This document shows positions 1 through 64,000 of a stretch of 64,000 bases of DNA, piece by piece. Numbering within the stretch: position 1 is the first letter of the stretch; every line of letters begins with the position of its first letter. Origin of the DNA: Escherichia phage V18. Position numbers and translations under genes: made by a program. The stretch is taken from the sequence record NC_041937.1; one strand, written 5' to 3'. The notes under the pieces are model-generated. The model was not told the DNA's origin and searched no databases. It was given only the letters and a program-made list of their open reading frames with translations.

Positions 1-71
1 TTCCTGCACGGCGGTCGCGTGCTTCTTTACGAGTTTTGAAGTGTTCGTAGATGAAAATCATAACTGTCTCC

Positions 72-1007
72 TTATTTGGTGTTATTCTTTGTATCAATCA
101 GCTCACGGTATTCAATCATAGCAGGGGTGTCCCAATATTTCAAGCCTACATGCTTCAAAAGTGGATATTTCTTTTCCAATCTTGCAATATAGGCCTTCCC
201 GCATTTGACTCGGTTGGCGATTAAGATTTTGGCACGATGATTTAGCTCACTATGCTTCCACGCGGTGTTACCTTCCCACTTGTGGAAATGTGGCCGATAA
301 TTTCCAAAATCTTGCATGGGGATAATTTTCCCCAATTGTCTATACAGGCTGTCATATGAAGTTTCATTTGCTGCGCGAGTCAGTAAGAATTTCCAAGCAT
401 CCTCTTTCAACAAATGTTCCACACTCTTCTCTGTAACATACTGGCAATCAGGATCAGTCCAAAGCAGACGAGATTCTGATACCAGGTACAGATCTTCCCC
501 TTCAGGAATCTGAAGTGCCGCACGCACACGGTCATAATTTTGCTGGTAGATGTTACTCAGCTGTCCCAGCCAACAACTTCCACGTTGGATATCTCCCTCA
601 TAAGGAATGCAGTGCTTAATCTTCTTGAACTCTGCCTTAGTAATACGCTCACGACGGAAGTAACCATCCTTCTCAAGTTTTTTAACCCAATAGCCTGGCT
701 CATAATGAGTTTTTGTTTCACCTTTCTTCGCAGGTCGGCGAGGTAGCTCTGATAACAATTTGACCGTATCTGCAAAGAACGGATGGTGTGCCGCCTCTTT
801 AAACTCTTTCACCAGATCCGTGTTCCGGCAATAGAAAACGTTGCGTCCGGTGATCTCGCTTAAGTAGTTACACTTATTTCGGTTATATTTGCCGTCTCCG
901 TCGTTAAATACTAAATAGACTCCCCGTAAGAATTCTACCTTTCCGTAACAAGCGTAACCTATGCGGCCTTTATTTAAGCCGCCAGCGAAGATCTCACAGT
1001 CCCCCAA
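72..1007 (-). CDS. hypothetical protein; N-terminal acidic FNDGDG motif that may be Toprim-like; lies 5 nt downstream of the GHKL ATPase ORF in a different frame
   Basis: 311-aa ORF from track; motif MGDCEIFAGG...VFNDGDG loosely resembles Toprim E/DxDxG signatures; no HMM run. Confidence 0.45.
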   Translation of the reverse strand: MGDCEIFAGGLNKGRIGYACYGKVEFLRGVYLVFNDGDGKYNRNKCNYLSEITGRNVFYCRNTDLVKEFKEAAHHPFFADTVKLLSELPRRPAKKGETKTHYEPGYWVKKLEKDGYFRRERITKAEFKKIKHCIPYEGDIQRGSCWLGQLSNIYQQNYDRVRAALQIPEGEDLYLVSESRLLWTDPDCQYVTEKSVEHLLKEDAWKFLLTRAANETSYDSLYRQLGKIIPMQDFGNYRPHFHKWEGNTAWKHSELNHRAKILIANRVKCGKAYIARLEKKYPLLKHVGLKYWDTPAMIEYRELIDTKNNTK

Positions 1008-1012
1008 ATTTC

Positions 1013-2053
1013 CTAGACCTGTCTCTTCCCATCGTTCCCAATAAAATTCTTACCGAAGATGTGCCCGAACACTCCACTGTTCTTCATCATCTCGCGTGCT
1101 TCTGAGGATGTTTTTGCTGTTTCCAATTCCGCAACAACTTCTGCCCCACGAAGACGGATACCCTCTTTGACAAAAGCCTCCAGACGCTCTTGGAATCCAC
1201 CATCGTCGTGACCCTCTATGGTCCATTCGCGCCCAGGGTTAATATTGCAATCCCCGATAGGGATCTCTACACAGATTGCAGGGTAGTCTGTCAATGTTTC
1301 CAGAAACTTAGAGCGGTAAGGTTGGTGTCCCATCACCACACGGCTCTCATCAGAGCTGGTATAACCTTTCAGGATGGTCATTTTCCAACCATCTTTCTCG
1401 TAGTGATACTGCGCCTCAACCTTGTCACCTTCCAGCATCTTACTGGTCATAGGGTCGGTAACAGTAAACGGAAACTTTGCATAGCGTAGGCACGATGCAA
1501 TAGCAGTGCGATATTTCAGAACATGCTCTTTCTTAACATGGAACTGAACTTTTACCCCATTGTGCTCTTCAGTCTTCCGCTCGCGGATCTTGGTAACGTT
1601 TGGGATACCCTGATCCAAGAACAATAGATATGTGCTTTCAACACCATTGTGCACACTGATCACATCGAAAGTGTCCACCATGCTGAACGGAGCCTTTGAA
1701 CCAACACCTTTATTGCCAACCAGGGCGTTGCTGTTGCGTTTGGTTGACTCCCCGAGGTTCATGAAAGTGTTGCGGACCATCTCTTCTGACATGCCCAATC
1801 CAACGTCCTGCACAAAGAAGTACGGTTCAAGATCTGTAGGAGAGTGAATGATGATCGGCACATCACCCCGTCCAGACTCAACATGGGAGTCCACAGCATT
1901 AAAGATTGGTTCACGGCAGCTTGCCAGCACCTTATCTTCGTAAATCCCTTTAATGATTAGCCCAAAAGTCTCTTTGTTCAGAGAAATTGAGCCCCTGGTG
2001 ACCTCCATATTCCCGGTTAGTACCGCTTTAGTTTCATTACTGTTTACGATCAT
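1013..2053 (-). CDS. GHKL-superfamily ATPase (Bergerat-fold ATP-binding domain, GyrB/MutL/Hsp90-like)
   Basis: 346-aa ORF; N-box-like EPIFNAVDS, G1 box VQDVGLGMS, G2 box GNKGVGSKAPF in the expected order. Confidence 0.6.
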   Translation of the reverse strand: MIVNSNETKAVLTGNMEVTRGSISLNKETFGLIIKGIYEDKVLASCREPIFNAVDSHVESGRGDVPIIIHSPTDLEPYFFVQDVGLGMSEEMVRNTFMNLGESTKRNSNALVGNKGVGSKAPFSMVDTFDVISVHNGVESTYLLFLDQGIPNVTKIRERKTEEHNGVKVQFHVKKEHVLKYRTAIASCLRYAKFPFTVTDPMTSKMLEGDKVEAQYHYEKDGWKMTILKGYTSSDESRVVMGHQPYRSKFLETLTDYPAICVEIPIGDCNINPGREWTIEGHDDGGFQERLEAFVKEGIRLRGAEVVAELETAKTSSEAREMMKNSGVFGHIFGKNFIGNDGKRQV

Positions 2054-2550
2054 TTATTGCGCTCCTTGTAGTAGATATGGCTCCCGAATTGAGCTGTCCT
2101 CTGCATCTTTTTTGCCCATTTCGGTCGTACTTTGGTTGTATGGTAGTGTGTTGCTCCACCTGTTATATCCATAGCCATGTATGCAACATGGTTGTTATTA
2201 TAGACCTTTAGAAGCATCTTTGCAAGACTTTTAGCGTGATCCCATGAATCTTTTTCTGTCACCTTAAAAGTTTTGCTGTGGTTTGTCCACGAAAACTGGT
2301 TAGGTTGGTAGACAATCTTTCTTATAGTGTCTGGGTATTTGGGGTGAGATTTCCTGTTTAATGTGGCAAACCCAGATGCCAGCATACCCATCGTGCCATC
2401 CCCTCTGGCCTCCCTGTAGATATTGCATGCCAGAATGTTTTCCTTAGTATCCGATGGCTTGCAAGTATGATATACTTTTTGTTTTGGTGCTGCAACAACA
2501 GGCAGCGATAAAAATGCGCTCAAAATAATAGCAAAGATCTTAATTTTCAC
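2050..2550 (-). CDS. secreted cell-wall hydrolase, SleB/Hydrolase_2-like (candidate endolysin)
   Basis: 166-aa ORF; N-terminal signal-peptide-like MKIKIFAIILSAFLSLPVVAAP; motifs NIYREARGDG and YQPNQFSW typical of SleB-type hydrolases. Confidence 0.55.
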   Translation of the reverse strand: MKIKIFAIILSAFLSLPVVAAPKQKVYHTCKPSDTKENILACNIYREARGDGTMGMLASGFATLNRKSHPKYPDTIRKIVYQPNQFSWTNHSKTFKVTEKDSWDHAKSLAKMLLKVYNNNHVAYMAMDITGGATHYHTTKVRPKWAKKMQRTAQFGSHIYYKERNK

Positions 2551-2560
2551 AATAACTCCA

Positions 2561-2587
2561 AATAGAAAATCCCCGCCGAAGCGGGGG
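2561..2587 (-). terminator. rho-independent terminator (hairpin CCCCGCCGAAGCGGGGG then U-run on minus strand)
   Basis: GC-rich hairpin preceded on plus strand by an A-run, directly downstream of minus-strand gene 2599..2979. Confidence 0.5.
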
Positions 2588-2598
2588 TGTCTTAGAAA

Positions 2599-2979
2599 TT
2601 AATCGTAGTGTGCCAAAATCTCTCCATCGTTGCAAGTTCCCTCTACAAAGTTATGAAGATTCATGCACTCATCTTGATAGAAGAATTTACCGCTTTTCAG
2701 CCGTAGGCCAAACAACTCCGCATCTCCACGATGGCAAGCCTCTACAAGTTCATAGATTTCATACGGCAACTCTCCGTCGTCATGGAAGAACCCAGCCTTA
2801 TCGTTGACATAGATGAAGAAATAATCACTGCTGTCGCAAGCGTCTAATATTTCAAACCAGATTTCATCTACATCTTTTTCTCGGATATCGATCACGCAAG
2901 TGGAGCTGCATTCGTACTCCTTCTCTGGCTCCTCGGTCAATACCACCCGGTAGTTTCCCCGCTTACCTACTTTAGCCAT
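2599..2979 (-). CDS. hypothetical acidic protein
   Basis: 126-aa ORF with plausible RBS spacing and terminator downstream. Confidence 0.4.
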   Translation of the reverse strand: MAKVGKRGNYRVVLTEEPEKEYECSSTCVIDIREKDVDEIWFEILDACDSSDYFFIYVNDKAGFFHDDGELPYEIYELVEACHRGDAELFGLRLKSGKFFYQDECMNLHNFVEGTCNDGEILAHYD

Positions 2980-2988
2980 ACAACCCCC

Positions 2989-4173
2989 TTAAGCTTTAGC
3001 TAAAATGGCGCTAAACTCTTCACCAAACTCTTTTACAATCTTCATCAGGTTTGGGTACGCTTTGATCAGTTGAGCAACGATCTTGTCACGCCCTTTACCG
3101 ATAAGCAAGGCATTTCCTAAGGCATTAGGTTTCATCATCGCCATAAAGACTGAGAATACAAAATCTCGGTTCTCGTCCTTGAAATTTTCCCAAAGGAAAT
3201 CGAGGAAGTTTGCCACACAGCTAACAAGATCTTCGTCAGAGATACTTGCATTTTCCATCATATTGCGAATAGCGATACACCCTTCAGATCCAAGAATCCA
3301 CAAAATGTCTGGCTGCTTAGGACCTACGTATTCTTTGCAACCCCCTGCCATAATCCGACCGATTTCCGGTAAGTTGCGTTTCTTGGTGTGGTAGGTCCAG
3401 ATCTCTACCGCTGCAGTGTGACCAATAGCCCCTTGCAGAAGAACACGGGCCATAGCGTCAGAAATAATACCGCTGTCAAAATCGTGCAAGATGTCAGATG
3501 CAGCAACCCAAGATCGCGGTGTGGCAAAAGATGGACAATTAATCTCAGCCATAGCCTCATAATTATCGATAGCTGATGGAACTCTTTTCAGATACCCAAT
3601 TACAGAGGAGTGCACCCCATTAAGGAATGCGTAGTCCTCAATAAACACCTCTGCATTGCTTGTAACTTCTACAATGATAAAGCGGTTAGCCAGAGGAGCT
3701 TCGAGCGCCGAGAGAACCGCACCATCTGTAGAACGGTTACCCGCAGCCACAAAAACAGAGCCTTTAGGGAATGCATAGGTGCCGCACTTGTGGTCGAGCA
3801 TAATCTGCATTGCAACCTTTTGCAGATAGTTATCTGCATGAGTAAGCTCATCCAGAAAGATAATCCCGCTCCAGTCCGGATCTGCAGGCCAAAATTCTGG
3901 AATTGCAAACACTGTACGTGTAGTTCCATCCGCTTCTACAGGGATAGGTAGCCCAGATAAGTCGGCAGGATCTTTATCCGACAGTCGCACGTCAACCAGG
4001 TTGTCATCTCGCTCACCGAACATATTATCGGCGATCTGCTTCATTACCTGGCTCTTCCCCACACCCATTGGTCCTAAAATCAGGACAGATCGGTTATGAC
4101 GCTGGGCAAACTGAATGATAGCTGGCAACTCACGGACAGTGATTTGACCACTTTCAAATACGTTTCTTGACAT
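2989..4173 (-). CDS. MoxR-like AAA+ ATPase (CobS/AAA_5-like)
   Basis: 394-aa ORF; Walker A LILGPMGVGKSQ, Walker B IIFLDELTHA, overall MoxR-like layout. Confidence 0.7.
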   Translation of the reverse strand: MSRNVFESGQITVRELPAIIQFAQRHNRSVLILGPMGVGKSQVMKQIADNMFGERDDNLVDVRLSDKDPADLSGLPIPVEADGTTRTVFAIPEFWPADPDWSGIIFLDELTHADNYLQKVAMQIMLDHKCGTYAFPKGSVFVAAGNRSTDGAVLSALEAPLANRFIIVEVTSNAEVFIEDYAFLNGVHSSVIGYLKRVPSAIDNYEAMAEINCPSFATPRSWVAASDILHDFDSGIISDAMARVLLQGAIGHTAAVEIWTYHTKKRNLPEIGRIMAGGCKEYVGPKQPDILWILGSEGCIAIRNMMENASISDEDLVSCVANFLDFLWENFKDENRDFVFSVFMAMMKPNALGNALLIGKGRDKIVAQLIKAYPNLMKIVKEFGEEFSAILAKA

Positions 4174-4355
4174 TAGTAAAAGTCCTCTACTTGTGTGTAA
4201 GTGTTTTCAAAGTTTTCCAAAACAGATGTCACATCGGATCTGTCAATATCGTACACAACTTCCCAGTTGTATGCAACCCTTTCTGCTGTCGCCTCTTCAG
4301 GACTTAGCCGCCTGCTGGGATGAAAGAATGCAATATCTGTGGGTAACTTTGTCAA
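4173..4355 (-). CDS. small hypothetical protein
   Basis: 60-aa ORF, start overlaps stop of upstream gene; codon usage similar to neighbours. Confidence 0.3.
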   Translation of the reverse strand: MTKLPTDIAFFHPSRRLSPEEATAERVAYNWEVVYDIDRSDVTSVLENFENTYTQVEDFY

Positions 4356-4440
4356 AATTTAACTCTTTTTCTGCACAAAGTTCGTGTTTCTGGTATAACA
4401 TGTTTATTACTCTTCTAAGCGGCATCCCTGCCCCCACCTG

Positions 4441-4821
4441 CTAGAATGCAGTTCGAATCCAGATAAGGTTCTTATCTGCCCAATCATAGAGGCAAGTCAT
4501 TGCGCTATTGAATTGCTCACACGGAGGATAATCTTCTTCCATCTGGCGCATAGCAGAGCCTTGCGGGTAAATATCCCGTGCTGCAAGCCACGCATCGTAG
4601 TCATCCACGGTATCGAAGTAGTATACAACATCCTCCAACTCAGGATCGAACTTTGAATTATCAGGATCCAGTTGTTCAGGGAACTTGGAGCGTAACTTGC
4701 CAGCCACAATGCTTGCCAACTCGCTAACATGCTTATTGTCCCACTCTACTAGTTTCCCGTCTTCAGCGATGCGTCCTAACCACTGATCATGAAGGTCAAC
4801 TGTTGTCTTCCACCGGGCCAT
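4441..4821 (-). CDS. hypothetical protein
   Basis: 126-aa ORF in co-directional gene string. Confidence 0.45.
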   Translation of the reverse strand: MARWKTTVDLHDQWLGRIAEDGKLVEWDNKHVSELASIVAGKLRSKFPEQLDPDNSKFDPELEDVVYYFDTVDDYDAWLAARDIYPQGSAMRQMEEDYPPCEQFNSAMTCLYDWADKNLIWIRTAF

Positions 4822-4823
4822 TA

Positions 4824-5081
4824 TCAGTCCACCTCTTCTTCTCGTTGCAGTTCAAGATACCCGTAGGTCTGGATATCTTCAAGGGTGTGGAAATCCCCAT
4901 CTGCCGCTAAGGCACGAACAACTTGGCACAAAACTTTATGAGGAACTTCATCCAGACCCAGATTCAGTGCAGGGAACACCTTATCTAAGTCAACAAAATA
5001 AACGAACTGTAGCTCACCAGCTTCAAAAGGTGTATCTTCAATAAACATCTTCTCGGCATTAGTCAAGATCTGCACTTTCAT
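4824..5081 (-). CDS. hypothetical protein
   Basis: 85-aa ORF tightly packed with neighbours. Confidence 0.4.
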   Translation of the reverse strand: MKVQILTNAEKMFIEDTPFEAGELQFVYFVDLDKVFPALNLGLDEVPHKVLCQVVRALAADGDFHTLEDIQTYGYLELQREEEVD

Positions 5082-5458
5082 TATTCTGCCTCCTCTTCTT
5101 TTTCTTCGGCGTTAGTTTCAGTGCTACCCCACTCTGGAGTTTCCACCTCGATAGTAAACTCACGCACTACACGGTAATTGCCCATGAGGCGCTCCACTTC
5201 GTCAAGGTTTATGGAGAGGCCATTGGCAACCAGGTCTGCAGCACCCTCTTCTACCAGGTAGTCCAGATTGGCTTCCAAAGCTTCAGGCTCAAACCCTGTC
5301 AATGCAATCAGATAACCTTTCCCTTCATCAGGGAGGACAATACAGCCCAACTGATTTTCTTTAAAAAGGCAGTGACCATCATTATTGATTGGGTGTTCAT
5401 TGCAGTAAATAGCTGCACGATAAGTAACTTTAGACATCGGTAAGGCCTCCTTAGGCAA
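5081..5458 (-). CDS. hypothetical acidic protein
   Basis: 125-aa ORF; ATGA-type overlap with next gene. Confidence 0.45.
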   Translation of the reverse strand: MPKEALPMSKVTYRAAIYCNEHPINNDGHCLFKENQLGCIVLPDEGKGYLIALTGFEPEALEANLDYLVEEGAADLVANGLSINLDEVERLMGNYRVVREFTIEVETPEWGSTETNAEEKEEEAE

Positions 5459-5729
5459 TTGTCATTTTACACTCTTGAAATTTTAACACAAGACGGTGAT
5501 TGTGTCTAGTGTCTAAAAAGATTTTTTCAACCATCAGGCACACGGTATAACCGTCCATCTTGTTAACAACAAAATCTCCAGGGTGAGGGAGGATGTCTCC
5601 CGGGTTGGGGAAACATAGTCCGCTCAAGAAGGCATCGTCGGTGGTAGACTTAATGGATTTCCACACGCTATCTGCCTGAACATTCTCACCCACATAGTAT
5701 ACGCTACCACATGTCTTCATCATAGTCAA
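5451..5729 (-). CDS. hypothetical protein
   Basis: 92-aa ORF (track start is TTG; an ATG two codons in is an alternative start). Confidence 0.4.
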   Translation of the reverse strand: MTMMKTCGSVYYVGENVQADSVWKSIKSTTDDAFLSGLCFPNPGDILPHPGDFVVNKMDGYTVCLMVEKIFLDTRHNHRLVLKFQECKMTIA

Positions 5730-5922
5730 ATCTCCGCGTAAATTAAACTGGAATCAGTATACTTCTTTAATGGGTAAATATCCTGTCCATAGATGCAGTC
5801 ATTAAACACCTCATCTACCCAAAGGCTACACTTATATCCCATCATTTCTAAAACACCCATCTCTTCTTCGGTAAACTTATCACCGCTCTTGCAAGATGTC
5901 AATACCTCATTCTGTACTCTTG

Positions 5923-6609
5923 CTACCTCGAAGCGGTATTGGCGATCAAATACTCCCCTAAAGGGTGTGCGGCATTAAAGATGCACAGTGGGCGGTTGAC
6001 GTAATAGTCTCCAGGTGTATAAAAATTATTGAGGTCTTTCACTAGAACATTCTTATCAGTCACTTCATTTATAACATCATGCATATCGCACATCTTTATA
6101 TGTTTGAGGATTCCATCCCCCATCACAAAATAAAAACTTGCTGAGGCACTTTCGGCATAGATCTTACTAGATCCGTTGTAGTTGTATTTTACTCGGATGC
6201 TAACGGGGGTTTTTCCTGTCGCGTTAGCCATCATCCAAAGAAATGGCAGCTCATACTTCTCCTCTGAGGAAACAAAAGGTGAAGTAGCCAGAGATCGAAA
6301 ACCTCCAGAGAAGTTGAAAGTTACAGAACCGCTCCGGCGGTATGATACCGCGTATTCTACTTTTATATCGACATACCCGTTGGAATAGGTGTGTCCTTCA
6401 TTATCTAAATATGTCCACTTATCAGACCCAGATACCAATCTACGTTCAATCACCTTCATCACTATAGGAATTAGTGGGTTGGTACAAACCGCTTTTGAAG
6501 TAGCTTTAGCATCTAGAGCCTCGTAAATTGCAGAAAGGATATCTCCAGCTGAGAGATTGGTTGTTATATCATGTTGCCACCTGGTGCTAAAACTGTTAAG
6601 ATTTGCCAT
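5923..6609 (-). CDS. hypothetical protein
   Basis: 228-aa ORF, first gene leftward of the divergent promoter region. Confidence 0.5.
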   Translation of the reverse strand: MANLNSFSTRWQHDITTNLSAGDILSAIYEALDAKATSKAVCTNPLIPIVMKVIERRLVSGSDKWTYLDNEGHTYSNGYVDIKVEYAVSYRRSGSVTFNFSGGFRSLATSPFVSSEEKYELPFLWMMANATGKTPVSIRVKYNYNGSSKIYAESASASFYFVMGDGILKHIKMCDMHDVINEVTDKNVLVKDLNNFYTPGDYYVNRPLCIFNAAHPLGEYLIANTASR

Positions 6610-6649
6610 GAGTAAGTGCTCCTATGTTAGTTTTCTTTCGAATGGGTGC

Positions 6650-6720
6650 ACTATATCTGGAATTTAGAGTAAAGTCAACACGTTTTTGATGTTGACATCT
6701 GTTGAGACAATTGATAAGAT
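6650..6720. promoter_or_regulatory. divergent back-to-back sigma70-like promoters sharing a palindromic -35 core
   Basis: Palindrome GTCAACA-n9-TGTTGAC (6674..6696). Plus strand: TTGACA 6692..6697, 17-bp spacer, TAAGAT 6715..6720. Minus strand: TTGACT (rc of 6674..6679), 17-bp spacer, TATAGT (rc of 6650..6655). Confidence 0.4.
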
Positions 6721-6751
6721 TTCTTCACTTACAGAGCACGAGAGACAACTC

Positions 6752-6844
6752 ATGAATCTTGAAAAATATTATACACCAGAAGAGTTAGAGCGCCTGCTCA
6801 AAAATATAGACGCAAACAGAATAATGCACGGAAACGAGATATAG
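6752..6844 (+). CDS. small ORF (30 aa) in leader of plus-strand block
   Basis: ATG..TAG ORF MNLEKYYTPEELERLLKNIDANRIMHGNEI downstream of predicted promoter; weak RBS; below ORF-track size cut-off. Confidence 0.25.
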   Translation: MNLEKYYTPEELERLLKNIDANRIMHGNEI

Positions 6845-6905
6845 AGTTCGACCTGTCGTGGGAAGAATACCTCCTATTTGGTAAAAAACTTTTAGGAGAA
6901 GGGGT

Positions 6906-7727
6906 ATGCGACTATACCTTATACCTTTCGACATGCACACAGATGAAAACGGGCTGGGAAATCCTTTCTACCCATCTCTGGAGCGGATAGATGATGAAGG
7001 TCCTTACGCAATTGATAATTGTTGTGTGGTAGGGTTGAGGTGCAACGCTCTGAAGGACTGTCTGGTAGATAAAAAGACCGCAATCCTGATTAAAGACAAA
7101 ACTGATCGAAAAATTGTCCAGCAGATGATGCTACATCTGAGCGAAGAGCGTATGGAGAAGTTGAAAGGTGATTATACTTTTGAAGATTTCATCTTGCAAT
7201 ACGGGACAGAAGAAGATAAACTAGCACTTTTTGACGAAGAGGAAGAAGATATGTCACCAATGCAGGACTTTAAAAATTTCATGGCTGATCGTGCAGCCAA
7301 CAAACACATTTCAGACATCGTAAACGAAACTGTGACAGAAGAAATTGAAGAACAGAACTCTGAAGAGGAAAAAGAGCCTCAGAAGGTCGAAGAGGAGATT
7401 GCAGAAGAGGTTCCTGCACTGCCTGATGATGTTGAGGTTGCTAAGGCTTACACTTTCTATTGTCAAACGTTCTACGATGCAGGTATGAAAGTTGATCTGT
7501 CGTTCAGCCAATTTAAGAGTACGTATATTCGCAAATGCTGTGCTTTAACTGGTGAACGTCTAGGAGCGGGACTTAAACCCCTGTTGGTGACCGACTGGAA
7601 TAAAGGTTTCACTAAAGGAAACTTTATGGTAGTATCTCCAATTATGGAGAAAGCTATGACAGATCTTATGAAAACCACCCGCATGACAATGACCGAGTTG
7701 GCAGGTATTTTCAAACACGTTAAATAA
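6906..7727 (+). CDS. hypothetical protein with central poly-acidic tract
   Basis: 273-aa ORF; strong RBS AGGAGAAGGGG upstream of ATG. Confidence 0.45.
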   Translation: MRLYLIPFDMHTDENGLGNPFYPSLERIDDEGPYAIDNCCVVGLRCNALKDCLVDKKTAILIKDKTDRKIVQQMMLHLSEERMEKLKGDYTFEDFILQYGTEEDKLALFDEEEEDMSPMQDFKNFMADRAANKHISDIVNETVTEEIEEQNSEEEKEPQKVEEEIAEEVPALPDDVEVAKAYTFYCQTFYDAGMKVDLSFSQFKSTYIRKCCALTGERLGAGLKPLLVTDWNKGFTKGNFMVVSPIMEKAMTDLMKTTRMTMTELAGIFKHVK

Positions 7728-7760
7728 TGACAGGGGCCATTGGCCCCTTCTGGAGTTTTA

Positions 7761-9221
7761 ATGGATAGCAGAAGTTCAGAAATCATTGCCTCACAGAAAG
7801 ATGATGCCCTGAGAATGTTGCAGGCTGCACGTATGTATCTCCTTGAAAAGCTGCCGTTTTATGGCACGCTACTGTCAGGGTTGCAGTTCGTAGAAAACCA
7901 CACATGGTGCTCTACCATGGCAACCGACCATAAACGCATCTATTACAGTCCTGAGTTCATTATGGGGTTGGCTGATGAACGCAAGGCTATTCTTAAGACC
8001 TCTCTAACTGGCGAGCAGTTTGAAATGGCTGAAGTTTTCTATTCACCCAAATCTGTGAAAGAGGTGGCCTTCCTTCTGTCACATGAGGTGGGGCATATTA
8101 TCTGTGATCACCTGGTCCGTGGTAAAAGCTTTGAGCCGGAACTGTTCAATATTGCTTGTGATCACGTTATCAACACAGGTCTTGTGGTTGACTTTAGCAA
8201 GCCTCCTTGTGTTTTCTTCCCGAAGGGGAAAAGCACTACGTTTGTGAAAGGTAAGCCTTTTGGCTTCTTAGCCAGCTGCTACTGCGACATGAAGTTTCAT
8301 GGATGGATTGCTGAGAACGTCTATGCAGTTCTTGATAAGCAAAGAGATCAGAATAACGGTAAAAGTAAGAGCGGTAAAGGTGAGAACTCTCAAGAGGATA
8401 AGCGACAAACCGATGATCACATGAGTGGGAACGGTGGCACCAGTGATGATCTTGGAAAGGCTATGGGATATAATCAGCCACAACCTGTAATCAGCCAATC
8501 TGATAAAGATCAGGCCATGCAGGACTCTGGTGACATGCTGGAGGCAGCAATGCAAGCTTCCGGAGGTCGTTGCCCTGAGGCGGTGCGTGAGTTTGTCAAG
8601 AACAGAGGTAAGCCTGTAATCAACTATATAGACATCATTAAGCAACGCATGTTGTCTAAACGAAAGGCTGAACTGACCTACAGAAAACCTGGTCGCCGAT
8701 CTGGGTCTTTGACCAGCACAATGCGAAAAGTTGGGGCTATAAACAAGAACCAGCACGTTATTGTTCCCGGTCGTAATCCGGAAAACACTATAGATATTGT
8801 GGTGGCTTTAGACGTTTCTGGCTCGATCTCTCAAAGAACTTTAAAGAAAATGTTCAATGAAATCACCGGATTGTGCAATCTGTATAAAGAGTTTAAGGTT
8901 ACAATGTTCTGTTGGTCAACTGAGGTTGGAGAGGTTAAAGTATACACTCGCGGTAACATAGATGAGATGATCAACTATGAGGTCCACTCAACATGGGGCA
9001 CAACAGCTGCTTGCGTGTTCGAGTATCTGGATGCCAACATACCGAATGCAAAAGATGTCATCGTCCTGACCGACCTATACTTTGAGCATAACTTTGAACA
9101 AAAGGCTGTTGACAACAAGTGGAAAAAGTACGATACTTTATGGGTTCTCACCGAGGGGTATAATAAAAATTATATCCCGAGCTTTGGGAAAACTGTAGAA
9201 TTAATCGAGTACGCCAAGTAA
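7761..9221 (+). CDS. vWA-domain protein with N-terminal putative zinc-metallopeptidase domain (DUF2201-like)
   Basis: HEVGHIICDH (HExxH) and MIDAS-like VVALDVSGSIS; start moved to ATG 7761 with GGAG RBS (track start 7740 lies inside a hairpin). Confidence 0.65.
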   Translation: MDSRSSEIIASQKDDALRMLQAARMYLLEKLPFYGTLLSGLQFVENHTWCSTMATDHKRIYYSPEFIMGLADERKAILKTSLTGEQFEMAEVFYSPKSVKEVAFLLSHEVGHIICDHLVRGKSFEPELFNIACDHVINTGLVVDFSKPPCVFFPKGKSTTFVKGKPFGFLASCYCDMKFHGWIAENVYAVLDKQRDQNNGKSKSGKGENSQEDKRQTDDHMSGNGGTSDDLGKAMGYNQPQPVISQSDKDQAMQDSGDMLEAAMQASGGRCPEAVREFVKNRGKPVINYIDIIKQRMLSKRKAELTYRKPGRRSGSLTSTMRKVGAINKNQHVIVPGRNPENTIDIVVALDVSGSISQRTLKKMFNEITGLCNLYKEFKVTMFCWSTEVGEVKVYTRGNIDEMINYEVHSTWGTTAACVFEYLDANIPNAKDVIVLTDLYFEHNFEQKAVDNKWKKYDTLWVLTEGYNKNYIPSFGKTVELIEYAK

Positions 9222-9227
9222 GAGAGG

Positions 9228-9494
9228 ATGTTATTTATGGCAACAGAGGTAGTAATCAAAGCTGAACGCCCAGTTAAAAAAGCTATCAACACGTTCCCTG
9301 TGGGAACCATTGTGAGCATGATCACAGAGTCAGGCCGTGTATCTACGCTGCTGATTGTGAAATCTGCATGTTCTTCTTGTGTGTGGGCTTACGATCTGGA
9401 CGAGAAAGAACTAAAAGATTTTGTTGGGGAGCTGAAAGCAACCGAGCTCGATGCTCGTATCGAAGTATTTGGTGAAACTATGGAGGAAGAGTAA
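9228..9494 (+). CDS. small hypothetical protein (member of tandem trio)
   Basis: 88-aa ORF. Confidence 0.4.
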   Translation: MLFMATEVVIKAERPVKKAINTFPVGTIVSMITESGRVSTLLIVKSACSSCVWAYDLDEKELKDFVGELKATELDARIEVFGETMEEE

Positions 9495-9757
9495 TGACCA
9501 CGAAAATCACTATTGCAGAACCGAAAGCTAACACTCAACCCATCGAAAAATTTAAATGCGGTGAGGTGGTAACATTTACACCAGATAATGAAGATGCTAA
9601 GATTTTCGCCATGGTCACAGCTGAGTGGATGTGCGACAACACCACACAGGTTCTGCGTTTTGACACCTACCTTACAGATGAAATCAGGAACGATAAGATC
9701 GTGACTGGTGTAGATACTGAAATTATTTTCTACAAGAGCTTTTTAGAGGGTTTCTAA
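9494..9757 (+). CDS. small hypothetical protein (member of tandem trio)
   Basis: 87-aa ORF. Confidence 0.4.
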   Translation: MTTKITIAEPKANTQPIEKFKCGEVVTFTPDNEDAKIFAMVTAEWMCDNTTQVLRFDTYLTDEIRNDKIVTGVDTEIIFYKSFLEGF

Positions 9758-9758
9758 T

Positions 9759-9995
9759 ATGGCGAAAATTCGTAAATTATCCAACAAGCAGGTTGTGAAA
9801 GATTTTGAACCAGGAGAGATTCTGTATGTTCGTGATGCAGATGACGAAGGAGAAGATCTTGTCATGCTGCTAGGGCACGCTGCTGAGGACGGATGCATCC
9901 AGGCTGTTTTTCTTGAAACAGCTATGGTGCACTGGATAGAGCTGGACATGAAAGCACGAAAACCTAAAGCAGAAATCCTGATTTACGAAGATTAA
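9759..9995 (+). CDS. small hypothetical protein (member of tandem trio)
   Basis: 78-aa ORF. Confidence 0.4.
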   Translation: MAKIRKLSNKQVVKDFEPGEILYVRDADDEGEDLVMLLGHAAEDGCIQAVFLETAMVHWIELDMKARKPKAEILIYED

Positions 9996-10011
9996 CAAAA
10001 AGGAGAGAGCC

Positions 10012-10461
10012 GTGTTGAGCAAACGTGAATGCGACAGCATTAGCCTGAATTCTTATAAGAAACAATGGTTTGGGGTAGAAGTTTGCCGACTGCGGCTAGG
10101 CTCCTACCTGAACTTCGTTTATTACGAGAGCGACAGTCGTATCGTTTCTTATGAAGTGTTCTACACTAAGAACACATTCGAACTGCGCCGTAAAGTAGAG
10201 GGAGGGAGAACTACCACCCAGAATAATTGGGAAACTATTCTGCCTCCAGATGTTATAGGAAGTCCCCTGAATGTATCTGAAGATGAAAATCTTATGGTTC
10301 ATGCTATGATGGGACTTGACAGCTTAGAGCTGGCGATCTATGATATGTCCATCGAAGCAGTTAAGCTGGACTACATCGAAAACACTTTAGAGGAAGGTAT
10401 CAAGAAGTTTCTCAGTGAGAAATTAAAAGATCACTTTCATAAGGAGCTATACCTGTTATGA
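10012..10461 (+). CDS. hypothetical protein
   Basis: 149-aa ORF. Confidence 0.45.
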   Translation: MLSKRECDSISLNSYKKQWFGVEVCRLRLGSYLNFVYYESDSRIVSYEVFYTKNTFELRRKVEGGRTTTQNNWETILPPDVIGSPLNVSEDENLMVHAMMGLDSLELAIYDMSIEAVKLDYIENTLEEGIKKFLSEKLKDHFHKELYLL

Positions 10462-10703
10462 AGACCCGTAAAGAACGTAACAAAATTTTACCTGGGGCTC
10501 TCGAACACCTGATGAAGTGCAGATCTATTTGGCACTCTGCCAAGGAAGGGCAGAAGGTGGTTGTGGTTAGTGACAATACCAACCCGTTTGGAGATTATAC
10601 CACCATGATGGCCCCATATGTCCGTGATGGCGTTGTGGAGGTGGTCCCTTACAACGGTCTGCATGAACGTCACTTTGAAAGCACTTTGCTAGTGGAGCTA
10701 TAG
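10458..10703 (+). CDS. hypothetical protein
   Basis: 81-aa ORF, ATGA overlap with upstream gene. Confidence 0.4.
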   Translation: MKTRKERNKILPGALEHLMKCRSIWHSAKEGQKVVVVSDNTNPFGDYTTMMAPYVRDGVVEVVPYNGLHERHFESTLLVEL

Positions 10704-10705
10704 TC

Positions 10706-11272
10706 ATGGCGGTCAATGTGGCTTACAACACAGGAAAGCTTGACAGAGACATTGGGTGTCTTGTCCTTTCAGATACAGAAGAGTATTGGGGCTATGGGTT
10801 GCTGTCAGACCCACACCCGAGCAACCTTGTATCAACAGTGCTATACCGCTACGACCCTGTGCCAACGGTACACGACAAAGACATTCACGACCTTCGGATT
10901 AAGTGTTTGGAAGATCTGCTGAACAATGGTTGCAACGATCTGCGGGTAGCCAAAGAGAAGCTTACAAACATTCACAAAGAGGAAGTGATGAGCACCCTCA
11001 GTAAGAGATCAGTGCACAAAAAGATGATGCTGAACTTTGCAATGGGTATCTACATGGATGGGTATAAGGGAGGTGATCCGATTCTCAAGCTTCGCTGCCC
11101 GACATTGTGGGAAAGAGTGGTTGACAGCAAGGACGGTACTGCCCTGCTCGAACTCCACACTGCAGGTTGGATTTGGCGGTATGTAGACGGATACCCTCTG
11201 TGGGCATGTGGACCTGGGGAATTTGTTGACAGGCCTAGTGCGGTGGTGGACTTACTATTGCAGTTTGAATAA
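10706..11272 (+). CDS. hypothetical protein
   Basis: 188-aa ORF. Confidence 0.5.
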   Translation: MAVNVAYNTGKLDRDIGCLVLSDTEEYWGYGLLSDPHPSNLVSTVLYRYDPVPTVHDKDIHDLRIKCLEDLLNNGCNDLRVAKEKLTNIHKEEVMSTLSKRSVHKKMMLNFAMGIYMDGYKGGDPILKLRCPTLWERVVDSKDGTALLELHTAGWIWRYVDGYPLWACGPGEFVDRPSAVVDLLLQFE

Positions 11273-11329
11273 AAAGGTGAGTTATAAGGTATTCATACAC
11301 CTACCAACAATACAACAGGAGAGACTGAG

Positions 11330-11605
11330 ATGACGAAAGAAGAGGCCGACGTATTAGATTTTGCACTAGAGGCTACGCAGGAGGCTTTGGTGTTAGCTTG
11401 GAAAATGAACCAGCGTGCTGCAGAATGCAACCGCCGCATTAATGAGATTCTGGGCATGTCCATGTATGATTTCACTATGCATGCTGGAGAGATTCCTGAA
11501 TTAACTGCAGAGATGAATGATCTTGACAATAAAATCAATATCATTCTGAAGACAGCAGAAACAACTCACCAAACCACCCGTAAATTTATCAACGAGAAGG
11601 TGTGA
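11330..11605 (+). CDS. hypothetical protein
   Basis: 91-aa ORF. Confidence 0.45.
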   Translation: MTKEEADVLDFALEATQEALVLAWKMNQRAAECNRRINEILGMSMYDFTMHAGEIPELTAEMNDLDNKINIILKTAETTHQTTRKFINEKV

Positions 11606-11794
11606 ATATGGACTACAGCTACTGCGGGGAAGAAGTCCCTTTTAATTACAGCAATCTTACCACGAGCAATCCATATGAGACTCGCCACGCACGCACATCA
11701 TTGCCATTGACTTTGATGGAACGTTTAATGCGAGCCCTTTCATCTTCTCCCGCCTGACAGGGATCTAAAGAAGGAGGGGTGGACAGTCTACCTT

Positions 11795-12070
11795 GTGACT
11801 TTCCGATTCATTACTCAAGACAATGTAGACATTGAGTATTGGCGCAAGGAGCTCGATGTTGGTGTGTTTTATACTGGTGGTGTTCAGAAGGCAGCCTATC
11901 TGGCGCAGTTTGATATCTACCCAGATATCTGGATTGATGATTCTCCGGCATGTATTCCGGCTAAGAATCAGTTAGAGTTTGCAATGAAGGAGATCGAGTA
12001 TAAGTCTGAGGCTAAGCGGAACGGATGGCCCTTTATTATTGAAGATTACCCAGATCCTGAACCGGAGTAA
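11795..12070 (+). CDS. hypothetical protein (GTG start)
   Basis: 91-aa ORF; GGAGGGG about 15 nt upstream. Confidence 0.4.
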   Translation: MTFRFITQDNVDIEYWRKELDVGVFYTGGVQKAAYLAQFDIYPDIWIDDSPACIPAKNQLEFAMKEIEYKSEAKRNGWPFIIEDYPDPEPE

Positions 12071-12299
12071 GAGCCATGAGGCGAAGATATCATTACCTGA
12101 TGTGGAAGTTATATCAAAATGCTGCCAAAGCCTATCATACCATGTTTGGCAATGACGATCACTACATCATGTTACATCTCACCGCTATTGAGCATCACAA
12201 TGAGTGGATTCATGCAATCGTGGCAGGTGATAAAGACTTTAAGTAAAAATATGCCTTAAAACGCAAAAGGACATAGCTTTCTAGACGGAGACTGATTAA

Positions 12300-12680
12300 A
12301 TGTGCAAGTGTAAATCCTATAATTGGAAAGTGAAAGGTGCCAAGCATCCAAATGTTATCGTTGATGTGCCTAAAAAGCTCCGTGACGGCAAAAAACGTGT
12401 GTGCCTTGATAAGTGCATGGTTAAGCCTATTATGAGTCTATGGGCAGCAGGATTGAAAACTCTAAACTGCTGCTGTGGTCACAACAAAGATGTTCCAAGC
12501 ATCATTATCCCAGAAGATGCAGACCCTAAAGCTTATGCCAAAATACTGACCCGCTACCCAAGCACCTTTCTGATCGGAAAATGGTATCACGATGAACTTC
12601 AATGGTGGATAGCGTACGGTAGTGTAGGTGCTGCTTTTGGCTTCCCAGCTTTGTCAGAGCGCTACGTCAAAGCGTCATAA
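12300..12680 (+). CDS. hypothetical Cys-rich protein
   Basis: 126-aa ORF with CKCK, CLDKC and NCCCGH motifs; possible metal-binding. Confidence 0.45.
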   Translation: MCKCKSYNWKVKGAKHPNVIVDVPKKLRDGKKRVCLDKCMVKPIMSLWAAGLKTLNCCCGHNKDVPSIIIPEDADPKAYAKILTRYPSTFLIGKWYHDELQWWIAYGSVGAAFGFPALSERYVKAS

Positions 12681-12805
12681 TCTGTTTTAAGGCCTCAAAC
12701 GAGGCCTGTGCCTTCATAAATTGCCCTACCTTATGTGATTACCCTCCTGAACAAAATACCTCCCCAAAATCGTTTAAAATTAAGCTTGACCCCAACATCA
12801 GATCT

Positions 12806-13252
12806 ATGTATGATTATCTCACCAACCAAACAGGGGAGATCGTCATGGATAATCTTGCAAGTGTGAACGTCGAAATTGTTAAACTAAAGTTTTTGGGATT
12901 TCGAGACCCTAATTCTTTAACAGCCATACTAATGGATACCCACTTCACGCCAGGGAAAGAGTACACCGCCTTCCGTTATATTTGTGGAGATCACGAATCA
13001 GCTTATAGTGTGAATACAAACCTCGGCGAGGGATATTTCATCAGAGATATCACAGATCACTTATGGGGAATGTGGGAGTTGGTGGAAGAAGAGAATAAAT
13101 CCCTTCCTAAAGAGATTTGGGTGCACACCTTCCACACAGGTAAGTTTGGAGGTACGGAACATAAGTCTATCCACTATGATGAAGAAAGTGCCATCAAACA
13201 ACAAGCTGTGCTTGGTGGATCTGTAGAAAAATTTGTTAAATGCGAGGACTGA
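12806..13252 (+). CDS. hypothetical protein
   Basis: 148-aa ORF. Confidence 0.45.
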   Translation: MYDYLTNQTGEIVMDNLASVNVEIVKLKFLGFRDPNSLTAILMDTHFTPGKEYTAFRYICGDHESAYSVNTNLGEGYFIRDITDHLWGMWELVEEENKSLPKEIWVHTFHTGKFGGTEHKSIHYDEESAIKQQAVLGGSVEKFVKCED

Positions 13253-13255
13253 GAA

Positions 13256-13456
13256 ATGGCTGATTTTTGTAAAGATTGCTCTGAAGAGTTGTTTGGCTTT
13301 GACTGCAAAGATTTGGAAGGTCTGATCACTGAGGATCAGTGGAAGGAAGGCTATGCAGCACCTGTTATTTGTGAAGGTTGTGGCTATACTTATGTTGACC
13401 ATAAAGGTAAGCGCGTCAAGCCGTCTGAAGATGGGGCATGTTGGGAGTATTACTAA
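13256..13456 (+). CDS. small zinc-ribbon-like protein
   Basis: 66-aa ORF with two CxxC pairs (CKDC ... CEGC). Confidence 0.45.
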   Translation: MADFCKDCSEELFGFDCKDLEGLITEDQWKEGYAAPVICEGCGYTYVDHKGKRVKPSEDGACWEYY

Positions 13457-13469
13457 CTATAAAAAGAAA

Positions 13470-13493
13470 GGGGCCAAACGGCCCCTTTTTTTT
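13470..13493. terminator. bidirectional rho-independent terminator
   Basis: GGGGCC-AAAC-GGCCCC hairpin flanked by A-run upstream and T-run downstream, between convergent genes. Confidence 0.6.
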
Positions 13494-13502
13494 ACCCCCT
13501 TG

Positions 13503-14495
13503 TTAACGAGAAAAGGTTGCGTAGGCTTCTAGACGATACTGCTGGTCACCAGGGAACATAACACCTATAGAGGCTGTCCCTAGAATCCTGCCTTCCTTTC
13601 CAGACTCCATTCTGAACCCTACCCATCCTGAACTCCTTGCAGCCTCGATGTTGTCGCTATACCCGAAAGTGGCAAGATCGTCAACACCAGCCCCAAACAG
13701 CAACTGAAGCTGACTTCTAGGAAGCCCTATAATTTCAGGAATATACGCACCAAAGTACACCATCTGCCCTACCTTAGGACCGCTGCCGTACTCCATCGGT
13801 TTGCTTGTAGAGAAAGTCTTCATACCAGAAGTACCTGCCGGATTAGGGTATGCCCCGTTTGTTGCTGTACCTATCCACATTCTCCACTGTGGTGCCATCT
13901 GTTTGACAGTAAACGATGTTGAAGACGTTTTGCGGCCTGCATCATCTGTAACTACAAACCTTATAGTGACATTCCCAGGAGCTTTAAATGTTACCAGTCC
14001 TGTGGTAGCATCCACTGTTGCAATGTTGGTATTACTACTTTCCCAAGTCTTTCTGATTCCTGGCACATTGGAAGGGGTAATAGAAGGTTCCTGCATCTGC
14101 AGTTTACCACCTACAATCCCTATCCCGTTTCCTGGATTATACAACGCACCAACCTCGTCTACAATGTTACCTGCCTTGAGACTGTACTTTTTAGAGAAGT
14201 TGTAAGTGCCGTTATATGTGTGTGTCCCTGAGAAGGTTACATCTGCCTTGCCGTTGGAGATGCAAACCAAAGCATACTTCCTGTCAGGCAACTGTGCCCC
14301 AGTTTCTGGGTGAGTTTTACCAACCTGGAACACACTCGGGTCAGTGGAGTCATGGCTATCACTAATGGAGTTTGGGCCACCCATCAGCTGTGACAAACAA
14401 TTCCTTACCCATGTCCAGTTATTATCACTGGAGAAGTCCACAGTCAAATCGAATACAACCCACTCATTTGGCTTCCATACAGGAGTTGTAATCAA
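13503..14495 (-). CDS. structural protein with bacterial Ig-like (Big_2-type) domain
   Basis: 330-aa ORF; segment ATVDATTGLVTFKAPGNVTIRFVVTDDAGRKTSSTSFTV resembles Ig-like domains. Confidence 0.5.
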   Translation of the reverse strand: MITTPVWKPNEWVVFDLTVDFSSDNNWTWVRNCLSQLMGGPNSISDSHDSTDPSVFQVGKTHPETGAQLPDRKYALVCISNGKADVTFSGTHTYNGTYNFSKKYSLKAGNIVDEVGALYNPGNGIGIVGGKLQMQEPSITPSNVPGIRKTWESSNTNIATVDATTGLVTFKAPGNVTIRFVVTDDAGRKTSSTSFTVKQMAPQWRMWIGTATNGAYPNPAGTSGMKTFSTSKPMEYGSGPKVGQMVYFGAYIPEIIGLPRSQLQLLFGAGVDDLATFGYSDNIEAARSSGWVGFRMESGKEGRILGTASIGVMFPGDQQYRLEAYATFSR

Positions 14496-15175
14496 CTTAC
14501 CAACAGAAGGGTTGGAGACTGTTCAGTGATCAGGGCAGAGTATGCCAGAGTGCCTAACTGCATGGTCTGGCTTGCTGTCCTCACTACCTTAGAATCAACA
14601 TCTGTGAAGTTGTTGATGATTTGGAATGTACCATAAGTGTTTTTACAGGTAATTCTGGCGTTCAGTGTGTCAATCTTCCTCACATCTGCCATAGCAGTGT
14701 TAGACACAGAGAAGTCAGAAGCTCTAGCCGAGTTTGCTGCAACAGCTGGATCAACGTTGAGAGTTGCGTTGAACTGGCAGGCAGGAGTAACCAGTAGCTT
14801 GTTATCACCTATTTGCTTCCATGAAACACTTTGAACAGGGAGATTCCATTTAATACCTGAGAAAACTTTAGCAACCCTTGGTCCCAGAGCTCCAGTCCTG
14901 TTGTCTTTACAGCTCATGGACATGGTGATCGTTGACGGAGTGGCCTGACCAAACAATTGCTGTGCTTTTGCAGAGGACATGGTGTAGAAATTGTCCTTAA
15001 CAAACTCATCAGCCGCTAACGATCCGTCAGATCTCCACCATTGCACCTGGTAGCCTGTCTTATCCCAGCCACCAACCTGCTTCAAGTCCTCCCAAGAGAT
15101 TTCCAGATCCCCAGTGGTAGGTTGATTGCCGCAGTTCCCGGTGTTCCAGATGACCATATTGGGATATCGAACCAC
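14492..15175 (-). CDS. hypothetical tail-associated protein (start uncertain; 94-nt overlap with upstream ORF)
   Basis: 227-aa ORF from track. Confidence 0.4.
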   Translation of the reverse strand: MVRYPNMVIWNTGNCGNQPTTGDLEISWEDLKQVGGWDKTGYQVQWWRSDGSLAADEFVKDNFYTMSSAKAQQLFGQATPSTITMSMSCKDNRTGALGPRVAKVFSGIKWNLPVQSVSWKQIGDNKLLVTPACQFNATLNVDPAVAANSARASDFSVSNTAMADVRKIDTLNARITCKNTYGTFQIINNFTDVDSKVVRTASQTMQLGTLAYSALITEQSPTLLLVS

Positions 15176-16047
15176 GCTGGTTTAACAGACTGCACTGCGT
15201 TAGGTCCTATTGCAGCAGCAAGTTGTTGACCCATCAATACGCGAGTATCTTTCACATAACCCCACTCGATCATAGACCCAGAGTAACCCTCTTTCTTATA
15301 CGCGGATGACCCATTCAAGTGAATAAGTCTACTTGTGCCGAAGTTATACGCCCCACCACCATTATCATCTGCAAAATTGTATATGATTCTATCCCTAATA
15401 TCTTTCCATGCCCTACCGCCAATCTCGTAGTCATGGTCATAGCATCTTTGCAGCGTTGTCCAGCAGATGATTGCCATCCTTCTACCGTTACTGAAGCCGA
15501 AAGCCTGATCGTTAAGCTCTCTCCACAAGTAGCAGTTGGTGGTCCACATGGCTCTGTGAATGTTGTACCAGTTTATAGATTTGGCAGAGTTGTTCCACTG
15601 AGTTCCGGGTAATTCAGGCCATACTGCATTAACCAGCATGTCCTCTGTCCCTGCATCTATCAAGAAGCCTCTCACCTTCTTACCCATACCTACTCTGTCT
15701 TTGGCAATCCATGCGCCAAACAATCTCAGTTTTGGACCGTAAACATCCTCTTCGCGATGCTCAAGAGAAACATACTTTAGATATACCGTAGGGTCACCGT
15801 AGGTGTCGGATATTCTTTTATCCCCTGCATATGGTGAGTCTGCAAACTGGTAGTGCAGAGCAACTTCAAAAGGATGTGTGGATGTTCCGTTTTCTGCAAG
15901 AACTTGCTTCCCGATCAGATCGCATTTAATAATCATCACGACACGTTTGTACCCCCAGGTTAACGGAACAACAAACGGAATCAGGCAGTTCACCAGGTCC
16001 CCAGAATATTGCTCCGGAACAGTTGTAGAACCACTTGTTAGGATCAT
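15082..16047 (-). CDS. hypothetical tail-associated protein
   Basis: 321-aa ORF, ATGA overlap with upstream gene. Confidence 0.45.
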   Translation of the reverse strand: MILTSGSTTVPEQYSGDLVNCLIPFVVPLTWGYKRVVMIIKCDLIGKQVLAENGTSTHPFEVALHYQFADSPYAGDKRISDTYGDPTVYLKYVSLEHREEDVYGPKLRLFGAWIAKDRVGMGKKVRGFLIDAGTEDMLVNAVWPELPGTQWNNSAKSINWYNIHRAMWTTNCYLWRELNDQAFGFSNGRRMAIICWTTLQRCYDHDYEIGGRAWKDIRDRIIYNFADDNGGGAYNFGTSRLIHLNGSSAYKKEGYSGSMIEWGYVKDTRVLMGQQLAAAIGPNAVQSVKPAWFDIPIWSSGTPGTAAINLPLGIWKSLGRT

Positions 16048-18065
16048 AGTTGTTCTTGAAGGTCTGAACCTCGTTTGCCTGTTTCAACAAGAAAACATGC
16101 CTGTCGATCAGCATATCCAGGTTGGTTAAACCACTGATTGCAAGAATAGTCCCGCATATAGTCATAATCAGAGTATTTGTTGTTTGCATCCTCGTTCCAA
16201 CACAAGTTCAGGTTGGTGCCGCCCATGCACACAATATATTCTTCAACGTATTTATCACTTCGGGTGGGAATACCTATGAACCATCTGTTAACAGGTTCGT
16301 CCCAAGCTGTGCGCTCATCTTTAACGCAGATAGCAATCCAGTCATGTGTTCCTGTTTTCTTGCACACATCGCGCTTCATACCGTAGTAGAACTCTTTAGT
16401 ATTTGGCTCAGGTGCGCTTATCAGGTAGCTCCACGCCTGGTCTGCATAGGTTCCGTTGGTGCGAGGGTCATGATCAAAGGCATACATGAGGATCCTTTCC
16501 CCACCAAGATGTTCGCCAAGAGTAACTTTGACATTCACATCGCCGTAACCGTTGCGAACAACATCCATATTGTCAATAGAGATGCCTCTAGGGGTGTAGG
16601 CAATTTTCAGTGAGTTATCCTCACTAGTGCCACCAAGGGTGATCCCTATGTTATTTGTTGTCCCGTCGGCATATCTTACTGTAGCTTCCCAGCGTATTCC
16701 GAAATATCCTGCATCATGGCTAACAATTTTCAGTGTACGAGCACCAGAGTTAGGTTTTCCAGGATCAGGCCAAGGGTTTGGGTGTTCGTGAACAGTCAAC
16801 GATGTCCCGTTTTGTTCATTGACCTGCAACATTTTACCACCTCTGCCGTTTGGGTTGAACTCCCATAAGGCCTGTGTCTGCACCAAGTTATCATAGGTAT
16901 TTCGTCGCTGATTATAAATCTCTTGGGTAACATCATAAGTTACTGATCCAGCATCCATTCTGTGGAGTCTGACCATATACGATGTATCCCCTTCTACTGC
17001 AGGCTGAGCCGCATTCAGCCCAAAGTATACAGTATCATTAACATGGAACTGTTTGTTTCTACCGGCAGTATGCCATTTACCATCAGACGGGTACGCTGGG
17101 ACGATAGTGTTCCAGTTCAAAGTCCTTGTTGTGTGGGTTCTGCCTGTGCCATGTTTGTCATGATAGGTTCTGTTAACATTTCTGTTATATTGGGTAACAA
17201 CAACTTCGTTGGCCCCGCCGTGGTTCCAGTTGGTGGAGAATTGGTAATTTGCATCTGTAACAACCGTGCCTGCAGCATTTACCAGCTCAATCTTGTCAAT
17301 AATGAACGTAGCCCCTTCTGGCTGAGGCTTCAATTTCATCTTGACCGTGTCACCAATGTAAATATTGCTAACGCTGCTAACACCGTTAACGTCGAAAATA
17401 TCATCAACACCCCAACTATCTACCGGGACATTTTTATACCAATTCTCCGGAATCTCTGTGAACCCTTGGCTGTTAAGTCTGCCGCCAAAGAGGTTATTAG
17501 ATCCTGAAAAACTACCACGTGGTATTCCTGACCACCAAAGCTTTCCATTTACCACACAGAATGTGCCTAAGAAACCTTCCCTGTGGATCCCTTGAAAATA
17601 AACGCTTTCTGTCCAACTTACTGGCTCTGTCTGTTCAACAAACTTAGCTGTTGCCAGCGCTCTGTAATGAATAAAATTGGCCCTAGGGTTGTTGTTTGCA
17701 GATTGAGCACCAATATCATTACACAAGTTGCGAGAGAATCCACGATACTGCTTAGTGCCATTGTTGAAGAAAATGCCACTTGTGCCGTACCCACGAGCCA
17801 TTATTACCTCATGAACATTCCAGGCTGTTTCGCTCGGATAGTTTATAGGGCTACGATCCCCAGTGCGGCACTCTCCGAACTTGTTATAGCCAGTAATATT
17901 AAGCTGACCATCATCAAAAAGTATAGCTAAGCTATTTACATAGGATACTGTGTTGCTTGTACCATCACTGTTGTCTATTGGGTATGACAGAACAGCAAGT
18001 TCCTTAATTCCACCCCTCTTATCGAGGAAATGACGACCAAGTTTTAGCAAAGGGATTGGAAGCAT
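16044..18065 (-). CDS. large tail fibre/tailspike-like protein
   Basis: 673-aa ORF rich in G/N/T/S/Y; position in fibre cluster. Confidence 0.5.
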   Translation of the reverse strand: MLPIPLLKLGRHFLDKRGGIKELAVLSYPIDNSDGTSNTVSYVNSLAILFDDGQLNITGYNKFGECRTGDRSPINYPSETAWNVHEVIMARGYGTSGIFFNNGTKQYRGFSRNLCNDIGAQSANNNPRANFIHYRALATAKFVEQTEPVSWTESVYFQGIHREGFLGTFCVVNGKLWWSGIPRGSFSGSNNLFGGRLNSQGFTEIPENWYKNVPVDSWGVDDIFDVNGVSSVSNIYIGDTVKMKLKPQPEGATFIIDKIELVNAAGTVVTDANYQFSTNWNHGGANEVVVTQYNRNVNRTYHDKHGTGRTHTTRTLNWNTIVPAYPSDGKWHTAGRNKQFHVNDTVYFGLNAAQPAVEGDTSYMVRLHRMDAGSVTYDVTQEIYNQRRNTYDNLVQTQALWEFNPNGRGGKMLQVNEQNGTSLTVHEHPNPWPDPGKPNSGARTLKIVSHDAGYFGIRWEATVRYADGTTNNIGITLGGTSEDNSLKIAYTPRGISIDNMDVVRNGYGDVNVKVTLGEHLGGERILMYAFDHDPRTNGTYADQAWSYLISAPEPNTKEFYYGMKRDVCKKTGTHDWIAICVKDERTAWDEPVNRWFIGIPTRSDKYVEEYIVCMGGTNLNLCWNEDANNKYSDYDYMRDYSCNQWFNQPGYADRQACFLVETGKRGSDLQEQL

Positions 18066-18085
18066 TGTGTTCTCCAGATAAGAAA

Positions 18086-18108
18086 ACCGCCCCGTCAGGA
18101 GCGGTTAG
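18086..18108 (-). terminator. putative terminator hairpin
   Basis: AACCGC...GCGGTT stem downstream of 18114..19859. Confidence 0.4.
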
Positions 18109-18113
18109 ATATA

Positions 18114-19859
18114 TTAACGTTGTGCAATTACTACGTCTACGATATCACCAACACCACAATACGTTAATTGCAGCAAGGTAACACTGTTAGCCTTGTTGTT
18201 AATAACAGGTGTTGCCGACAGGATAGCATACTTATCGTGCAAAGTCACGTTGTGACCTACAGCATCCTGAATTACATAGATAACCGCAGTGAATGGATAA
18301 GGTTTATCTTCCGCTGATGTCCCAGGCCACTGTCCTATTGTAAAATCCCCTTTCGCGTGGACAACATACATACTGGCCTGCCCGTTAGGTGTCCATGTCC
18401 CACTGGACGCGTCAACCTCCTCTAAATCAAAATCTACCTTTCCTGCGTGGAAAGTAGGGGCAGTAATGGTTTTACCAGCCTCAATTTCTTGAGAGGTGGT
18501 TATCTTACCGCTGGAGTTAATGCCATTACAAACAAAGTTGACATTAGAGAAGTCTGGCAGCCACCCAGTCACTGTGCCGGATATTTCAAGGTTGTGAAGG
18601 TAGGTGGTGCCCGTCCCTGCTGCGTTTAAACTAACATCTCCATTTACCTGCAAGTTTCGGGTAACGTTGCAGTTTTCAGAGTTTGCAGTTGTTGCAGCTA
18701 AAGTGGTGGTTGTCAGCTCGGTAATTGTACCTTTATTAGCTGTAAGCCCTTCTCCTTCAAAAGTTGCACGCTCATTAACTCTTAAGGTATTCAGAGCTAT
18801 GTTTTGGATAGAGGCTGTACCTCGAATAACTACAGATCCACCAACCTCCAAATCGCCATTTATCAATGCGTCACCCGTGCTTTCAATATAGCTAGGGTAG
18901 ATCATGGTGCCATCGACAGAGTAGGTTATCCCTGTAACAGTACCTGTCACCTCAAGGTTCTTAACCCTGGTGGTCCCATCGACCTGCAATGTCGGTTCGG
19001 TTGCTGCCTTCATGGCATTACCACGAATGTACACGTAGTCAAAAAAGTTATTACCTAGACCATCAAAATGTACATCGTTATTATTAGCCACTGGTTTCCC
19101 AGAAGTTATAGTGTCAGCTATAATCCTGTGGGTAGACACTTCATGAGGTTGCAGCTCTGTGCTTCTCCAGTCTGCATGCTTAGGATCACTCCACGCAAAA
19201 GTAAGTGTAGAAGTATTTGCCGTGAGGATTAGGTTCCTGAAGCGTGCAGTAGAATCTGCTCCATTAACAGGCCCATGTAAGGTGAGTGTGCCCCCGACTA
19301 TGGTGTTAGCAAGTTCTGTAAGACCTTTTACCACCAAAGACCCTACAGTAACTTTCATCCCCTCCATGGCTTCAAATATGCTATCCACATAGTCAACAAC
19401 AAACTCTGTGTTTGCTATAGACTCAGACTTATCGTCCATTGGAGGCGTAGGTACTCGCGGGTCACCTTCGAACCTCGGACTGTTAAGTTTTGCGTAGTAT
19501 TTTGCCATTACTGCAGAATCGGTATATAATCTCCAGTTTGGAGATTGTGAAGGATCTGCTGGCATTCTAACCGGGTTAGATTTTGATGCTGCGGGAGCGT
19601 ACCACCACTGAGGGCCTGTGTCCCCCTTAAACTCGTACAGCTGGTTAAAAACTGTTGTGGATGCACCATACGCCCAAGGGATCGGTGGCGTTTTAAAATA
19701 AAGGGTGTCAAGCATGGCTTTTCGTACCGTAGGGATGGTGGTCCCATCCTCTACGACAACTTCATCCACAGCGTTACCGTTGACAATCAGGTGCAAACGT
19801 TCAGAATCAACAATTACTTGATCTACCGCCTGCTCAAAGCTTGTCATGTCTTGCGCCAT
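18114..19859 (-). CDS. tail fibre/tailspike protein
   Basis: 581-aa ORF with repetitive beta-rich segments (NLEVTGTVTG..., NLEISGTVTG...). Confidence 0.55.
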   Translation of the reverse strand: MAQDMTSFEQAVDQVIVDSERLHLIVNGNAVDEVVVEDGTTIPTVRKAMLDTLYFKTPPIPWAYGASTTVFNQLYEFKGDTGPQWWYAPAASKSNPVRMPADPSQSPNWRLYTDSAVMAKYYAKLNSPRFEGDPRVPTPPMDDKSESIANTEFVVDYVDSIFEAMEGMKVTVGSLVVKGLTELANTIVGGTLTLHGPVNGADSTARFRNLILTANTSTLTFAWSDPKHADWRSTELQPHEVSTHRIIADTITSGKPVANNNDVHFDGLGNNFFDYVYIRGNAMKAATEPTLQVDGTTRVKNLEVTGTVTGITYSVDGTMIYPSYIESTGDALINGDLEVGGSVVIRGTASIQNIALNTLRVNERATFEGEGLTANKGTITELTTTTLAATTANSENCNVTRNLQVNGDVSLNAAGTGTTYLHNLEISGTVTGWLPDFSNVNFVCNGINSSGKITTSQEIEAGKTITAPTFHAGKVDFDLEEVDASSGTWTPNGQASMYVVHAKGDFTIGQWPGTSAEDKPYPFTAVIYVIQDAVGHNVTLHDKYAILSATPVINNKANSVTLLQLTYCGVGDIVDVVIAQR

Positions 19860-19868
19860 GATTTCTCC

Positions 19869-20135
19869 TTAAGCTTTTTGCTCTTCGTTTTTAACGTGGT
19901 CAGGGTGCTGGCAACCCCACCGGAGCGAGATGAATTTGCTAATAAGCTGGGGGCAAGCTACTGAAGGTGCATATATCCACGCATACCATTCGGGAAGCGT
20001 ATCATTGTACCCCATATGAATAAACACCCCAGTCATCACCGCCATGCCTATGTTCGACCATAGCTTAGATTGGGACACTTTCGTAGGGTCATCAGATGCC
20101 GCAACCAGCCCCCATAAAAACTGAGTTAGTTTCAT
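19869..20135 (-). CDS. small membrane protein
   Basis: 88-aa ORF with hydrophobic segment LWSNIGMAVMTGVFIHM. Confidence 0.4.
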   Translation of the reverse strand: MKLTQFLWGLVAASDDPTKVSQSKLWSNIGMAVMTGVFIHMGYNDTLPEWYAWIYAPSVACPQLISKFISLRWGCQHPDHVKNEEQKA

Positions 20136-20146
20136 TTACCCTCTTT

Positions 20147-21190
20147 TTAAGCATAAGATATAGTGATCCATTGACCATTTACAAGTTTTTGGATAGCACC
20201 TGTCCAGTAATCACCTTGATAAGGGTGTTTATAAGCGTAGTTACCAGAGCACATCACATGTCCAGGGTAGACTCTTGACTCTCTGTAGGTGGTTTTGAAA
20301 CGGTTTGCTATCCTTACATCATCAACCCCTCTGCTGGGCATAGGGATAGTAAGGTTACCACTACCGTCTGCGCTGTTACCATTTACCCTGCGGACCACGT
20401 TTCTTCCACCAACTGTTGCATATTGGCCCCTGACGGTTTCATCGTTACAATCAACTCTTTCACCTATTTGAGCGCTTCCGCAGGATTGTTGTCCGTTAAC
20501 AGTAGCTCTTGGTATCGTGACCGCATTGGCATTTGCAGAGGAACTTTTTGCATCGTTGCATTCAAGATTTCCTTGGATAGCCAGTCTTGCACGGTTGGCA
20601 GTTATAGCATTGAGCTTCATAGCCGAAAACACAGGCTGCCCACCAGAAGGTTGAAATCTCCAACGGAACCCGTCTATTTGGTGAGAAGGATCATCAAGAT
20701 CTGTGCCGTCAGCACCACCGATGTTGTCCATAATCCAGAAATCCATTGTCGTCTTGTCTGGAGTTATGGTGGTATATATTGCCGCACTGTCTGTTGACGC
20801 AGATGCAAACTCGATTCTTTGAAGACCTAAAGTTTGAGTCTGAGTCATTATGTCTCCCGACTTGTCAATATATAGATCGTCCATTTCTTCAGGCGAGTAT
20901 ACATTGAGAACTTGACGTGCAGCAGCTTTGTCTGGAACGTCTGCTAGATTATTAGTGACCCTTAAGAATCTATTATCCCATCCTGGGACAACATCTTCTG
21001 TTAAATGCTTTAACCACGCAGAAAGCATGTGAAGTTCAAAGTTAACAACTTCACATGCCACTCTTTGTGTCATATCCCAACCTTTCAATCTCTCTTCTTT
21101 TTTTGGTTGAGACTTATTCAATTCTCCCGTATTTTCAAGCACAACATCCTGATTGGCCCAAATATCAAGAGGGATAACTGGTTTAGTCAT
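20147..21190 (-). CDS. short tail fibre/receptor-binding protein (paralog B)
   Basis: 347-aa ORF; N-terminus MTKPVIPLDIWANQD and C-terminus QKLVNGQWITISYA shared with 22205..23244. Confidence 0.55.
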   Translation of the reverse strand: MTKPVIPLDIWANQDVVLENTGELNKSQPKKEERLKGWDMTQRVACEVVNFELHMLSAWLKHLTEDVVPGWDNRFLRVTNNLADVPDKAAARQVLNVYSPEEMDDLYIDKSGDIMTQTQTLGLQRIEFASASTDSAAIYTTITPDKTTMDFWIMDNIGGADGTDLDDPSHQIDGFRWRFQPSGGQPVFSAMKLNAITANRARLAIQGNLECNDAKSSSANANAVTIPRATVNGQQSCGSAQIGERVDCNDETVRGQYATVGGRNVVRRVNGNSADGSGNLTIPMPSRGVDDVRIANRFKTTYRESRVYPGHVMCSGNYAYKHPYQGDYWTGAIQKLVNGQWITISYA

Positions 21191-21279
21191 CGCGTTCTCC
21201 TGAGAAAATTCCTTAGGACTATTTTAACACTTTAGAGAACAAAATGCAAGAACGGAGTCCTTTCCGTTCCGACCTTTGT

Positions 21280-21594
21280 TTACCTTTTACTATGCTCTAC
21301 GAGCATGTGCAAAATCTTTTGTACATCAGCTCGGATGCCGGAAACATCTGTCCTGACATCCTGCTTAAGGTCGTTAATATCGGCCTCTAGCTTGCTTAAC
21401 CGGGTCTCGATAACGGAATCAAGTCTATCTTTTGTAACCATACTGTTTTTCACTAAGATGAGGTCTTTCTCCAGTTCATCCAACCTCTTGGAAATGCCTT
21501 TCCATTTGGTGTGCCACTGGTTGAAAGCCCATACACAGATCGGGACAACGGTACCCATGCAGATACCGTACAATGCCGCCAAATCCAACTCCAC
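21280..21594 (-). CDS. small protein with N-terminal transmembrane segment and coiled coil
   Basis: 104-aa ORF; hydrophobic LAALYGICMGTVVPICVWAF followed by heptad-like region. Confidence 0.4.
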   Translation of the reverse strand: MELDLAALYGICMGTVVPICVWAFNQWHTKWKGISKRLDELEKDLILVKNSMVTKDRLDSVIETRLSKLEADINDLKQDVRTDVSGIRADVQKILHMLVEHSKR

Positions 21595-21605
21595 AACACC
21601 TCCTC

Positions 21606-22190
21606 TTAGAGGGTAGGTCGCTCCGGGAAGAAAATGTCAGGGGCTTTAGATGTATCTATTTCAAGAAGTTTTACCCTGTACATTTTCAAATCTCTGATGT
21701 TGCGTTTCTGGTCATCAGTAAGATCATATTCAAGGTCAATCATGTCTTGATAGGCACCAATTCTAGCAGTAGCCCAAGCAAGTTCTGTCTCTATGACACC
21801 CTCTGCCTGTTGAACAAAGAATTCATTGTCTGTGACAAATTCATCACCAACTAAACGCAAAGCGTCGTGGTGAAGCATAATGTTTTCTGGTACCTCTTCT
21901 TTTTTGGCGATAACCACACGAAGACCTGGAGCAGGCCATAAGGCATCAGGTTCTTCTGTAGATGTCTTAAGAATTCCCTTCTCGTCAACAAGTAGGAAGA
22001 TACACCCCGGATTTTCTTGTCGTAATGTTCGTGACTGCACATACCAATCGCCATCATCATTACGTAAAAAATACCCAGTGTATGCGGTGTAATCCTCAAC
22101 CTCTTGAGGGGTCAGCTCCTTGGTTTCCTTGTTGGCGTAGTATTCGCCAGATCCCGGTTGGTAAAGTTTAAACTCTTGAAGTATTTTCAT
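21606..22190 (-). CDS. tail fibre assembly protein (Tfa-like chaperone)
   Basis: 194-aa ORF; C-terminal YRVKLLEIDTSKAPDIFFPERP resembles the conserved Tfa C-terminus; sits between fibre genes. Confidence 0.6.
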   Translation of the reverse strand: MKILQEFKLYQPGSGEYYANKETKELTPQEVEDYTAYTGYFLRNDDGDWYVQSRTLRQENPGCIFLLVDEKGILKTSTEEPDALWPAPGLRVVIAKKEEVPENIMLHHDALRLVGDEFVTDNEFFVQQAEGVIETELAWATARIGAYQDMIDLEYDLTDDQKRNIRDLKMYRVKLLEIDTSKAPDIFFPERPTL

Positions 22191-22204
22191 GCTAGTCCTC
22201 CGAT

Positions 22205-23244
22205 CTATGCATAATTAACAGTGATCCATTGACCATTTACAAGTTTTTGTAAAGGTCCTGCCCAGTAAGTTGAACCACGCATCTCTTTTTTGTCACCGAA
22301 ATGCCAGCCTGTGACAACGTAGCCGTTGCGGATTGGAGATTCAGAAACGCCGTCCACAAGTCTTGCACCGATTCTGATGTCTTGCACACCCGTCTGCGGG
22401 ATAGTGATCGTTACATCACCGTTACCGTTAGCCGTCACTCCGTTCACAGAGCGAACCACATTTCTGTTACCTACAACACAGTGCTGGCTTCTTACAACCA
22501 TACTGTCACAACTTGCACCACCATTAACATATACTGACCCAGCCGTCAACTGACTAGCCACATTACAGTTGGTGAATGTTGCGGTATTGCTGATAGTAAG
22601 GTTATTGCACCTCATGTTATCGACAGCTTCAACATTGCCTACCACTTTCAACAGCGCACGGTTAGCAGTGATCGCGTTAAGGTACATCAAAGTGAACTCT
22701 GGATTAATATCCGGCTGAGTTGGCTGGAATCTCCAACGAAACGCATCTATTGTAGATGTACCACCATCATCAAACGACCCAATATTATCACTTAACCCAA
22801 AGTCGAGAGTTGTCTTATCTGGGCCAATAGTTGTCTCTATCCAAGCCTTATCTGTCTCGGCAGCTTTAAAGTTGATACGTTGCAAACCCAATGGGCCTGT
22901 CATTGTATCACCTGTAACTTTTACATACCTGGCGTCTGCCTCTTCCTTGGTAATAATCCCAAGGTTTCTACGGGCAACAGGAATGTTCAAAAGATCACTC
23001 AAGTTATTATCACGTACCAGATAACGGCCTTCTTGAGCGGGGATCTGCTCGTCAGCAATGTATTTTGCCCAAGTTCCGAGCATATTGAAAATATAGTTAA
23101 GTTCTTCACATGAGGGCTTTTGACCAAGATCCCAACCTTTTCTCCACAAATCATCAATCGGGCGTAGCTGTTCTGTCTGTGGGTGTTAGGCAGAACCTGA
23201 TCCTCCTCTGCCCAAATCTCTAATGGAAAACTAGGTTTTGACAT
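22205..23244 (-). CDS. short tail fibre/receptor-binding protein (paralog A), apparent frameshift near 23180..23190
   Basis: ORFs 22205..23149 and 22999..23244 in different frames; together they align with paralog B from N-terminal PLxIWA motif to C-terminal KLVNGQWIT; shift maps to a CCC run. Confidence 0.5.
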
Positions 23245-23256
23245 TTTATCTCCTGA

Positions 23257-25329
23257 TTATGAGAAGTCTGGCGGGACAACATCTTCTACATACCCTTTCA
23301 GAGCAACCTGCCCCATATGAAGCACGGTAGAATCTCTAGCGGTAACAGTGATGCTGTCAGACATTACTTGCGGGTATGCCCACACATACTGTTTTACCTC
23401 AGGGTATCTATACTCTATAGTTGCCATGTTTCCGCAAATACATCTCCATAAAAATTCTTGGTAATTCCTAGTTGGGTCGTAGCCATATACCGGAGCAAGC
23501 TCTTTACTAGGAACGAACCCTGCAAGGTATTGTATTTCAGACGGTTGCCAACCTAACTTAACGATAGGTATGTTTACAGACTCTTTTGCCTTTTCAATAC
23601 CTCCCTGCATCACCCAATCGTAGCACTCGGTGCAGAAGAAATCAAGAGCACCTGCTTCCTTTTTATATTGGTCAGCAAGGTTCAGCTTTTGTGTAAGCTC
23701 AGTTTCCATAATGGTTGGGAAAAACAACAAAGCTGTCATCTGAGCTGATGCAGCGTGTGCCTTTATTGCCTTTGAAATAGCCGCAATACGAGCGCCAAGC
23801 TTACCACGACAAAATGCTACATACTTGTCGTAAACACCGCCAGTTTTAGGATCGTCAATAGTCCCAATATCTAATGCATACTCACCTGTCTCATCATAAA
23901 ACGCCTGCTTTGTAGGATAATCATAAATACAAGGTCTACGAGTATCGGTATTGTACCACCACCACGGTTCACCAACCTGCATAATCACTGGCAGGTTGTT
24001 TCTCATAGCGGCTGATGCAAAATTCTTAAATACTGCAGTAAGGAAATTCATACCCTCTTCAATGGTTGGAGACAGGAGGTAGCTACAAGGTGTATACCCT
24101 GTTTTAGCGTAGTTATCGTTCCAGTCTCTTTGGGTCCATTCCAACGGGCAGGCATCGCTGAAAAGCTCAAAACTTACAGATTGCATAACGTCGAAGTTAT
24201 GTCGTTTGGCATTGTACATAAAATCATCATGCCATTTATAAGCTGCAGCGTTTAGCGCTCCTGTTCTGTTTATAGACCATTGAGTTCCTGACCATGTGTA
24301 GTCATAATAATGACTCATACCAACATAATGGTTTATGGTTCCGGTATAGCCCAGACGCTTGATATTGTTCAACACCCTTAAAGGAGATACGTTCCACATG
24401 TCGTCATATGCGGTGCAGATCCCAACGTCGTGCTCTCTCACCTGAATATTGTTAAGTTGCATCATTTTCCAGCCTGTGTCTGGCTGAAGCAGATCTAGGC
24501 GCAACTCACACTCTACATTTTCCGTTCTCGGGTCTGTGCTATTACTTACCCAGTCTTTAGGCATGAGCGGTATTAAAATCCTTCTCACCTGCCGAGGATC
24601 AACACCCATCATGCTGTTATTCTGGTCCATCCCGACGCAGTCCTCAAAATCAATATGAATTTCTGCAACATTCTTATCCTCTGAGATGCTGACAGCATAT
24701 TGAGCTAAAGGAACATAGATGATTGTGCCATCAACAAGGTCTACAGTCATAATCATCTTTTCAGGAGTGGAGAAGTTGCTGGCGTTGGTTATTGACATTC
24801 TGAACCAAAGCTTGGTGTTTCTCATCTCATAGTGATCATCGAACCCAATACCGAAATGGTCATACTTGTCAACTGTTTCCCAAATGCACCCAGCCATACC
24901 TCCATATGTTCTTGACACTAAACGGTTAATACAACAGTTGTTATCTGCAACAATACAGGTACTTTCAGTCTGCTGAGTAGTTGTAACCCAATACCTTGGG
25001 TGGAACATTCTCTCCTCGACAGTATCCCAAGATATCCTGTCAAGATTCTCATCTGAAACTATTGTACATTTCGCCCTTTGTGTCCCAATCATCACCCCTT
25101 GGGATTTTGATGAAAACTCCATAAAGAAGCTTCTTGGCAACCTATTGGGTAATTTGTCAACAATTTCCACCGGGATCTCAATACTGGTTGCCCCAATTGG
25201 GATAGTTACATCGCCCTCAACATGATTATAATCCCTACCAGGAACAGCAGTATCCTGAACTGTTCGGTAATGAAACTGTGCGGCCATTGTAGAGTAATCA
25301 CGGTAAGGTTTAAAAACAGCTGTTGCCAT
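23257..25329 (-). CDS. large tail-associated protein with Calx-beta-like N-terminal domain
   Basis: 690-aa ORF; DYNHVEGDVTIPIGATSIEIPVEIVD resembles Calx-beta motif. Confidence 0.5.
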   Translation of the reverse strand: MATAVFKPYRDYSTMAAQFHYRTVQDTAVPGRDYNHVEGDVTIPIGATSIEIPVEIVDKLPNRLPRSFFMEFSSKSQGVMIGTQRAKCTIVSDENLDRISWDTVEERMFHPRYWVTTTQQTESTCIVADNNCCINRLVSRTYGGMAGCIWETVDKYDHFGIGFDDHYEMRNTKLWFRMSITNASNFSTPEKMIMTVDLVDGTIIYVPLAQYAVSISEDKNVAEIHIDFEDCVGMDQNNSMMGVDPRQVRRILIPLMPKDWVSNSTDPRTENVECELRLDLLQPDTGWKMMQLNNIQVREHDVGICTAYDDMWNVSPLRVLNNIKRLGYTGTINHYVGMSHYYDYTWSGTQWSINRTGALNAAAYKWHDDFMYNAKRHNFDVMQSVSFELFSDACPLEWTQRDWNDNYAKTGYTPCSYLLSPTIEEGMNFLTAVFKNFASAAMRNNLPVIMQVGEPWWWYNTDTRRPCIYDYPTKQAFYDETGEYALDIGTIDDPKTGGVYDKYVAFCRGKLGARIAAISKAIKAHAASAQMTALLFFPTIMETELTQKLNLADQYKKEAGALDFFCTECYDWVMQGGIEKAKESVNIPIVKLGWQPSEIQYLAGFVPSKELAPVYGYDPTRNYQEFLWRCICGNMATIEYRYPEVKQYVWAYPQVMSDSITVTARDSTVLHMGQVALKGYVEDVVPPDFS

Positions 25330-25892
25330 TAACCCTCCTGTCTAGTTGCGTTTACTGTAATACTTTCACAATAAATGGTTGTGGTGTCCCAATCAGGTCT
25401 TACGTCAGGAACATACAGCAAAGTAGCCAGCCCACCAACTCCGAATTGGTTTTCTTCCCACACTGATCCGAAGCCAAGAGCTGTAGAGTCCCCTTCAAAA
25501 CCAAAAGCTTGCCCTTGCGATTCTGTAAGACGCAAATGACAAGGCAATGGTAGCATATCTAAGATCTGATCGATAGACTGCAATATGTCAAAGCAAGTTT
25601 TTCTAATATTTATGTCAAACCGGAAGTTGTCTCCTTTCCACGTATCGAAATTGTCTCTTCCGAACAATTGTCGCAAGGTGGAGATGACATCTTCACGAGT
25701 CCCGCCCCTTGATGCTGCGGCCTGCTGAATAATTAGTGTGGCACGAAAATCAGCATCTGAAAGTCCATTCCTAAGAATACCAAGTTGATTACCAACTTCG
25801 TCAAGGTATCTTCCGCTGGCATTGTTAAGCAATCTTCCTTCAGCCAAACCTACCAGCATCTTATCAACATCCTCCAACCTTTTAAGGTACAC
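25329..25892 (-). CDS. hypothetical baseplate/tail protein
   Basis: 187-aa ORF coupled to neighbours. Confidence 0.4.
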   Translation of the reverse strand: MYLKRLEDVDKMLVGLAEGRLLNNASGRYLDEVGNQLGILRNGLSDADFRATLIIQQAAASRGGTREDVISTLRQLFGRDNFDTWKGDNFRFDINIRKTCFDILQSIDQILDMLPLPCHLRLTESQGQAFGFEGDSTALGFGSVWEENQFGVGGLATLLYVPDVRPDWDTTTIYCESITVNATRQEG

Positions 25893-26025
25893 GGTTAAGA
25901 ATGTGACTAAATTAACCTTCTCAGCCAGAAAATCTCCAGGCAGGTAGTCAAGACCTCCCTGAACAAAATCTGGCAGAGTGTGGATGTGGTTAACATCGAC
26001 TTAATCTCTGCCATATCTCGCCGCC

Positions 26026-27516
26026 TTAAATAGTTTGTTGGAAAGTTATATTACTTTCGTCAAGGTCAAACACCTCGGTCATGTTCGCAACAATATCGTT
26101 TGTAGTGTAAGCTTCATCAGAAGCTCCTACTGGTTTAACTTGAATTACCAGTCTATTAAATCTGCCTATTGACACAGCAGCAGATGCAGCACCGACCAAT
26201 TGGATATTATACAACGTATCTGCAACATCCAGTCCGTTAACAACCTGTAAAAGAGCCTCTATAATAGCATCTTTTTCGGTTGTGGAAAGCGCAGCACCGG
26301 AGTAGGTAATTCTTACATCTAGGCGGTAGGTATTTGCCTTGGAGTAATAAATTCTTTCAGTTTGACCGTCAGATGTAGTGACATCGTAGAAAATATTACC
26401 ATAAGTCCTGTTCGTACAGGCTATAGTTTGGTAAAGTGCTTGGCAAATGTCCTCCGTTGCACCACCAAACACAACCACTTGGAACTTGTAAGGAGGTATA
26501 CCTTTAGCATCAGTTTTATCAGTGTTGTTGGAGAACACTCTCACTTTCTCAACACCTTTCACCTCGCTTACAGCGCTAAGGATTGCAGGACGGGTAGCCT
26601 TAGATGTTAACTGTTTTGTGCTGGAAGCTCTTAAGCGATACTCTGAGTCTTTCTCAACATCTCTGCCCTCATTGAATCTTTCTCGGTTGGTAAGCTTGAT
26701 AAATCCACTGGGTGTAGGAGACATTGTTGTTACGGTTTCTGCCTCTCTTGACAGCTCACCAGCCTCGTTAGCGATAACATCCAGGGTGATAGTTCTTTCC
26801 CCTACAATCGGGGATACTCTGAAATCTACTCTACTATTAAGTCCAACTTGATCAAGATTCGAATTGTACCCTATCCACAACGTTCCTGTCAACATATCGA
26901 TCTGAATCAAATCGTCGTTCAACAGGGTTGTATTATCGACAATAAACTGCTTAATCTCTCCGTAAAAGCTTGGCAGATCAGAAGAGTCCAGAGACTTATC
27001 TGTTAAAACCAGACTTTTTGTTTTGATACTTCCATCTGTCTGGTTGGTAATTTGAAAGTTGTATTTACCAATCCTTAGGTCTGGAGCATTTATTCTGTGA
27101 GCAATAAGATTCCCTGCTACTTGCACATCGTTGCTAAGCACAAAGTTGCCACTGTCCAGCGTATAAGTTTTGGAATCATAAATCATATTGTACGGCACAG
27201 TTGTGTTGATTGTCAACTGACAGGTGCCTGATGATTTAGAACGGCCTCTTCGGTAAATACCCTGTCTTCCAAGAAGCTCATCCAGGTAAATACCTTCTGC
27301 CCCATACAGCGTCTGTGATGCGTATACAGATGCTGCCATAAGAATAAGTTGATACTCTCGCTCGTTGAAGATAGTGGTCAGCTTATCTGCAACGGAGTTA
27401 CTCTGTACGTTGAAGTTTTCGCCAAAAGCACGGATCAGGCTTTGCTTAGTTTCAACGATTAGGTCATTTAGGGTTGGTATAACGAAACCAGCCTCTGTCA
27501 ATCCATACTTAGCCAC
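26026..27516 (-). CDS. baseplate J-like (gp6-like) protein, tentative
   Basis: 496-aa ORF; N-terminal pattern resembling Baseplate_J family; assignment from memory only. Confidence 0.45.
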   Translation of the reverse strand: MAKYGLTEAGFVIPTLNDLIVETKQSLIRAFGENFNVQSNSVADKLTTIFNEREYQLILMAASVYASQTLYGAEGIYLDELLGRQGIYRRGRSKSSGTCQLTINTTVPYNMIYDSKTYTLDSGNFVLSNDVQVAGNLIAHRINAPDLRIGKYNFQITNQTDGSIKTKSLVLTDKSLDSSDLPSFYGEIKQFIVDNTTLLNDDLIQIDMLTGTLWIGYNSNLDQVGLNSRVDFRVSPIVGERTITLDVIANEAGELSREAETVTTMSPTPSGFIKLTNRERFNEGRDVEKDSEYRLRASSTKQLTSKATRPAILSAVSEVKGVEKVRVFSNNTDKTDAKGIPPYKFQVVVFGGATEDICQALYQTIACTNRTYGNIFYDVTTSDGQTERIYYSKANTYRLDVRITYSGAALSTTEKDAIIEALLQVVNGLDVADTLYNIQLVGAASAAVSIGRFNRLVIQVKPVGASDEAYTTNDIVANMTEVFDLDESNITFQQTI

Positions 27517-27586
27517 GTCACTCCTCCGGTATGAAAATCTCTACAAGGTATTTTACCAAATTTTGTAACAATAGTCAATCTGAGCA

Positions 27587-27612
27587 TAAAAATAAACCCC
27601 GCCGAAGCGGGG
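27587..27612 (-). terminator. rho-independent terminator (CCCCGCCGAAGCGGGG motif)
   Basis: Hairpin plus U-run on minus strand downstream of 27622. Confidence 0.5.
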
Positions 27613-27621
27613 CTTTAAAGG

Positions 27622-30365
27622 TTAGTCGTGAGACTCGTTCCAAGGTCCCTGGAAGCTAGAGTTTGAACGACTTACTATCACAGTAGGACAGGATATTGTA
27701 ACACCTGTTACAGCTGAGGTGGACCAGCGTGTGTAAATTTCAACAATAATGTCTATGGTTTGTTCACCCAGCCCTGTTATCCCGACTGCACACATACCAT
27801 CGTTATCGTTACCATACTTCTTGCCGTTAAGCTTAAAGAAGAATGTTACGTTCTTGCCTTGGCCTTGAACGTTATCCACGTATCTCCATCTCCAACGGCA
27901 AACCTGCTGCCGAGAGTTGTATACTGGAGGACAGTCACCGTAGGTCTTGTGTGCAACTATTGCACCTTCGAACTGGTTAGCACGGATAACGGAAGCTTCT
28001 ACACGTCCACGGAATGTACCTCCTGTTGCATCTATGGTTCCTCTAAAGCTACCATTGTTGGCATAAACATCTCCACGGAAGGTACCACTGGTGGCGTTAA
28101 CTGCCCCTGTGAAGTTACCTGCACTAGCGTTGATGTTACCTTTCACCCACACATCCATAAACTGGGCGTGCCCGTTCTTGTTAATATACCAACCGTATTT
28201 ATGGTACCCGTTGCCATCGTAGTTGTTTGACGAAATCTCTTGTGCGATCTTGGCAGAGGAGATCGTGCCATTCTCTATAAAAGCGTCTTTCAAGAACGCT
28301 TGGTTGTTCTTGATTGCGAAAGCAAGGGTTGCTGTTCCATTGCCGGGGTTGTATACCGCAAAATTGTTTGCACTAACCATGAAGTAGGATTGAACTTGGC
28401 CCCCAGACCCTTCCATCCCCAACTGGATACCTGCAACATATTTAAGCAGCGTGCAGCGCATTCTACAAACTGAGAACTACCAAAAGCGTTTGTGGTTCGA
28501 ATATACCAATAATAAACCTTATCGTTCTGCAGACCTTCAGATGTCCAAGTTGAACCAACACCCATACGGGTGGCGTTTGAAGTAACGGTTGCATCGCTGG
28601 TGTCGGGCAACCTTGTCATACCAGATGTCCAAAAGTCATACTGGGTGCTTACACTTGCTAAATCCCTGCTGTGTGGAATCAAGGTGATAGCAAAGTATCC
28701 CTGCTTAACCTCTACAGAAACAGGAGCTTCAGGTGCCTGAATGTTAAACTCGCAGTACGCTTCTGGAGATACACCACCTTTATAAGATGTTGCAACCACG
28801 GTTGCTGTGTATGATCCTTTGGTCAAGCCTTCTACTCGGACAAACTGCTCAACTGTCTGTGCTGTCCAAACAATCTCTCCGTTCTTTCTTACCTGCACAA
28901 TATTTTGAGCGTAAGTTCCAACGTTGTCCCAAGCCAAAACACCGTGAGTTACTTCCCCGGCTTGGAGAACGGAATATCTGAAGTTTTGCGGTTGAGCTAC
29001 ACCAGATGGAGATATCGGAATATCTACATTGCCAGAATCCGGAAGTTGCCCTGTGGCATCATTCCACTCTTTAGCATCTTGACGAAGTTTTACCTTGACA
29101 CCACCCTTTTTGGTAAACTCCCATTCAAGAACCCTCATTTCTTGGCCCACTATACCAATACTTGGAAGGTTCATTGTAACGTAACGACCAGGTTTAAATT
29201 TAAAACCCCGCATATTGCAGGTGACTTCAATAATCCTGCCAGCTCTAGCGCGTCTTAAGAAGATTGCAGAAACACGCTGAGCTTGATAAGGGCTGGTAAC
29301 AAAGCGATAGTCTATATCGATTATCTTTCTTTCTCCATCCTTCTCTATCCACTCTGGGACAAACACTGATGGAAAATCTGTTTCAGAATACCCTTTAGTC
29401 GGACTGGTGAATCTGCCAGTTATTGTGTTGGATCTTTTGTCAAACGAGGCTTCCGGATAGATCTTGACCTCACCACAGACACAGTCCTCACTCAGTGTCA
29501 TTGTTGCTGGACCATAATATGCACCTACCAGCAGTCCATACTTACCAGCTACATAACTGAGATCTGCACCACAAGCTTTCAGCATTTCTGCCATAATACT
29601 TGCTGGAGCCTCATCCATGTCGAACTCACCATTGATGGTGTAACGGCGCTCACTAGTTCCGTCCGCGTTTCTTACCGCCTCATCGCATATGTTGGCAGCC
29701 TCCTTGAAGGACTCCCAGTTGATGGTTTCGTCAGGACATTTAAGGTACGTTCTTAAATAATCTAGAATCACCAAGGCCGCGTTATTGGTATACACCTCTT
29801 TACTGATACGAGGATCATAGCATTTTTTACCAACCTTGACGAGTGTAACGTTTGGCAACCCAAAAGGGAACTTGTTAGGGTCAAACCTGAAGCTGGCACG
29901 TAGCCAACTGATCCCTCTACCTATCATGTCTGGTGACCACGATGGGCAGTGTGTACCCATGAAAGGATCAGATGTTTTTCTGTCGTTATGTAGCTCCCAC
30001 GATACCAAATCTCCATACGAGGAAATAGGATTACCGTCGATAAGTATGTCCTCTATACCTTCCAGAGGGTGATTGGCAAGAACAATAGCACAATGGAGGG
30101 TTCTGTCGCTATCCTGCTCCAAAAACGCAAGCAATCCAGATGTGCGTGTCTTTCCATACACTACAGAGCAAGGTGCAGCAGAAGATCTGAGAAGCTTTTG
30201 TCTATCTTGCTGACTTCTGTAAGATTTGTTGCCCTCAAAAATCTTATCCAAAGTTCTGGTGGTCACAGTGTTCAGGCTGTCAGCCAGAGCTGCCTTGGAT
30301 GCGTTCCAGTCATAACTTGAAGATCTTGCAGAAGCAACGATGTTATCAATCATTGCAATTGGCAT
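27622..30365 (-). CDS. lambda J-like tail tip/host specificity protein, interrupted by a frameshift near 28440..28465
   Basis: 28290..30365 carries APEAPVSVEVKQGYFAITLIPH and YYWYIRTTNAFGSSQFVE, closely matching my recollection of lambda J; 27622..28461 in another frame continues with KYVAGIQLGME... and fibre repeats. Confidence 0.6.
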
Positions 30366-30802
30366 TAATACCTCCAGACATCAACAACGATAGAATCTTT
30401 CATGTCGAACATAAAGACCCCTTTATCACCTTTCGCCCAAATCTGGTTGTTCCAGAACACACCAGCGGTGAGCCCGTTCAGACCTTCGAAAATAACAATA
30501 TCGCCACGCTGAACCTGTTTAGGAGTACCCAGTCGAGTCATAAAGAGATCAAAAATAGTAGGCAGGTGTGTAGTTTTGAAACGAAGCATGCACCATCTTT
30601 TGCTTTCCAACTCTGTTTTATACGTTCCTTCGAAGTTGGAAAGAAAATCTGTTCCGTATTGGGCATCAACACACTTAGCTGCAAAGGTGCAACAATCGTG
30701 GAATCCCCATTCAAAAGGTATGGTGGCCTCTTCGTCAAACACTTTCCACAATCTTTCTTGCCAATCCACTAAACGAGGGTGTGTGCTCATTAAACCTCCC
30801 AA
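30365..30802 (-). CDS. NlpC/P60-like tail-associated peptidase, tentative
   Basis: 145-aa ORF; FHDCCTF motif around candidate catalytic Cys; immediately upstream of J-like gene. Confidence 0.45.
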   Translation of the reverse strand: MGGLMSTHPRLVDWQERLWKVFDEEATIPFEWGFHDCCTFAAKCVDAQYGTDFLSNFEGTYKTELESKRWCMLRFKTTHLPTIFDLFMTRLGTPKQVQRGDIVIFEGLNGLTAGVFWNNQIWAKGDKGVFMFDMKDSIVVDVWRY

Positions 30803-31356
30803 ATGATCGGGCGGCTCGCCACCTGATCCACATATTTAAAAAATCTGTCATTATCGTTTCTTGAGCTGTGGCTTTCCTCCGTGTACCGATAAGGAAAACC
30901 TCTTAACCAGCTGTTGAAGATGGAAGAGATGGATATGGACAAAGCACTATTCTCTCCTGTCTGAATAGCCATATCTGTTATAAGGCCGTCAAACAAGCCA
31001 TTAGTTGTGACAGGCAGACCATTCTCCATAGCGGTAATGTACAACGTGGCACGACAACCAGAATACTCCGTCTTCAGCAGATCACCCACATACTTAGGAT
31101 CAAACCCGTTTAATGTTGCTACCACAGACCCGAAGTTGGTGGCATCTTTCTCAGACACAGCAGTTAATGTTGCTGATCCACCTATCCCTATAAAATGTTG
31201 CCCCTCAATTACCACAACACCAGTGCCTGAGCACACCCTGACAGTTCCTGTCGGTAGCTCCAGCTTTGCAGCAATTAAGATCTCAACACCATCAAGCTCC
31301 AGCTTTTCAAGAAATAAATTATCTAATGGCGCTCTGATCATCTTAGAAATCCTCAA
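30790..31356 (-). CDS. minor tail protein
   Basis: 188-aa ORF in distal tail module. Confidence 0.4.
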   Translation of the reverse strand: MRISKMIRAPLDNLFLEKLELDGVEILIAAKLELPTGTVRVCSGTGVVVIEGQHFIGIGGSATLTAVSEKDATNFGSVVATLNGFDPKYVGDLLKTEYSGCRATLYITAMENGLPVTTNGLFDGLITDMAIQTGENSALSISISSIFNSWLRGFPYRYTEESHSSRNDNDRFFKYVDQVASRPIIWEV

Positions 31357-31368
31357 AGAAGTTGATAA

Positions 31369-31932
31369 CTATATTATCACCTTTTTGCATAGCATCGACT
31401 TTTTGCTTAATTTTATAAATATCTCTGATATGAAACCTACCTTCGGAGATTGAGTTATTATCTTCATGGTGTCCCCTGCGGCAATAGGTTTTCTAAGTCT
31501 TGGCGATATGCTTATAACAGCAGACCCAACACCATCACTACGCACTGGAGCTGTTACCACTTTCAATTCATCATTGACAGATATTTTATCTCCAGCTCTG
31601 GCTATGTCTCTGTTTGGCTCCCATCCGACCGTCTTCAAAAAATCGTCGTTACCAGTAGGCCCAAGGGCGATTGGCTCATTAGCTGTTACTGAGTGACCGT
31701 AAGTTTTAATAAGAAAGATGTTCCCATCTTTATACACCTGATCAACAAAGCTCTTAAGCTCTAGCAACTGTGACTCGCTGATATTGGAAACTGTCAAAGT
31801 GCCTTTCCAGTTAGGTGTGGCATAGGTTACTTTTTGCGTTTTACCTGTAAACGGACTTTTAAACGTAACAATATCTGCCAGCAGCTCCAATCTAATATCT
31901 GGAAGATATCTAGGCCTTTCCCATAAAAACAT
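31369..31932 (-). CDS. minor tail protein
   Basis: 187-aa ORF in distal tail module. Confidence 0.4.
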   Translation of the reverse strand: MFLWERPRYLPDIRLELLADIVTFKSPFTGKTQKVTYATPNWKGTLTVSNISESQLLELKSFVDQVYKDGNIFLIKTYGHSVTANEPIALGPTGNDDFLKTVGWEPNRDIARAGDKISVNDELKVVTAPVRSDGVGSAVISISPRLRKPIAAGDTMKIITQSPKVGFISEIFIKLSKKSMLCKKVII

Positions 31933-31994
31933 TGTGCCTCCAGGTTAAACAATCATGATAGTTATTTTACCAGATTTTAAGTTAATACGCAATA

Positions 31995-32024
31995 CAAACA
32001 AAAAGCCCCCGCCGAAGCGAGGGC
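31995..32024 (-). terminator. rho-independent terminator (variant of CCCCGCCGAAGCGGGG motif)
   Basis: Hairpin GCCCCCGCCGAAGCGAGGGC plus U-run on minus strand, just downstream of 32032. Confidence 0.45.
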
Positions 32025-32031
32025 AAAACAG

Positions 32032-33064
32032 TTACTTCAGTTTCTCTTGCAACCCAGTAACAACCTCTGTCAATTTTTTAACCTGCTCCTCAAGGGCGGT
32101 TATTTTATCATCCTGCTCCCTGCAAACCTGGACAAGCAAGCCTGTTACAGCTGCGTAATCCACGCTGTAGAATCTTTCCTCTGTTATCAAAGGAGTTCCA
32201 TCTTGATCAGGGTTTGGGATTTCCTTTCTTTGCACGAAAGAGCTAACTGCTTCCGGCAGCGCTTCAAGCACCTCTTGTGCTATAACACCTGCATAAGGCA
32301 TACCATTCTCTTTCAAGGTGTAGGTATAACCCTTCATCTTACGGATAGCTTCTAACGCATCAGGAATAACAACTATGTTATCTTTCAGGTCTCTGTCAGA
32401 ACTCTGATTGACAGATGTGCAATTCACAGCACCGTTTACAGAAAGATATCTTGATTTATCCGGCAAGGTACCGCAATGCCATACATAAGCTGATTGAGAC
32501 TCGTCAAGAACCTTAAACTCTAGCACGTTTGGACGAGTCCCTGCACTGCCGTTGCCCCAATAATGCTGCCATCTGGAAAGCGTAGTTTCCAGAAAATGCC
32601 ACAGACAACCCGCCAACAACCATTGAACCTTCAGGTCCGTTGACGTTGCCAGCCAGTATTTTGGATGGGTTGTTAGGCCCAAACTGGTTGTTCCAGTCTG
32701 CACCAGTATGACATACAAAACCACCCGGTGCTGAGAAAGTGCCATCTTTGTTGAAGTTGTAGAATCTATGAGCTGTGCCTACAACATCGCGAACGATAAC
32801 TTGACCAGCTTCCGGAGTAGATCTGAACTCTGCCTGGCCTTGCAGTCTTGCACCATTACCACATTTAGAGGTAAAGGTGTTGTTGATCAGATCCTCTGTT
32901 CCTTCTGATGCAGCTTGGAACCCTGCGTTAGAGAACAGTGCTTTTCTAGTGGTCTGACTACCAGGACAAATGTAGTCAATACCGTCTGCCCAAAGCTCGA
33001 CTTTAGGCATGTTCATTTTGCTCATCACTGCATAGCGTTCAGGAGTCCCCAGGTAGTGCCACAT
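32032..33064 (-). CDS. tail fibre distal segment with C-terminal intramolecular chaperone (peptidase S74-like) domain; internal frameshift
   Basis: ORF 32513..33064 and ORF 32032..32745 overlap in different frames; C-terminal SSDRDLKDNIVVIPDALEAIRKMKGY...VIAQEV matches the S74 autoproteolytic chaperone signature. Confidence 0.5.
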
Positions 33065-33163
33065 AGTTCCACCACCAGTGTAGAAACCTGATGTTCCTTT
33101 GAACTCAACCAGAGGTCTGGTGTTTGTTACATCATCACCTTTGATTGCAAGACTTGGAAAGAA

Positions 33164-34963
33164 TCACCTCTGTCTGTCCAGCCACCAGTTCTGTAGTGAC
33201 ACTGTAGTGTAGCACAGTTCATTGGGTCCCCCTACAGTCCTGGCACTGGTACCACCACAAGCTATCGGTAGTGGTTCCCATTTGGCTTTCCGGTTGTTAT
33301 AAACACCCCATTCCAAACTGCCGTTACCGGATTCGTCCATCCCGCCATCCCAGATGACCATCTTGGCGGCTTTCTTAGATCCCCAGAAACCTCTTTCTGC
33401 TCCTGAACTGCGGATCCATTCTCCAAGTCCCCAGTTTGCCAGCTGACCGTTCAGATCACCAACCTGCATATATTTAGGACAATCTAAGACCCCATCCTCA
33501 CGGAAGCCTAAATATCTATGAGTTTCAGATCCTTTTGCGCCTTTGTGCAGGTGGATTGTCAACCAAGCCTTATTGTCGTTTCTTACCTCAGAGTAGATCC
33601 TATACCCATGCTCAAGGACACCGTCAGCGCTGTATTTGTCCCCGTTAACAATACCTGATGCTGACTTAACATCAGCAGAACTTTGAGACAGGTAAAGGTG
33701 CCCAAAGGTAGGGGAGTTTCTAGACCCGAGACCGATGTGTGCTCTAAAGGTATCATCGTTACGAGGTCTGACCATCGGCTGCCATGCAGTCCACTGATTT
33801 GTGTTGGCCTGGTAGGTTCTCAAATACCAAACATCTACGTTAGAGAATGGATAGTATTCCTGACGACAACCTGTACCGCCGTTAGCATTGTTCTGCCAAA
33901 CAATCAAGTGACCAGCACCAGAACCTGCAGGGTAACCATTTGCCTCAGTTGCATAGGCAGTCATCGGCTGGTAGTACACACCATCCTGATTACCAGTTAA
34001 GTTATTGATATTGAAATTTGGCTCAAGGGCTGCACGTTGCTTATAGAAAGCCCCCAAGTTAATGCGTGAACCTGCGGCATCCCTGGCACCTGTGCCGCCT
34101 TGCTCTATAGCAAGAGGTTGCCACGAAGCTGTTTGTTGGTTCCACATACCCCAACGGCCTGTTGCATCAAGCTGCAAGTACCCTGCTGTGTTTAAATCAT
34201 CTCCAGCACGGATAACTGTTCTTGTTGGGTTGTTTGCCTCTAGGCGTTTAAATTCATCACGAAGTGCTATTCTTTTTGTTGTTGCTACACCGTTGGTTAC
34301 TGCAATGGTATACATGGCTCCGGTGGTAGCGCCACGGAAAATACCATCAACAGTTGTAGTATCACGACGAGATACCACACCATTCAGAAATTTTTCACCA
34401 GCTGCTACAGAAGGGTAGTTGGTAGTTCTTCCCTCTTCAATAACTGCAGGGCCAACAAAGTTATCAAGGTGAATAACATCGCCTACAGTGTGCACTGTAC
34501 CAAAATCTACACGCTGTGCAAGGGCTTTAGCATCGTTAGCTGTCTGAACAGTAACATCCATTACATCCTGGACAGACTGCCCTTCGGCTGTCATAATCAT
34601 AGATGCGCCAATGGTAGATTCCAGCTCCTCCCTTAAGGACGGATCTGTATATACCATCCATGCAGCGTCAGTAATCCCACCATCGGAGTACGGTGAAGAT
34701 AGTGCAGGGACAGTGTGTGGAAATTCGCCTTTCCAACGCAGGTAGAGGTCTTCCTCTTCGAAGTAGGCAAAATCCATTGGGCCGTTTAACTTACCACCTT
34801 CCTTAAAGGAGATTACATGAGAAACAGTCCCATCCACATGGACAACATCGCCAATTTTTACACGACGAGTCAGGTCTGGTTGTTGAACAACCAGGTAATC
34901 ATCCTCTGTCACTGCGGTAGTGGCAGGAAGAGATTCAATTCTGACAACTTTAATATCAGCCAT
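33164..34963 (-). CDS. tail fibre protein (N-terminal anchor plus shaft)
   Basis: 599-aa ORF; N-terminal DDYLVVQQPDLTRRVKIGDVV shared with 37598..38266; ends at a TGA that is in frame with the downstream fibre segment. Confidence 0.55.
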   Translation of the reverse strand: MADIKVVRIESLPATTAVTEDDYLVVQQPDLTRRVKIGDVVHVDGTVSHVISFKEGGKLNGPMDFAYFEEEDLYLRWKGEFPHTVPALSSPYSDGGITDAAWMVYTDPSLREELESTIGASMIMTAEGQSVQDVMDVTVQTANDAKALAQRVDFGTVHTVGDVIHLDNFVGPAVIEEGRTTNYPSVAAGEKFLNGVVSRRDTTTVDGIFRGATTGAMYTIAVTNGVATTKRIALRDEFKRLEANNPTRTVIRAGDDLNTAGYLQLDATGRWGMWNQQTASWQPLAIEQGGTGARDAAGSRINLGAFYKQRAALEPNFNINNLTGNQDGVYYQPMTAYATEANGYPAGSGAGHLIVWQNNANGGTGCRQEYYPFSNVDVWYLRTYQANTNQWTAWQPMVRPRNDDTFRAHIGLGSRNSPTFGHLYLSQSSADVKSASGIVNGDKYSADGVLEHGYRIYSEVRNDNKAWLTIHLHKGAKGSETHRYLGFREDGVLDCPKYMQVGDLNGQLANWGLGEWIRSSGAERGFWGSKKAAKMVIWDGGMDESGNGSLEWGVYNNRKAKWEPLPIACGGTSARTVGGPNELCYTTVSLQNWWLDRQR

Positions 34964-34998
34964 TCTTTCTCCTGAAAGGGGGCAAACAGCCCCCTATG

Positions 34999-37596
34999 TT
35001 AAAGGTACAATCCACGGTATTGAGCATAAAGGCCTAGACCGCGAAGGATTTCGCCAGAGTGATAGCCAACCGGGTCAGAAACTGCCCAGCAGCCGTTTAA
35101 AATATTATCCCCATTAATGAAGTGGTGCTTTTGCAGTAGCTTCACACAGGCTTCCACAACAATATCTATTTGAGGTATTGTCTCTGAATACCCGCAAAGA
35201 CCTAGCCAGCAGCAACCTGCAAGCCATTCACCTACCACCCACATCCTGTCTCCTCTGTCCTGATAAGAATATCCCCCAGAGGTGTTAAAGTCTGTAGGCA
35301 GATTTCCTGAATGAGATGACTGGAATCTGTTGAGGAACCATGCCCATTTCTGGCAGAACAGGAATAGTCTTTCATCAACAGGTTCTTTATGTTTCTTGAG
35401 CTCATATATTGTGCGGCACGCAGCAACAAAAGATCTTGACTGGAGCTTAGAGTTATCTACCATCTCCCACCAACCAGTCAACCCTTCATTACCTCTTTGC
35501 CATACATAACGTGAGGCAACTGGACCCTCTGTCTTAAATGTATTATTATACCAGACTTGAGCGTCATACAGAAAGCCTATTGTATTTGACAATCTATGGC
35601 GATCTATGTTTTCTGCACCCATGCAGTAGACTGCTGGGTATTGCATGCCAGGGTAGGGCCAATTTGGCTTTTCCTCTAAGAGATAGTTTTCCTTATCTAT
35701 CATCTTTCCGGCAGGGAACACACCCGGTGTGTGCCTGTATGCACCTTGCTTGTAGTTTCTGACATAGCAATCTCCAACCTTAGCGGTTGATTCTGTCTTG
35801 CTTGCCATCCATACACTAAACCAGATTAGATAAGCATCCCTATCTGCAATATAGAATTGCGGCAGCGTGTTGACGCAATATAGATCAAACAAGCCATTAC
35901 CTATCTGCCTGTCGCTTAGGCTGAAATCTACAGAGGTGAGCCCCTTAGGATTAGCAAAGAAAGGTTTAATCTCTTCTTCGGTGTGGTGAGGTTGTGTCGG
36001 ATCTAGTTTGAAATCTCCTAGAGTAAGAGTTTCTGTTATCCATTGTCCATTAGTGGCATATAGATCAGCATACCATAACCACCTGTCTTTGTCAAGAAAT
36101 TTGACCCTTACCATCTCATCATCTGATCGATAAGTTACTGAGTTTAAAGAAACCTCTCTTCCAAAATTGAAAGTTACTTTACCTCTTGCTATATTACAAC
36201 GGGTGAAGTTGTCAGAGTGGTTGTAAATGTCGGTATCATACTGCATACTGACACTAGCGCCACCGCTCACGGCAATGTTTTCCTCTTTAGGTAAGAGATA
36301 CGGATTACCGTCTTTACCAACCACCTCTACAAAATCAGTAACCTTGGCAACTGTTTCTGTTACCTCTGCCCCTCCAAAAGGGACACCTATTCTGTACTGT
36401 TTTTTGTTATTGTTACCATCATTAAGGATGAAATGTGGTTGGAACAGAACCCCTTCTCCTCCGAAATTCATAACAATTTCAGCATCTCTGCCTATTTTGT
36501 ATGTAGTCCCTTTTTGGATTATTTCGCAAGGCTGGCGTGCGTTCATTCTAAAATTGATATATCCGTCACTATCCCTACTCATGACAGGTACTGTTCCTGC
36601 AACTAGACAAGTGCCATCTGTGAACGGGGCCTTAATCAACGTGGTCTTTCTGAACAGCTTGTCGTAGGCATTTATATCACTAAAATTAAGCAACTTATTG
36701 TAAGACTGCTTAAACGCGGTGTAATACTTTTCCTCACCTGTCAAGGTATAGAGTTGATAGCAAGCGTCACACCACATCTCTTCCCCGTCTAACTCTGTGG
36801 CTTGATTGTCTGCAACCACATTTATAGGATTTACAATTACAGGGGATCCAGCAGGTATCACCGATCCACCCTGCTCTTGTGGCAATCTCACACAGTAGGT
36901 CACCTTGTGGCTGCCTGTAACACCCTTATCCTGCAGTTGGATTGTGCCGAACTCTGCAGACGTATGACCACTATCGGCTATGCTACCGTTGGCCCAATAG
37001 CGGTTACCATCCCATGCTATATACCACTCAACCCACCAACTTAACCCGGATGTTGTCCAATCTGGGTTAGCATCTGTGCCACCGTAAACATCAGAGTCTA
37101 CAGTGTTTCTTCCTAATACACCGTTATATGCTTGAAATGCCTTGTCCAGGTATTCCCCCCATGTCGGAGATCCAGCTGGGATTTTTCCTCTACCATTGGT
37201 AAAAGATACCACCACATCTTTAAACCCACCATGTGATGGAACCCCATCTGTGGATAGAGGGTAGTGGGACAATCTTTGCATTTTACTTTCTACTGCATAT
37301 GCACCCAAAAGATGACTATTGTAAGCTTCCCAAGCATCTTTTGCCCTATCCAAGTAGAAATCGCTTTTCGATGCCCTGTATGCTTCAATGTACCCCAGAA
37401 TCAACACAGCTTGGGACTCATGCATTGCCCAATCATTATTTATCTTATTACCTGCCCACCCTGCAGCTATAAGACCATCAGGGTTTACTAGCTTATTTTG
37501 TGTGGGAGTGTTGGTAATACCTGTGTTGTTATCGAGGCACTTCCTGTGCCCCTCAATCATCTGAAATACGTTATCAATGTTGTGTTGAATACGCAT
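34999..37596 (-). CDS. large tail-associated protein, possible polysaccharide-degrading domain
   Basis: 865-aa ORF; enzymatic assignment is a guess from composition. Confidence 0.45.
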   Translation of the reverse strand: MRIQHNIDNVFQMIEGHRKCLDNNTGITNTPTQNKLVNPDGLIAAGWAGNKINNDWAMHESQAVLILGYIEAYRASKSDFYLDRAKDAWEAYNSHLLGAYAVESKMQRLSHYPLSTDGVPSHGGFKDVVVSFTNGRGKIPAGSPTWGEYLDKAFQAYNGVLGRNTVDSDVYGGTDANPDWTTSGLSWWVEWYIAWDGNRYWANGSIADSGHTSAEFGTIQLQDKGVTGSHKVTYCVRLPQEQGGSVIPAGSPVIVNPINVVADNQATELDGEEMWCDACYQLYTLTGEEKYYTAFKQSYNKLLNFSDINAYDKLFRKTTLIKAPFTDGTCLVAGTVPVMSRDSDGYINFRMNARQPCEIIQKGTTYKIGRDAEIVMNFGGEGVLFQPHFILNDGNNNKKQYRIGVPFGGAEVTETVAKVTDFVEVVGKDGNPYLLPKEENIAVSGGASVSMQYDTDIYNHSDNFTRCNIARGKVTFNFGREVSLNSVTYRSDDEMVRVKFLDKDRWLWYADLYATNGQWITETLTLGDFKLDPTQPHHTEEEIKPFFANPKGLTSVDFSLSDRQIGNGLFDLYCVNTLPQFYIADRDAYLIWFSVWMASKTESTAKVGDCYVRNYKQGAYRHTPGVFPAGKMIDKENYLLEEKPNWPYPGMQYPAVYCMGAENIDRHRLSNTIGFLYDAQVWYNNTFKTEGPVASRYVWQRGNEGLTGWWEMVDNSKLQSRSFVAACRTIYELKKHKEPVDERLFLFCQKWAWFLNRFQSSHSGNLPTDFNTSGGYSYQDRGDRMWVVGEWLAGCCWLGLCGYSETIPQIDIVVEACVKLLQKHHFINGDNILNGCWAVSDPVGYHSGEILRGLGLYAQYRGLYL

Positions 37597-37597
37597 C

Positions 37598-38266
37598 TTA
37601 GATAGCTCCTGCGATAATCAGTGCCCCGTACCAAGTTAACCCGTTGTCGTAGGTTTCCAACTTGAAAATATCTGTTGCACCAGCTGTAAATGTTAGGATA
37701 GGATCTCTTCCGTAGGACCATTTAACATTATCAGGCCAATAGACTTTGTTGCCGCCAGAGGTCTGAGTAATGCATACGGTTATAGTTCTCGCCACCCCTT
37801 CAAGACCTTCTGCTTGATTTTCAAAAGAGATTGTGGTATTTGAAGTTAGTCGAACCTTAAAGGTATCCGCAACTTCAAGATCCATATCAAGCTGACCACC
37901 GATAGATCCGTAATCAACTATTCTGCCAGAAGAAGTTGCAGCAAGCTCACCAAAAACAGACCAGGCATTTGCAGACACACCCCCAGCACCCTCTACAGTG
38001 GAGTCTGGGAGGATTATTTTAGGATAATCCCCGTTCCACGTGTAGTAGCGCTTAGTCTCTGGGTCATAAGCAAAGTCCTTCTTGCTCTTAAGATAACCAC
38101 CCTCTGTGAAATAGACTATCTTAGTGATACTAAGATCGTTGACAACATCGTCAATCTTAGCCTTTCTTGTCCCATCAGTCTGGTTGACAACCAAGAAGTC
38201 ATCACTCAGGACTGTTTCTGCATCTTCAAGATCTGGAATTGGTATTGTAGGATAAGCTACAGCCAT
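37598..38266 (-). CDS. tail protein with fibre-type N-terminal anchor domain
   Basis: 222-aa ORF; N-terminus similar to 599-aa fibre; stop is 1 nt from next start. Confidence 0.45.
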   Translation of the reverse strand: MAVAYPTIPIPDLEDAETVLSDDFLVVNQTDGTRKAKIDDVVNDLSITKIVYFTEGGYLKSKKDFAYDPETKRYYTWNGDYPKIILPDSTVEGAGGVSANAWSVFGELAATSSGRIVDYGSIGGQLDMDLEVADTFKVRLTSNTTISFENQAEGLEGVARTITVCITQTSGGNKVYWPDNVKWSYGRDPILTFTAGATDIFKLETYDNGLTWYGALIIAGAI

Positions 38267-38275
38267 GATTTCTCC

Positions 38276-38992
38276 TTAGTTAACATCAATAGCACGACCA
38301 GACTGGTTGGCAATAGCCTCATCGTTGGAGGTAGCAATAACACCAGAGTATTCGCGCTCATCTGGAGCAAGCGTCCAGGTATTGCGGTTAATGGTTTGTT
38401 CTGCCTCAGTCATCAGCAGATCTTTATCCTGAGTCAACAGAGAGCCTACAGGGATCGGGTTTTCCATCTCAGGACCAGCATACTGGTTCCACCATGTGGC
38501 ATCTCCGGTTCTAGGCAATCTGAAGTTGATCAGATAGTACAGTTTATTAGCCCACTTAATCCAACCCTCATCATCACAAAGAGAGGTTGTCCCAGAATCA
38601 GGTTGTGGGTAGGTGAACTGATCAAGACCTACGAAAGCCAGTCTTACAATCTCGTTCTCTTTGGTAACAACCTCAAAGAACGCTTGGTATGTTCTCGATC
38701 TTCGATCCATGGTGGACTGGAAGTTTATGATGTTTAGCACATCCGGCTCTTGTCTTGCCACTTCCATGATCTTGTTATCAAGAACAGTCTTCATGACCTT
38801 CTTACTGAGAAAGTCCATATAAGGGAAGCCAAACAGCTCGTCGAAGTACCAGCTCCCCTTCCACGTATTAAACCTCATCCACAAGCGCTGGCGCAGACTT
38901 ACCTGGTTTGAATCTATCAACTCAAGACCTTTGTCTATCGCCAAATCGCCTGTCTGTGGGTCCATCAATATATCACTATAAAGCGTAGCCAT
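38276..38992 (-). CDS. baseplate wedge protein, T4 gp25/GPW-like
   Basis: 238-aa ORF; LYSDI...TWKGSWYFDELFG matches the gp25 signature LYSDI...TRKGSRPFDPEFG. Confidence 0.65.
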   Translation of the reverse strand: MATLYSDILMDPQTGDLAIDKGLELIDSNQVSLRQRLWMRFNTWKGSWYFDELFGFPYMDFLSKKVMKTVLDNKIMEVARQEPDVLNIINFQSTMDRRSRTYQAFFEVVTKENEIVRLAFVGLDQFTYPQPDSGTTSLCDDEGWIKWANKLYYLINFRLPRTGDATWWNQYAGPEMENPIPVGSLLTQDKDLLMTEAEQTINRNTWTLAPDEREYSGVIATSNDEAIANQSGRAIDVN

Positions 38993-39004
38993 GAAAGCCC
39001 TCTA

Positions 39005-39682
39005 TTAGTGTGGTCCACTTGTCTCGCCATCAGGGCAAGAGTGGGTATGACCTTTATATTCTGCATAGAATGAATCCAAATCCACACCAGCAGCAGTTAT
39101 AATTCTACCAGATGGGTCTATTGTGGCACCATTCATTCTGATATTTCCATCCACAGCAGCTCGCAAATTGGCAGCCCCATTAGTGAAAGAAAACTCCCCA
39201 CTGCTGTCGCACCGTAATGTCCCACCAGGTGTTTGAAGCTCAAAATCGCCAGAAGGTGTCAGTTTAAAATAAACCCTATCATTCCATAACTCTACGTTAT
39301 CAGGATCGATCTGTAAAGAGTTTGAGTCTGAATGAACAGAGGTGATTGCCCACCCTGGAAACAGGCCGTGAGTTTGTTGATCGTCGTTATTGTTTTCATT
39401 TCTCTCTGAAAACTGCAATCCTACAACATCTCCGGCCTTAATAGGAAGTGTTAACCTTGCCTTTCCGCTGTTTGCAGACATCACCTGAATTGGAACGTCA
39501 TAGATAAGAGGGTATCTCTCCACATCTCCGTCATCAAACGTGGTTTCAGCTATTGGCTGCACGGCTGCAGAAGGAATACTGTAGTCAACACTGACAACTC
39601 TGGCCCTGATGCTGGTGTGGTAGTCCCTCATTATTTTTTCTATAAAGGATCTTACAGCAGCGTCTTTCCTATTTATTGCCAT
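39005..39682 (-). CDS. baseplate central spike-like protein (gpV/gp45-like), tentative
   Basis: 225-aa ORF; OB-like N-terminal region and His-rich C-terminal tip GHTHSCPDGETSGPH. Confidence 0.4.
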   Translation of the reverse strand: MAINRKDAAVRSFIEKIMRDYHTSIRARVVSVDYSIPSAAVQPIAETTFDDGDVERYPLIYDVPIQVMSANSGKARLTLPIKAGDVVGLQFSERNENNNDDQQTHGLFPGWAITSVHSDSNSLQIDPDNVELWNDRVYFKLTPSGDFELQTPGGTLRCDSSGEFSFTNGAANLRAAVDGNIRMNGATIDPSGRIITAAGVDLDSFYAEYKGHTHSCPDGETSGPH

Positions 39683-39866
39683 TATACCTCCTCAGTTTTG
39701 TCAACAACTCCACCCACTGTTTCCCCAAGGCCAAGCTCTGTAGTGTAATCACCGCCTTCTATGGTGCCCTTATGATGCACCGTGATCACCTTATAGAAGC
39801 CTGTATATTGCTTGCTTTTAAGATAAATAGTGGACTCTGGGAGGATAGCTCCGTTAAGGCATGTGG

Positions 39867-40679
39867 TTACAGTAAGACCGACATCCTCTCTCGGGTTTTT
39901 CTTTTTCTTACGTGTGCCACCTTTCGCAGCAGCTTTAGCTTTTCGTTTTTTAGCAGGCTCGGGGTTTTTAGGGTGGGAGATCCGTGCATCCCAGACTCTG
40001 CACTTATTTCAAACACAGAGTCCTTGAACCTTTTTCCAACCTTGGTCCAATACAAAGCCCCATCCTGAACGCTAAATGTGGAGTTGGTCAGTCTTGCAAA
40101 CCTGCGGAGGTTCTCTGCAGTGTTTCCAGAGAAAGCCATAGAGTATTGCAAAGTCTGGTTTCCAAAACCAACAACCCTACCTTTTGGCAAGTTCATATCC
40201 TTCAGTAGGTCATTAAGCACAGAGTTCAGAGGTGTGCCTTTCTGATAAGATCTTGTGCTTTGGCACTTAATGATGTTCTCAGTACCATCCCCGAAGATGA
40301 ACTTAGTTTTTCTGGTCGGACCTTCCCATCTGTCTTCAACAAACTCTACAGTTCCGGAGAATATCAACTGGTTCTCATCATCATAGCCAGCTTCAAACAT
40401 AACTGCAAGGGCATCAGCCTGATGCATATCCAGATAGTTAACTGTATCGTCAGACAGGTTGTAAACTGTCACATAACCTTTGTTTGGCTCTTTGGTATTG
40501 TCCTTTTGTATGTCAAACTCTATATTGGCGGCACCAGTGTCTGAGCTAACTTCATAAACTCCGGAATCACTCTCCCCTTTCTTTTCAACAGATTTTGGGA
40601 TATTGGTTTTTGATTTACCGCCATGCTCTACCGGACGACCAAACAATAATCGCCATGTTCTACGTCTGTACTCTGCCAT
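39867..40679 (-). CDS. baseplate/tail structural protein
   Basis: 270-aa ORF. Confidence 0.4.
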   Translation of the reverse strand: MAEYRRRTWRLLFGRPVEHGGKSKTNIPKSVEKKGESDSGVYEVSSDTGAANIEFDIQKDNTKEPNKGYVTVYNLSDDTVNYLDMHQADALAVMFEAGYDDENQLIFSGTVEFVEDRWEGPTRKTKFIFGDGTENIIKCQSTRSYQKGTPLNSVLNDLLKDMNLPKGRVVGFGNQTLQYSMAFSGNTAENLRRFARLTNSTFSVQDGALYWTKVGKRFKDSVFEISAESGMHGSPTLKTPSLLKNEKLKLLRKVAHVRKRKTRERMSVLL

Positions 40680-41059
40680 TATTCTAACCCTTGCTGTTCC
40701 TTGTAAAGATCAACCGGGGTGCCGTATACAAGTTGTAGCTCAGATCTCGCCCCAAGGTTATATCTTCCAACCCTACCCCAATATTGATCGTCTTTAAACG
40801 ACAGCGCCATCAGTCTACCTTTCGGTAAATCATCTCTGTAATGCAGTCCGTCTAAAATATCTTGACAAGCTGTTACTTTTCTGGTTACTAAAGGGCTGTC
40901 ACCTACTGGACCAAGAGATAACCACCAGGACTCATCCCTCTCATTCCATTGCATACGCATTTCATACGTTTCATTGTCTAAAACAACACGCATGGTTTGA
41001 TCAGGAAAGCCGTCAATGTCCCACACAAAGGTGATTATGCACCAATCTTTAAGCTCCAT
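40679..41059 (-). CDS. structural protein
   Basis: 126-aa ORF. Confidence 0.4.
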   Translation of the reverse strand: MELKDWCIITFVWDIDGFPDQTMRVVLDNETYEMRMQWNERDESWWLSLGPVGDSPLVTRKVTACQDILDGLHYRDDLPKGRLMALSFKDDQYWGRVGRYNLGARSELQLVYGTPVDLYKEQQGLE

Positions 41060-41071
41060 TATACGCTCCCC

Positions 41072-41983
41072 TTATTTCCCGTTAACTTTGTCGTAGTTTC
41101 CCTGTTCAGATGGGACTATGGTAGAAGGTCTTCCATATTCCTGATAATACCAATCCGCAGCCGATTGGGTAACACCGTTTTCATCTGTCCACATCATAGA
41201 TTTATATGGCTGCCACTCCTCTGCAGCATTTGTGGATGCAGTGTCTGCAAATGCCCCTGTGTCCCTCTTGTTACCTACGTTACTACCATTCTTACAGTCG
41301 TTGACAGCACCTTTTTGTTGGGTCTTGCCTACTTTCTTAGGGTTGCTGTATACGGTTGCATTAACAACCTTGTTCAAGTAGAATGTGCGGAACTCTGTAA
41401 GTTCTACATCAAACACCATTGCAGCACCTTCACCAACAGACTTGCTGGCAGAAAGGCTGGTTATGATGTAGTTCTCAAGAAGTCTCTCCTCGGTAACCAA
41501 AGAAACCAACTGTCGCTTATTAATGATCTCAGTCAAAGCCTCCAGTGCGGCACCTGGTCGCATAGATGCTGCAGGGTTTTTAGAGTCAGTATTCCTATCG
41601 ATGTAGTTTTGCTCATAGATTATATGTGGGGATGTATTTACCCTACCAGTAAAAGAAAATACACCATCTTTAATCACAGCGTGGTCTGACAGGGTAGATT
41701 TATCTTCCACCGCAAACCCCGTCTTATCAACAGAGTGTTTGAAAGAGTAATTCTCAACCTGATCGAAGATAATGGCAAGATCGTTAGTGAAGTTTTTACC
41801 CTTCATCTCTATGTTGCGACCGCCATAGTTAAGACCGCTGACAAACATAGTGTACTTTACATCGCTTTCGGTTTGCTGCTCTGCCTTTTCAGCCTTTGGA
41901 GATTTAACCTCTCGAGGCTTGTACAGGTCTTTTTCATCAACTATGTTACTTTGCATAACCTCTCCAGGACACTCCGATACCAT
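41072..41983 (-). CDS. structural protein
   Basis: 303-aa ORF. Confidence 0.4.
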   Translation of the reverse strand: MVSECPGEVMQSNIVDEKDLYKPREVKSPKAEKAEQQTESDVKYTMFVSGLNYGGRNIEMKGKNFTNDLAIIFDQVENYSFKHSVDKTGFAVEDKSTLSDHAVIKDGVFSFTGRVNTSPHIIYEQNYIDRNTDSKNPAASMRPGAALEALTEIINKRQLVSLVTEERLLENYIITSLSASKSVGEGAAMVFDVELTEFRTFYLNKVVNATVYSNPKKVGKTQQKGAVNDCKNGSNVGNKRDTGAFADTASTNAAEEWQPYKSMMWTDENGVTQSAADWYYQEYGRPSTIVPSEQGNYDKVNGK

Positions 41984-42022
41984 TTAAATATTGTATCATA
42001 AAATAGCCGTTTTTACAACACT

Positions 42023-42049
42023 GATAAAATAAAGGGGGCCAGAGCCCCT
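42023..42049 (-). terminator. putative rho-independent terminator
   Basis: AGGGG-n7-CCCCT hairpin plus U-run on minus strand downstream of 42060. Confidence 0.45.
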
Positions 42050-42059
42050 GCACAGTTTA

Positions 42060-43559
42060 TTACCAAAGGTCGGTAGACATGAAGTTGATATCTTTGCTGT
42101 TCTCCCACTCAAGTTTTGCATCAAGTATTTTGCTAAACTCACCCTCATCTATGGAAAGCGTGATTTTCCCATCACTGATCTCTAAAGGTAGCATTTCCAT
42201 AGTTCTTAATTGAGAAGCAAAACCAGGGCCACCTGGCAACGGAAGAGTCCCGCCCGGCAAAGTGTCCAAAGGATTAACAAACCCGTTACCTCCCGATATG
42301 ATATCTTTGCGAATCATATCGCTGATAGTATCCAGTTGCTGATTTCTTTCACTCAGTGGGTTGAAACGGTCATTAAATAATTCCCCGGCGCTTAATATTG
42401 TACCGATAATGCCCAGCTTGCCGAGCAGACCAACTTTACCACCAGGTGTCTTGAGGCCACCTCCACCTTTTCCTGCCGCGCCACCACTACTAGATCCTTC
42501 TGCAGTAGCGGCACCCGCTGCTCCAGCTGCACCCCTTAGAGAGTTAAGGAATTTAAAGGTTTTTACAAGCATAGATGCCATGACAAAACCTTTTGTTAGG
42601 GCGTTGACTACCAGCATGATGGCAGCAGCAAACCCTGCCCATTTAGCATAGCTAAAGGTGTCATGAAGCTCTTCAGAATATTCCTTCGTCTTAGCTGTTA
42701 TGAATCCCCATTTAATCCCCCATTCAAGGAAAAACATGCGGATCTTGACTATAGTGTTGTTTAGTTCACCAACTACCCAGTTAAGGCCTCTCACAAACCC
42801 ACTAACAAAATCACCAGAGGCATCCCACACAAATTGCAGAGTCTCACCAGTGCGGATTAATGTATAATAGAACTCTGTTAGTTCGTCAGACCAACGGGTG
42901 AACAGTTTCTGACGAGTCAGTTCGATGAAGGTTTTCAGTCTGTTTTCTGCCAGCACGTTAGACTTCTGCATTCTTTCATAACCAGCTGCAGATGCCTCGT
43001 TCATGTACTTAGCCACATACTTCATGATCTTGGCTGTTTTAACCTCACCTTTCTTCATCATGTCCATGAACTGATCCATGGATAGTTCAGAAAGACCAAA
43101 AGCCTCTTTAGTGGCCTTGATAAAAGGTTCGTATGCACCAGGCAAGGCTTCAGCAAGTTGTTGCTTCAGTTCTTCGGACATTACTTGTCCCTTGCCAAGC
43201 ATCTGTTGGATTGCCATAATACCGCGCTGGTATTTTACCTCATCAGCACCATAAGCAGCAGCATACTGGGAGTATGCAGAAAACAGCTCATGCACTTCCT
43301 GATTTGTCATCTGGTTTTTGGCGTTTACCGACATCTGGGCGTAACCTTGAAGACCAGATTTGAGATCAAAACCAAGACGCATAGCCTCTTGCTGGACAAA
43401 CGCAACCTCACTGTTGGCTTTGTTTGGATCTCCAGTAACAGCAGTAAGAGCAGCACTTGCCCCCTCCATCATGTGACCGGATCTGTTAACCGCAGCAAAT
43501 CCAGAAAAAGCTGTATACGCAGCTGTTGCATTAATAACAGATCTACGTAAGTCTCTCAT
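42060..43559 (-). CDS. tape measure protein (C-terminal part or whole)
   Basis: 499-aa ORF; helical, Gly/Ala-rich internal tract, position between chaperones and baseplate. Confidence 0.5.
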   Translation of the reverse strand: MRDLRRSVINATAAYTAFSGFAAVNRSGHMMEGASAALTAVTGDPNKANSEVAFVQQEAMRLGFDLKSGLQGYAQMSVNAKNQMTNQEVHELFSAYSQYAAAYGADEVKYQRGIMAIQQMLGKGQVMSEELKQQLAEALPGAYEPFIKATKEAFGLSELSMDQFMDMMKKGEVKTAKIMKYVAKYMNEASAAGYERMQKSNVLAENRLKTFIELTRQKLFTRWSDELTEFYYTLIRTGETLQFVWDASGDFVSGFVRGLNWVVGELNNTIVKIRMFFLEWGIKWGFITAKTKEYSEELHDTFSYAKWAGFAAAIMLVVNALTKGFVMASMLVKTFKFLNSLRGAAGAAGAATAEGSSSGGAAGKGGGGLKTPGGKVGLLGKLGIIGTILSAGELFNDRFNPLSERNQQLDTISDMIRKDIISGGNGFVNPLDTLPGGTLPLPGGPGFASQLRTMEMLPLEISDGKITLSIDEGEFSKILDAKLEWENSKDINFMSTDLW

Positions 43560-44395
43560 GCATCGCCTAGTGTAAGCGTTTGGCTGGTGGCACTTTTAAA
43601 TCCAGACTGCAGTGCTGACAGGTGGGCGTTAAAGGTTGACTTTTTCATCTCCCCGCGAGCAAACCTGGACTCTAACTCTGAGTATCCTGGCAAGCTTCCA
43701 CGGAATCCGGCCCCATACTTGGCAGAAAGTCTTATCGCGGAGTTGTAGAGGTGGGTTCTTCTTGCCTCACGATCCGACATAAGCCTATTATCCATACCAG
43801 CTTTACCGTCCCTTCTTAGCTGTCTATGATAACGATTCATAGCAGCTGTCTGAGCTTTTACAAGATTAGGGTCGGAAGCCACACCACCCATATTAGGGTT
43901 ACCGGGGATATATTTGAAAGCTTTGGCATTAGCCAGAACTCTTGCCTTAGGTGCCTTATAACCGCCGTAAGACACTGGTGCAGATTTGGCAGCCTTTTTG
44001 GCCTCTTTAGCTTGCTGCTGGTAGAACTTACGCATCCTAGCCATTTCTGGATTTTTAGCGGTAAGATTACCTACAGCTTGTTTACGTCTCGCATTCTCCC
44101 TACGTTCTATTGCAGCCCTTACTGCAGCCTCTTTCTTGGCCTGTGCTACGCTCTCCCTGTGCAGCTTAGCATTTGCCTGAGATTGCTGTCTGGCAACCCG
44201 CTGCATTGTCTGCTGGGTTTTAACAGCTACCGCCTGCCATCTACTCATGGGGTTGGCTGAGTTAAAATCCTCACCTAGTTTCCTGAACTCCCTCCCAATA
44301 CTGCGAATTTTCTCTACAGCTTTTTTGTAGGAGGAGTTCTCTATCTCAAAGCCAATCTTGTTGACTGTTGTGGCAACTATTTTGTTTGTAGCCAT
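43556..44395 (-). CDS. basic coiled-coil protein, possibly N-terminal part of tape measure
   Basis: 279-aa K/R/A/Q-rich ORF; ATGA overlap with 42060..43559. Confidence 0.45.
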   Translation of the reverse strand: MATNKIVATTVNKIGFEIENSSYKKAVEKIRSIGREFRKLGEDFNSANPMSRWQAVAVKTQQTMQRVARQQSQANAKLHRESVAQAKKEAAVRAAIERRENARRKQAVGNLTAKNPEMARMRKFYQQQAKEAKKAAKSAPVSYGGYKAPKARVLANAKAFKYIPGNPNMGGVASDPNLVKAQTAAMNRYHRQLRRDGKAGMDNRLMSDREARRTHLYNSAIRLSAKYGAGFRGSLPGYSELESRFARGEMKKSTFNAHLSALQSGFKSATSQTLTLGDA

Positions 44396-44402
44396 GGTTT
44401 CC

Positions 44403-44445
44403 TCATAATAAAAAGGGCCAGATCCCAGAAAAGGAATCCGGCCCT
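44403..44445 (-). terminator. putative terminator hairpin
   Basis: Imperfect 9-bp stem plus U-run on minus strand downstream of 44450. Confidence 0.4.
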
Positions 44446-44449
44446 TAGA

Positions 44450-44698
44450 TTATCCTCTCCTGCGCTTAGCTTTCGCAGCAGCTGCGGCAGCCTTCTGCTC
44501 CCGCTCCATTTCCCTGTTTTGGACGGTATCTAGGAATTCTTCGATATCAAGATACTCACAGAGCTTCAGGAAATACGCCATATCTGCAAGATTTAGCGAT
44601 TCAAAATTTTCCCCTTTGAAATTCTTGAGCACCCTGCACCAAAGAAAGTCGAACCAGTTGAGTGAACTGTTCTTGGCTGCCCACTCACTGGCCCTCAC
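44450..44698 (-). CDS. tail assembly chaperone, tentative
   Basis: 82-aa ORF downstream of 157-aa ORF, in the position of a chaperone pair. Confidence 0.35.
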   Translation of the reverse strand: MRASEWAAKNSSLNWFDFLWCRVLKNFKGENFESLNLADMAYFLKLCEYLDIEEFLDTVQNREMEREQKAAAAAAKAKRRRG

Positions 44699-44709
44699 AA
44701 CAACCTTAC

Positions 44710-45183
44710 TTATTCCTGCTCTTCCGGAGTCTGATCCAGGTTGTTCACCTGCTGAATCATACCCATCTGCTGTAACATCTCCAGAAGGCTTCCTAAACCG
44801 TCTTGTGTGAAAAAACAGCCGTAGTTAACCTCCAGAACCTTACCTGCCAGCTTAATCATCTCCAGCAGATGCCCTGCAAACACAACATCTGGGTTAAGCT
44901 TATCCACACCATCTACGGTAATATCTTCGAACAAGATTTTAAATAACTCTTCAATAGAGCTATCATCAAGTTCTTGGAACAGGTAAGCCAGAGCAGTAGG
45001 AAGGACCTCTGCCATATTCTGACCACCAGAGATAATAGATCCACCGATAGCACCTAGCGGGACAGCCACAATCTTACCGATTTTAGGCATGTTTTTCATT
45101 GCTTTCATCGGTCCCCAGTGGGTGATCACAAAGTTGTGCCCTGCTAAATCAATCTCTGTTGTAGGTCTAAAGTTTATAGCCAT
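44710..45183 (-). CDS. tail assembly chaperone, tentative
   Basis: 157-aa acidic ORF between tube and tape measure genes. Confidence 0.4.
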   Translation of the reverse strand: MAINFRPTTEIDLAGHNFVITHWGPMKAMKNMPKIGKIVAVPLGAIGGSIISGGQNMAEVLPTALAYLFQELDDSSIEELFKILFEDITVDGVDKLNPDVVFAGHLLEMIKLAGKVLEVNYGCFFTQDGLGSLLEMLQQMGMIQQVNNLDQTPEEQE

Positions 45184-45299
45184 TTTATAGCATCCTTATT
45201 AGTCATGTTGTGCACCATATTTGTGTATTTTACCATGATTATGGTGCATTGTCAATTTAACCTTTCAAGCAATTCAAGAACGTGTGTCAAAACCATAAA

Positions 45300-45327
45300 A
45301 GCAAAAAGCCCCACCCGAAGGTGAGGC
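45300..45327 (-). terminator. rho-independent terminator after tube gene
   Basis: 8-bp stem (one mismatch), CGAA loop, U-run on minus strand. Confidence 0.5.
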
Positions 45328-45345
45328 TTATGCTAAAGTGTGCCC

Positions 45346-45819
45346 TTAGATAATACCTGCAAGACCTGCGAGGCCAGTAAGAGCACCAGTGATGTTATCA
45401 CGGTTGAGCCATGCATCCAGAATACCGATATCCCAGTCCAGCTGACCTACTTCGGTTCCGTAAGTCAGGTCAGGCTGTTTCTGGATCCAACCAATTGTGG
45501 AAATACCAGGGCCCTGGCTACCTTCCAGCAGAACCGGGAAGAATACCAGGCCAGTAATCGATGCCTGTTTCTGCCAGTCAGAAAGGTAAGCGTTCCATAC
45601 AGAAGTGTTCTGCAAAGACACGGTCATAACACCAGATTGGTTACGAGACAGAGCTGCAGACATTTCACCATCCACACCGACGTGAGGATAAATGTTGTCT
45701 TCGTTTCTTGAAACAACAATCTTGGTGTCAGCAGCGAAGCCAGTGACACGCTGCTGCATCAGATACAGTTTGACCTTTTTAGGGTCATACGCATAAGGAG
45801 TTAAAATTTGAGTTTCCAT
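45346..45819 (-). CDS. tail tube-like protein
   Basis: 157-aa ORF, codon usage of a highly expressed gene, directly downstream of sheath-like gene. Confidence 0.5.
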   Translation of the reverse strand: METQILTPYAYDPKKVKLYLMQQRVTGFAADTKIVVSRNEDNIYPHVGVDGEMSAALSRNQSGVMTVSLQNTSVWNAYLSDWQKQASITGLVFFPVLLEGSQGPGISTIGWIQKQPDLTYGTEVGQLDWDIGILDAWLNRDNITGALTGLAGLAGII

Positions 45820-45829
45820 CTAGGCTTCC

Positions 45830-47206
45830 TTATTCAGTCATTGCAACAGCATTGGTGGATTTAGAACCAACTTTGTCCAGAAGGACGTTGATCCGGATAC
45901 GAACGAAGTGCAGGGCGTTGTTATACACCAGTTCTACTTTCACACCTTCCAGAACACGAGCAGCCAACTGATTGGTTGGAATCTCTGCACGTTTAGGAAC
46001 TGTGATGATCGGGTCGTAGAACACATTGTTGTCTTCGTCAAAACCTGTCAGGATCGCACCATTCTTAATGCCAGTGTTGATTGGGTTGTTCATCAGGACA
46101 GACTTGATAACCGGAAGATCATCATCAGACATCTTCATGCTTAAACCCATGTTGGAGCGACGATGCATGTACCCAAACATAGATTCTTCAGATCTGAACT
46201 TGATCCAGTGTGCAAAACGAATAGCGTCTGCATACTGACCTGAAGCACACTTGCCTTCCCAGAAAGCACCAACACCGTTAATCATTCTGTAGAAGTTAAC
46301 GTGGTTTTCCCAAATCGCCATACGCTGAGTTAAAGTCATAGATGGTGCAATCACACCCGGCATCTGTTTTAAGTGCAAGCTGTCACCGTAAGACGGATCG
46401 TTGGATGCCATAGCGCCTACGATACCACCCTCTGGAAAATCTTTATCAGCACGAGGATCGTACATGCCAACACTGTCATATTGTGCAGCCATCAGTTTGG
46501 TGGCAATGTTATTATCTTTACCAGTCACATCTTCTGCAGTAGAGTAGACATGCAGCTTGTAGTTAGCCTGAGCCCACTTAGCACATGCTTCAATGTCGGT
46601 GTGGTCTTCATGGCACAGGAAGTACCAATTGTCACGCTCAGCATTGATCTTATCAACTACTGTAGAAGGTTTTTCAGCATTGGCGATATTTTTGATTGTA
46701 TAGTTACCAGTATGGTAACCAACAGTACAGTCACCCGTGATGGTGATAACACCTTCAGAAGCCTCTACAGTGATATCGTCCAAGTTATCATCTGCTTCGA
46801 TTTTAGTCTTCATTGACTCTGCAATCTGAGTTGCACCTGTTCCACCAGAGATAGGCACTATCAAAGAAGTATTGTAGCTACCTTTTGCAATAGTCATTAC
46901 GACATCGGTATCAGCTGCGGCAGCAATACCTTTAAAATCTACAGTGGTCTTTTCTTTGGCCTGTCTGCCGATCATAACGTATTGTGGAGGGAATACACCA
47001 CCAAAAGCTTTTGCTGCAAACTCATACGCTGCAGAGCCTTGTGCGAAACCATCTTCCACCATCTGATCCAGCTCTGCATATACGCGAGCTCGCTCAGTAA
47101 AGTTGTTGTGGATAGCGATGAACAGGGGAGTTTCGAAACCTACAGTGTCAATAGGCTGGGTTCCGAGGTTAACTGTAACATCTACCACTTTATCTAAATA
47201 TGGCAT
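45830..47206 (-). CDS. tail sheath-like protein
   Basis: 458-aa ORF, codon usage of a highly expressed gene; order large protein, 157-aa protein, chaperones, tape measure; gp25-like gene supports a contractile tail. Confidence 0.5.
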   Translation of the reverse strand: MPYLDKVVDVTVNLGTQPIDTVGFETPLFIAIHNNFTERARVYAELDQMVEDGFAQGSAAYEFAAKAFGGVFPPQYVMIGRQAKEKTTVDFKGIAAAADTDVVMTIAKGSYNTSLIVPISGGTGATQIAESMKTKIEADDNLDDITVEASEGVITITGDCTVGYHTGNYTIKNIANAEKPSTVVDKINAERDNWYFLCHEDHTDIEACAKWAQANYKLHVYSTAEDVTGKDNNIATKLMAAQYDSVGMYDPRADKDFPEGGIVGAMASNDPSYGDSLHLKQMPGVIAPSMTLTQRMAIWENHVNFYRMINGVGAFWEGKCASGQYADAIRFAHWIKFRSEESMFGYMHRRSNMGLSMKMSDDDLPVIKSVLMNNPINTGIKNGAILTGFDEDNNVFYDPIITVPKRAEIPTNQLAARVLEGVKVELVYNNALHFVRIRINVLLDKVGSKSTNAVAMTE

Positions 47207-47445
47207 TTGTTTCCTCTTAATATCTGTGCACGGATATCAAACACGCAGTGTAATCATTACACTACACAATTATAACGATTACTGACCACTGTCTGTAACC
47301 GCTTTACCAGAATTGGGTGAAGGGAAGTGTGTGGTTATTTCAGCCTTAATTCCCTGAAGATCCTCAAAAGCCCCAATGTCTGTTTCAACAAACCTTACGT
47401 TAAATGTCAGCATCACAGTGGCTCTATTTTCATACGTCTGCTTAT

Positions 47446-47829
47446 TCAACGGCACTCTTTGAGGTGAGATTGTTGAATTGTTAGAGTAGGCAAAGCACGA
47501 TCCAGAGGGAAATACTTATCATAAAACATTGGAAGGTTTATTGCTTGCAATACTCTGCTAAGTGCAGCATATGCCCTGCCACGATAAGCTGTTAGCAGAT
47601 AGGTAACAGTGTAACTGTGGGTGACACAAGCATTACCCTCCGCATCTTGAAACTCATTATCTTCCCAAGTGGTAGGATTGATCGCCAAGGTTTGTAAAAG
47701 TACAAACTCACCTTCCGGCTTCGGTATGGTAGAGCTTTCTGCCAGAACTACAGTTCTTCCTGTGGCAACCTTGACGAGCTTAGCAATGGTTGTTTCAAGA
47801 TCAGAAAAAACTTTTTCGAAAGCTTCCAT
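47446..47829 (-). CDS. neck/tail completion protein
   Basis: 127-aa ORF. Confidence 0.4.
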   Translation of the reverse strand: MEAFEKVFSDLETTIAKLVKVATGRTVVLAESSTIPKPEGEFVLLQTLAINPTTWEDNEFQDAEGNACVTHSYTVTYLLTAYRGRAYAALSRVLQAINLPMFYDKYFPLDRALPTLTIQQSHLKECR

Positions 47830-48254
47830 CAGTTTTCTCCTTCAGGCTCTTCTACCACAAAAAATCTATATCTCCCACCACCAGAGGTAACATATGCATC
47901 GCATTTTAAAACGGTAAACCATTTCAAGTCACCACGGATGTCAGGAAGTTGAATTTGATCAGCCATTGCATATGTTCCTTCATCCGGACTATACAACTTG
48001 GTTGAGGAGTAAACTGTAAAAGCCTCGTACTGTCTGTCACCTTCAGGATTTATTTGAGAGGAGTAATCTTTAGCTGCCCTTCCTGTCAACGGCTGCACAA
48101 CACACTCTAAGACATCAAACTCTTCATACTCAAGCTCTAACCCCTCGTTGGCAAAAGGACCACCAACTGTTTTGTTATACACTCTGTGGCGACCTTTGAA
48201 TGTTTTACGAGGTATTAGTCTGTTCTTTCCTATCAGCTTATAACCTGCTGCCAC
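47829..48254 (-). CDS. neck/tail completion protein
   Basis: 141-aa ORF. Confidence 0.4.
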   Translation of the reverse strand: MAAGYKLIGKNRLIPRKTFKGRHRVYNKTVGGPFANEGLELEYEEFDVLECVVQPLTGRAAKDYSSQINPEGDRQYEAFTVYSSTKLYSPDEGTYAMADQIQLPDIRGDLKWFTVLKCDAYVTSGGGRYRFFVVEEPEGEN

Positions 48255-48269
48255 TCAACCCCCTTATTT

Positions 48270-48740
48270 TTACTGTCCGATTTTAAAGGTTGCAGATTCA
48301 AGCAGCACATCGTAATGCCGCATAGCCTCGTTGAAGCCCTTTTCTTGTGCCCACTGCTCACTAACAGTAGGATTACTAAACTGCCCAGCCTCAATAACAA
48401 ACTGGATAGCTTTGGCCCCTGTGTCCCCCATCTGCTTAAGAATAGCCTCTGCACTTGATCCTCTAGCCATAGCTCTCAACAATTTTTCTGTCAAGGTCTG
48501 TAGTTGAGCACTGTGAAATGCAAAGGCTGTCTCCATGAAATTGCGAACAGGCAGCCCGTTCCAACCGAAGTTGTGAATGGCTGCCAATGTTGCCATATTT
48601 AAGCCTGACGGGTGAGGTTCGTCATAAAAGCCGTAGGTTATTGTTTTGCTTTCAAGTCTCACAAGATCTTTGTAGAAGCGATCTAAACGCTTTAGGTTGA
48701 ACCTTGTTTGACACTTAACCTTTAGCATTATATCCCTCAC
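48270..48740 (-). CDS. head-tail joining protein
   Basis: 156-aa ORF. Confidence 0.4.
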   Translation of the reverse strand: MRDIMLKVKCQTRFNLKRLDRFYKDLVRLESKTITYGFYDEPHPSGLNMATLAAIHNFGWNGLPVRNFMETAFAFHSAQLQTLTEKLLRAMARGSSAEAILKQMGDTGAKAIQFVIEAGQFSNPTVSEQWAQEKGFNEAMRHYDVLLESATFKIGQ

Positions 48741-48781
48741 TAATGTATTTTACCACAAAGATACATCAAAAGCAACAGTTT

Positions 48782-49402
48782 TTAAAAACTGCGTTTGCGT
48801 CTTGGGTGGCGAGGAGGTTGATTATTTAGACCACTGATAGGTGTAATCCCCTGGACATCAAACGGTCCGTTGCTGTTTTCATTAAATTTAACCCGAATTC
48901 CTTCGTCTACACGAACACCACCAATGATAATCATTCTGCTGTAAGCATCCAGTTCAGAATCTACATAGTCAGGGTGTGCCAGCAGCCAATCAAGGAAATC
49001 TTTCCATTGGGCGTAGGAAGATCCACCACGAATCTCTATGGTCTCATCACCTATTTTTTCCAGACGGGAAGTTATACTTGCATTACCGCTGGACACTTCC
49101 TGCATCATCAGCCACCGCACAAGCTGCACAAGCACATTGTACTTAAGCAGAGGTAGCTTATCAGGGTCTGCTGGATAATTTAGTTTCAGCTTCTCCATGT
49201 CAAGGAATGTTTTAATTACCTCGTCAGGGAGGGTTTCCTCATCAACATTGCCAAGCAACAACCTCATAATATTAATAAGGGGTTGGTCTGGATCAGGTTC
49301 CGGAGGTACAGGATCTTCTTTTGGTGGTTCTTCTGGGGTATCAACTACACCATCATGGTTAGGCGGGGACGGGATAATCTCTTCATCTTCATACCATGCC
49401 AT
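48782..49402 (-). CDS. hypothetical head/neck protein
   Basis: Start moved to ATG 49402 (MAWYEDEE) with GAGG RBS; track start 49459 overlaps a hairpin. Confidence 0.4.
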   Translation of the reverse strand: MAWYEDEEIIPSPPNHDGVVDTPEEPPKEDPVPPEPDPDQPLINIMRLLLGNVDEETLPDEVIKTFLDMEKLKLNYPADPDKLPLLKYNVLVQLVRWLMMQEVSSGNASITSRLEKIGDETIEIRGGSSYAQWKDFLDWLLAHPDYVDSELDAYSRMIIIGGVRVDEGIRVKFNENSNGPFDVQGITPISGLNNQPPRHPRRKRSF

Positions 49403-49461
49403 TTGAAAATACCTCGTAAAAATAAAGCCCCATTCCTGATTTGGAAGGGGCCTTAACAAAA

Positions 49462-49914
49462 TTATGCCAGTGCAGCCTCAAAATCTTTCATCATATTTTG
49501 GAAAGTTTTTGCCTTACTTAAGGTAACACCGTACTCTTTGGCGAAGGTTTGGAGTGCATCTTTTGAACCACTTTTGTCATCTTCGTTGTTAAGAGCTGCT
49601 GCCTGCTGTAGTATGGCATCAACATCACTGCGAGAAGATCTTGATTCTTGTGCCTGTTCAGGATCCTGCTCAGTGCCTTCCTCAGGTACAGTCGGGCCTT
49701 GAGATTCTTCACCACCACCAGGTTCAGTAGGACCTACAGGCGGCTCCGGCTCTGGTTCAGGCGGTGGAGCTACCGTAGAGGTCAGTCCAAGATTCACAAC
49801 CTGAGAACGTTTCTTAGGCCACTCAATGGTGAAAGTTTGGGTATCTTCTTCATAAACAATGCTGCATTGCTCATCGTTTATGGTCACTTTTTTAGGCATC
49901 CCTACAGGTCCCAT
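49462..49914 (-). CDS. Pro/Glu-rich head-associated protein
   Basis: 150-aa ORF. Confidence 0.4.
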   Translation of the reverse strand: MGPVGMPKKVTINDEQCSIVYEEDTQTFTIEWPKKRSQVVNLGLTSTVAPPPEPEPEPPVGPTEPGGGEESQGPTVPEEGTEQDPEQAQESRSSRSDVDAILQQAAALNNEDDKSGSKDALQTFAKEYGVTLSKAKTFQNMMKDFEAALA

Positions 49915-50306
49915 AGATGGCCCTCTGCCACGGAAACTTGGAAAGCAGCGTCTACCTCTTTAAACACTGACGGGGTGAGTGTAATATTGACATCCCCGCT
50001 TTGCAGTGTTAAAGTGCTTTCATCAAGGTTCTCTGTGAAGAACAGAAGAATAACACCCATACGGATAGTTGAAATACCAGTATCAATTGGCAGGCCTGTA
50101 TGTTTTGCAATCTTCTCGAAGAAGTCTACAATCGTTCTGCATGGATAGTGAACACTGCCAATAACGAACTCTGTTGGTGGCAGCAAGGCTGATAAACCGA
50201 CATTGATTTCTGGATTATATTGTGCTAAAAATTGATAAAAACTTAACTGATTGTTGAAAACTCTTAATAGAGGATCATACTCAACTGGGTAGACGGTTCG
50301 CTTCAC
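49902..50306 (-). CDS. head completion/connector protein
   Basis: 134-aa ORF. Confidence 0.4.
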   Translation of the reverse strand: MKRTVYPVEYDPLLRVFNNQLSFYQFLAQYNPEINVGLSALLPPTEFVIGSVHYPCRTIVDFFEKIAKHTGLPIDTGISTIRMGVILLFFTENLDESTLTLQSGDVNITLTPSVFKEVDAAFQVSVAEGHLWDL

Positions 50307-50326
50307 GGGACACTCCTGTTAAACCC

Positions 50327-50362
50327 TAATAAATAAAAAGGGGAGGGGGAGAACCCCCTCCC
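50327..50362 (-). terminator. strong rho-independent terminator after capsid gene
   Basis: GGGAGGGGG-AGAA-CCCCCTCCC hairpin plus long U-run on minus strand. Confidence 0.55.
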
Positions 50363-50387
50363 CATATGGGATGAATCACCTCAGTGA

Positions 50388-51212
50388 TTATTCACCACCT
50401 TTCAGAGTTGCTTTAACAACCAGCTCTGGACGGGTGTTAACTGCCAGCATGGAAGTTTCAGATTCAATCTTCTCTTCACGCAGGTATGCAGAGTGTTTAT
50501 ACCACATGTACAGTTCCTGTGCTGGAGTGTTTGCTTCGTTAACATCGTCTGCCGGAGCAAAGTGCAGCTGGAACATCTGATCAATACCCATCGGCAGAAT
50601 GCGAGCTTCTTTCTTAGGAATATTGCCAGAGATATCTTCGATAAAGGTGATACCTTTATGCTCAAACACACGGTATACGCTGTCTTGACCGCCAGCACCC
50701 AGACGGCGACGCAGAGGTTCCTGAGCAGAGCCGTAATAGGTGTATGCCAGTTCTACCAGAGGGTCATACTGACAGGTTGTGTCACCAGGTGCATAGGATT
50801 TACCCAGAATAGCCTGGAACAGCGCTTTCTCACGCAGTGCTTCATGAGAAACACGGATACGGCGAACAACGCGGGTTACTACGTCCTGAACAGTTTTCGG
50901 AGCATCAGGTGTGAAGTAACGACGGAAGTTCTGAACATCTGCTGCGGTGATGCCTTTGTCCAGAGGGAAGAACGGGATGTTCAGGTTTTTAACCTGAGCA
51001 CGTTCACTACCAACGTAGTTACGCTCACCACCACGACGGCGTGCCGGAATGTCGGTTACAACTTCATCAACACGCTCAATCTGAGCAATTGTTGAGGTGC
51101 CGAGACGGGTTTCGAACAGATCCATACCAGTAATCAGGCGGAATTGACGCGGAACAAGGTCCAGAGTAGCACCTAAATCAACAATGCCAAATTCATCTTT
51201 ACGAGTAATCAT
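50388..51212 (-). CDS. putative major capsid protein
   Basis: 274-aa ORF, codon usage of a highly expressed gene, strong terminator downstream, position after portal/scaffold; short for an HK97-fold capsid protein. Confidence 0.45.
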   Translation of the reverse strand: MITRKDEFGIVDLGATLDLVPRQFRLITGMDLFETRLGTSTIAQIERVDEVVTDIPARRRGGERNYVGSERAQVKNLNIPFFPLDKGITAADVQNFRRYFTPDAPKTVQDVVTRVVRRIRVSHEALREKALFQAILGKSYAPGDTTCQYDPLVELAYTYYGSAQEPLRRRLGAGGQDSVYRVFEHKGITFIEDISGNIPKKEARILPMGIDQMFQLHFAPADDVNEANTPAQELYMWYKHSAYLREEKIESETSMLAVNTRPELVVKATLKGGE

Positions 51213-51296
51213 TTATTTCTCCAAAGTAAAATTGTAGCCAGCATCGCTAGAATCAACTTTGCCGAGCACGATATCAGAATATTGAGCGGTAATCAT
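51213..51296 (-). CDS. 27-aa upstream ORF duplicating the capsid gene initiation region
   Basis: GAAATAAATGATTAC occurs twice (51205..51219 and 51289..51303); uORF MITAQYSDIVLGKVDSSDAGYNFTLEK ends TAA immediately before the capsid ATG. Confidence 0.3.
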   Translation of the reverse strand: MITAQYSDIVLGKVDSSDAGYNFTLEK

Positions 51297-51380
51297 TTAT
51301 TTCCCCCGTTAAACTCTTATGCTTCAGCAGATCCAGATACTCTTTAGTTTTGGTTGCGTCCCTTGATCAGGTTCCCTTCT

Positions 51381-51728
51381 TTATCGAAGAGATCCCAGCC
51401 TACCAATACAAGACTCTGCGTCAGCTTGCGCCCATTCCCAATCAGGATGCTCTTTAGCCCAAGCCTCCTCTTCAATCTCAAAACCAAGCATGTGTGCAAG
51501 TGCTTTAGCATCATCATACCACATATCGAAGAAACGACGCAAGTATTCTTCAAAACTAAGCTCCACAGTAACTTGGCGAAGTGCCTTAACAATATCGTCT
51601 GTTAACTGCTCAGGCTTAAGATCACTCTTCATCAAAAGAGATACAGGTCTGTTGTTAGCGCTATAGCCTTGCGCCTTATGGCACAGGGCAATCCCCTTCT
51701 CTTTAATAGTAATCGTTTTTTCAGACAT
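51381..51728 (-). CDS. head protein (decoration or scaffold-associated)
   Basis: 115-aa ORF between scaffold/protease-like and capsid genes. Confidence 0.4.
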   Translation of the reverse strand: MSEKTITIKEKGIALCHKAQGYSANNRPVSLLMKSDLKPEQLTDDIVKALRQVTVELSFEEYLRRFFDMWYDDAKALAHMLGFEIEEEAWAKEHPDWEWAQADAESCIGRLGSLR

Positions 51729-52159
51729 TATTCATTGCCCTCTTCTACAACACTGATCCCGAAGTTTACGTTGGTAATTTCACCAGTTTCTTCATCAACA
51801 TTACCTGTTGCCTGAATGCTTAGGCCACCAACAATGCCAGCCTTCTTAGCTTCCCATAATTCAGGATTATTGTATTTAACTTTAGCAACCCAAGAGCCAG
51901 CCTTGATGACCTGCTCAGTGCCAATTACTACAACATCAAACTCTTCTTGAATCCACGTCTTTTCAATAGTGAAAGCATCTGTAGAGGTCAAGTGAAAAAG
52001 GTTTTCAGAAACTAGGCCTGCGGCGTATGCTGCGTCCCAATTATCTTTAGCCTTTTTGATGGTGTCTTTACTCATCCACTCACCGTGAGCATCTTTAGTG
52101 TCAGGTTCGTAGATGATTTCGTAGGAAATCATTTCTTCCTGTGGCATCTTATTCCTCAT
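51728..52159 (-). CDS. head scaffolding or maturation protein
   Basis: Start moved to ATG 52159 (MRNKMPQ...) to avoid 88-nt overlap with portal. Confidence 0.4.
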   Translation of the reverse strand: MRNKMPQEEMISYEIIYEPDTKDAHGEWMSKDTIKKAKDNWDAAYAAGLVSENLFHLTSTDAFTIEKTWIQEEFDVVVIGTEQVIKAGSWVAKVKYNNPELWEAKKAGIVGGLSIQATGNVDEETGEITNVNFGISVVEEGNE

Positions 52160-52214
52160 GTGGATTATTTTATCACGCCAAAGGAGGTTTTGCAACCCCC
52201 TGTGTTGATAATTT

Positions 52215-53771
52215 TTAATTTTCCATGTTGGATATGGAATTATCTCTGGTTGATGACATCTTAGAAGTGCCGTTGCCAGTGGATCCTGCAGCCATTCCAT
52301 CACCAGCCCTACTAATGTCCTGGCCCAAGAGCTTCATCAGCTCTTCCTGATCCATGTCCTCGTCAAATCTTTCATCAAACCCGCCTACTTCAAGAATCTT
52401 ATTAATTACTGCAGGAGTTTTTGGCAAGTAACCTACAGCACCGATCCTCTGGACAAACTTGGAGAAGCTCTCCATATCCACTTCTTCAATCAGACCAGGT
52501 TTCAGTTTAGGCATATCATCATCTTCAAGGATGATACCATTCAATGCCAGAAGCTGTGGAATAAGATCTTTATTGAAGGCCTCAGTGATAATATCTATAT
52601 CACGCTGAACAAAATGACCATGGATAGACTGTTTTGACTCAGACAGAGAGAAGGATCCAACGTTATCGTTACCGAGGTTAATAAAGCCAGCACCGAAACG
52701 GTCAAGGATCGCCTTCTTACGGGCATCAATCAAATCTTTAGTGGAATACTGCTTACCCATACCGTCAACCCCCTTCAGGGTCATGGAGTAAAGCTCTTTA
52801 CCAGACTTATCTCTATCAGACGGAAGTATAAAGAAACTTTGCTCACCACTATGGGCGTTTGCTGCGTCAAGCATAAGGTCTGCAACCATTCTCCCTTCCA
52901 TTGAATTCGGGTCAATGCTGGCCTTGTTCAAAATATTGGAAGGAATTTTCAGCTCAAGCACACCACCAAGGTCTTTAGAACAGCCAACAACCTCAAGGTT
53001 TTCAATCAGAACTTTCTCACGGAAAGATCTGTAGCAACCTATCATCGGTGACACACCTGCAGGGTTAGATTCTGTTCCTGACAGGGTCATGAGCATAAGC
53101 TTTTTAGCAGGGATGAAAATTTCAGGCTCATTAAAGCCTTTTGAAGGCATTGCAGCAAGAGGTCCAGCCCAGCGTGCATTTTGAGTGTTTAGAAATGCAT
53201 TAGGTGATTGATAAATACCTGTCAGTGTTCTGCTATTCTTGTCAAAGACAAACGGCTCTGATCTGGACAAACTGGCCTGAGGTCGGAATGCAATTTTATC
53301 AATAAGAAGCATCCCGGCATATTTACCTTCTTTCTCTCTGCGGTATACTTTCTCAAACAGTGAAAAACCATACTCGTTAAAGGTAGCTGCGCTTCTTGCA
53401 ATATCTCGAAGAGTTTGTTGGTTTGCCAAATTACGCAAAGAATACTCTATAAGCTCGGCAGCTTTCTTAGAGTCTTCACTTTTAACATTATAAAGGATCT
53501 TAAAATCATTGAATGCTTTCGTGATGAAAACATATTTTGTATCTAAGGCAGTAGCAACTGTGGAATCACATTTCATAGTCTCCACTGTAGCAATCAGCTG
53601 AGGCCAACGCAATTCCTCAACCATCATAGATTGCGATTCTGCCATAATTTGGGAAAGTGCGCCAGAACCGATCTCACTCATACGAACATTATGAGTTGGT
53701 GCGCCTGCGTTCCCAGATTTATTCACAGTTTTGGCTGTGGCGTTGTGTTTCCTGCGGTTCTTTTTGGACAC
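52215..53771 (-). CDS. portal protein
   Basis: 518-aa ORF directly downstream of terminase large subunit. Confidence 0.6.
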   Translation of the reverse strand: MSKKNRRKHNATAKTVNKSGNAGAPTHNVRMSEIGSGALSQIMAESQSMMVEELRWPQLIATVETMKCDSTVATALDTKYVFITKAFNDFKILYNVKSEDSKKAAELIEYSLRNLANQQTLRDIARSAATFNEYGFSLFEKVYRREKEGKYAGMLLIDKIAFRPQASLSRSEPFVFDKNSRTLTGIYQSPNAFLNTQNARWAGPLAAMPSKGFNEPEIFIPAKKLMLMTLSGTESNPAGVSPMIGCYRSFREKVLIENLEVVGCSKDLGGVLELKIPSNILNKASIDPNSMEGRMVADLMLDAANAHSGEQSFFILPSDRDKSGKELYSMTLKGVDGMGKQYSTKDLIDARKKAILDRFGAGFINLGNDNVGSFSLSESKQSIHGHFVQRDIDIITEAFNKDLIPQLLALNGIILEDDDMPKLKPGLIEEVDMESFSKFVQRIGAVGYLPKTPAVINKILEVGGFDERFDEDMDQEELMKLLGQDISRAGDGMAAGSTGNGTSKMSSTRDNSISNMEN

Positions 53772-53873
53772 AAGCTTTACCCCTCAAAACAGTATAACAA
53801 AATAGCCCTCATGTTAGAGGGCTAGTATCTCCGATTACTCTATTCTACCACATCTAATTAAGATTGGCAACAC

Positions 53874-55429
53874 TTAGATAAAACGCTTGAACATAGAAGG
53901 TGATGAGATTGATGGAATCACACAAGGAAGTGCTACCTCCTCTTTCTCCAGGAAATTAATCGCAGAAGCTACACAGTCGGCCCAGTCGTCTTTTCTGTTA
54001 AATGTTGATCTTTCCCCGTTGAATTTTTCAAGTTCAGTCAGAAATGCTTCCAGAGTATCAGGATGGAAACTGGATTTTACAATCCTCACCATTCCTTGTT
54101 GGGCAAGATTGGCAAAAGGTGAGAACCTTGTCAGTTTAGATTTGTTGGAAGGCATTGGGTCTTCTTCAACCCTAAACCCTTCGGCAAGCAAGGATCTGGA
54201 GGAGGTTAAGAACTCACTCTTACCTGCCTGACCGGGGTCCACAGAGAATACGATTATACAATCATCACCATCAAACTGCGCCTGTTTCCTGATGATCACA
54301 TCTCGTTCACCAGCCTTTTTACAGAACTTGCCTTCCAGACCTGTGGAATACCTCCCGTCATCCACGTTCTCAGGACAATAATCCCCGGACAGGTAATAAA
54401 AGCCGTCGCTATCTTTACTTACCTTGACACTGGCGGTAAAGTCAGGAAATTTATTACCGGAAGTTCTCTCGGTTCCTGCTTTATCCCATGCCCTGCAAGA
54501 CACTGATCCAAGGGGTACTCTATCGGCATCACGAAGGAAAGATCTTTGAAAATAGTTTGCACCCTCAGGCTTTGCAAACCAGTTACCATGGAGAAGCTGA
54601 GCTTTTTCAAGCTCGGGCAGACCTTCAAGGAAAGCAAGGTATTCTGGGTTGTCTCTTAAGCAGACAGGATTATCGAAGATTGTTGCGCCTATAAACGAGA
54701 ATGACAACGGTCTCGGCTTGATCTCTACACCCAGTCCGTTAACCGTGGTGTATTTCTCTATCAACTCTTCTTTAGAGTCTCCCCAGATAAATTCACCGTC
54801 GCGTCGGATAAAATATCTTTTCTTACCGCATTTCTCCGGATCTGGATACCCTTCATCGTCCAACCACCACCTAACCAGTTTGGCAAGCATGTGTTCTGAA
54901 TCGGGGTTACAGCTGATAACCATTCTTGATGGATACTTTGACTGAGATCTCAGACGAGACATCAGATAGTCTATCTGCTCCCATTCGAACTGCGTGCCTC
55001 ATCGAAGCAAACCAAGCAAACCATGGTATACTCAAGCCCTTGATGGTTAAGCTTATCTTGTACATACTCCATGTGGCAGTATTTTACAACAGCTCCCTTT
55101 TTGCTTCTATCCCACTTGCCAGTGTTCGGATCAAACCGTGGAAAAATGAACTTATGATCCTTCTCTCTGAACTTTGGCTTAATGTTTTCAGGCAGATCAC
55201 TATAAATAGCTACTGCTTTAGGCCATAGTCCACCCTCACCTTCCAACTGTGGGGTTGTTCTTCGGAACATAACCACAGAGCTGTGGGGGTCATCAATAAT
55301 TTTAAGTGGCATCAATTGCAAGAGGAACGACTTGCCAGACCCTGCGGCACCGCCGATTACCAAAATATCTGCATCGTTTTCGAGGATCATCTTCTGCTTT
55401 TCAGAACACGGTCCGTAAATCTTAGACAT
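53874..55429 (-). CDS. terL: terminase large subunit, split by apparent frameshift at about 54975..54998
   Basis: N-terminal ORF 54971..55429 has Walker A GGAAGSGKS and Walker B LVCFDEA; C-terminal frame is open from 54998 (QFEWEQIDYLMSRL...) and continues in ORF 53874..54962. Confidence 0.7.
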
Positions 55430-55716
55430 TAACCTCTCTCCTTTGGAAACAGTGTTCTAATATAGTCTTGCAAAATGATCAATTTAGCTCTATCATTGCT
55501 ACAAGACAGATTATTATCCCTCATAATGCCAGAATTCACTGCATCTGGCGCACCTTTCTTCAAAGGCATAGCTTTAGCAGGTGGTTTCATGGCACCTTCC
55601 GGGGGTTTAACAATCAACCTTCCTACATCAGGAGGGTCAATCTTGTATTCTCTCTCAACGCTGGTTGCACACCCACATAATAACAAGCAAACAATAAACA
55701 GTGTAGCAACTCTCAT
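55429..55716 (-). CDS. o-spanin (Rz1-like outer-membrane lipoprotein)
   Basis: 95-aa ORF; signal sequence with lipobox-like LLLCGCA; Pro-rich mature region. Confidence 0.5.
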   Translation of the reverse strand: MRVATLFIVCLLLCGCATSVEREYKIDPPDVGRLIVKPPEGAMKPPAKAMPLKKGAPDAVNSGIMRDNNLSCSNDRAKLIILQDYIRTLFPKERG

Positions 55717-56111
55717 TGATCCTCCTGATTGATACTCTCATTATAAATATCTATAAGCTGATCAGGAAGTGTTGACTTCTTGCCTTCAGGTGACTGGAGG
55801 TAGATAATCTGCTTTTCTTTACCTGCCTTCTCAGCCATATTTAATTTATCCTGCAGATCAGAAAGGGATTTTTCAAGGTTTTTAACCTCCTCTGCGTGGC
55901 CCATTTTAATTTTGTCGGCCTGCTTTTGTTGCTGATCAAGGATCCGTTCCCACTTTAACTCTGTTGCTGACACACCCTCTTGGTAGGCTTCATTAAGCTT
56001 AGAGTTAAACCAATATACGGCCCCAAGATAAGCTGTACCTAGCGCAGCTGCAAAAACTAAACCTTTTATGATCCCTCTATACCTACTCAGCCATGTTAAA
56101 ACTGAAATCAT
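55713..56111 (-). CDS. i-spanin (Rz-like)
   Basis: 132-aa ORF; N-terminal transmembrane segment then coiled coil; ATGA overlap with o-spanin. Confidence 0.55.
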   Translation of the reverse strand: MISVLTWLSRYRGIIKGLVFAAALGTAYLGAVYWFNSKLNEAYQEGVSATELKWERILDQQQKQADKIKMGHAEEVKNLEKSLSDLQDKLNMAEKAGKEKQIIYLQSPEGKKSTLPDQLIDIYNESINQEDQ

Positions 56112-56119
56112 TTTAAGGC

Positions 56120-56155
56120 TCCAGAAACGAAAAAACCCCGCAGCTATACAGCTAA
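56120..56155 (-). terminator. rho-independent terminator
   Basis: Composite hairpin CCCCG...CGGGG then TTTTTT on minus strand, downstream of 56210..56485. Confidence 0.45.
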
Positions 56156-56209
56156 CGGGGCGGGTTAAAATTGAGTAACCTAAATAGATCGAAACTAACT
56201 AAAAGGAGA

Positions 56210-56485
56210 CTAATACTTATCGAGCACTCGGTGGATGATTCTAACAGTAACTGCATTTTCATTCATCAAGTATGCATCTACATCTCTGTAAATATAAAAC
56301 TTCTGCTCACTATCAACAACACAAGCTACTGCCCCTTCAGAGTTGTCTTCAAAAAAGACCACCACTGCATCGCAGCTGAGTTCATGATATGACTCTCGAA
56401 GATTTACAGCCAGAGGATTGAAATCGTCACGAAAATCTACAGTATGGGTTGGATTTACACGCTCTACAATTTTAAGTGTATACAT
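56210..56485 (-). CDS. hypothetical protein
   Basis: 91-aa ORF. Confidence 0.4.
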   Translation of the reverse strand: MYTLKIVERVNPTHTVDFRDDFNPLAVNLRESYHELSCDAVVVFFEDNSEGAVACVVDSEQKFYIYRDVDAYLMNENAVTVRIIHRVLDKY

Positions 56486-56531
56486 TTTAAAGGTTCCTTT
56501 TGTTTATATATGTTTAAAGTATAACTGAAAG

Positions 56532-56608
56532 TGGTCTCCACGGAGTGATTCGAACACTCGACCTCCTGATCCCAATGGTTTATCTCTACCAAGCTGAGCT
56601 ACGCGGAG
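56532..56608 (-). tRNA. tRNA-like gene, possible anticodon TGG (Pro), anticodon stem does not pair as read
   Basis: Good acceptor stem, TTCGAAT T-loop and encoded CCA; putative anticodon loop ATTGGGA but flanking stem unpaired. Confidence 0.45.
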
Positions 56609-56619
56609 TATTTATTATT

Positions 56620-56694
56620 TGGTGGCCCTGGGTGGAATTGAACCACCGTCTGGCGATTATGAGTCGCTTGCTTGAACCTTCCAGCTACAGGGCA
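56620..56694 (-). tRNA. tRNA-Met/Ile-like (anticodon CAT)
   Basis: T-arm GGTGG-TTCAATT-CCACC, anticodon loop CTCATAA, encoded CCA; position 1:72 mismatched. Confidence 0.55.
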
Positions 56695-56770
56695 TGGTGC
56701 TGATAGCAGGACTCGAACCTGCAACCTATTGATTACAAATCAATTGCACTACCAATTGTGCTACATCAGC
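56695..56770 (-). tRNA. tRNA-Thr (anticodon TGT)
   Basis: Clean cloverleaf: 7-bp acceptor, D-stem GCAC/GTGC, anticodon stem ATTGA/TCAAT with loop TTTGTAA, T-arm GCAGG-TTCGAGT-CCTGC, CCA encoded. Confidence 0.7.
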
Positions 56771-56775
56771 AAAAA

Positions 56776-56860
56776 GGTGCTAGGTGATGGAATCGAACCA
56801 CCTATGTATTCAACGACCAATAGATTTACAGTCTACACCGCTACCTCTACGGGATAACTC
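56776..56860 (-). tRNA. tRNA-like sequence, Tyr-like anticodon arm (GTA) with long variable region; no acceptor stem found
   Basis: Anticodon stem-loop GTAGA-CTGTAAA-TCTAT and T-arm with TTCGATT loop present; 5' and 3' ends do not pair. Confidence 0.3.
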
Positions 56861-56867
56861 CCCAATT

Positions 56868-56942
56868 TGGCACCCCGTACTGGACTCGAACCAGTGTCAA
56901 CGGCTTAGAAGGCCGCTGCTTTATCCACTAAGCTAACAGGGC
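56868..56942 (-). tRNA. tRNA-Arg (anticodon TCT)
   Basis: Acceptor GCCCTGT/ACGGGGT (with G-U pairs), anticodon stem GCGGC/GCCGT with loop CTTCTAA, T-arm ACTGG-TTCGAGT-CCAGT, CCA encoded. Confidence 0.65.
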
Positions 56943-57038
56943 ACTGGGTGGCTTTCTTTTACACCTTAGCCGCCAGAAAAGGTGGGAGACCATGTTTACA
57001 ATATTACACTGTTAAGCAAAGTTTGTCAAGAAAATATT

Positions 57039-57377
57039 TTAGCTATTGCTAACAGGTTGTATTTCTGTGGTAAATGGCATAAAAGGTGCTGGTTTTTCAG
57101 CCTCTTCTACTACCACCTCTTCCTCTTCACCAAACATCTCATCATATTCTTCCTGCATTCGGTCTGCCTTATCAAGAACATACTCTGCAATGCTTTGACG
57201 AATATTTTGTTTGGTTTTCGGGTCCAACATCAGCTCTCTTAAAACTTTGTGAGCTTCTGGAACCATCGCTATAAAAGATTCCTTCATATCAAGGATGTTC
57301 TTCTCTAGCTGAATGGCGTTGGACTCCTCTTTCAGAGGTCTGCCTCTACGGCGACGCTTTTTAGTTGTATCCGCCAT
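57039..57377 (-). CDS. AT-hook-like DNA-binding protein
   Basis: Start moved to ATG 57377 with GGAGGA RBS; N-terminus MADTTKKRRRRGRPLKE contains an RGRP AT-hook-like motif; acidic C-terminus. Confidence 0.4.
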   Translation of the reverse strand: MADTTKKRRRRGRPLKEESNAIQLEKNILDMKESFIAMVPEAHKVLRELMLDPKTKQNIRQSIAEYVLDKADRMQEEYDEMFGEEEEVVVEEAEKPAPFMPFTTEIQPVSNS

Positions 57378-57721
57378 GTTTCCTCCATTATCACGTGATA
57401 GGTGGATTTTATCACAGCAAATACTGATTGTCAAGTTCGCCGCAGGGGTGTATTCCCTGCGACTTGCCCAGCGTCCTGGACCAGCAAGACCCAACAAGTG
57501 GGTTACCAGAGCACATTACCGCGCTTTGGCTCGACCTTATTACAGGTTGGCTGGGGTCACATCGTCATGTGCTGGCTGCCCCTACCATTTTAAGTGTGGT
57601 GCACTATCAAGCCCTCTAAGGGGAACTCAGTCTTCTCCGAACCCTGTTTCAAAACATCCGGAGATAAAGCCATCAAATTCATCTTTAAATCGGATATTCA
57701 TCATGATACACGAAAACAACC

Positions 57722-57964
57722 TCATTGTAAAGCACAAATAAATAAAACATACTTAATTTGTTTGTTATCAGGCTCAGGGTAGAAGTAGAAGATCTTGCTA
57801 TCACCGATCTGAACACCACCATCCCAACAGCATAGCCCATAACCCGTATTCATACAAGCTAAGTCGTTGGCAAAATCTATTGCATCATCCAGTGCACGAA
57901 ATTCACCTTCATCTTCTAAATAATCCTCATTCATGGAACGAAAAACGAGCTTAACCTTAAACAT
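57722..57964 (-). CDS. hypothetical protein
   Basis: 80-aa ORF. Confidence 0.3.
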   Translation of the reverse strand: MFKVKLVFRSMNEDYLEDEGEFRALDDAIDFANDLACMNTGYGLCCWDGGVQIGDSKIFYFYPEPDNKQIKYVLFICALQ

Positions 57965-58240
57965 AGCATTACCTGTAGACCTCGTAAGTTAAAATTGTAT
58001 CACATCATATTGCAGATCTTATCAGGTAACATTATTTTTGTCAACAGATTCCGGCCTTATCCCCTCCTGTCTGCATATTCTTTAATCGCAACCTCATCTG
58101 CATTGGCGACTAAATCTTCAAAGTAACTCTCAAGCTCCTCGTCAATGTCAGGAAACCAACTCTTTTTCCTGTCAGTGTGAATCGCAGACTTGTTGAACTT
58201 ATTACAGTTCTTTGCTACCGGATTGTTCATTAATCACCCC

Positions 58241-58819
58241 TCAGCGTTCATAATAAATCTTATTTAACATTACCTCATCCTTTGCAGAGAGAATACCGAG
58301 ATATGCATCACCGAACCTACCTGCAACAACCTCTACATGATACATCACTTCGTTAATATCGTCAAGAGTGATAACTGGATGACCGTATCTCTCTGAGTAT
58401 TGTCTCAGAGTGCGATGTAGGGAATCATCATCGTAGGCAGACTTTTTAATATCACAAACACGACGAATAGCCTTGATGTCGAAAAACCCTGTGCGATACC
58501 AACCAAGAAAAAGGTTTCGTACAGTGTCAACACCTACATCAACACCGTCAAGAACCTTATCTACAAGATAACTGTCATCCTTTGGACCTGCTTCCTTAGT
58601 GCGAATGTAGTTGCCATCTTTTCCAGGTGACATCTCCTTCTCATCACCAACCTGAATACCATCATTTGGTGGTGTTAACCACTTATCCGGATGCTTACGA
58701 TCACGAGCGTTAGAATGATTACGCTGGAAACCTGGCTTCCACTTGAAAGTTTTCTCCATCTGTTCTTCATTCTGATAACGTTTTGCAATCTTTTCACGGT
58801 CATCTTTGCGTGGACTCAT
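58241..58819 (-). CDS. hypothetical protein
   Basis: 192-aa ORF. Confidence 0.45.
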   Translation of the reverse strand: MSPRKDDREKIAKRYQNEEQMEKTFKWKPGFQRNHSNARDRKHPDKWLTPPNDGIQVGDEKEMSPGKDGNYIRTKEAGPKDDSYLVDKVLDGVDVGVDTVRNLFLGWYRTGFFDIKAIRRVCDIKKSAYDDDSLHRTLRQYSERYGHPVITLDDINEVMYHVEVVAGRFGDAYLGILSAKDEVMLNKIYYER

Positions 58820-58924
58820 AGCTGCCTCCTCTTCAAGTTATAGAAAAACTCACTGTATCGCTTTGTAACGAGCTTTTCTATCAAACTGGTGCGATTGCCT
58901 TACCTGGTATAGTTTATATAGCTG

Positions 58925-59190
58925 TGGAGCGATTTAGGGGCCTTCTTGTCCGTTTCCACACATAAACTTCATCCAAGCTCGCGCGGGAGACTCTCAACCG
59001 ACTCCTTACGGCGCTGGCAAGCTTTCGTCGGTGGTCCACATCAGTGCTCGGCCTTTGGCCTGCGCTATCGCTTCGCTCCCACACATGTTAACAGACCTGC
59101 ATGTATGCACTTCTGTTATTGTGTGCACCCGGGAGGCCCGGCATCTCGCCCCTCGTAGCGAGTGCCAATGAAGGGCCGACACTACCCGTA
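58925..59190. other. GC-rich non-coding island, possible structured RNA or origin-associated element
   Basis: About 260 bp visibly richer in G+C than flanking DNA; several short hairpins (CCGGG-AGG-CCCGG, CTCGC-n8-GCGAG); only ORF is a low-complexity 70-aa frame without RBS. Confidence 0.3.
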
Positions 59191-59320
59191 GTAAGTAATA
59201 AATTTAAAACATAGTACTTAGGATCTAGTATATTCTACATAAGTTAAGTATATGTACTTAGTACCATAAGTACTAGATCTTTTATTTTTTATTATTTAGT
59301 TATTTTAGTTATATTCTTTA

Positions 59321-59383
59321 TGTGTCCGTATCACGGACAGTTAGTGTCCGTATGACGGACAGTAGTGTCCGTATCACGGACAG
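59321..59383. repeat. three tandem 21-bp repeats, each containing the palindrome GTCCGT-ATC/ATG-ACGGAC (iteron/operator array)
   Basis: Units at about 59323, 59344 and 59365, read directly from sequence; AT-rich region with inverted repeats GATCTAGTA/TACTAGATC (59222..59279) lies just upstream. Confidence 0.6.
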
Positions 59384-59457
59384 TTACTAACCTCTGTTCC
59401 ATAGCGAACATAAAACATACGAATCCTTATAGTACAGATATTTAAGTTTTTACTGGT

Positions 59458-59808
59458 CTAACCAGTTGTTGACATTCGAATAACTTCTTCTGGTGGCAAA
59501 ACTTTGGAAAATGTGCATCTTTTACCTCTCCCTTGTGTGGATATTTCAACCACTCCTGCACATTCTAAAGTTTTAACGCACGCTGCTGCTTTTGTTTTCT
59601 TTATCCCAATATCTGCTGCAATTTTCCTTGTGCTGGGCGTGAAGCGTGAATTTCCTCCAAGCTTATACCAGTTGTGCAGGTAGCAGTATACGATCTTGTC
59701 ATATAAGTCAAGAACAACAACCTCACCAGTTGTGTCATTCAAAACTTTTGACATAGACAGTATTTCAAGGGGGACTTTAAGATATAGCAGCTTATCCCCA
59801 TCTTTCAT
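59458..59808 (-). CDS. winged-helix/HTH DNA-binding protein
   Basis: 116-aa ORF; STRKIAADIGIKKTKAAACVKTLECAGVVEI resembles wHTH recognition region. Confidence 0.45.
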   Translation of the reverse strand: MKDGDKLLYLKVPLEILSMSKVLNDTTGEVVVLDLYDKIVYCYLHNWYKLGGNSRFTPSTRKIAADIGIKKTKAAACVKTLECAGVVEISTQGRGKRCTFSKVLPPEEVIRMSTTG

Positions 59809-59855
59809 ATCTCCTGATTCTCCTTGTGTGGCAATTTTCTTTAAAATAGCAGGGA

Positions 59856-60410
59856 TTACTCCCCGCTGTCAATAGCAAGACTCATTGCAATACGGTATGC
59901 CTCTTCTAATGGTAAGAGTCTCCCCCACACATCCCAACCGACATCAAACTGCCTGCCAAACAACTGCTGTGTGGTTCCGTGAGCATGACCGAACAGTTGG
60001 ACCGATCCGTGAGGCTTTCTGTTCCACTTTGCAAACTGGTAATGGCTCATACAGATCAAATTCTTGTTGTGGCGAAGCTCGTAATAATCTACAACCTCAT
60101 GACCGAACTCTTTCATAATTCTGACAGTCGTCCTTGTGTCATGGTTACCACGAACAAGAATAATATGTCCGTTCAACATATTTAGAACATCTGGGAGCAA
60201 TTTGTTAATATTCTTATCATTAGTGCACGCAATATCTCCTAAGTGAAACACAGTGTCTGCAGGTGACACAACAGAGTTCCACTTGGTGATGATCCCCGCA
60301 TTCATACTGTCAAGATTGTGATCATACTGAGATCTGTGTTTTTGACATGAGTCAAACTCCATGACCCGCTGGTGGAGAAAGTGTGTGTCGCTTGTTACAA
60401 AGTATTTCAT
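59856..60410 (-). CDS. calcineurin-like metallophosphoesterase (RNA-repair-type phosphatase candidate)
   Basis: Start moved to ATG 60410 with GAGGA RBS; motifs DTHF, GDI and GNHD in canonical order. Confidence 0.6.
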   Translation of the reverse strand: MKYFVTSDTHFLHQRVMEFDSCQKHRSQYDHNLDSMNAGIITKWNSVVSPADTVFHLGDIACTNDKNINKLLPDVLNMLNGHIILVRGNHDTRTTVRIMKEFGHEVVDYYELRHNKNLICMSHYQFAKWNRKPHGSVQLFGHAHGTTQQLFGRQFDVGWDVWGRLLPLEEAYRIAMSLAIDSGE

Positions 60411-60417
60411 ACATTCC

Positions 60418-60885
60418 TCATTTAAGTTTAATGCAGTTTTTAAGCTGGCGTTCCATACGATCCACAACCCTGTCTGGAACATCATGAATGCTTTTACTAC
60501 CATGGCGGTTTTCAACCACGATTACGGTATAACTATACCCATGACTGATCGCCATGTCAATATATTCTTGCACATATTTTTCTTTTGTAAATGTATTACT
60601 TACCACGATACGGTCGTATCCCATACGCATCATATCTTCTACGTTATCTTTGCACCATTTTGCTGCAAGTGTTACTTTACTTGCATCCCAGTTGTAATTT
60701 CCATCATCGTCGTACCAGAACATGTCGTTCTCAAAATGTGGATACAGACCTTCTAAAGATAGCGCACTTGCCAGTGTTGATTTGCCAGACCCTGGTAGAC
60801 CACGCACGATATATAGCATTTTAGACATAGTAATCCTCCGTTTTAATTTCAACGATAGTATACCTAACTGTTTTGTTAATTTCAA
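60418..60885 (-). CDS. P-loop kinase (polynucleotide kinase-like)
   Basis: 155-aa ORF; Walker A GLPGSGKST at N-terminus as in T4 Pnk-type kinases. Confidence 0.6.
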   Translation of the reverse strand: MKLTKQLGILSLKLKRRITMSKMLYIVRGLPGSGKSTLASALSLEGLYPHFENDMFWYDDDGNYNWDASKVTLAAKWCKDNVEDMMRMGYDRIVVSNTFTKEKYVQEYIDMAISHGYSYTVIVVENRHGSKSIHDVPDRVVDRMERQLKNCIKLK

Positions 60886-60946
60886 GTGTTGACACTAGGT
60901 TATTTGTGTGGCAGGATAGACTGACAAAATGACAAATGAGGAACGT

Positions 60947-61606
60947 ATGATGAAGTATTTTAATGCAGACGACCTAGTTGACAAAGGTCTTGTAACCAGC
61001 AGATATTACACAGATCTTGGGTTAAAGATCTATAAATATGCCAGAAAAGTATTTTACAACAATTTATGGCATTTGTCCCCTCGTTTACTGGAGTGCCGAG
61101 GCATTGTTGTCGGTAATGAAGGAAATGTTGTGGCATGGCCCTTCACAAAAGTGTTTAACTTGGGAGAAAACTCCACCAACCTGTCTGACAATAAGCTTGT
61201 GACGGCGGTAGAGAAAAAGAACGGATTCCTTGGTGTGGTATCATCTCATAAAGGTGAACTATTGTTCTCAACAACCGGATCTCTTGATTCTCCATATTGT
61301 AACCTCGCAAAGGAAACCATCCAGGAGCAATGTGGTAATTTAGATCTTATCAAGAAGGTTATGGGCAATGAAAACATGACATTCATGTTTGAAATTTGTC
61401 ACCCTTCAGATCCGCATATTGTTCAGGAAGATCATGGCGCATATTTGATAGGTTGCAGGTATAATGATTCTGGAATAATGCTACCAGAGGCAGCTTTAGA
61501 TGGGATTGCCAAATACCTTGGTGCAAAACGTCCTCACACTGTGCGTGAAATTCCGTTCAGCTATGCAAAAGAATTGGCTGCAGAAACAAGAGGTGAAGGT
61601 ATATGA
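60947..61606 (+). CDS. putative RNA ligase / nucleotidyltransferase
   Basis: Start moved to ATG 60947 with GAGGA RBS; candidate motif I EKKNGF; assignment tentative. Confidence 0.4.
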   Translation: MMKYFNADDLVDKGLVTSRYYTDLGLKIYKYARKVFYNNLWHLSPRLLECRGIVVGNEGNVVAWPFTKVFNLGENSTNLSDNKLVTAVEKKNGFLGVVSSHKGELLFSTTGSLDSPYCNLAKETIQEQCGNLDLIKKVMGNENMTFMFEICHPSDPHIVQEDHGAYLIGCRYNDSGIMLPEAALDGIAKYLGAKRPHTVREIPFSYAKELAAETRGEGI

Positions 61607-61863
61607 TTCGTAAGCCTTACTATCCTTATGATCTGCAGCTGAAGATTAAGTCTCCATACTATCTGGCACGGAAGGCCGTAATGAGGGGTAAAGCTTGGAA
61701 GATTTGGGATGATGATATCTTTAAACGTGTTGACGAAGAGTTTTACGGCATGGTAAACTTCATTCGTAGCAATTACACAGAAGATGTGTGGAACTGCCTC
61801 CTGGAGCAGGAACGCCGTGAGATACTTGACTGCTATTTCCACAACGAGGACTATATGCAATGA
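61603..61863 (+). CDS. small hypothetical protein
   Basis: 86-aa ORF, ATGA overlap with upstream gene. Confidence 0.4.
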   Translation: MIRKPYYPYDLQLKIKSPYYLARKAVMRGKAWKIWDDDIFKRVDEEFYGMVNFIRSNYTEDVWNCLLEQERREILDCYFHNEDYMQ

Positions 61864-62042
61864 AGAAGTGGAAAGTTCTTTTTAATCACTCCAGAGAAAC
61901 GTCAAATTATGGGCTCCCAGACGCTATTTGGCTAAAGAATTCCTCCGAGTTTATGGATTTTATTAACGATAATAGAAAGCTCTACAGACGCGTTTCTGAG
62001 TGGCATATGGACAACGACCTTGGAGAGGTGTTCGAAGGGTAA
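61860..62042 (+). CDS. small hypothetical protein
   Basis: 60-aa ORF. Confidence 0.35.
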   Translation: MKKWKVLFNHSRETSNYGLPDAIWLKNSSEFMDFINDNRKLYRRVSEWHMDNDLGEVFEG

Positions 62043-62211
62043 GACTGTTTTATTGCGCTTGGAAGAGCTATTTGTATTTGGTAAGCCTCCTGTAGTTGAC
62101 AACGTGAAGATTTTCGTGCATACTTCTAACCCATCAGCGGCTCGTAAATTCATGCTTGCGGCTGACTCGTTTAAAAAGTTTGGAATAGAGATTAAACAAA
62201 ACATCTACTGA
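62020..62211 (+). CDS. small hypothetical protein
   Basis: 63-aa ORF overlapping previous. Confidence 0.3.
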   Translation: MERCSKGKTVLLRLEELFVFGKPPVVDNVKIFVHTSNPSAARKFMLAADSFKKFGIEIKQNIY

Positions 62212-62219
62212 GGACACTT

Positions 62220-62921
62220 ATGCGACGACTGATTGTTATCTCCGGTGCTGGTTTGAGTGCTGAATCTGGTATTCCCACTTTCCGATCTGGTAGCACTGCA
62301 ATGTGGGAGAATTTCAGCATCGATGAGGTGTGCAACATCCACACCTTTGCCAAGAACTACTATAAGGTGCATGACTTTTACAATGCACGTCGTGTAGCTT
62401 TAGGCAGTGTTGAGCCTAACCTTGCACATCTTCGGATCGCTGAGTGGTATTCCCGCTGGTCTGGTCGTGTGATCAACCTTACCACCAATGTAGATGATTT
62501 GCTGGAGCGTGCTGGTGTAAAACATGAAGATATTTTACATGTCCACGGGTATTTGCCAGAAATAGTCTATGAGGACGATGAAGGAAGTGACGTCATTAAG
62601 GACATTGGATACTCTGAGGTAGACGCAGGAAAGTATACCTGGGTTAAGCCTAATGTGGTGTTCTTCGGAGAAGTAGCTCCGAAGTATACAGACATGTATG
62701 ACCTGTTGACTTCTCTTACGAGCAATGATATGGTTATCCTTGTAGGGTGCTCCAACACAGTTATCAATTTTAACTGGGAGCATCTAGAGGAGAATGGCAT
62801 TTCACGTAGTGATATTTACCAGTATGAGGATCGCGGCATCCCAGTTTGGTTTAACGGTGCGGTTGATGCCTTCTCTGATAAAACATTCATTGAGACTGTA
62901 GAAAACTTTATGGAACTTTAA
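62220..62921 (+). CDS. Sir2-family NAD-dependent protein deacylase/ADP-ribosyltransferase
   Basis: 233-aa ORF; GAGLSAESGIPTFRS N-terminal sirtuin signature, HG dyad, VFFGE motif. Confidence 0.7.
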   Translation: MRRLIVISGAGLSAESGIPTFRSGSTAMWENFSIDEVCNIHTFAKNYYKVHDFYNARRVALGSVEPNLAHLRIAEWYSRWSGRVINLTTNVDDLLERAGVKHEDILHVHGYLPEIVYEDDEGSDVIKDIGYSEVDAGKYTWVKPNVVFFGEVAPKYTDMYDLLTSLTSNDMVILVGCSNTVINFNWEHLEENGISRSDIYQYEDRGIPVWFNGAVDAFSDKTFIETVENFMEL

Positions 62922-62934
62922 AAGGAGAACTTTA

Positions 62935-63648
62935 ATGCTGAATACTAAATTAATTGACAACCTGGAAAAACTATCCCAACCTGAAAACTACCTTTGGTCT
63001 GCCAACTGGGTGGAAAACTGGAACCGTGTGGCAGCTAAAGTGAAAAAATCATACACACCATTCGAATTACAGCTTAGCTTCATTGAGGAAGAGTTCAATG
63101 AAGTTTTGGAAGAGCTGGAGAAAGGTGATGGTGGAGATCACCTGCTAAAAGAGGCCTGCGATCTTCACGTTGTCACAAGTTATGCCGCTTATCTTGTTAA
63201 TGACAATCACGAAAAGTGGTCAAGCCTGTTTGATAATCCACAGGGTCTTAAGTTCAAGATCGGTGAGTTCTATGATACCCTGATCGCTGCGAAAAACACA
63301 CCTAAGCAAAGAGCGTCAGCTTACCGCTTAGCGGAGTTGTCAACAGCTTTGCTGTTCCAGCTTCGCGGCGATGTGTGCGGGATGATGCGTAAGGTTCTCA
63401 AATCGAATGACAGTAAGTTTGCACGGGTCAACCATCTACGGTATTCACACGGTGCCAGTGCAGATATGCCTGCTGAACAACTCATCGAGTTGGAGATTAA
63501 AGATCTTGAGCGACGCTTTGATGGTAGATATGAAGGTTTTGTTGCTAAGGAAGAGTTCTACAACGGTAATAAAGTTATCATATTCCTTGACAGTAAAGGT
63601 AAGATCATGAAGCCTTCGAGCTTCAAGGATGTAACAGAGTATATTTAA
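62935..63648 (+). CDS. MazG-like nucleotide pyrophosphohydrolase domain protein
   Basis: 237-aa ORF; EEEFNEVLEELEKGDGGDHLLKEACDLHVV matches MazG-type acidic helix motif. Confidence 0.5.
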   Translation: MLNTKLIDNLEKLSQPENYLWSANWVENWNRVAAKVKKSYTPFELQLSFIEEEFNEVLEELEKGDGGDHLLKEACDLHVVTSYAAYLVNDNHEKWSSLFDNPQGLKFKIGEFYDTLIAAKNTPKQRASAYRLAELSTALLFQLRGDVCGMMRKVLKSNDSKFARVNHLRYSHGASADMPAEQLIELEIKDLERRFDGRYEGFVAKEEFYNGNKVIIFLDSKGKIMKPSSFKDVTEYI

Positions 63649-63650
63649 CA

Positions 63651-63680
63651 ACATAGCCGGGATTACCCGGCTTTACTTGT
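63651..63680 (+). terminator. putative rho-independent terminator
   Basis: AGCCGGG-ATTA-CCCGGCT hairpin followed by T-rich tract. Confidence 0.4.
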
Positions 63681-63711
63681 TGTGGAAAGTATGCAAGTGA
63701 GGAAGATAGTT

Positions 63712-64000
63712 ATGTACAAGCACTCTAGAGATCTTGAAAACGATGCTGTGTTTGGGGATCAGATGAAAGAGTTGGTTAAACTCATAGGCAGGATAGAGGA
63801 TAAGTTTGACACTAAGATCTACATCGACAGCAAAGTATTCAACCACAAAATATGGACAAATCTGTGTGTTGGACTACATGGAGATAAAGATGTGGTAAAT
63901 TTAGTTGTAATTAAGTTCATAGTGTGGCAGAATAAAACTATAAATTATTACGATCCACACCTTCTTGTTTACCCGATAAAAGACCTATTAGATAAGGAGG
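63712..64000 (+). CDS. hypothetical protein (partial, runs off window)
   Basis: ATG 63712 preceded by GAGGA RBS; frame open to window end. Confidence 0.4.
   Translation, partial: MYKHSRDLENDAVFGDQMKELVKLIGRIEDKFDTKIYIDSKVFNHKIWTNLCVGLHGDKDVVNLVVIKFIVWQNKTINYYDPHLLVYPIKDLLDKE

Follow-up and report, generated by a model that had tools for sequence, protein, structure and literature searches.

A locus of Escherichia phage V18 probably encodes a phage RNA end-healing and sealing cassette, whose functions are distributed over separate genes in two divergent operons. The window analyzed here, a stretch of 64,000 nucleotides from sequence record NC_041937.1, belongs to an rV5-like E. coli phage, a Vequintavirus, and the reading as a healing and sealing cassette is supported by profile, fold and gene-neighbourhood evidence. 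Systems of this kind are known, and the cassette is already annotated as RNA repair in close relatives; a literature search on RNA ligase or tRNA repair in rV5 and the Vequintavirinae found no dedicated study and no biochemistry or genetics. The gene arrangement is more than chance, since 120 phage records share it at 90-99% identity and it is met again in distant phages. The features of the locus are the following:

56620..56942, minus strand: tRNA genes CAU, Thr-UGU and Arg-UCU (ARAGORN; Rfam RF00005, 51-76 bits)
59856..60410, minus strand: binuclear metallophosphoesterase, 184 aa; predicted 2′,3′-cyclic phosphodiesterase / 3′-phosphatase
60418..60828, minus strand: standalone P-loop kinase, 136 aa; predicted 5′-OH polynucleotide kinase
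60829..60946: divergent intergenic region between the kinase operon and the ligase operon, with promoter-like hexamers on the minus strand
60947..61606, plus strand: N-terminal part of an Rnl1-type ligase, 219 codons, with motif I (K-K-N-G), motif III, the E-G of motif IV and a premature stop
61597..61598, plus strand: 1-base deletion (GGG to GG) in a Gly codon of ligase motif IV (EGYMIRK)
61603..61863, plus strand: C-terminal part of the Rnl1-type ligase, 86 codons, with the rest of motif IV (MIRK), motif V (LKIKS) and a short C-terminal domain
61860..62211, plus strand: cREC (cyclic-phosphate-processing receiver-like) gene, 116 aa in relatives, split in V18
62220..62921, plus strand: Sir2-family NAD-dependent enzyme, 233 aa in V18 and 253 aa in relatives
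62935..63648, plus strand: 237-aa protein with weak likeness to MazG-type nucleotide pyrophosphohydrolases, the next gene in the ligase operon

The kinase, phosphoesterase and ligase-like open reading frames (ORFs) described in an earlier note on this DNA are all real. That note placed them next to the tRNA cluster, which is a loose description: the tRNA genes share the strand of the kinase and phosphoesterase genes and are about 2.9 kb downstream of them. Relatives of V18 carry 6-7 tRNAs at the corresponding site, and an Rfam scan around the cassette gave no match besides the three tRNAs. The promoter-like hexamers of the intergenic region read TTGAAA-17-TATACT at 60885-60857 on the minus strand. 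At the far end of the ligase operon, the 62935..63648 protein matches phrog_671 (5.3e-22) and reaches PRA-PH only at 0.084, and its membership of the cassette is uncertain.

In the proposed mechanism, the kinase would phosphorylate the 5′-OH of a broken RNA, and the co-translated metallophosphoesterase would strip the 2′,3′-cyclic or 3′-phosphate to leave a 3′-OH. The Rnl1-type ligase would then join the 3′-OH to the 5′-PO4 through a lysine-AMP adduct on the motif I lysine (KKNG) and an AppRNA intermediate, ending in a phosphodiester. The cREC and Sir2 proteins come from the same conserved module and probably act on an intermediate with a cyclic phosphate or an NAD/ADP-ribose linkage, or on a by-product. 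The enzymatic activities of all cassette proteins are predicted, and an RNA substrate, more precisely tRNA, together with breakage by a host anticodon nuclease, is proposed because of the T4 paradigm, by which the cassette would have an anti-defence role. If this is true, the rV5-like phages, in wide use as candidates for E. coli O157 biocontrol and therapy, encode their own RNA-break repair kit, which could decide escape from tRNA-cleaving defences (PrrC/RloC, PARIS, retron-Eco7, Cas13).

The kinase and phosphoesterase pair

The kinase carries the Walker A motif noted earlier, which reads GLPGSGKST; the start proposed with it, a TTG at 60885, is less likely than the ATG at 60828, which is preceded by GGAGG and yields a 136-aa product that matches the annotation in relatives. 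The protein is recognized by Pfam AAA_33 (2.4e-10), by phrog_2071 (1.6e-57) and by phrog_505, annotated as 'polynucleotide kinase' (6.8e-10). In the family alignment, K16/S17/T18, D35, E106-N107 and H109 are invariant and R108 is nearly so. Single-sequence searches of the PDB with the kinase or with an intact ligase returned nothing useful, and profiles were needed; with these, the full-length matches of the kinase are Pnkp1 (9e-5), PSTK, CthPnk (7e-4) and T4 Pnk (7e-4), the matches to solved polynucleotide kinases being weak (E = 1e-5 to 1e-3). The AlphaFold model has T4 Pnk (1ly1) as its top Foldseek match and aligns at TMq 0.62-0.67 with T4 Pnkp, CthPnk, Pnkp1 and PSTK, as well as with the uncharacterised putative kinase 2rhm, and at about 0.5 with most small-molecule kinases.

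Both a P-loop domain of the polynucleotide-kinase clade and a general-base aspartate are present, D35 falling where T4 Pnk has its general base D35; an arginine at the position of T4 R38 is lacking. The fused C-terminal HAD (DxDxT) 3′-phosphatase is absent, the 136 aa corresponding to a kinase domain only. Judged by its profile matches and its structural model, the kinase is polynucleotide-kinase-like in sequence and fold. Elsewhere in the genome, a second protein annotated as 'polynucleotide kinase' in rV5_ev156 (157 aa) carries a DFDGT motif and corresponds to V18 ~11602-12070, ~48 kb from the cassette. It gave no Pfam or PDB match and PHROG matches only to families without known function, and that it forms part of the cassette is unproven.

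The kinase and phosphoesterase genes were earlier described as translationally coupled, which is roughly right: the kinase stop codon (TGA, 60420-60418) and the phosphoesterase ATG at 60410 are 7 nt apart, and a GAGGA ahead of this ATG overlaps the stop codon. The phosphoesterase is intact in V18, with 99% identity to its rV5_ev156 counterpart. It scores 28.5 bits against Metallophos_2 and 27.8 bits against Metallophos, both over the Pfam cut-offs, and matches phrog_547 ('phosphoesterase') at 5e-51. All five motifs of the fold are kept (D8xH10, G58D59, G88N89H90, H123 and G141H142xH144), and the metal-binding motifs are invariant. By profile, the best PDB match is Aquifex aeolicus aq_1665 (1xm7, 7.5e-27), which is also the top fold match (TM 0.66) of an AF2 model with pLDDT 94. 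This is the only close solved relative, and, being itself without an assigned function, it gives no substrate. Matches at greater distance belong to generic phosphodiesterases and nucleases (GpdQ, YfcE, MJ0936, MPE nuclease, Rv0805), and the profile hits at E <= 0.01 include no lambda-phosphatase or PPP-family chain, in agreement with the fold search. An RNA-end activity of the phosphoesterase is predicted from gene linkage only.

The ligase and its broken reading frame

The ligase is transcribed divergently from 60947, as the earlier note had it, with GAGGA 5 nt upstream (an alternative start lies at 60929), and its K-K-N-G corresponds to the KxNG of motif I. Against PF09511 (RNA_lig_T4_1, curated cut-off 28.3 bits), the V18 N-terminal ORF scores 53.0 bits (5.4e-14) and an intact relative 56.1 bits. 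The N-terminal ORF matches phrog_562 at 9.9e-55 over positions 6-232 of 377, and the C-terminal ORF matches the same profile at 3.1e-4 over positions 240-322. In the PDB, T4 RNA ligase 1 is the only match of the family profile (E = 4.3e-13, aligned residues 51-249). The equivalents of T4 Rnl1 R54, K75, F77, K99, E159, E227, G228, K240 and K242 are conserved, and among 35 family members the invariant residues are R57, K74, F76, K96-x-N98-G99, E155, E223-G224 and K239-x-K241. Sequence comparison thus places the ligase in the T4 Rnl1 family (PF09511), with all catalytic residues conserved. The likeness to T4 appears not to extend over the whole protein: ~65 residues follow motif V, versus ~130 in T4, the profile alignment ends at T4 residue 249, and the NCBIfam equivalog model for T4 RnlA is scored at 39.7 against a cut-off of 242.

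The healing and sealing reading of the Pnkp/T4 Pnk-Rnl type had been put forward together with two outcomes that would speak against it, namely a ligase-like ORF devoid of nucleotidyltransferase motifs on profile search and a kinase classifying as a nucleotide kinase. Both were checked and neither was found: the ligase ORF matches a nucleotidyltransferase family above the cut-off, and nucleotide kinases match the V18 kinase at the P-loop only, its full-length matches being polynucleotide and tRNA kinases.

In all close relatives the ligase is a single ORF of 305/311 aa that extends to the equivalent of 61863, so the end at 61606 proposed earlier is wrong. In V18 the frame is divided into two ORFs, 60947-61606 and 61603-61863, because one G is missing from a GGG run at 61597/8, as seen in alignments with RudolfGeigy and rV5_ev156. 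The N-terminal translation ends ...ETRGEGI*, which parts motifs I to IV (EG) from the rest of motif IV and motif V, and the ATG of the C-terminal ORF overlaps the upstream TGA (ATGA). This C-terminal product is identical to the V18 protein ASJ80435 and clusters with 304-311 aa ligases. Downstream, a net +1 indel within a divergent patch at ~62051-62058 breaks cREC into two frames, 61860-62042 and 62020-62211, and the Sir2 gene carries a 60-base in-frame deletion at 62778. The Sir2-region comparison spans 1461 bases in all 40 listed relatives versus 1401 in V18, and the shortened Sir2 is identical to the V18 protein ASJ80437.

The ligase split most likely reflects a homopolymer sequencing error in the V18 record and not biology, since about 16 other V18 genes have similar homopolymer frameshifts. 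Over the 64 kb there are 91 indels relative to rV5_ev156, the isolated ones being nearly all +/-1 in homopolymer runs. Of the 74 reference CDS that were matched, 16 are interrupted, those of the large terminase (54997) and the tape measure (43560) among them. A programmed frameshift at the ligase was rejected: a -1 shift would be needed, there is no slippery heptamer at GAA-GGT-ATA-TGA, and the relatives have one more G.

Alternatively, the ligase and cREC splits and the short Sir2 could be real, arising from decay of the RNA-repair operon in V18 or its sublineage, for example through propagation on hosts without RNA-cleaving defences, or representing a two-piece ligase re-initiated at the ATGA. 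Such an origin would account for three lesions within 1.2 kb of one operon next to an intact kinase and phosphoesterase, and for two ligase halves that are both in frame across the stop/start overlap, with Tyr225 alone lost. Moreover, the very same G deletion recurs in an independent Logan assembly (contig L010 from ERR700143, 95% identical), again with a 218 + 86 aa split, and in a further assembly, P0123, part of the ligase is deleted internally. However, the Logan contig shows the same class of error, since it also has two T5-to-T4 deletions, in the kinase and the phosphoesterase, and a shared context-specific error is plausible. Operon decay was downgraded because essential genes show the same lesion type, among them those for the large terminase, the tape measure, Tc1 and tail proteins; the V18 record also lacks parts of the head gene region. 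At ~16 split CDS per 64 kb, 0.3-0.4 chance splits are expected in ligase plus cREC, the cluster of 492 ligase sequences otherwise consists of 304-311 aa proteins, and the break sits within a catalytic motif. Real lesions are thus unlikely, and a defect of the record is preferred. Given its many homopolymer frameshifts, apparent pseudogenes in the V18 record should not be taken as biology.

Gene linkage across phages and competing functions

The linkage of the cassette genes is conserved across distant phages. To define it, a neighbourhood census was made of 80 unrelated IMG/VR viral contigs with the kinase, counting same-strand partners within 8 kb. The phosphoesterase family is present in 50 of the 80 loci and abuts or overlaps the kinase in 27, RNA ligases occur in 44 (Rnl1-type in 22, OB+PF09414 in 29), both partners occur together in 36, and neither is found in 22. 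In a single locus, a CCA-adding/poly(A) polymerase gene directly follows the kinase. A natural fusion is also known, phrog_8238 ('RNA ligase', 737 positions), with the kinase at 2-109 and the ligase at 440-686. The uncharacterised two-gene healing module of kinase and phosphoesterase appears common in phages because the kinase family has >8,000 database relatives and half or more of the sampled loci carry the phosphoesterase and RNA ligases.

These neighbourhoods bear on whether the kinase and phosphoesterase might instead serve DNA ends or nucleotides, as a 5′-DNA kinase and a nuclease or 3′-phosphatase feeding a nearby ATP-dependent DNA ligase. In relatives the gene for such a ligase is found ~2 kb downstream, and in KP12-like phages it immediately follows Sir2; weak matches below threshold connect the phosphoesterase with the ligase-associated endonuclease PdeM (TIGR04123, 2.4e-4) and with the MPE nuclease 6nvo; and T4 Pnk and CthPnk phosphorylate DNA as well. 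The commonest neighbours of the kinase, however, are RNA ligases of two families (in the 44 loci above), with the one CCA-adding enzyme, and not DNA ligases. The kinase-ligase fusion involves an Rnl1-type ligase and the cREC/Rnl1 linkage is conserved, so that a function in DNA repair is considered quite improbable next to RNA healing and sealing.

The two remaining members are identified by family: cREC matches PF20274 at 1.3e-14 in an intact relative (55.1 bits versus a cut-off of 27) and phrog_1479 at 1e-10 in the V18 fragment, whereas Sir2 matches PF02146 at 2.3e-27 and phrog_2162 at 4.5e-96. The cREC gene sits between the ligase and Sir2. In Klebsiella KP12-like phages the co-linear order is Metallophos-x-x-Rnl1-cREC-kinase-SIR2-DNA ligase; in the 80 IMG/VR kinase loci, jackhmmer searches with two seeds each found no cREC or Sir2 at 1e-4. 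The cREC domain has been linked to RNA ligases and NAD/ADP-ribose enzymes and proposed to process cADPR or 2′,3′-cyclic nucleotides, with a role in RNA-end clearing also suggested (Iyer et al. 2021, PMC7824862).

A more specific possibility is that the Rnl1-cREC-Sir2 trio performs NAD-dependent RNA repair, in which cREC would open the 2′,3′-cyclic phosphate to a 2′-phosphate and Sir2 would move this 2′-phosphate, or another terminal block, to NAD+; we regard this as very improbable. The corresponding fungal-style order of heal, seal and dephosphorylate, with the sirtuin replacing Tpt1/KptA, is given the same very low credence.

The phosphoesterase, cREC and Sir2 might also act in counter-defence against cyclic-nucleotide or NAD-derived immune signals, degrading 2′,3′- or 3′,5′-cyclic nucleotides or ADP-ribose derivatives, with the proximity of ligase and kinase being incidental. 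Weak phosphoesterase matches to Rv0805, a cyclic-nucleotide phosphodiesterase, and SpdA, a 2′,3′-cNMP phosphodiesterase, are consistent with this, as are the NAPRTase and PRPP synthase genes (NAD salvage) upstream in KP12-like phages and the proposals for cREC and for calcineurin-like phosphodiesterases, which are discussed as anti-signal enzymes (Iyer et al. 2021, PMC7824862). Nevertheless, the same paper describes the operonic linkage of cREC with RNA ligase along with the RNA-end clearing role, and the phosphoesterase is found against the kinase in 27 loci of the census and with RNA ligases in 36. We therefore attach hardly any weight to a counter-signal function and retain RNA healing and sealing as the preferred reading.

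Comparison with known RNA repair systems

In the case of the cREC neighbourhoods surveyed by Iyer, Anantharaman, Krishnan, Burroughs and Aravind (2021, Viruses 13:63, PMC7824862), the V18 locus has cREC directly after an RNA ligase and directly before Sir2, and KP12-like phages have the same ligase-cREC-Sir2 trio with the kinase inserted. That survey is computational and concerns jumbo phages, whereas the V18 instance belongs to an rV5-like phage of ~137 kb and is accompanied by a kinase-phosphoesterase operon; no description of such an rV5-like instance was found in the literature searched.

Bacterial Pnkp systems (Clostridium thermocellum Pnkp/Hen1; Pnkp1-Rnl-Hen1) have the same inventory of 5′-kinase, metallophosphoesterase and ATP-dependent ligase. 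The kinase-then-phosphoesterase domain order of CthPnkp equals the V18 gene order, and the kinase domains of CthPnk and Pnkp1 rank with the best matches of the V18 kinase in both sequence and fold. Unlike these systems, V18 has three separate genes and not one polypeptide, its phosphoesterase is aq_1665-like and not lambda-phosphatase-like, and its ligase is Rnl1-type and outside the Pnkp ligase clade. With regard to the Hen1 methyltransferase, no methyltransferase family match was found among the ORFs of 58241-63648 or their intact counterparts in relatives.

Phage T4 repairs tRNA with Pnkp and Rnl1, thereby countering the PrrC anticodon nuclease. The V18 ligase belongs to the same family, PF09511, and has T4 Rnl1 as its one solved relative; the kinase shares the T4 Pnk-like fold, the P-loop and an aspartate at the general-base position. 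Several differences set the two apart: the V18 kinase is standalone, without the HAD domain of T4 Pnkp, and a separate binuclear metallophosphoesterase would carry out 3′-healing; the V18-type ligase has ~305 aa versus 374 aa and appears to be without most of the T4 C-terminal domain (residues ~255-374), which is credited with tRNA specificity; and cREC and Sir2 genes form part of the V18-type module. The logic is nonetheless common to both, in that a lytic phage encodes a kinase, a 3′-end phosphoesterase and a ligase.

Gene content and enzyme families of the cassette

The cassette region (59400-63700) is matched at 90-99% identity by 120 phage records, nearly all of them Vequintavirus (rV5-like E. 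coli myoviruses), with RudolfGeigy as the closest (98.1%). GenBank entries of close relatives name the genes 'polynucleotide kinase', 'putative phosphoesterase' and 'RNA ligase'. Eighteen entries under the name 'Campylobacter phage', with C. jejuni as host, share 90-96% identity with the E. coli rV5-like region here, which suggests mislabelled or contaminant entries in the public collection. All three ORFs that the earlier note had read as an RNA-repair cassette were recovered by an ORF scan of the window. Three ORF products of the window are identical to the deposited V18 proteins ASJ80435, ASJ80436 and ASJ80437 (129,454-bp record), which places the window in the V18 genome.

Features of the cassette and its surroundings
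59856-60410, minus strand: phosphoesterase, 184 aa, above the Pfam thresholds for Metallophos_2 and Metallophos
56620-56942, minus strand, downstream of the kinase and phosphoesterase: tRNA genes CAU, Thr-UGU and Arg-UCU
After Sir2 in relatives: gene for a weakly MazG-like protein

The kinase ORF stands as proposed, but not its start at TTG 60885; judged from the sequence, the most likely start is the ATG at 60828, which is preceded by GGAGG and gives the 136-aa kinase annotated in relatives. With a stop-to-start gap of 7 nt and a GAGGA overlapping the kinase stop, the translational coupling of kinase and phosphoesterase is roughly right as proposed, and the pair may fairly be described as tightly operonic or coupled in expression. 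The kinase matches Pfam AAA_33 (2.4e-10), phrog_2071 'ATPase' (1.6e-57) and phrog_505 'polynucleotide kinase' (6.8e-10), and nucleotide-kinase PHROGs at ~1e-3 only, via the P-loop. At E <= 1e-5 its family numbers no fewer than 7,985 database proteins, most of them standalone and of ~130 aa, and conserves the P-loop G15-K16-S17-T18, D35, H56-x-W-C59, S77-N78-T79 and E106-N107-R108-H109-G110; an Arg at the T4 R38 position is absent from the kinase. In the PDB, full-length alignments of the kinase profile are confined to RNA/polynucleotide kinases, with E values of 9e-5 for Pnkp1 of the Pnkp1-Rnl-Hen1 repair complex, 2e-4 for O-phosphoseryl-tRNA kinase and 7e-4 for both C. thermocellum Pnk and T4 Pnk; for the two top-listed fungal kinase chains, as for adenylate, shikimate and gluconate kinases, the alignment is essentially limited to the P-loop. 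The AlphaFold model (pLDDT 84) finds T4 polynucleotide kinase as its best Foldseek match, with TM-scores of 0.62-0.67 for T4 Pnkp, CthPnk, Pnkp1 and PSTK, as well as for 2rhm, an uncharacterised putative kinase, 0.59-0.61 for 6-phosphofructo-2-kinase and 0.46-0.53 for most small-molecule kinases. Matches to solved kinases are weak in absolute terms; those that are full-length in profile, and most of the best in fold, are to polynucleotide/RNA kinases. The protein does not classify as a nucleotide kinase, which leaves the earlier note's reading unrefuted.

The phosphoesterase matches phrog_547 'phosphoesterase' (5e-51), and its metallophosphoesterase metal-ligand motifs are all invariant in 39 homologues. 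Aquifex aq_1665 (1xm7) is the best PDB profile match (7.5e-27), the remaining ones being the generic phosphodiesterases/nucleases GpdQ, YfcE, MJ0936, P. putida MPE nuclease and Rv0805; the AlphaFold model (pLDDT 94) is consistent with these matches, among which no lambda-phosphatase-like chain occurs. By its motifs the protein is a competent-looking binuclear enzyme, but homology does not reveal its substrate, as aq_1665 has no known function and the other matches are generic. The predicted RNA 3'-end healing is assigned to it from gene linkage.

The ligase starts at 60947, with GAGGA 5 nt upstream and an alternative ATG at 60929; its divergent transcription and K-K-N-G motif agree with the earlier note, but the end at 61606 is a premature stop and not the end of the gene. 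The N-terminal ORF matches PF09511 RNA_lig_T4_1 with 53 bits (cut-off 28.3) and aligns to positions 6-232 of the 377 in phrog_562, of which a small ORF at 61603-61863 covers positions 240-322; in the relatives examined, both pieces form a single gene, which encodes 305 aa, or 311 aa if the upstream ATG is used. A three-way alignment places GG in the window against GGG in relatives at 61597/8, where the missing G belongs to the motif IV (E-G-Y-M-I-R-K) Gly codon, so that the first ORF stops after ETRGEGI, and the second, starting MIRKPYYPYDLQLKIKS, bears motif V. The nucleotidyltransferase motifs were found on profile search. R57, K74, F76, K96-x-N98-G99, E155, E223-G224 and K239-x-K241 are invariant in an alignment of 35 family members (42-50% identity), whose profile has T4 RNA ligase 1 as its sole PDB match (2c5u, E = 4.3e-13), spanning T4 residues 51-249 in register with the T4 segments ECRG, KFFN, KEDG, FEF, EGY and KIKS. 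In T4 Rnl1, Shuman-lab mutagenesis reportedly identified R54, K75, F77, K99, E159, E227, G228, K240 and K242 as essential. The tail after motif V lies outside the profile alignment and has ~65 residues against ~130 in T4, and the score with the NCBI T4 RnlA equivalog model (39.7) is far below its cut-off of 242. By profile and motifs the protein is a genuine Rnl1-family nucleotidyltransferase, with a shorter and apparently different C-terminal module.

The cassette is larger than the three genes first described. In relatives, the ligase is followed by a 116-aa gene with a cREC_REC domain (PF20274, 55.1 bits, cut-off 27) and then by a gene for a Sir2-family enzyme. The receiver-like cREC domain was computationally defined by Iyer et al. 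2021 (PMC7824862), who describe its links to enzymes that process NAD/ADP-ribose and its operonic links to RNA ligases, and who propose cyclic phosphate opening as its activity. The rV5-type module belongs to this kind of neighbourhood.

Other regions of the window and a possible stand-alone phosphatase

Three tandem 21-22-nt units at 59322-59386, each with a 17-nt palindrome (TGTCCGTATCACGGACA), lie between an AT-rich stretch (59190-59320) and an HTH gene (59458-59808; phrog_12838 'replication initiation protein', HTH_36/DUF6945), just downstream of the latter; the array is 21 bases (about one unit) longer in rV5_ev156. It looks like an iteron or operator array and is possibly a replication origin. 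On the minus strand, the GC-rich, 286-nt segment 58900-59185 has AT-rich flanks, carries only short annotated ORFs in relatives and matches no Rfam family at threshold; its predicted fold (-104 kcal/mol, z = -2.6 against shuffles) could represent a structured non-coding RNA. A 157-aa protein labelled 'Polynucleotide kinase' in rV5_ev156 (8927-9400) is frameshifted in the window (~11602-12070). Its DFDGT motif resembles that of HAD/DxDxT phosphatases, among them the phosphatase domain of T4 Pnkp. Neither Pfam nor the PDB gave a significant match, and its PHROG matches are only to unknown-function families. The protein may be a 3'-phosphatase that stands alone and has a part in the repair pathway.

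Frameshifts in the ligase and in the V18 record

In the window, cREC is split into 61860-62042 and 62020-62211, by an indel (net +1) within a divergent stretch, 62051-62058, and Sir2 is short by 60 bases at 62778, which are present in 40 of the 40 relatives listed. Together with the ligase lesion, this damage resembled a decaying operon, and the Logan assembly from run ERR700143 (L010, 95% identical) carries the identical G deletion. The same kind of homopolymer frameshift, however, recurs across the window. Compared with rV5_ev156, 91 indels were found in 64 kb, the isolated ones nearly all +/-1 in short homopolymers, mostly G or C (for example at 47502, 39971, 31440 and 23168), and 16 of 74 matched reference CDS are split into different frames, including the large terminase (54997), the tape measure (43560), Tc1, several tail proteins and the prohead-protease inhibitor. 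The window also lacks head gene block segments (~50.7-51.4 kb) and ~370 bases in the tRNA cluster, and the record is ~7-10 kb shorter than its relatives. Since such lesions are incompatible with a viable phage, the V18 record looks error-rich or mis-assembled. The ligase frameshift matches its homopolymer error signature exactly, and L010 has additional homopolymer deletions in its kinase and phosphoesterase genes, so that the shared G deletion can be a context-specific sequencing error. A real ligase lesion is therefore unlikely, and the frameshift is most likely an artefact.

The tRNA cluster, described earlier as adjacent, is on the kinase/phosphoesterase strand but 2.9 kb away. Relatives have 6-7 genes (Pro-UGG, CAU, Thr-UGU, an odd 97-99-nt Lys-like, Ser-UGA, Tyr-GUA, Arg-UCU); the ~370 bases gone from window 56326-56942, relative to a relative's contig (L001, 1-1019), cover the Lys-like, Ser and Tyr genes. 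Indels occur at 56576 and 56583, and tRNA-Pro was not detected in the window cluster.

Gene linkage and comparison with known RNA repair systems

In Klebsiella KP12-like phages (kinase 48% identical), Metallophos, two small genes, an Rnl1-type ligase, cREC, kinase, SIR2 and a DNA ligase are co-directional, with NAD-salvage genes upstream, and the phage family phrog_8238 fuses this kinase type (N-terminal) to an Rnl1-type ligase (C-terminal). ORFs of 80 IMG/VR loci with a kinase homologue (41-50% identity) were searched with the phosphoesterase and ligase profiles. The same phosphoesterase family occurs in 50 of the 80, within 100 nt of the kinase in 27 of these, mostly with a 4-base ATGA-type overlap. 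Rnl1-type ligases were found in 22 loci; among the remaining large neighbours, a Pfam scan showed another RNA ligase type (PF21189 OB fold plus PF09414) to be by far the commonest family, and its own profile detects it in 29. An RNA ligase of either type is present in 44 loci, phosphoesterase and ligase together in 36, and neither in 22, eight of which are truncated at a contig end. Every partner lies on the kinase strand, and in one locus a CCA-adding/poly(A) polymerase gene immediately follows the kinase. Guilt-by-association thus argues strongly that kinase and phosphoesterase act as a pair in RNA end-healing.

Two conserved proteins without Pfam match accompany these genes. One of ~139 aa lies between Rnl1-type ligase and kinase in some distant phages (contigs L074, 7579-7998, and L064, 7582-7998), in the slot taken by cREC in KP12-like phages, and may be an alternative accessory factor. 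The other, of ~412 aa, is a conserved, uncharacterised third partner directly 3' of the pair in many metagenomic phage contigs (L005, 6082-7326; L013, 9079-10314; and similar).

The analysis establishes the family and fold assignments, the intact catalytic motifs and the conserved linkage of the cassette; the kinase, metallophosphoesterase and Rnl1-type ligase support, by profiles, fold and gene neighbourhood, the Pnkp/T4 Pnk-Rnl type domain set named in the earlier note. T4 Pnkp/Rnl1 and bacterial Pnkp are established RNA repair paradigms. Following them, the kinase would phosphorylate 5'-OH RNA ends, the phosphoesterase would turn 2',3'-cyclic or 3'-phosphate ends into 3'-OH, and the ligase would seal the healed ends; the damage repaired would likely be tRNA anticodon-loop cleavage by host defence nucleases. 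A literature search found no paper on an RNA-repair cassette in rV5-like phages, and the cassette is an uncharacterised representative of a known kind, with gene labels already in GenBank relatives. Its main points of interest are the breadth of the kinase/phosphoesterase pair and the unexplained cREC/Sir2 link. By analogy, it would work like T4 Pnkp plus Rnl1, but its kinase has no fused HAD domain and so does not make a T4-type Pnkp. Bacterial Pnkp has the same domain inventory; the cassette differs from it in its separate genes, its Rnl1-type ligase, the absence of Hen1 among the ORFs scanned around it and a phosphoesterase that is aq_1665-like, whereas the bacterial one is lambda-phosphatase-like.

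Follow-up and report, generated by a model that had tools for sequence, protein, structure and literature searches.

A sirtuin-centred gene neighbourhood, designated 'type 2', has been described in Escherichia phage V5 and Proteus phage Mydo, and was predicted to specify an NAD-dependent RNA-repair system (Iyer, Burroughs, Anantharaman, Aravind 2022, Viruses 14:1977; PMC9503650). A Tpt1-like role was proposed for the sirtuin, a MazG enzyme was named as part of the set in both phages, and in the jumbo-phage version the sirtuin is paired with a different pyrophosphatase, of the Nudix type. Escherichia phage V18 is a Vequintavirus (rV5-like), and the two genes considered here, those of a Sir2-family protein and of an NTP pyrophosphohydrolase (NTP-PPase), are already annotated and published in rV5-type coliphages. 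What is new is that the 'MazG' partner is dimeric-dUTPase-like in structure and is inherited with a DNA ligase gene, and that the V18 sirtuin carries a deletion.

Genome organization

The window analysed is a 64,000-nucleotide stretch of the V18 record (NC_041937.1), to which all positions refer. All six published type 2 genes lie within nucleotides 59856–63648, the RNA ligase and cREC (cyclic-phosphate-processing receiver) genes being frameshifted in the record. A first-pass annotation, made from the sequence, had reported adjacent Sir2-family and MazG-like genes, and both ORFs were confirmed; they specify 233 and 237 amino acids respectively and are separated by 13 nucleotides. The features of the region are as follows:

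56620–56942, − strand: phage tRNA cluster (ARAGORN and Rfam), about 3–4 kb from the RNA-repair genes
59856–60515, − strand: calcineurin-like metallophosphoesterase (Pfam Metallophos and Metallophos_2, about 4e-6; PHROG 547, 5e-52)
60418–60885, − strand: PNK-like P-loop kinase (Pfam AAA_33, 4e-10; PHROG 2071, 6e-58; PHROG 505 'polynucleotide kinase', 1e-9)
60929–61863, + strand: T4 Rnl1-type RNA ligase, heading the co-directional string (Pfam RNA_lig_T4_1, 5.4e-14; PHROG 562, 1e-54)
61860–62211, + strand: cREC gene, both halves of which match PHROG 1479, in order
62220–62921, + strand: Sir2-family gene, YP_009602309.1 (Pfam SIR2; PHROG 2162; CobB, 1s5p)
62935–63648, + strand: NTP-PPase ('MazG-like') gene, YP_009602310.1; NTP pyrophosphohydrolase, all-alpha and dimeric-dUTPase-like in fold, to which a conserved C-terminal beta-hairpin and a lysine-rich tail are added
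63655–63672, strand not given: GC-rich hairpin (AGCCGGG-ATTA-CCCGGCT) directly after the NTP-PPase stop codon, a terminator-like site on both strands

The order on the + strand is thus RNA ligase, cREC, Sir2 and, last, NTP-PPase, the latter preceded by the ribosome-binding site AAGGAG. The kinase and phosphoesterase genes lie upstream of this string on the opposite strand and are divergent from it. With the starts annotated in relatives, the kinase would have 136 amino acids (about 60418–60828) and the phosphoesterase 184 (about 59856–60410); the kinase of phage RudolfGeigy carries the annotation polynucleotide kinase. The intact cREC protein of a relative (116 amino acids) matches Pfam cREC_REC at 1.3e-14. 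An ARNold terminator is annotated in phage Gotham at the place matching the hairpin, which is a probable terminator of the four-gene string; the four genes are probably co-transcribed.

The Sir2-family protein

Assignment of the first gene to the Sir2 family held up well. Its product matches Pfam SIR2 (PF02146) with an E-value of 2.3e-27 (96.5 bits, the cut-off being 24; residues 9–181) and PHROG 2162 'Sir2' at 4.5e-96, and among solved structures it is closest to E. coli CobB (1s5p; E-value=4e-21). The NAD-binding GAGxS motif, the F/R cofactor loop and the catalytic Asn/Asp/His (N90/D92/H109) are all found, and G9-A10-G11, S16, F21, R22, Y54, R57, N90, D92 and H109 are invariant across 33 phage Sir2 proteins, that of V18 included. 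The class III Tyr-x-x-Arg pair is likewise present, FY54NAR57R of V18 aligning with FYNARR of CobB, and is invariant in the phage clade. The four-cysteine zinc module is absent: the V18 protein has no cysteine between H109 and F148, and none of the 33 proteins of the clade possesses a CxxC pair, whereas CobB has zinc cysteines in the stretch aligned to the small domain of the phage proteins. On these alignments, the V18 protein is a CobB-like class III sirtuin belonging to a phage-specific, zinc-less clade. A Y-x-x-R pair suits an ordinary desuccinylase as well as it does the RNA-end role discussed below.

The protein might be a mimic of CobB which removes acetyl or succinyl groups from proteins of the host or the phage, reprogramming metabolism or translation with no RNA chemistry at all. 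Canonical deacylase sirtuins need the zinc-binding cysteines, and the loss of these from the whole clade argues against such an activity, as does the presence of RNA-end phosphoesterases beside Sir2 in two unrelated gene contexts. In its favour are CobB and SIRT5 as nearest solved relatives, the many phage lineages in which Sir2 lies apart from RNA-repair genes, and the invariance of Y54 and R57, this pair being the desuccinylase determinant of class III sirtuins, where it binds the negatively charged acyl group. We regard a deacylase as possible, if on the doubtful side.

Gene integrity in V18

The first-pass annotation had staked its Sir2 reading on the catalytic residues; Asn, Asp and His are in place, but the V18 copy has lost an NAD-binding Rossmann strand. 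An in-frame deletion of 60 nucleotides after about position 62778 has removed 20 amino acids, LFPACNKGTKLLIVNKYDSQ, that are present in all relatives examined. This segment aligns with GGKLVIVN of Sir2Tm and GAKMIIVN of Af2, corresponding to the Rossmann strand which ends in a conserved Asn (..VVN); the Rossmann fold is complete in the relatives and incomplete in V18. Four columns that are invariant in the other 32 phage Sir2 sequences are removed with it, and in the predicted model of the V18 protein no strand takes the place of the lost one, the junction (residues 185–192) having a pLDDT below 50. Because 20 residues, including the Rossmann strand and four family-invariant positions, are lost, the V18 sirtuin is probably inactive, through a deletion that appears unique among the relatives seen. 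The deletion could itself be an artefact of assembly, since the V18 record has error-like frameshifts in essential genes. If it is real, the Sir2 gene would be dispensable for growth on the production hosts.

The RNA ligase gene is split into 60929–61606 and 61603–61863 by the loss of one G from a GGG run at about 61597, relatives having an intact 305 amino acid enzyme, and the cREC gene is split into 61860–62042 and 62020–62211 by a 1-nucleotide difference in length within a locally divergent patch (about 62040–62075). Three lesions in three consecutive genes might mean that the module is decaying in V18, the RNA ligase and cREC being real pseudogenes and Sir2 an inactive deletion allele, all tolerated with functions that are dispensable on the production hosts. 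As a therapeutic phage, V18 has been propagated for a long time; its genome measures about 129 kb, compared with about 137 kb in its relatives, and the neighbouring tRNA cluster, in which three tRNAs were called against seven in a relative, is also short of about 405 nucleotides. However, comparable single-base indels interrupt the genes for the tape measure and the short tail fibre in the same record, which a viable phage could not tolerate, and among the three lesions only the in-frame deletion is unlike a sequencing error. The two frameshifts therefore look like sequencing errors, and for them the decay reading was rejected; for the module as a whole we consider it improbable.

The NTP pyrophosphohydrolase

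The second gene had been read as MazG-type, which stands at the level of the superfamily; by fold, its nearest family is that of the dimeric dUTPases. The V18 protein alone passed no Pfam cut-off (PRA-PH, PF01503, 13.4 bits against a cut-off of 21.3; no match to MazG, PF03819), and matched PHROG 671 'nucleotide pyrophosphohydrolase' at 5e-22. Across its family, PRA-PH was matched by 45 of 62 members and MazG by 17 of 62 (E-values up to 0.01), and the family profile found HisE (1yvw; E-value=0.011) among PDB entries. The AlphaFold model of the V18 protein (pLDDT 95) has the all-alpha NTP-PPase fold and is similar to solved dimeric dUTPases (PF08761). The metal motif E-x-x-E ... E-x-x-D, its residues as in dimeric dUTPases, is carried on helices 43–63 and 68–87 of this model; among close homologues E53, E56 and D76 are invariant and E73 is nearly so. 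Motif V of dimeric dUTPases supplies an Asn that anchors the deoxyribose and, close to it, a basic residue that binds phosphate. S-N158-D-S-K161 is also invariant in the homologues, and N158-x-x-K161 resembles, by motif pattern and not by superposition, Asn158/Arg161 in motif V of the phiDI dimeric Dut (PMC5608427).

At the positions after the ExxD motif where the His-Phe couple that selects uracil and keeps out ribose would be expected, on an inferred positional mapping, V79 is invariant and V80 nearly invariant. The specificity of the enzyme is uncertain because the His-Phe pair thus appears replaced by Val-Val; dimeric dUTPases of staphylococcal phages are also without the selecting His. 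Pfam dUTPase_2 was not matched by the V18 protein, nor is it among the 25 families most matched by its relatives. Kinship with the T4 gp56 dCTPase/dUTPase, which itself matches dUTPase_2, was considered and rejected (hhalign probability 1.9%; one acidic helix in common at most), and matches to CsuC in a single-sequence search of PDB sequences were spurious. A mimivirus thymidine-kinase fusion is among the matches of a fold search of BFVD. In many database records the NTP-PPase is mislabelled 'Sir2-like protein'.

The complete genome of the relative RudolfGeigy encodes ribonucleotide reductases and thymidylate synthase, and no dUTPase is annotated in it. Using tblastn with one E. coli Dut sequence as query, no trimeric dUTPase was recognised in the relative genome or in the window (best E-value=0.75), a weak negative result. 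Since the former enzymes are encoded and a trimeric dUTPase was not recognised in this relative, the NTP-PPase, which would split pyrophosphate from a (d)NTP and leave the (d)NMP, most likely sanitises the dNTP pool or supplies dUMP, acting on dUTP and/or dCTP.

Distribution among phages

A related-locus search with an alignment of 13 sequences provided 36 NTP-PPase loci. In 35 of the 36 an ATP-dependent DNA ligase gene is situated 0.7–2.6 kb away; Sir2 is within 10 kb in 15, and Sir2 and the NTP-PPase are direct neighbours in only two loci, both of Vequintavirus. Among 63 Sir2 loci, 13 contain the NTP-PPase. A group at 53–55% identity carries the DNA ligase as well as the NTP-PPase and is without Sir2, Rnl1, PNK and cREC. 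Whatever the lineage, the NTP-PPase is a neighbour of the DNA ligase and of replication or recombination exonucleases, whether Sir2 is present or not. The gene maps of Mydo, muut, phAPEC8, JLBYU50 and IrmaTschudi are consistent with this picture. The NTP-PPase is inherited with the DNA ligase and not with Sir2, and direct adjacency of the pair is confined to Vequintavirus. In Justusliebigvirus, Sir2 is found 27 kb from the RNA-ligase cluster, amid unknown genes. In T5-like phages Sir2 is followed, after about 300 nucleotides, by the gene of a HAD_SAK_2 'Swiss-army-knife RNA repair' phosphatase (E-value=6e-18), which is an independent tie of Sir2 to RNA end processing.

Following Iyer et al. 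(2022), the six genes would form one NAD+-dependent RNA-repair pathway, in which the sirtuin acts on the ends of cleaved tRNA, ADP-ribosylating or removing their 2'-phosphate, and the pyrophosphatase degrades a nucleotide that arises as by-product or intermediate. The inclusion of the MazG enzyme in the sets of V5 and Mydo and the Nudix enzyme beside the jumbo-phage sirtuin (PMC9503650) are in keeping with this. So are the tight packing of the four + strand genes in Vequintavirus, with one shared terminator, and the company kept by Sir2 in loci with the NTP-PPase (PNK-like kinase in 12 of 13, Rnl1 in 11 of 13). Yet the NTP-PPase stands beside the DNA ligase with no Sir2, RNA ligase or cREC in loci L004, L014–L017, L024, L030 and L031, and in most genera the DNA ligase gene, often with an HNH gene as well, separates Sir2 from the NTP-PPase. 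All-alpha NTP-PPases, moreover, split the alpha-beta bond of NTPs, and the closest folds are dUTPases. We consider a single pathway unlikely.

In Vequintavirus the NTP-PPase gene is found inside the RNA-ligase/Sir2 transcription unit, and the terminator falls between it and the DNA ligase gene. This arrangement tells against two separate enzymes and would also fit a shared pathway.

Proposed functions

The reading to which we give about half of our confidence is that Sir2 and the NTP-PPase are two separate conserved accessory enzymes, adjacent by a genus-specific gene order and not a two-gene system. It builds on the folds, motifs, gene order, deletion and co-occurrence observed above, while context suggests the substrates and biological roles. 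The sirtuin would most likely serve, as an NAD+-using enzyme, in the healing of broken tRNA or RNA ends. In the scheme of Iyer et al. 2022 (PMC9503650), ADP-ribose would pass from NAD+ to the terminal 2'-phosphate and the phosphate would then leave, as with Tpt1/KptA. T4-type repair, by a kinase-phosphatase and Rnl1, yields no 2'-phosphate, so that a Tpt1-like step is not obviously needed.

A more far-reaching proposal makes the zinc-less sirtuin a new NAD+-using RNA-end enzyme, an analogue of Tpt1 whose Y-x-x-R pair grips the 2'-phosphate of cleaved tRNA, with the dUTPase-like enzyme clearing the by-product and the four-gene string constituting a complete tRNA-repair pathway against anticodon nucleases; we think this rather improbable. 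Confirmation of the published prediction would mean a new reaction for sirtuins and a new phage route to undo tRNA-cleaving defences.

In the first-pass annotation both families had been associated with manipulation of host nucleotide/NAD metabolism and with countering NAD-depleting or nucleotide-signalling defences, and a further suggestion is that the pair defeats such immunity by acting on NAD+ or nucleotide messengers. Nucleotides are substrates of both superfamilies and NAD+-centred phage counter-defences are common (NARP1–3), the NARP3 paper dealing with genes other than these. A sirtuin, however, uses up NAD+ and would worsen its depletion. Domains of NAD+-rebuilding enzymes (Nampt/Nmnat, Adps/Namat, NadR/PnuC) were not found in the eight neighbouring ORFs, and the annotation of the complete RudolfGeigy genome includes none of these enzymes. 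PADLOC scans of Sir2 and the NTP-PPase gave nothing meaningful, and the match to Pfam SIR2_2, which we take to be the defence-associated SIR2 type, is weak (E-value=0.16). The sirtuin is of the housekeeping type with neighbours that heal and seal RNA ends or serve DNA metabolism, and it is with the DNA ligase, not with Sir2, that the NTP-PPase is co-inherited. The suggestion is unsupported in the literature searched, in which no experimental work on phage sirtuins, or on counter-defence in rV5 or Vequintavirus, was found. We judge it very improbable.

Comparison with known systems

The phage sirtuin shares with E. coli CobB and human SIRT5 the Pfam SIR2 fold, GAGxS, the F/R loop, the catalytic Asn/Asp/His and Y-x-x-R (PDB E-value about 1e-21); it differs in having no small-domain zinc cysteines and another C-terminal region, and its clade is restricted to phages. 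The proposed analogue is the RNA 2'-phosphotransferase Tpt1/KptA; the likeness is that an RNA 2'-phosphate would be removed with the use of NAD+ as part of an RNA-repair gene set, and the folds are unrelated (ART versus Rossmann sirtuin). To our knowledge, no sirtuin is biochemically known to remove an RNA 2'-phosphate.

The NTP-PPase has in common with MazG and HisE (PRA-PH) the all-alpha superfamily and its metal-binding motif, with weak Pfam PRA-PH or MazG matches in many members. Compared with the dimeric dUTPases of phiDI (5myd), C. jejuni (1w2y) and L. major (2yay), to which it shows 8–14% identity with dUTPase_2 unmatched, it has Val-Val where His-Phe is expected and adds the conserved beta-hairpin at the C-terminus, in which Y199, K223 and K226 are invariant.

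As a gene set, the V18 locus agrees with the type 2 neighbourhood of Iyer et al. in its sirtuin, T4-like RNA ligase, cREC, nucleotide kinase, MazG-superfamily pyrophosphatase and calcineurin-like phosphoesterase, V18 belonging to the prototype genus. It departs from the prediction made for that neighbourhood in that the MazG-like member is tied to the DNA ligase and not to the sirtuin, and in the 20-residue deletion of the V18 sirtuin.

The gene pair and its neighbourhood

A Sir2-family gene followed at once by a MazG-type pyrophosphohydrolase gene had been proposed in the first-pass annotation and read as a counter-defence pair. The two ORFs lie on the same strand, 13 nt apart, with an AAGGAG ribosome-binding site upstream of the second, in a region that over 100 genomes of Vequintavirus (rV5-like) share at 96–98% identity. 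An exact look-up of the proteins assigns the window to Escherichia phage V18. The two ORFs end a string of four co-directional genes:

60929–61863, co-directional with Sir2: Rnl1-type RNA ligase
61860–62211, co-directional with Sir2: cREC (cyclic-phosphate-processing receiver domain)
62220–62921, + strand: Sir2, 233 aa (YP_009602309.1)
62935–63648, + strand: NTP-PPase, 237 aa (YP_009602310.1)
63655–63672: perfect 7-bp GC-rich hairpin (AGCCGGG ATTA CCCGGCT), with a terminator score on both strands

The first ORF matches Pfam SIR2 (E=2.3e-27, 96.5 bits; cut-off 24 bits) and PHROG 2162 'Sir2' (4.5e-96). Queried alone, the second falls under all Pfam cut-offs (PRA-PH, 13.4 bits); it matches PHROG 671 'nucleotide pyrophosphohydrolase' (5.3e-22), which is already its RefSeq name. 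Given these positions and family matches, the observed pair is real. Although the domain calls are correct, the counter-defence interpretation found no support. The locus is a gene neighbourhood already known, annotated and published, 'prototyped by Escherichia phage V5 and Proteus phage Mydo' (Iyer et al. 2022, PMC9503650). Many GenBank/UniProt entries wrongly name the NTP-PPase gene 'Sir2-like protein' (in UniProt, the records nom, inoa, naam, bov22_2 and DrSchubert), which appears to be an annotation error spread from the neighbouring gene.

The hairpin closes the string and stands between NTP-PPase and two small unknown genes, with a DNA ligase further downstream; a terminator annotation by another group falls at the equivalent place in phage Gotham. 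On the opposite strand, diverging from the string, are genes for a PNK-like kinase and a calcineurin-like phosphoesterase, and a tRNA cluster lies 3–4 kb away. The intact cREC of relatives matches Pfam cREC_REC at 1.3e-14. Beside the phosphoesterase gene is a 116-aa HTH protein (59458–59808, − strand; DUF6945/HTH_36 in a relative), labelled 'transcriptional regulator' or 'replication initiation protein' depending on the record. At 58900–59200, six-frame ORFs give Arg/Ala/Ser-rich peptides, which suggests DNA more GC-rich than its flanks; relatives have only tiny annotated ORFs here, and no Rfam family reached the gathering score.

Linkage of Sir2 and NTP-PPase

Thirty-six NTP-PPase loci and 63 Sir2 loci were collected and each was searched for neighbouring gene families. 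An ATP-dependent DNA ligase lies 0.7–2.6 kb from NTP-PPase in 35 of the 36 loci, the sole exception being truncated, and Sir2 lies within 10 kb in 15; the two Vequintavirus loci alone have it immediately next to NTP-PPase. Between the two genes stands the DNA ligase in Mydo-like and PVP-SE1-like genomes, joined in Mydo by an HNH gene; in Justusliebigvirus they are 27 kb apart. Sir2 is missing from the vicinity in phAPEC8-like loci and in a group at 53–55% identity, all of which keep DNA ligase and NTP-PPase; the latter group has no RNA-repair genes either. Conversely, NTP-PPase is present in only 13 of the 63 Sir2 loci. In T5-like phages the gene that lies some 300 nt downstream of Sir2 is instead a HAD_SAK_2 phosphatase ('Swiss-army-knife RNA repair'). 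Two independent contexts thus tie Sir2 to RNA-end enzymes. NTP-PPase goes with the block of DNA ligase and exonuclease genes.

After Sir2 and HAD_SAK_2, T5-like phages encode a neighbouring pair of DUF7415 proteins (E=1e-28 to 1e-36; in phage IrmaTschudi, locus L009, 6674–7507), which may be part of the same module.

Lesions in the V18 record

Comparison with the complete relative genome RudolfGeigy revealed single-base indels throughout the window, roughly every 5–6 kb, which look like sequencing or assembly errors. Two genes are affected by single-base deletions:

42060–43559 and 43556–44395, − strand: tape-measure gene, split
22205–23149, − strand: short tail fibre gene, shortened near 23167

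V18 is a therapeutic phage, and since a viable one cannot carry such lesions these are probably sequencing errors. Relative to all relatives, the RNA ligase is split by the loss of one G from a GGG run at about 61597, and cREC by a 1-nt excess within a locally divergent patch (62040–62075). Decay was considered for these two frameshifts and rejected, because the same type of indel breaks the tape-measure and tail fibre genes.

Two larger deletions are unlike this error type and may be genuine. In the tRNA cluster (56500–56960, − strand) about 405 nt are absent between an odd 99-nt tRNA-like gene and tRNA-Tyr, leaving a chimeric junction and removing tRNA-Ser. The tRNA-Pro anticodon arm is disrupted by an 8-nt substituted patch, and three tRNAs are callable (Met-CAT, Thr-TGT, Arg-TCT) versus seven in RudolfGeigy.

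The second deletion makes the window Sir2 gene 60 nt shorter, in frame, than its relatives, with a 3-nt AGC repeat at the flanks. The residues removed, LFPACNKGTKLLIVNKYDSQ, correspond in alignment to ...KLVIVN, a Rossmann strand in Sir2Tm and Sir2-Af2, and include four columns invariant in the remaining 32 sequences of a 33-homologue alignment. Among the records listed, every phage record spanning the junction has the extra 60 nt; of the best 120 Sir2 protein clusters, none but one fragment is shorter than 247 aa, and the 233-aa form is on record in one contig, the 253-aa forms in hundreds. In the AlphaFold model, junction residues 185–192 have pLDDT below 50 and no strand takes the place of the deleted one. 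Provided the deletion is real, the V18 allele is therefore probably inactive.

Comparison with known systems

The 'MazG-type' label of the second protein is right at superfamily level only. By an exhaustive HMMER search its family is small, with 82 representatives out of 1.84 billion, all of about 200–260 aa and aligned full length, with invariant N30, E53, E56, D76, V79, N158, K161, Y199, K223 and K226. Pfam PRA-PH was matched by 45 of 62 members and MazG by 17; against the PDB the family profile gave a weak HisE match (E=0.011), and profile comparison detected no relation to T4 gp56. The AlphaFold model (pLDDT 95, pTM 0.90) has as BFVD structural neighbours a mimivirus thymidine-kinase fusion and phage 'dUTPase'/'NTP-PPase' entries. 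The acidic E-x-x-E ... E-x-x-D tetrad and Asn158-x-x-Lys161 resemble the catalytic motifs of the phiDI dimeric Dut (PMC5608427). The His-Phe couple which selects uracil and deoxyribose appears to be replaced by Val-Val, and the substrate is therefore uncertain. In the complete relative genome there are genes for class I and class III ribonucleotide reductases and for thymidylate synthase, but none annotated as a dUTPase; tblastn with a single E. coli Dut query found nothing, which is weak evidence of absence. This gene content is consistent with a part for the enzyme in dUTP or dCTP house-cleaning.

The window Sir2 is unlike SIR2_2 (E=0.16), the defence-associated sirtuin type, and unlike any PADLOC model. 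Of solved structures, those nearest to it are CobB from E. coli and human SIRT5 (~1e-21). The class III pair Y54/R57 is invariant in the 33 aligned phage proteins, as are the NAD-binding GAG motif, the F21/R22 loop and the catalytic residues N90, D92 and H109. The zinc-binding cysteine pairs are absent from the entire clade in this alignment. A literature search found no experimental follow-up to the proposal of Iyer et al. (2022, PMC9503650) that the sirtuin acts on RNA 2'-phosphates like KptA/Tpt1. The most interesting possibility at the locus, already in the literature, is that the zinc-less sirtuin clade may perform Tpt1-like RNA 2'-phosphate removal.
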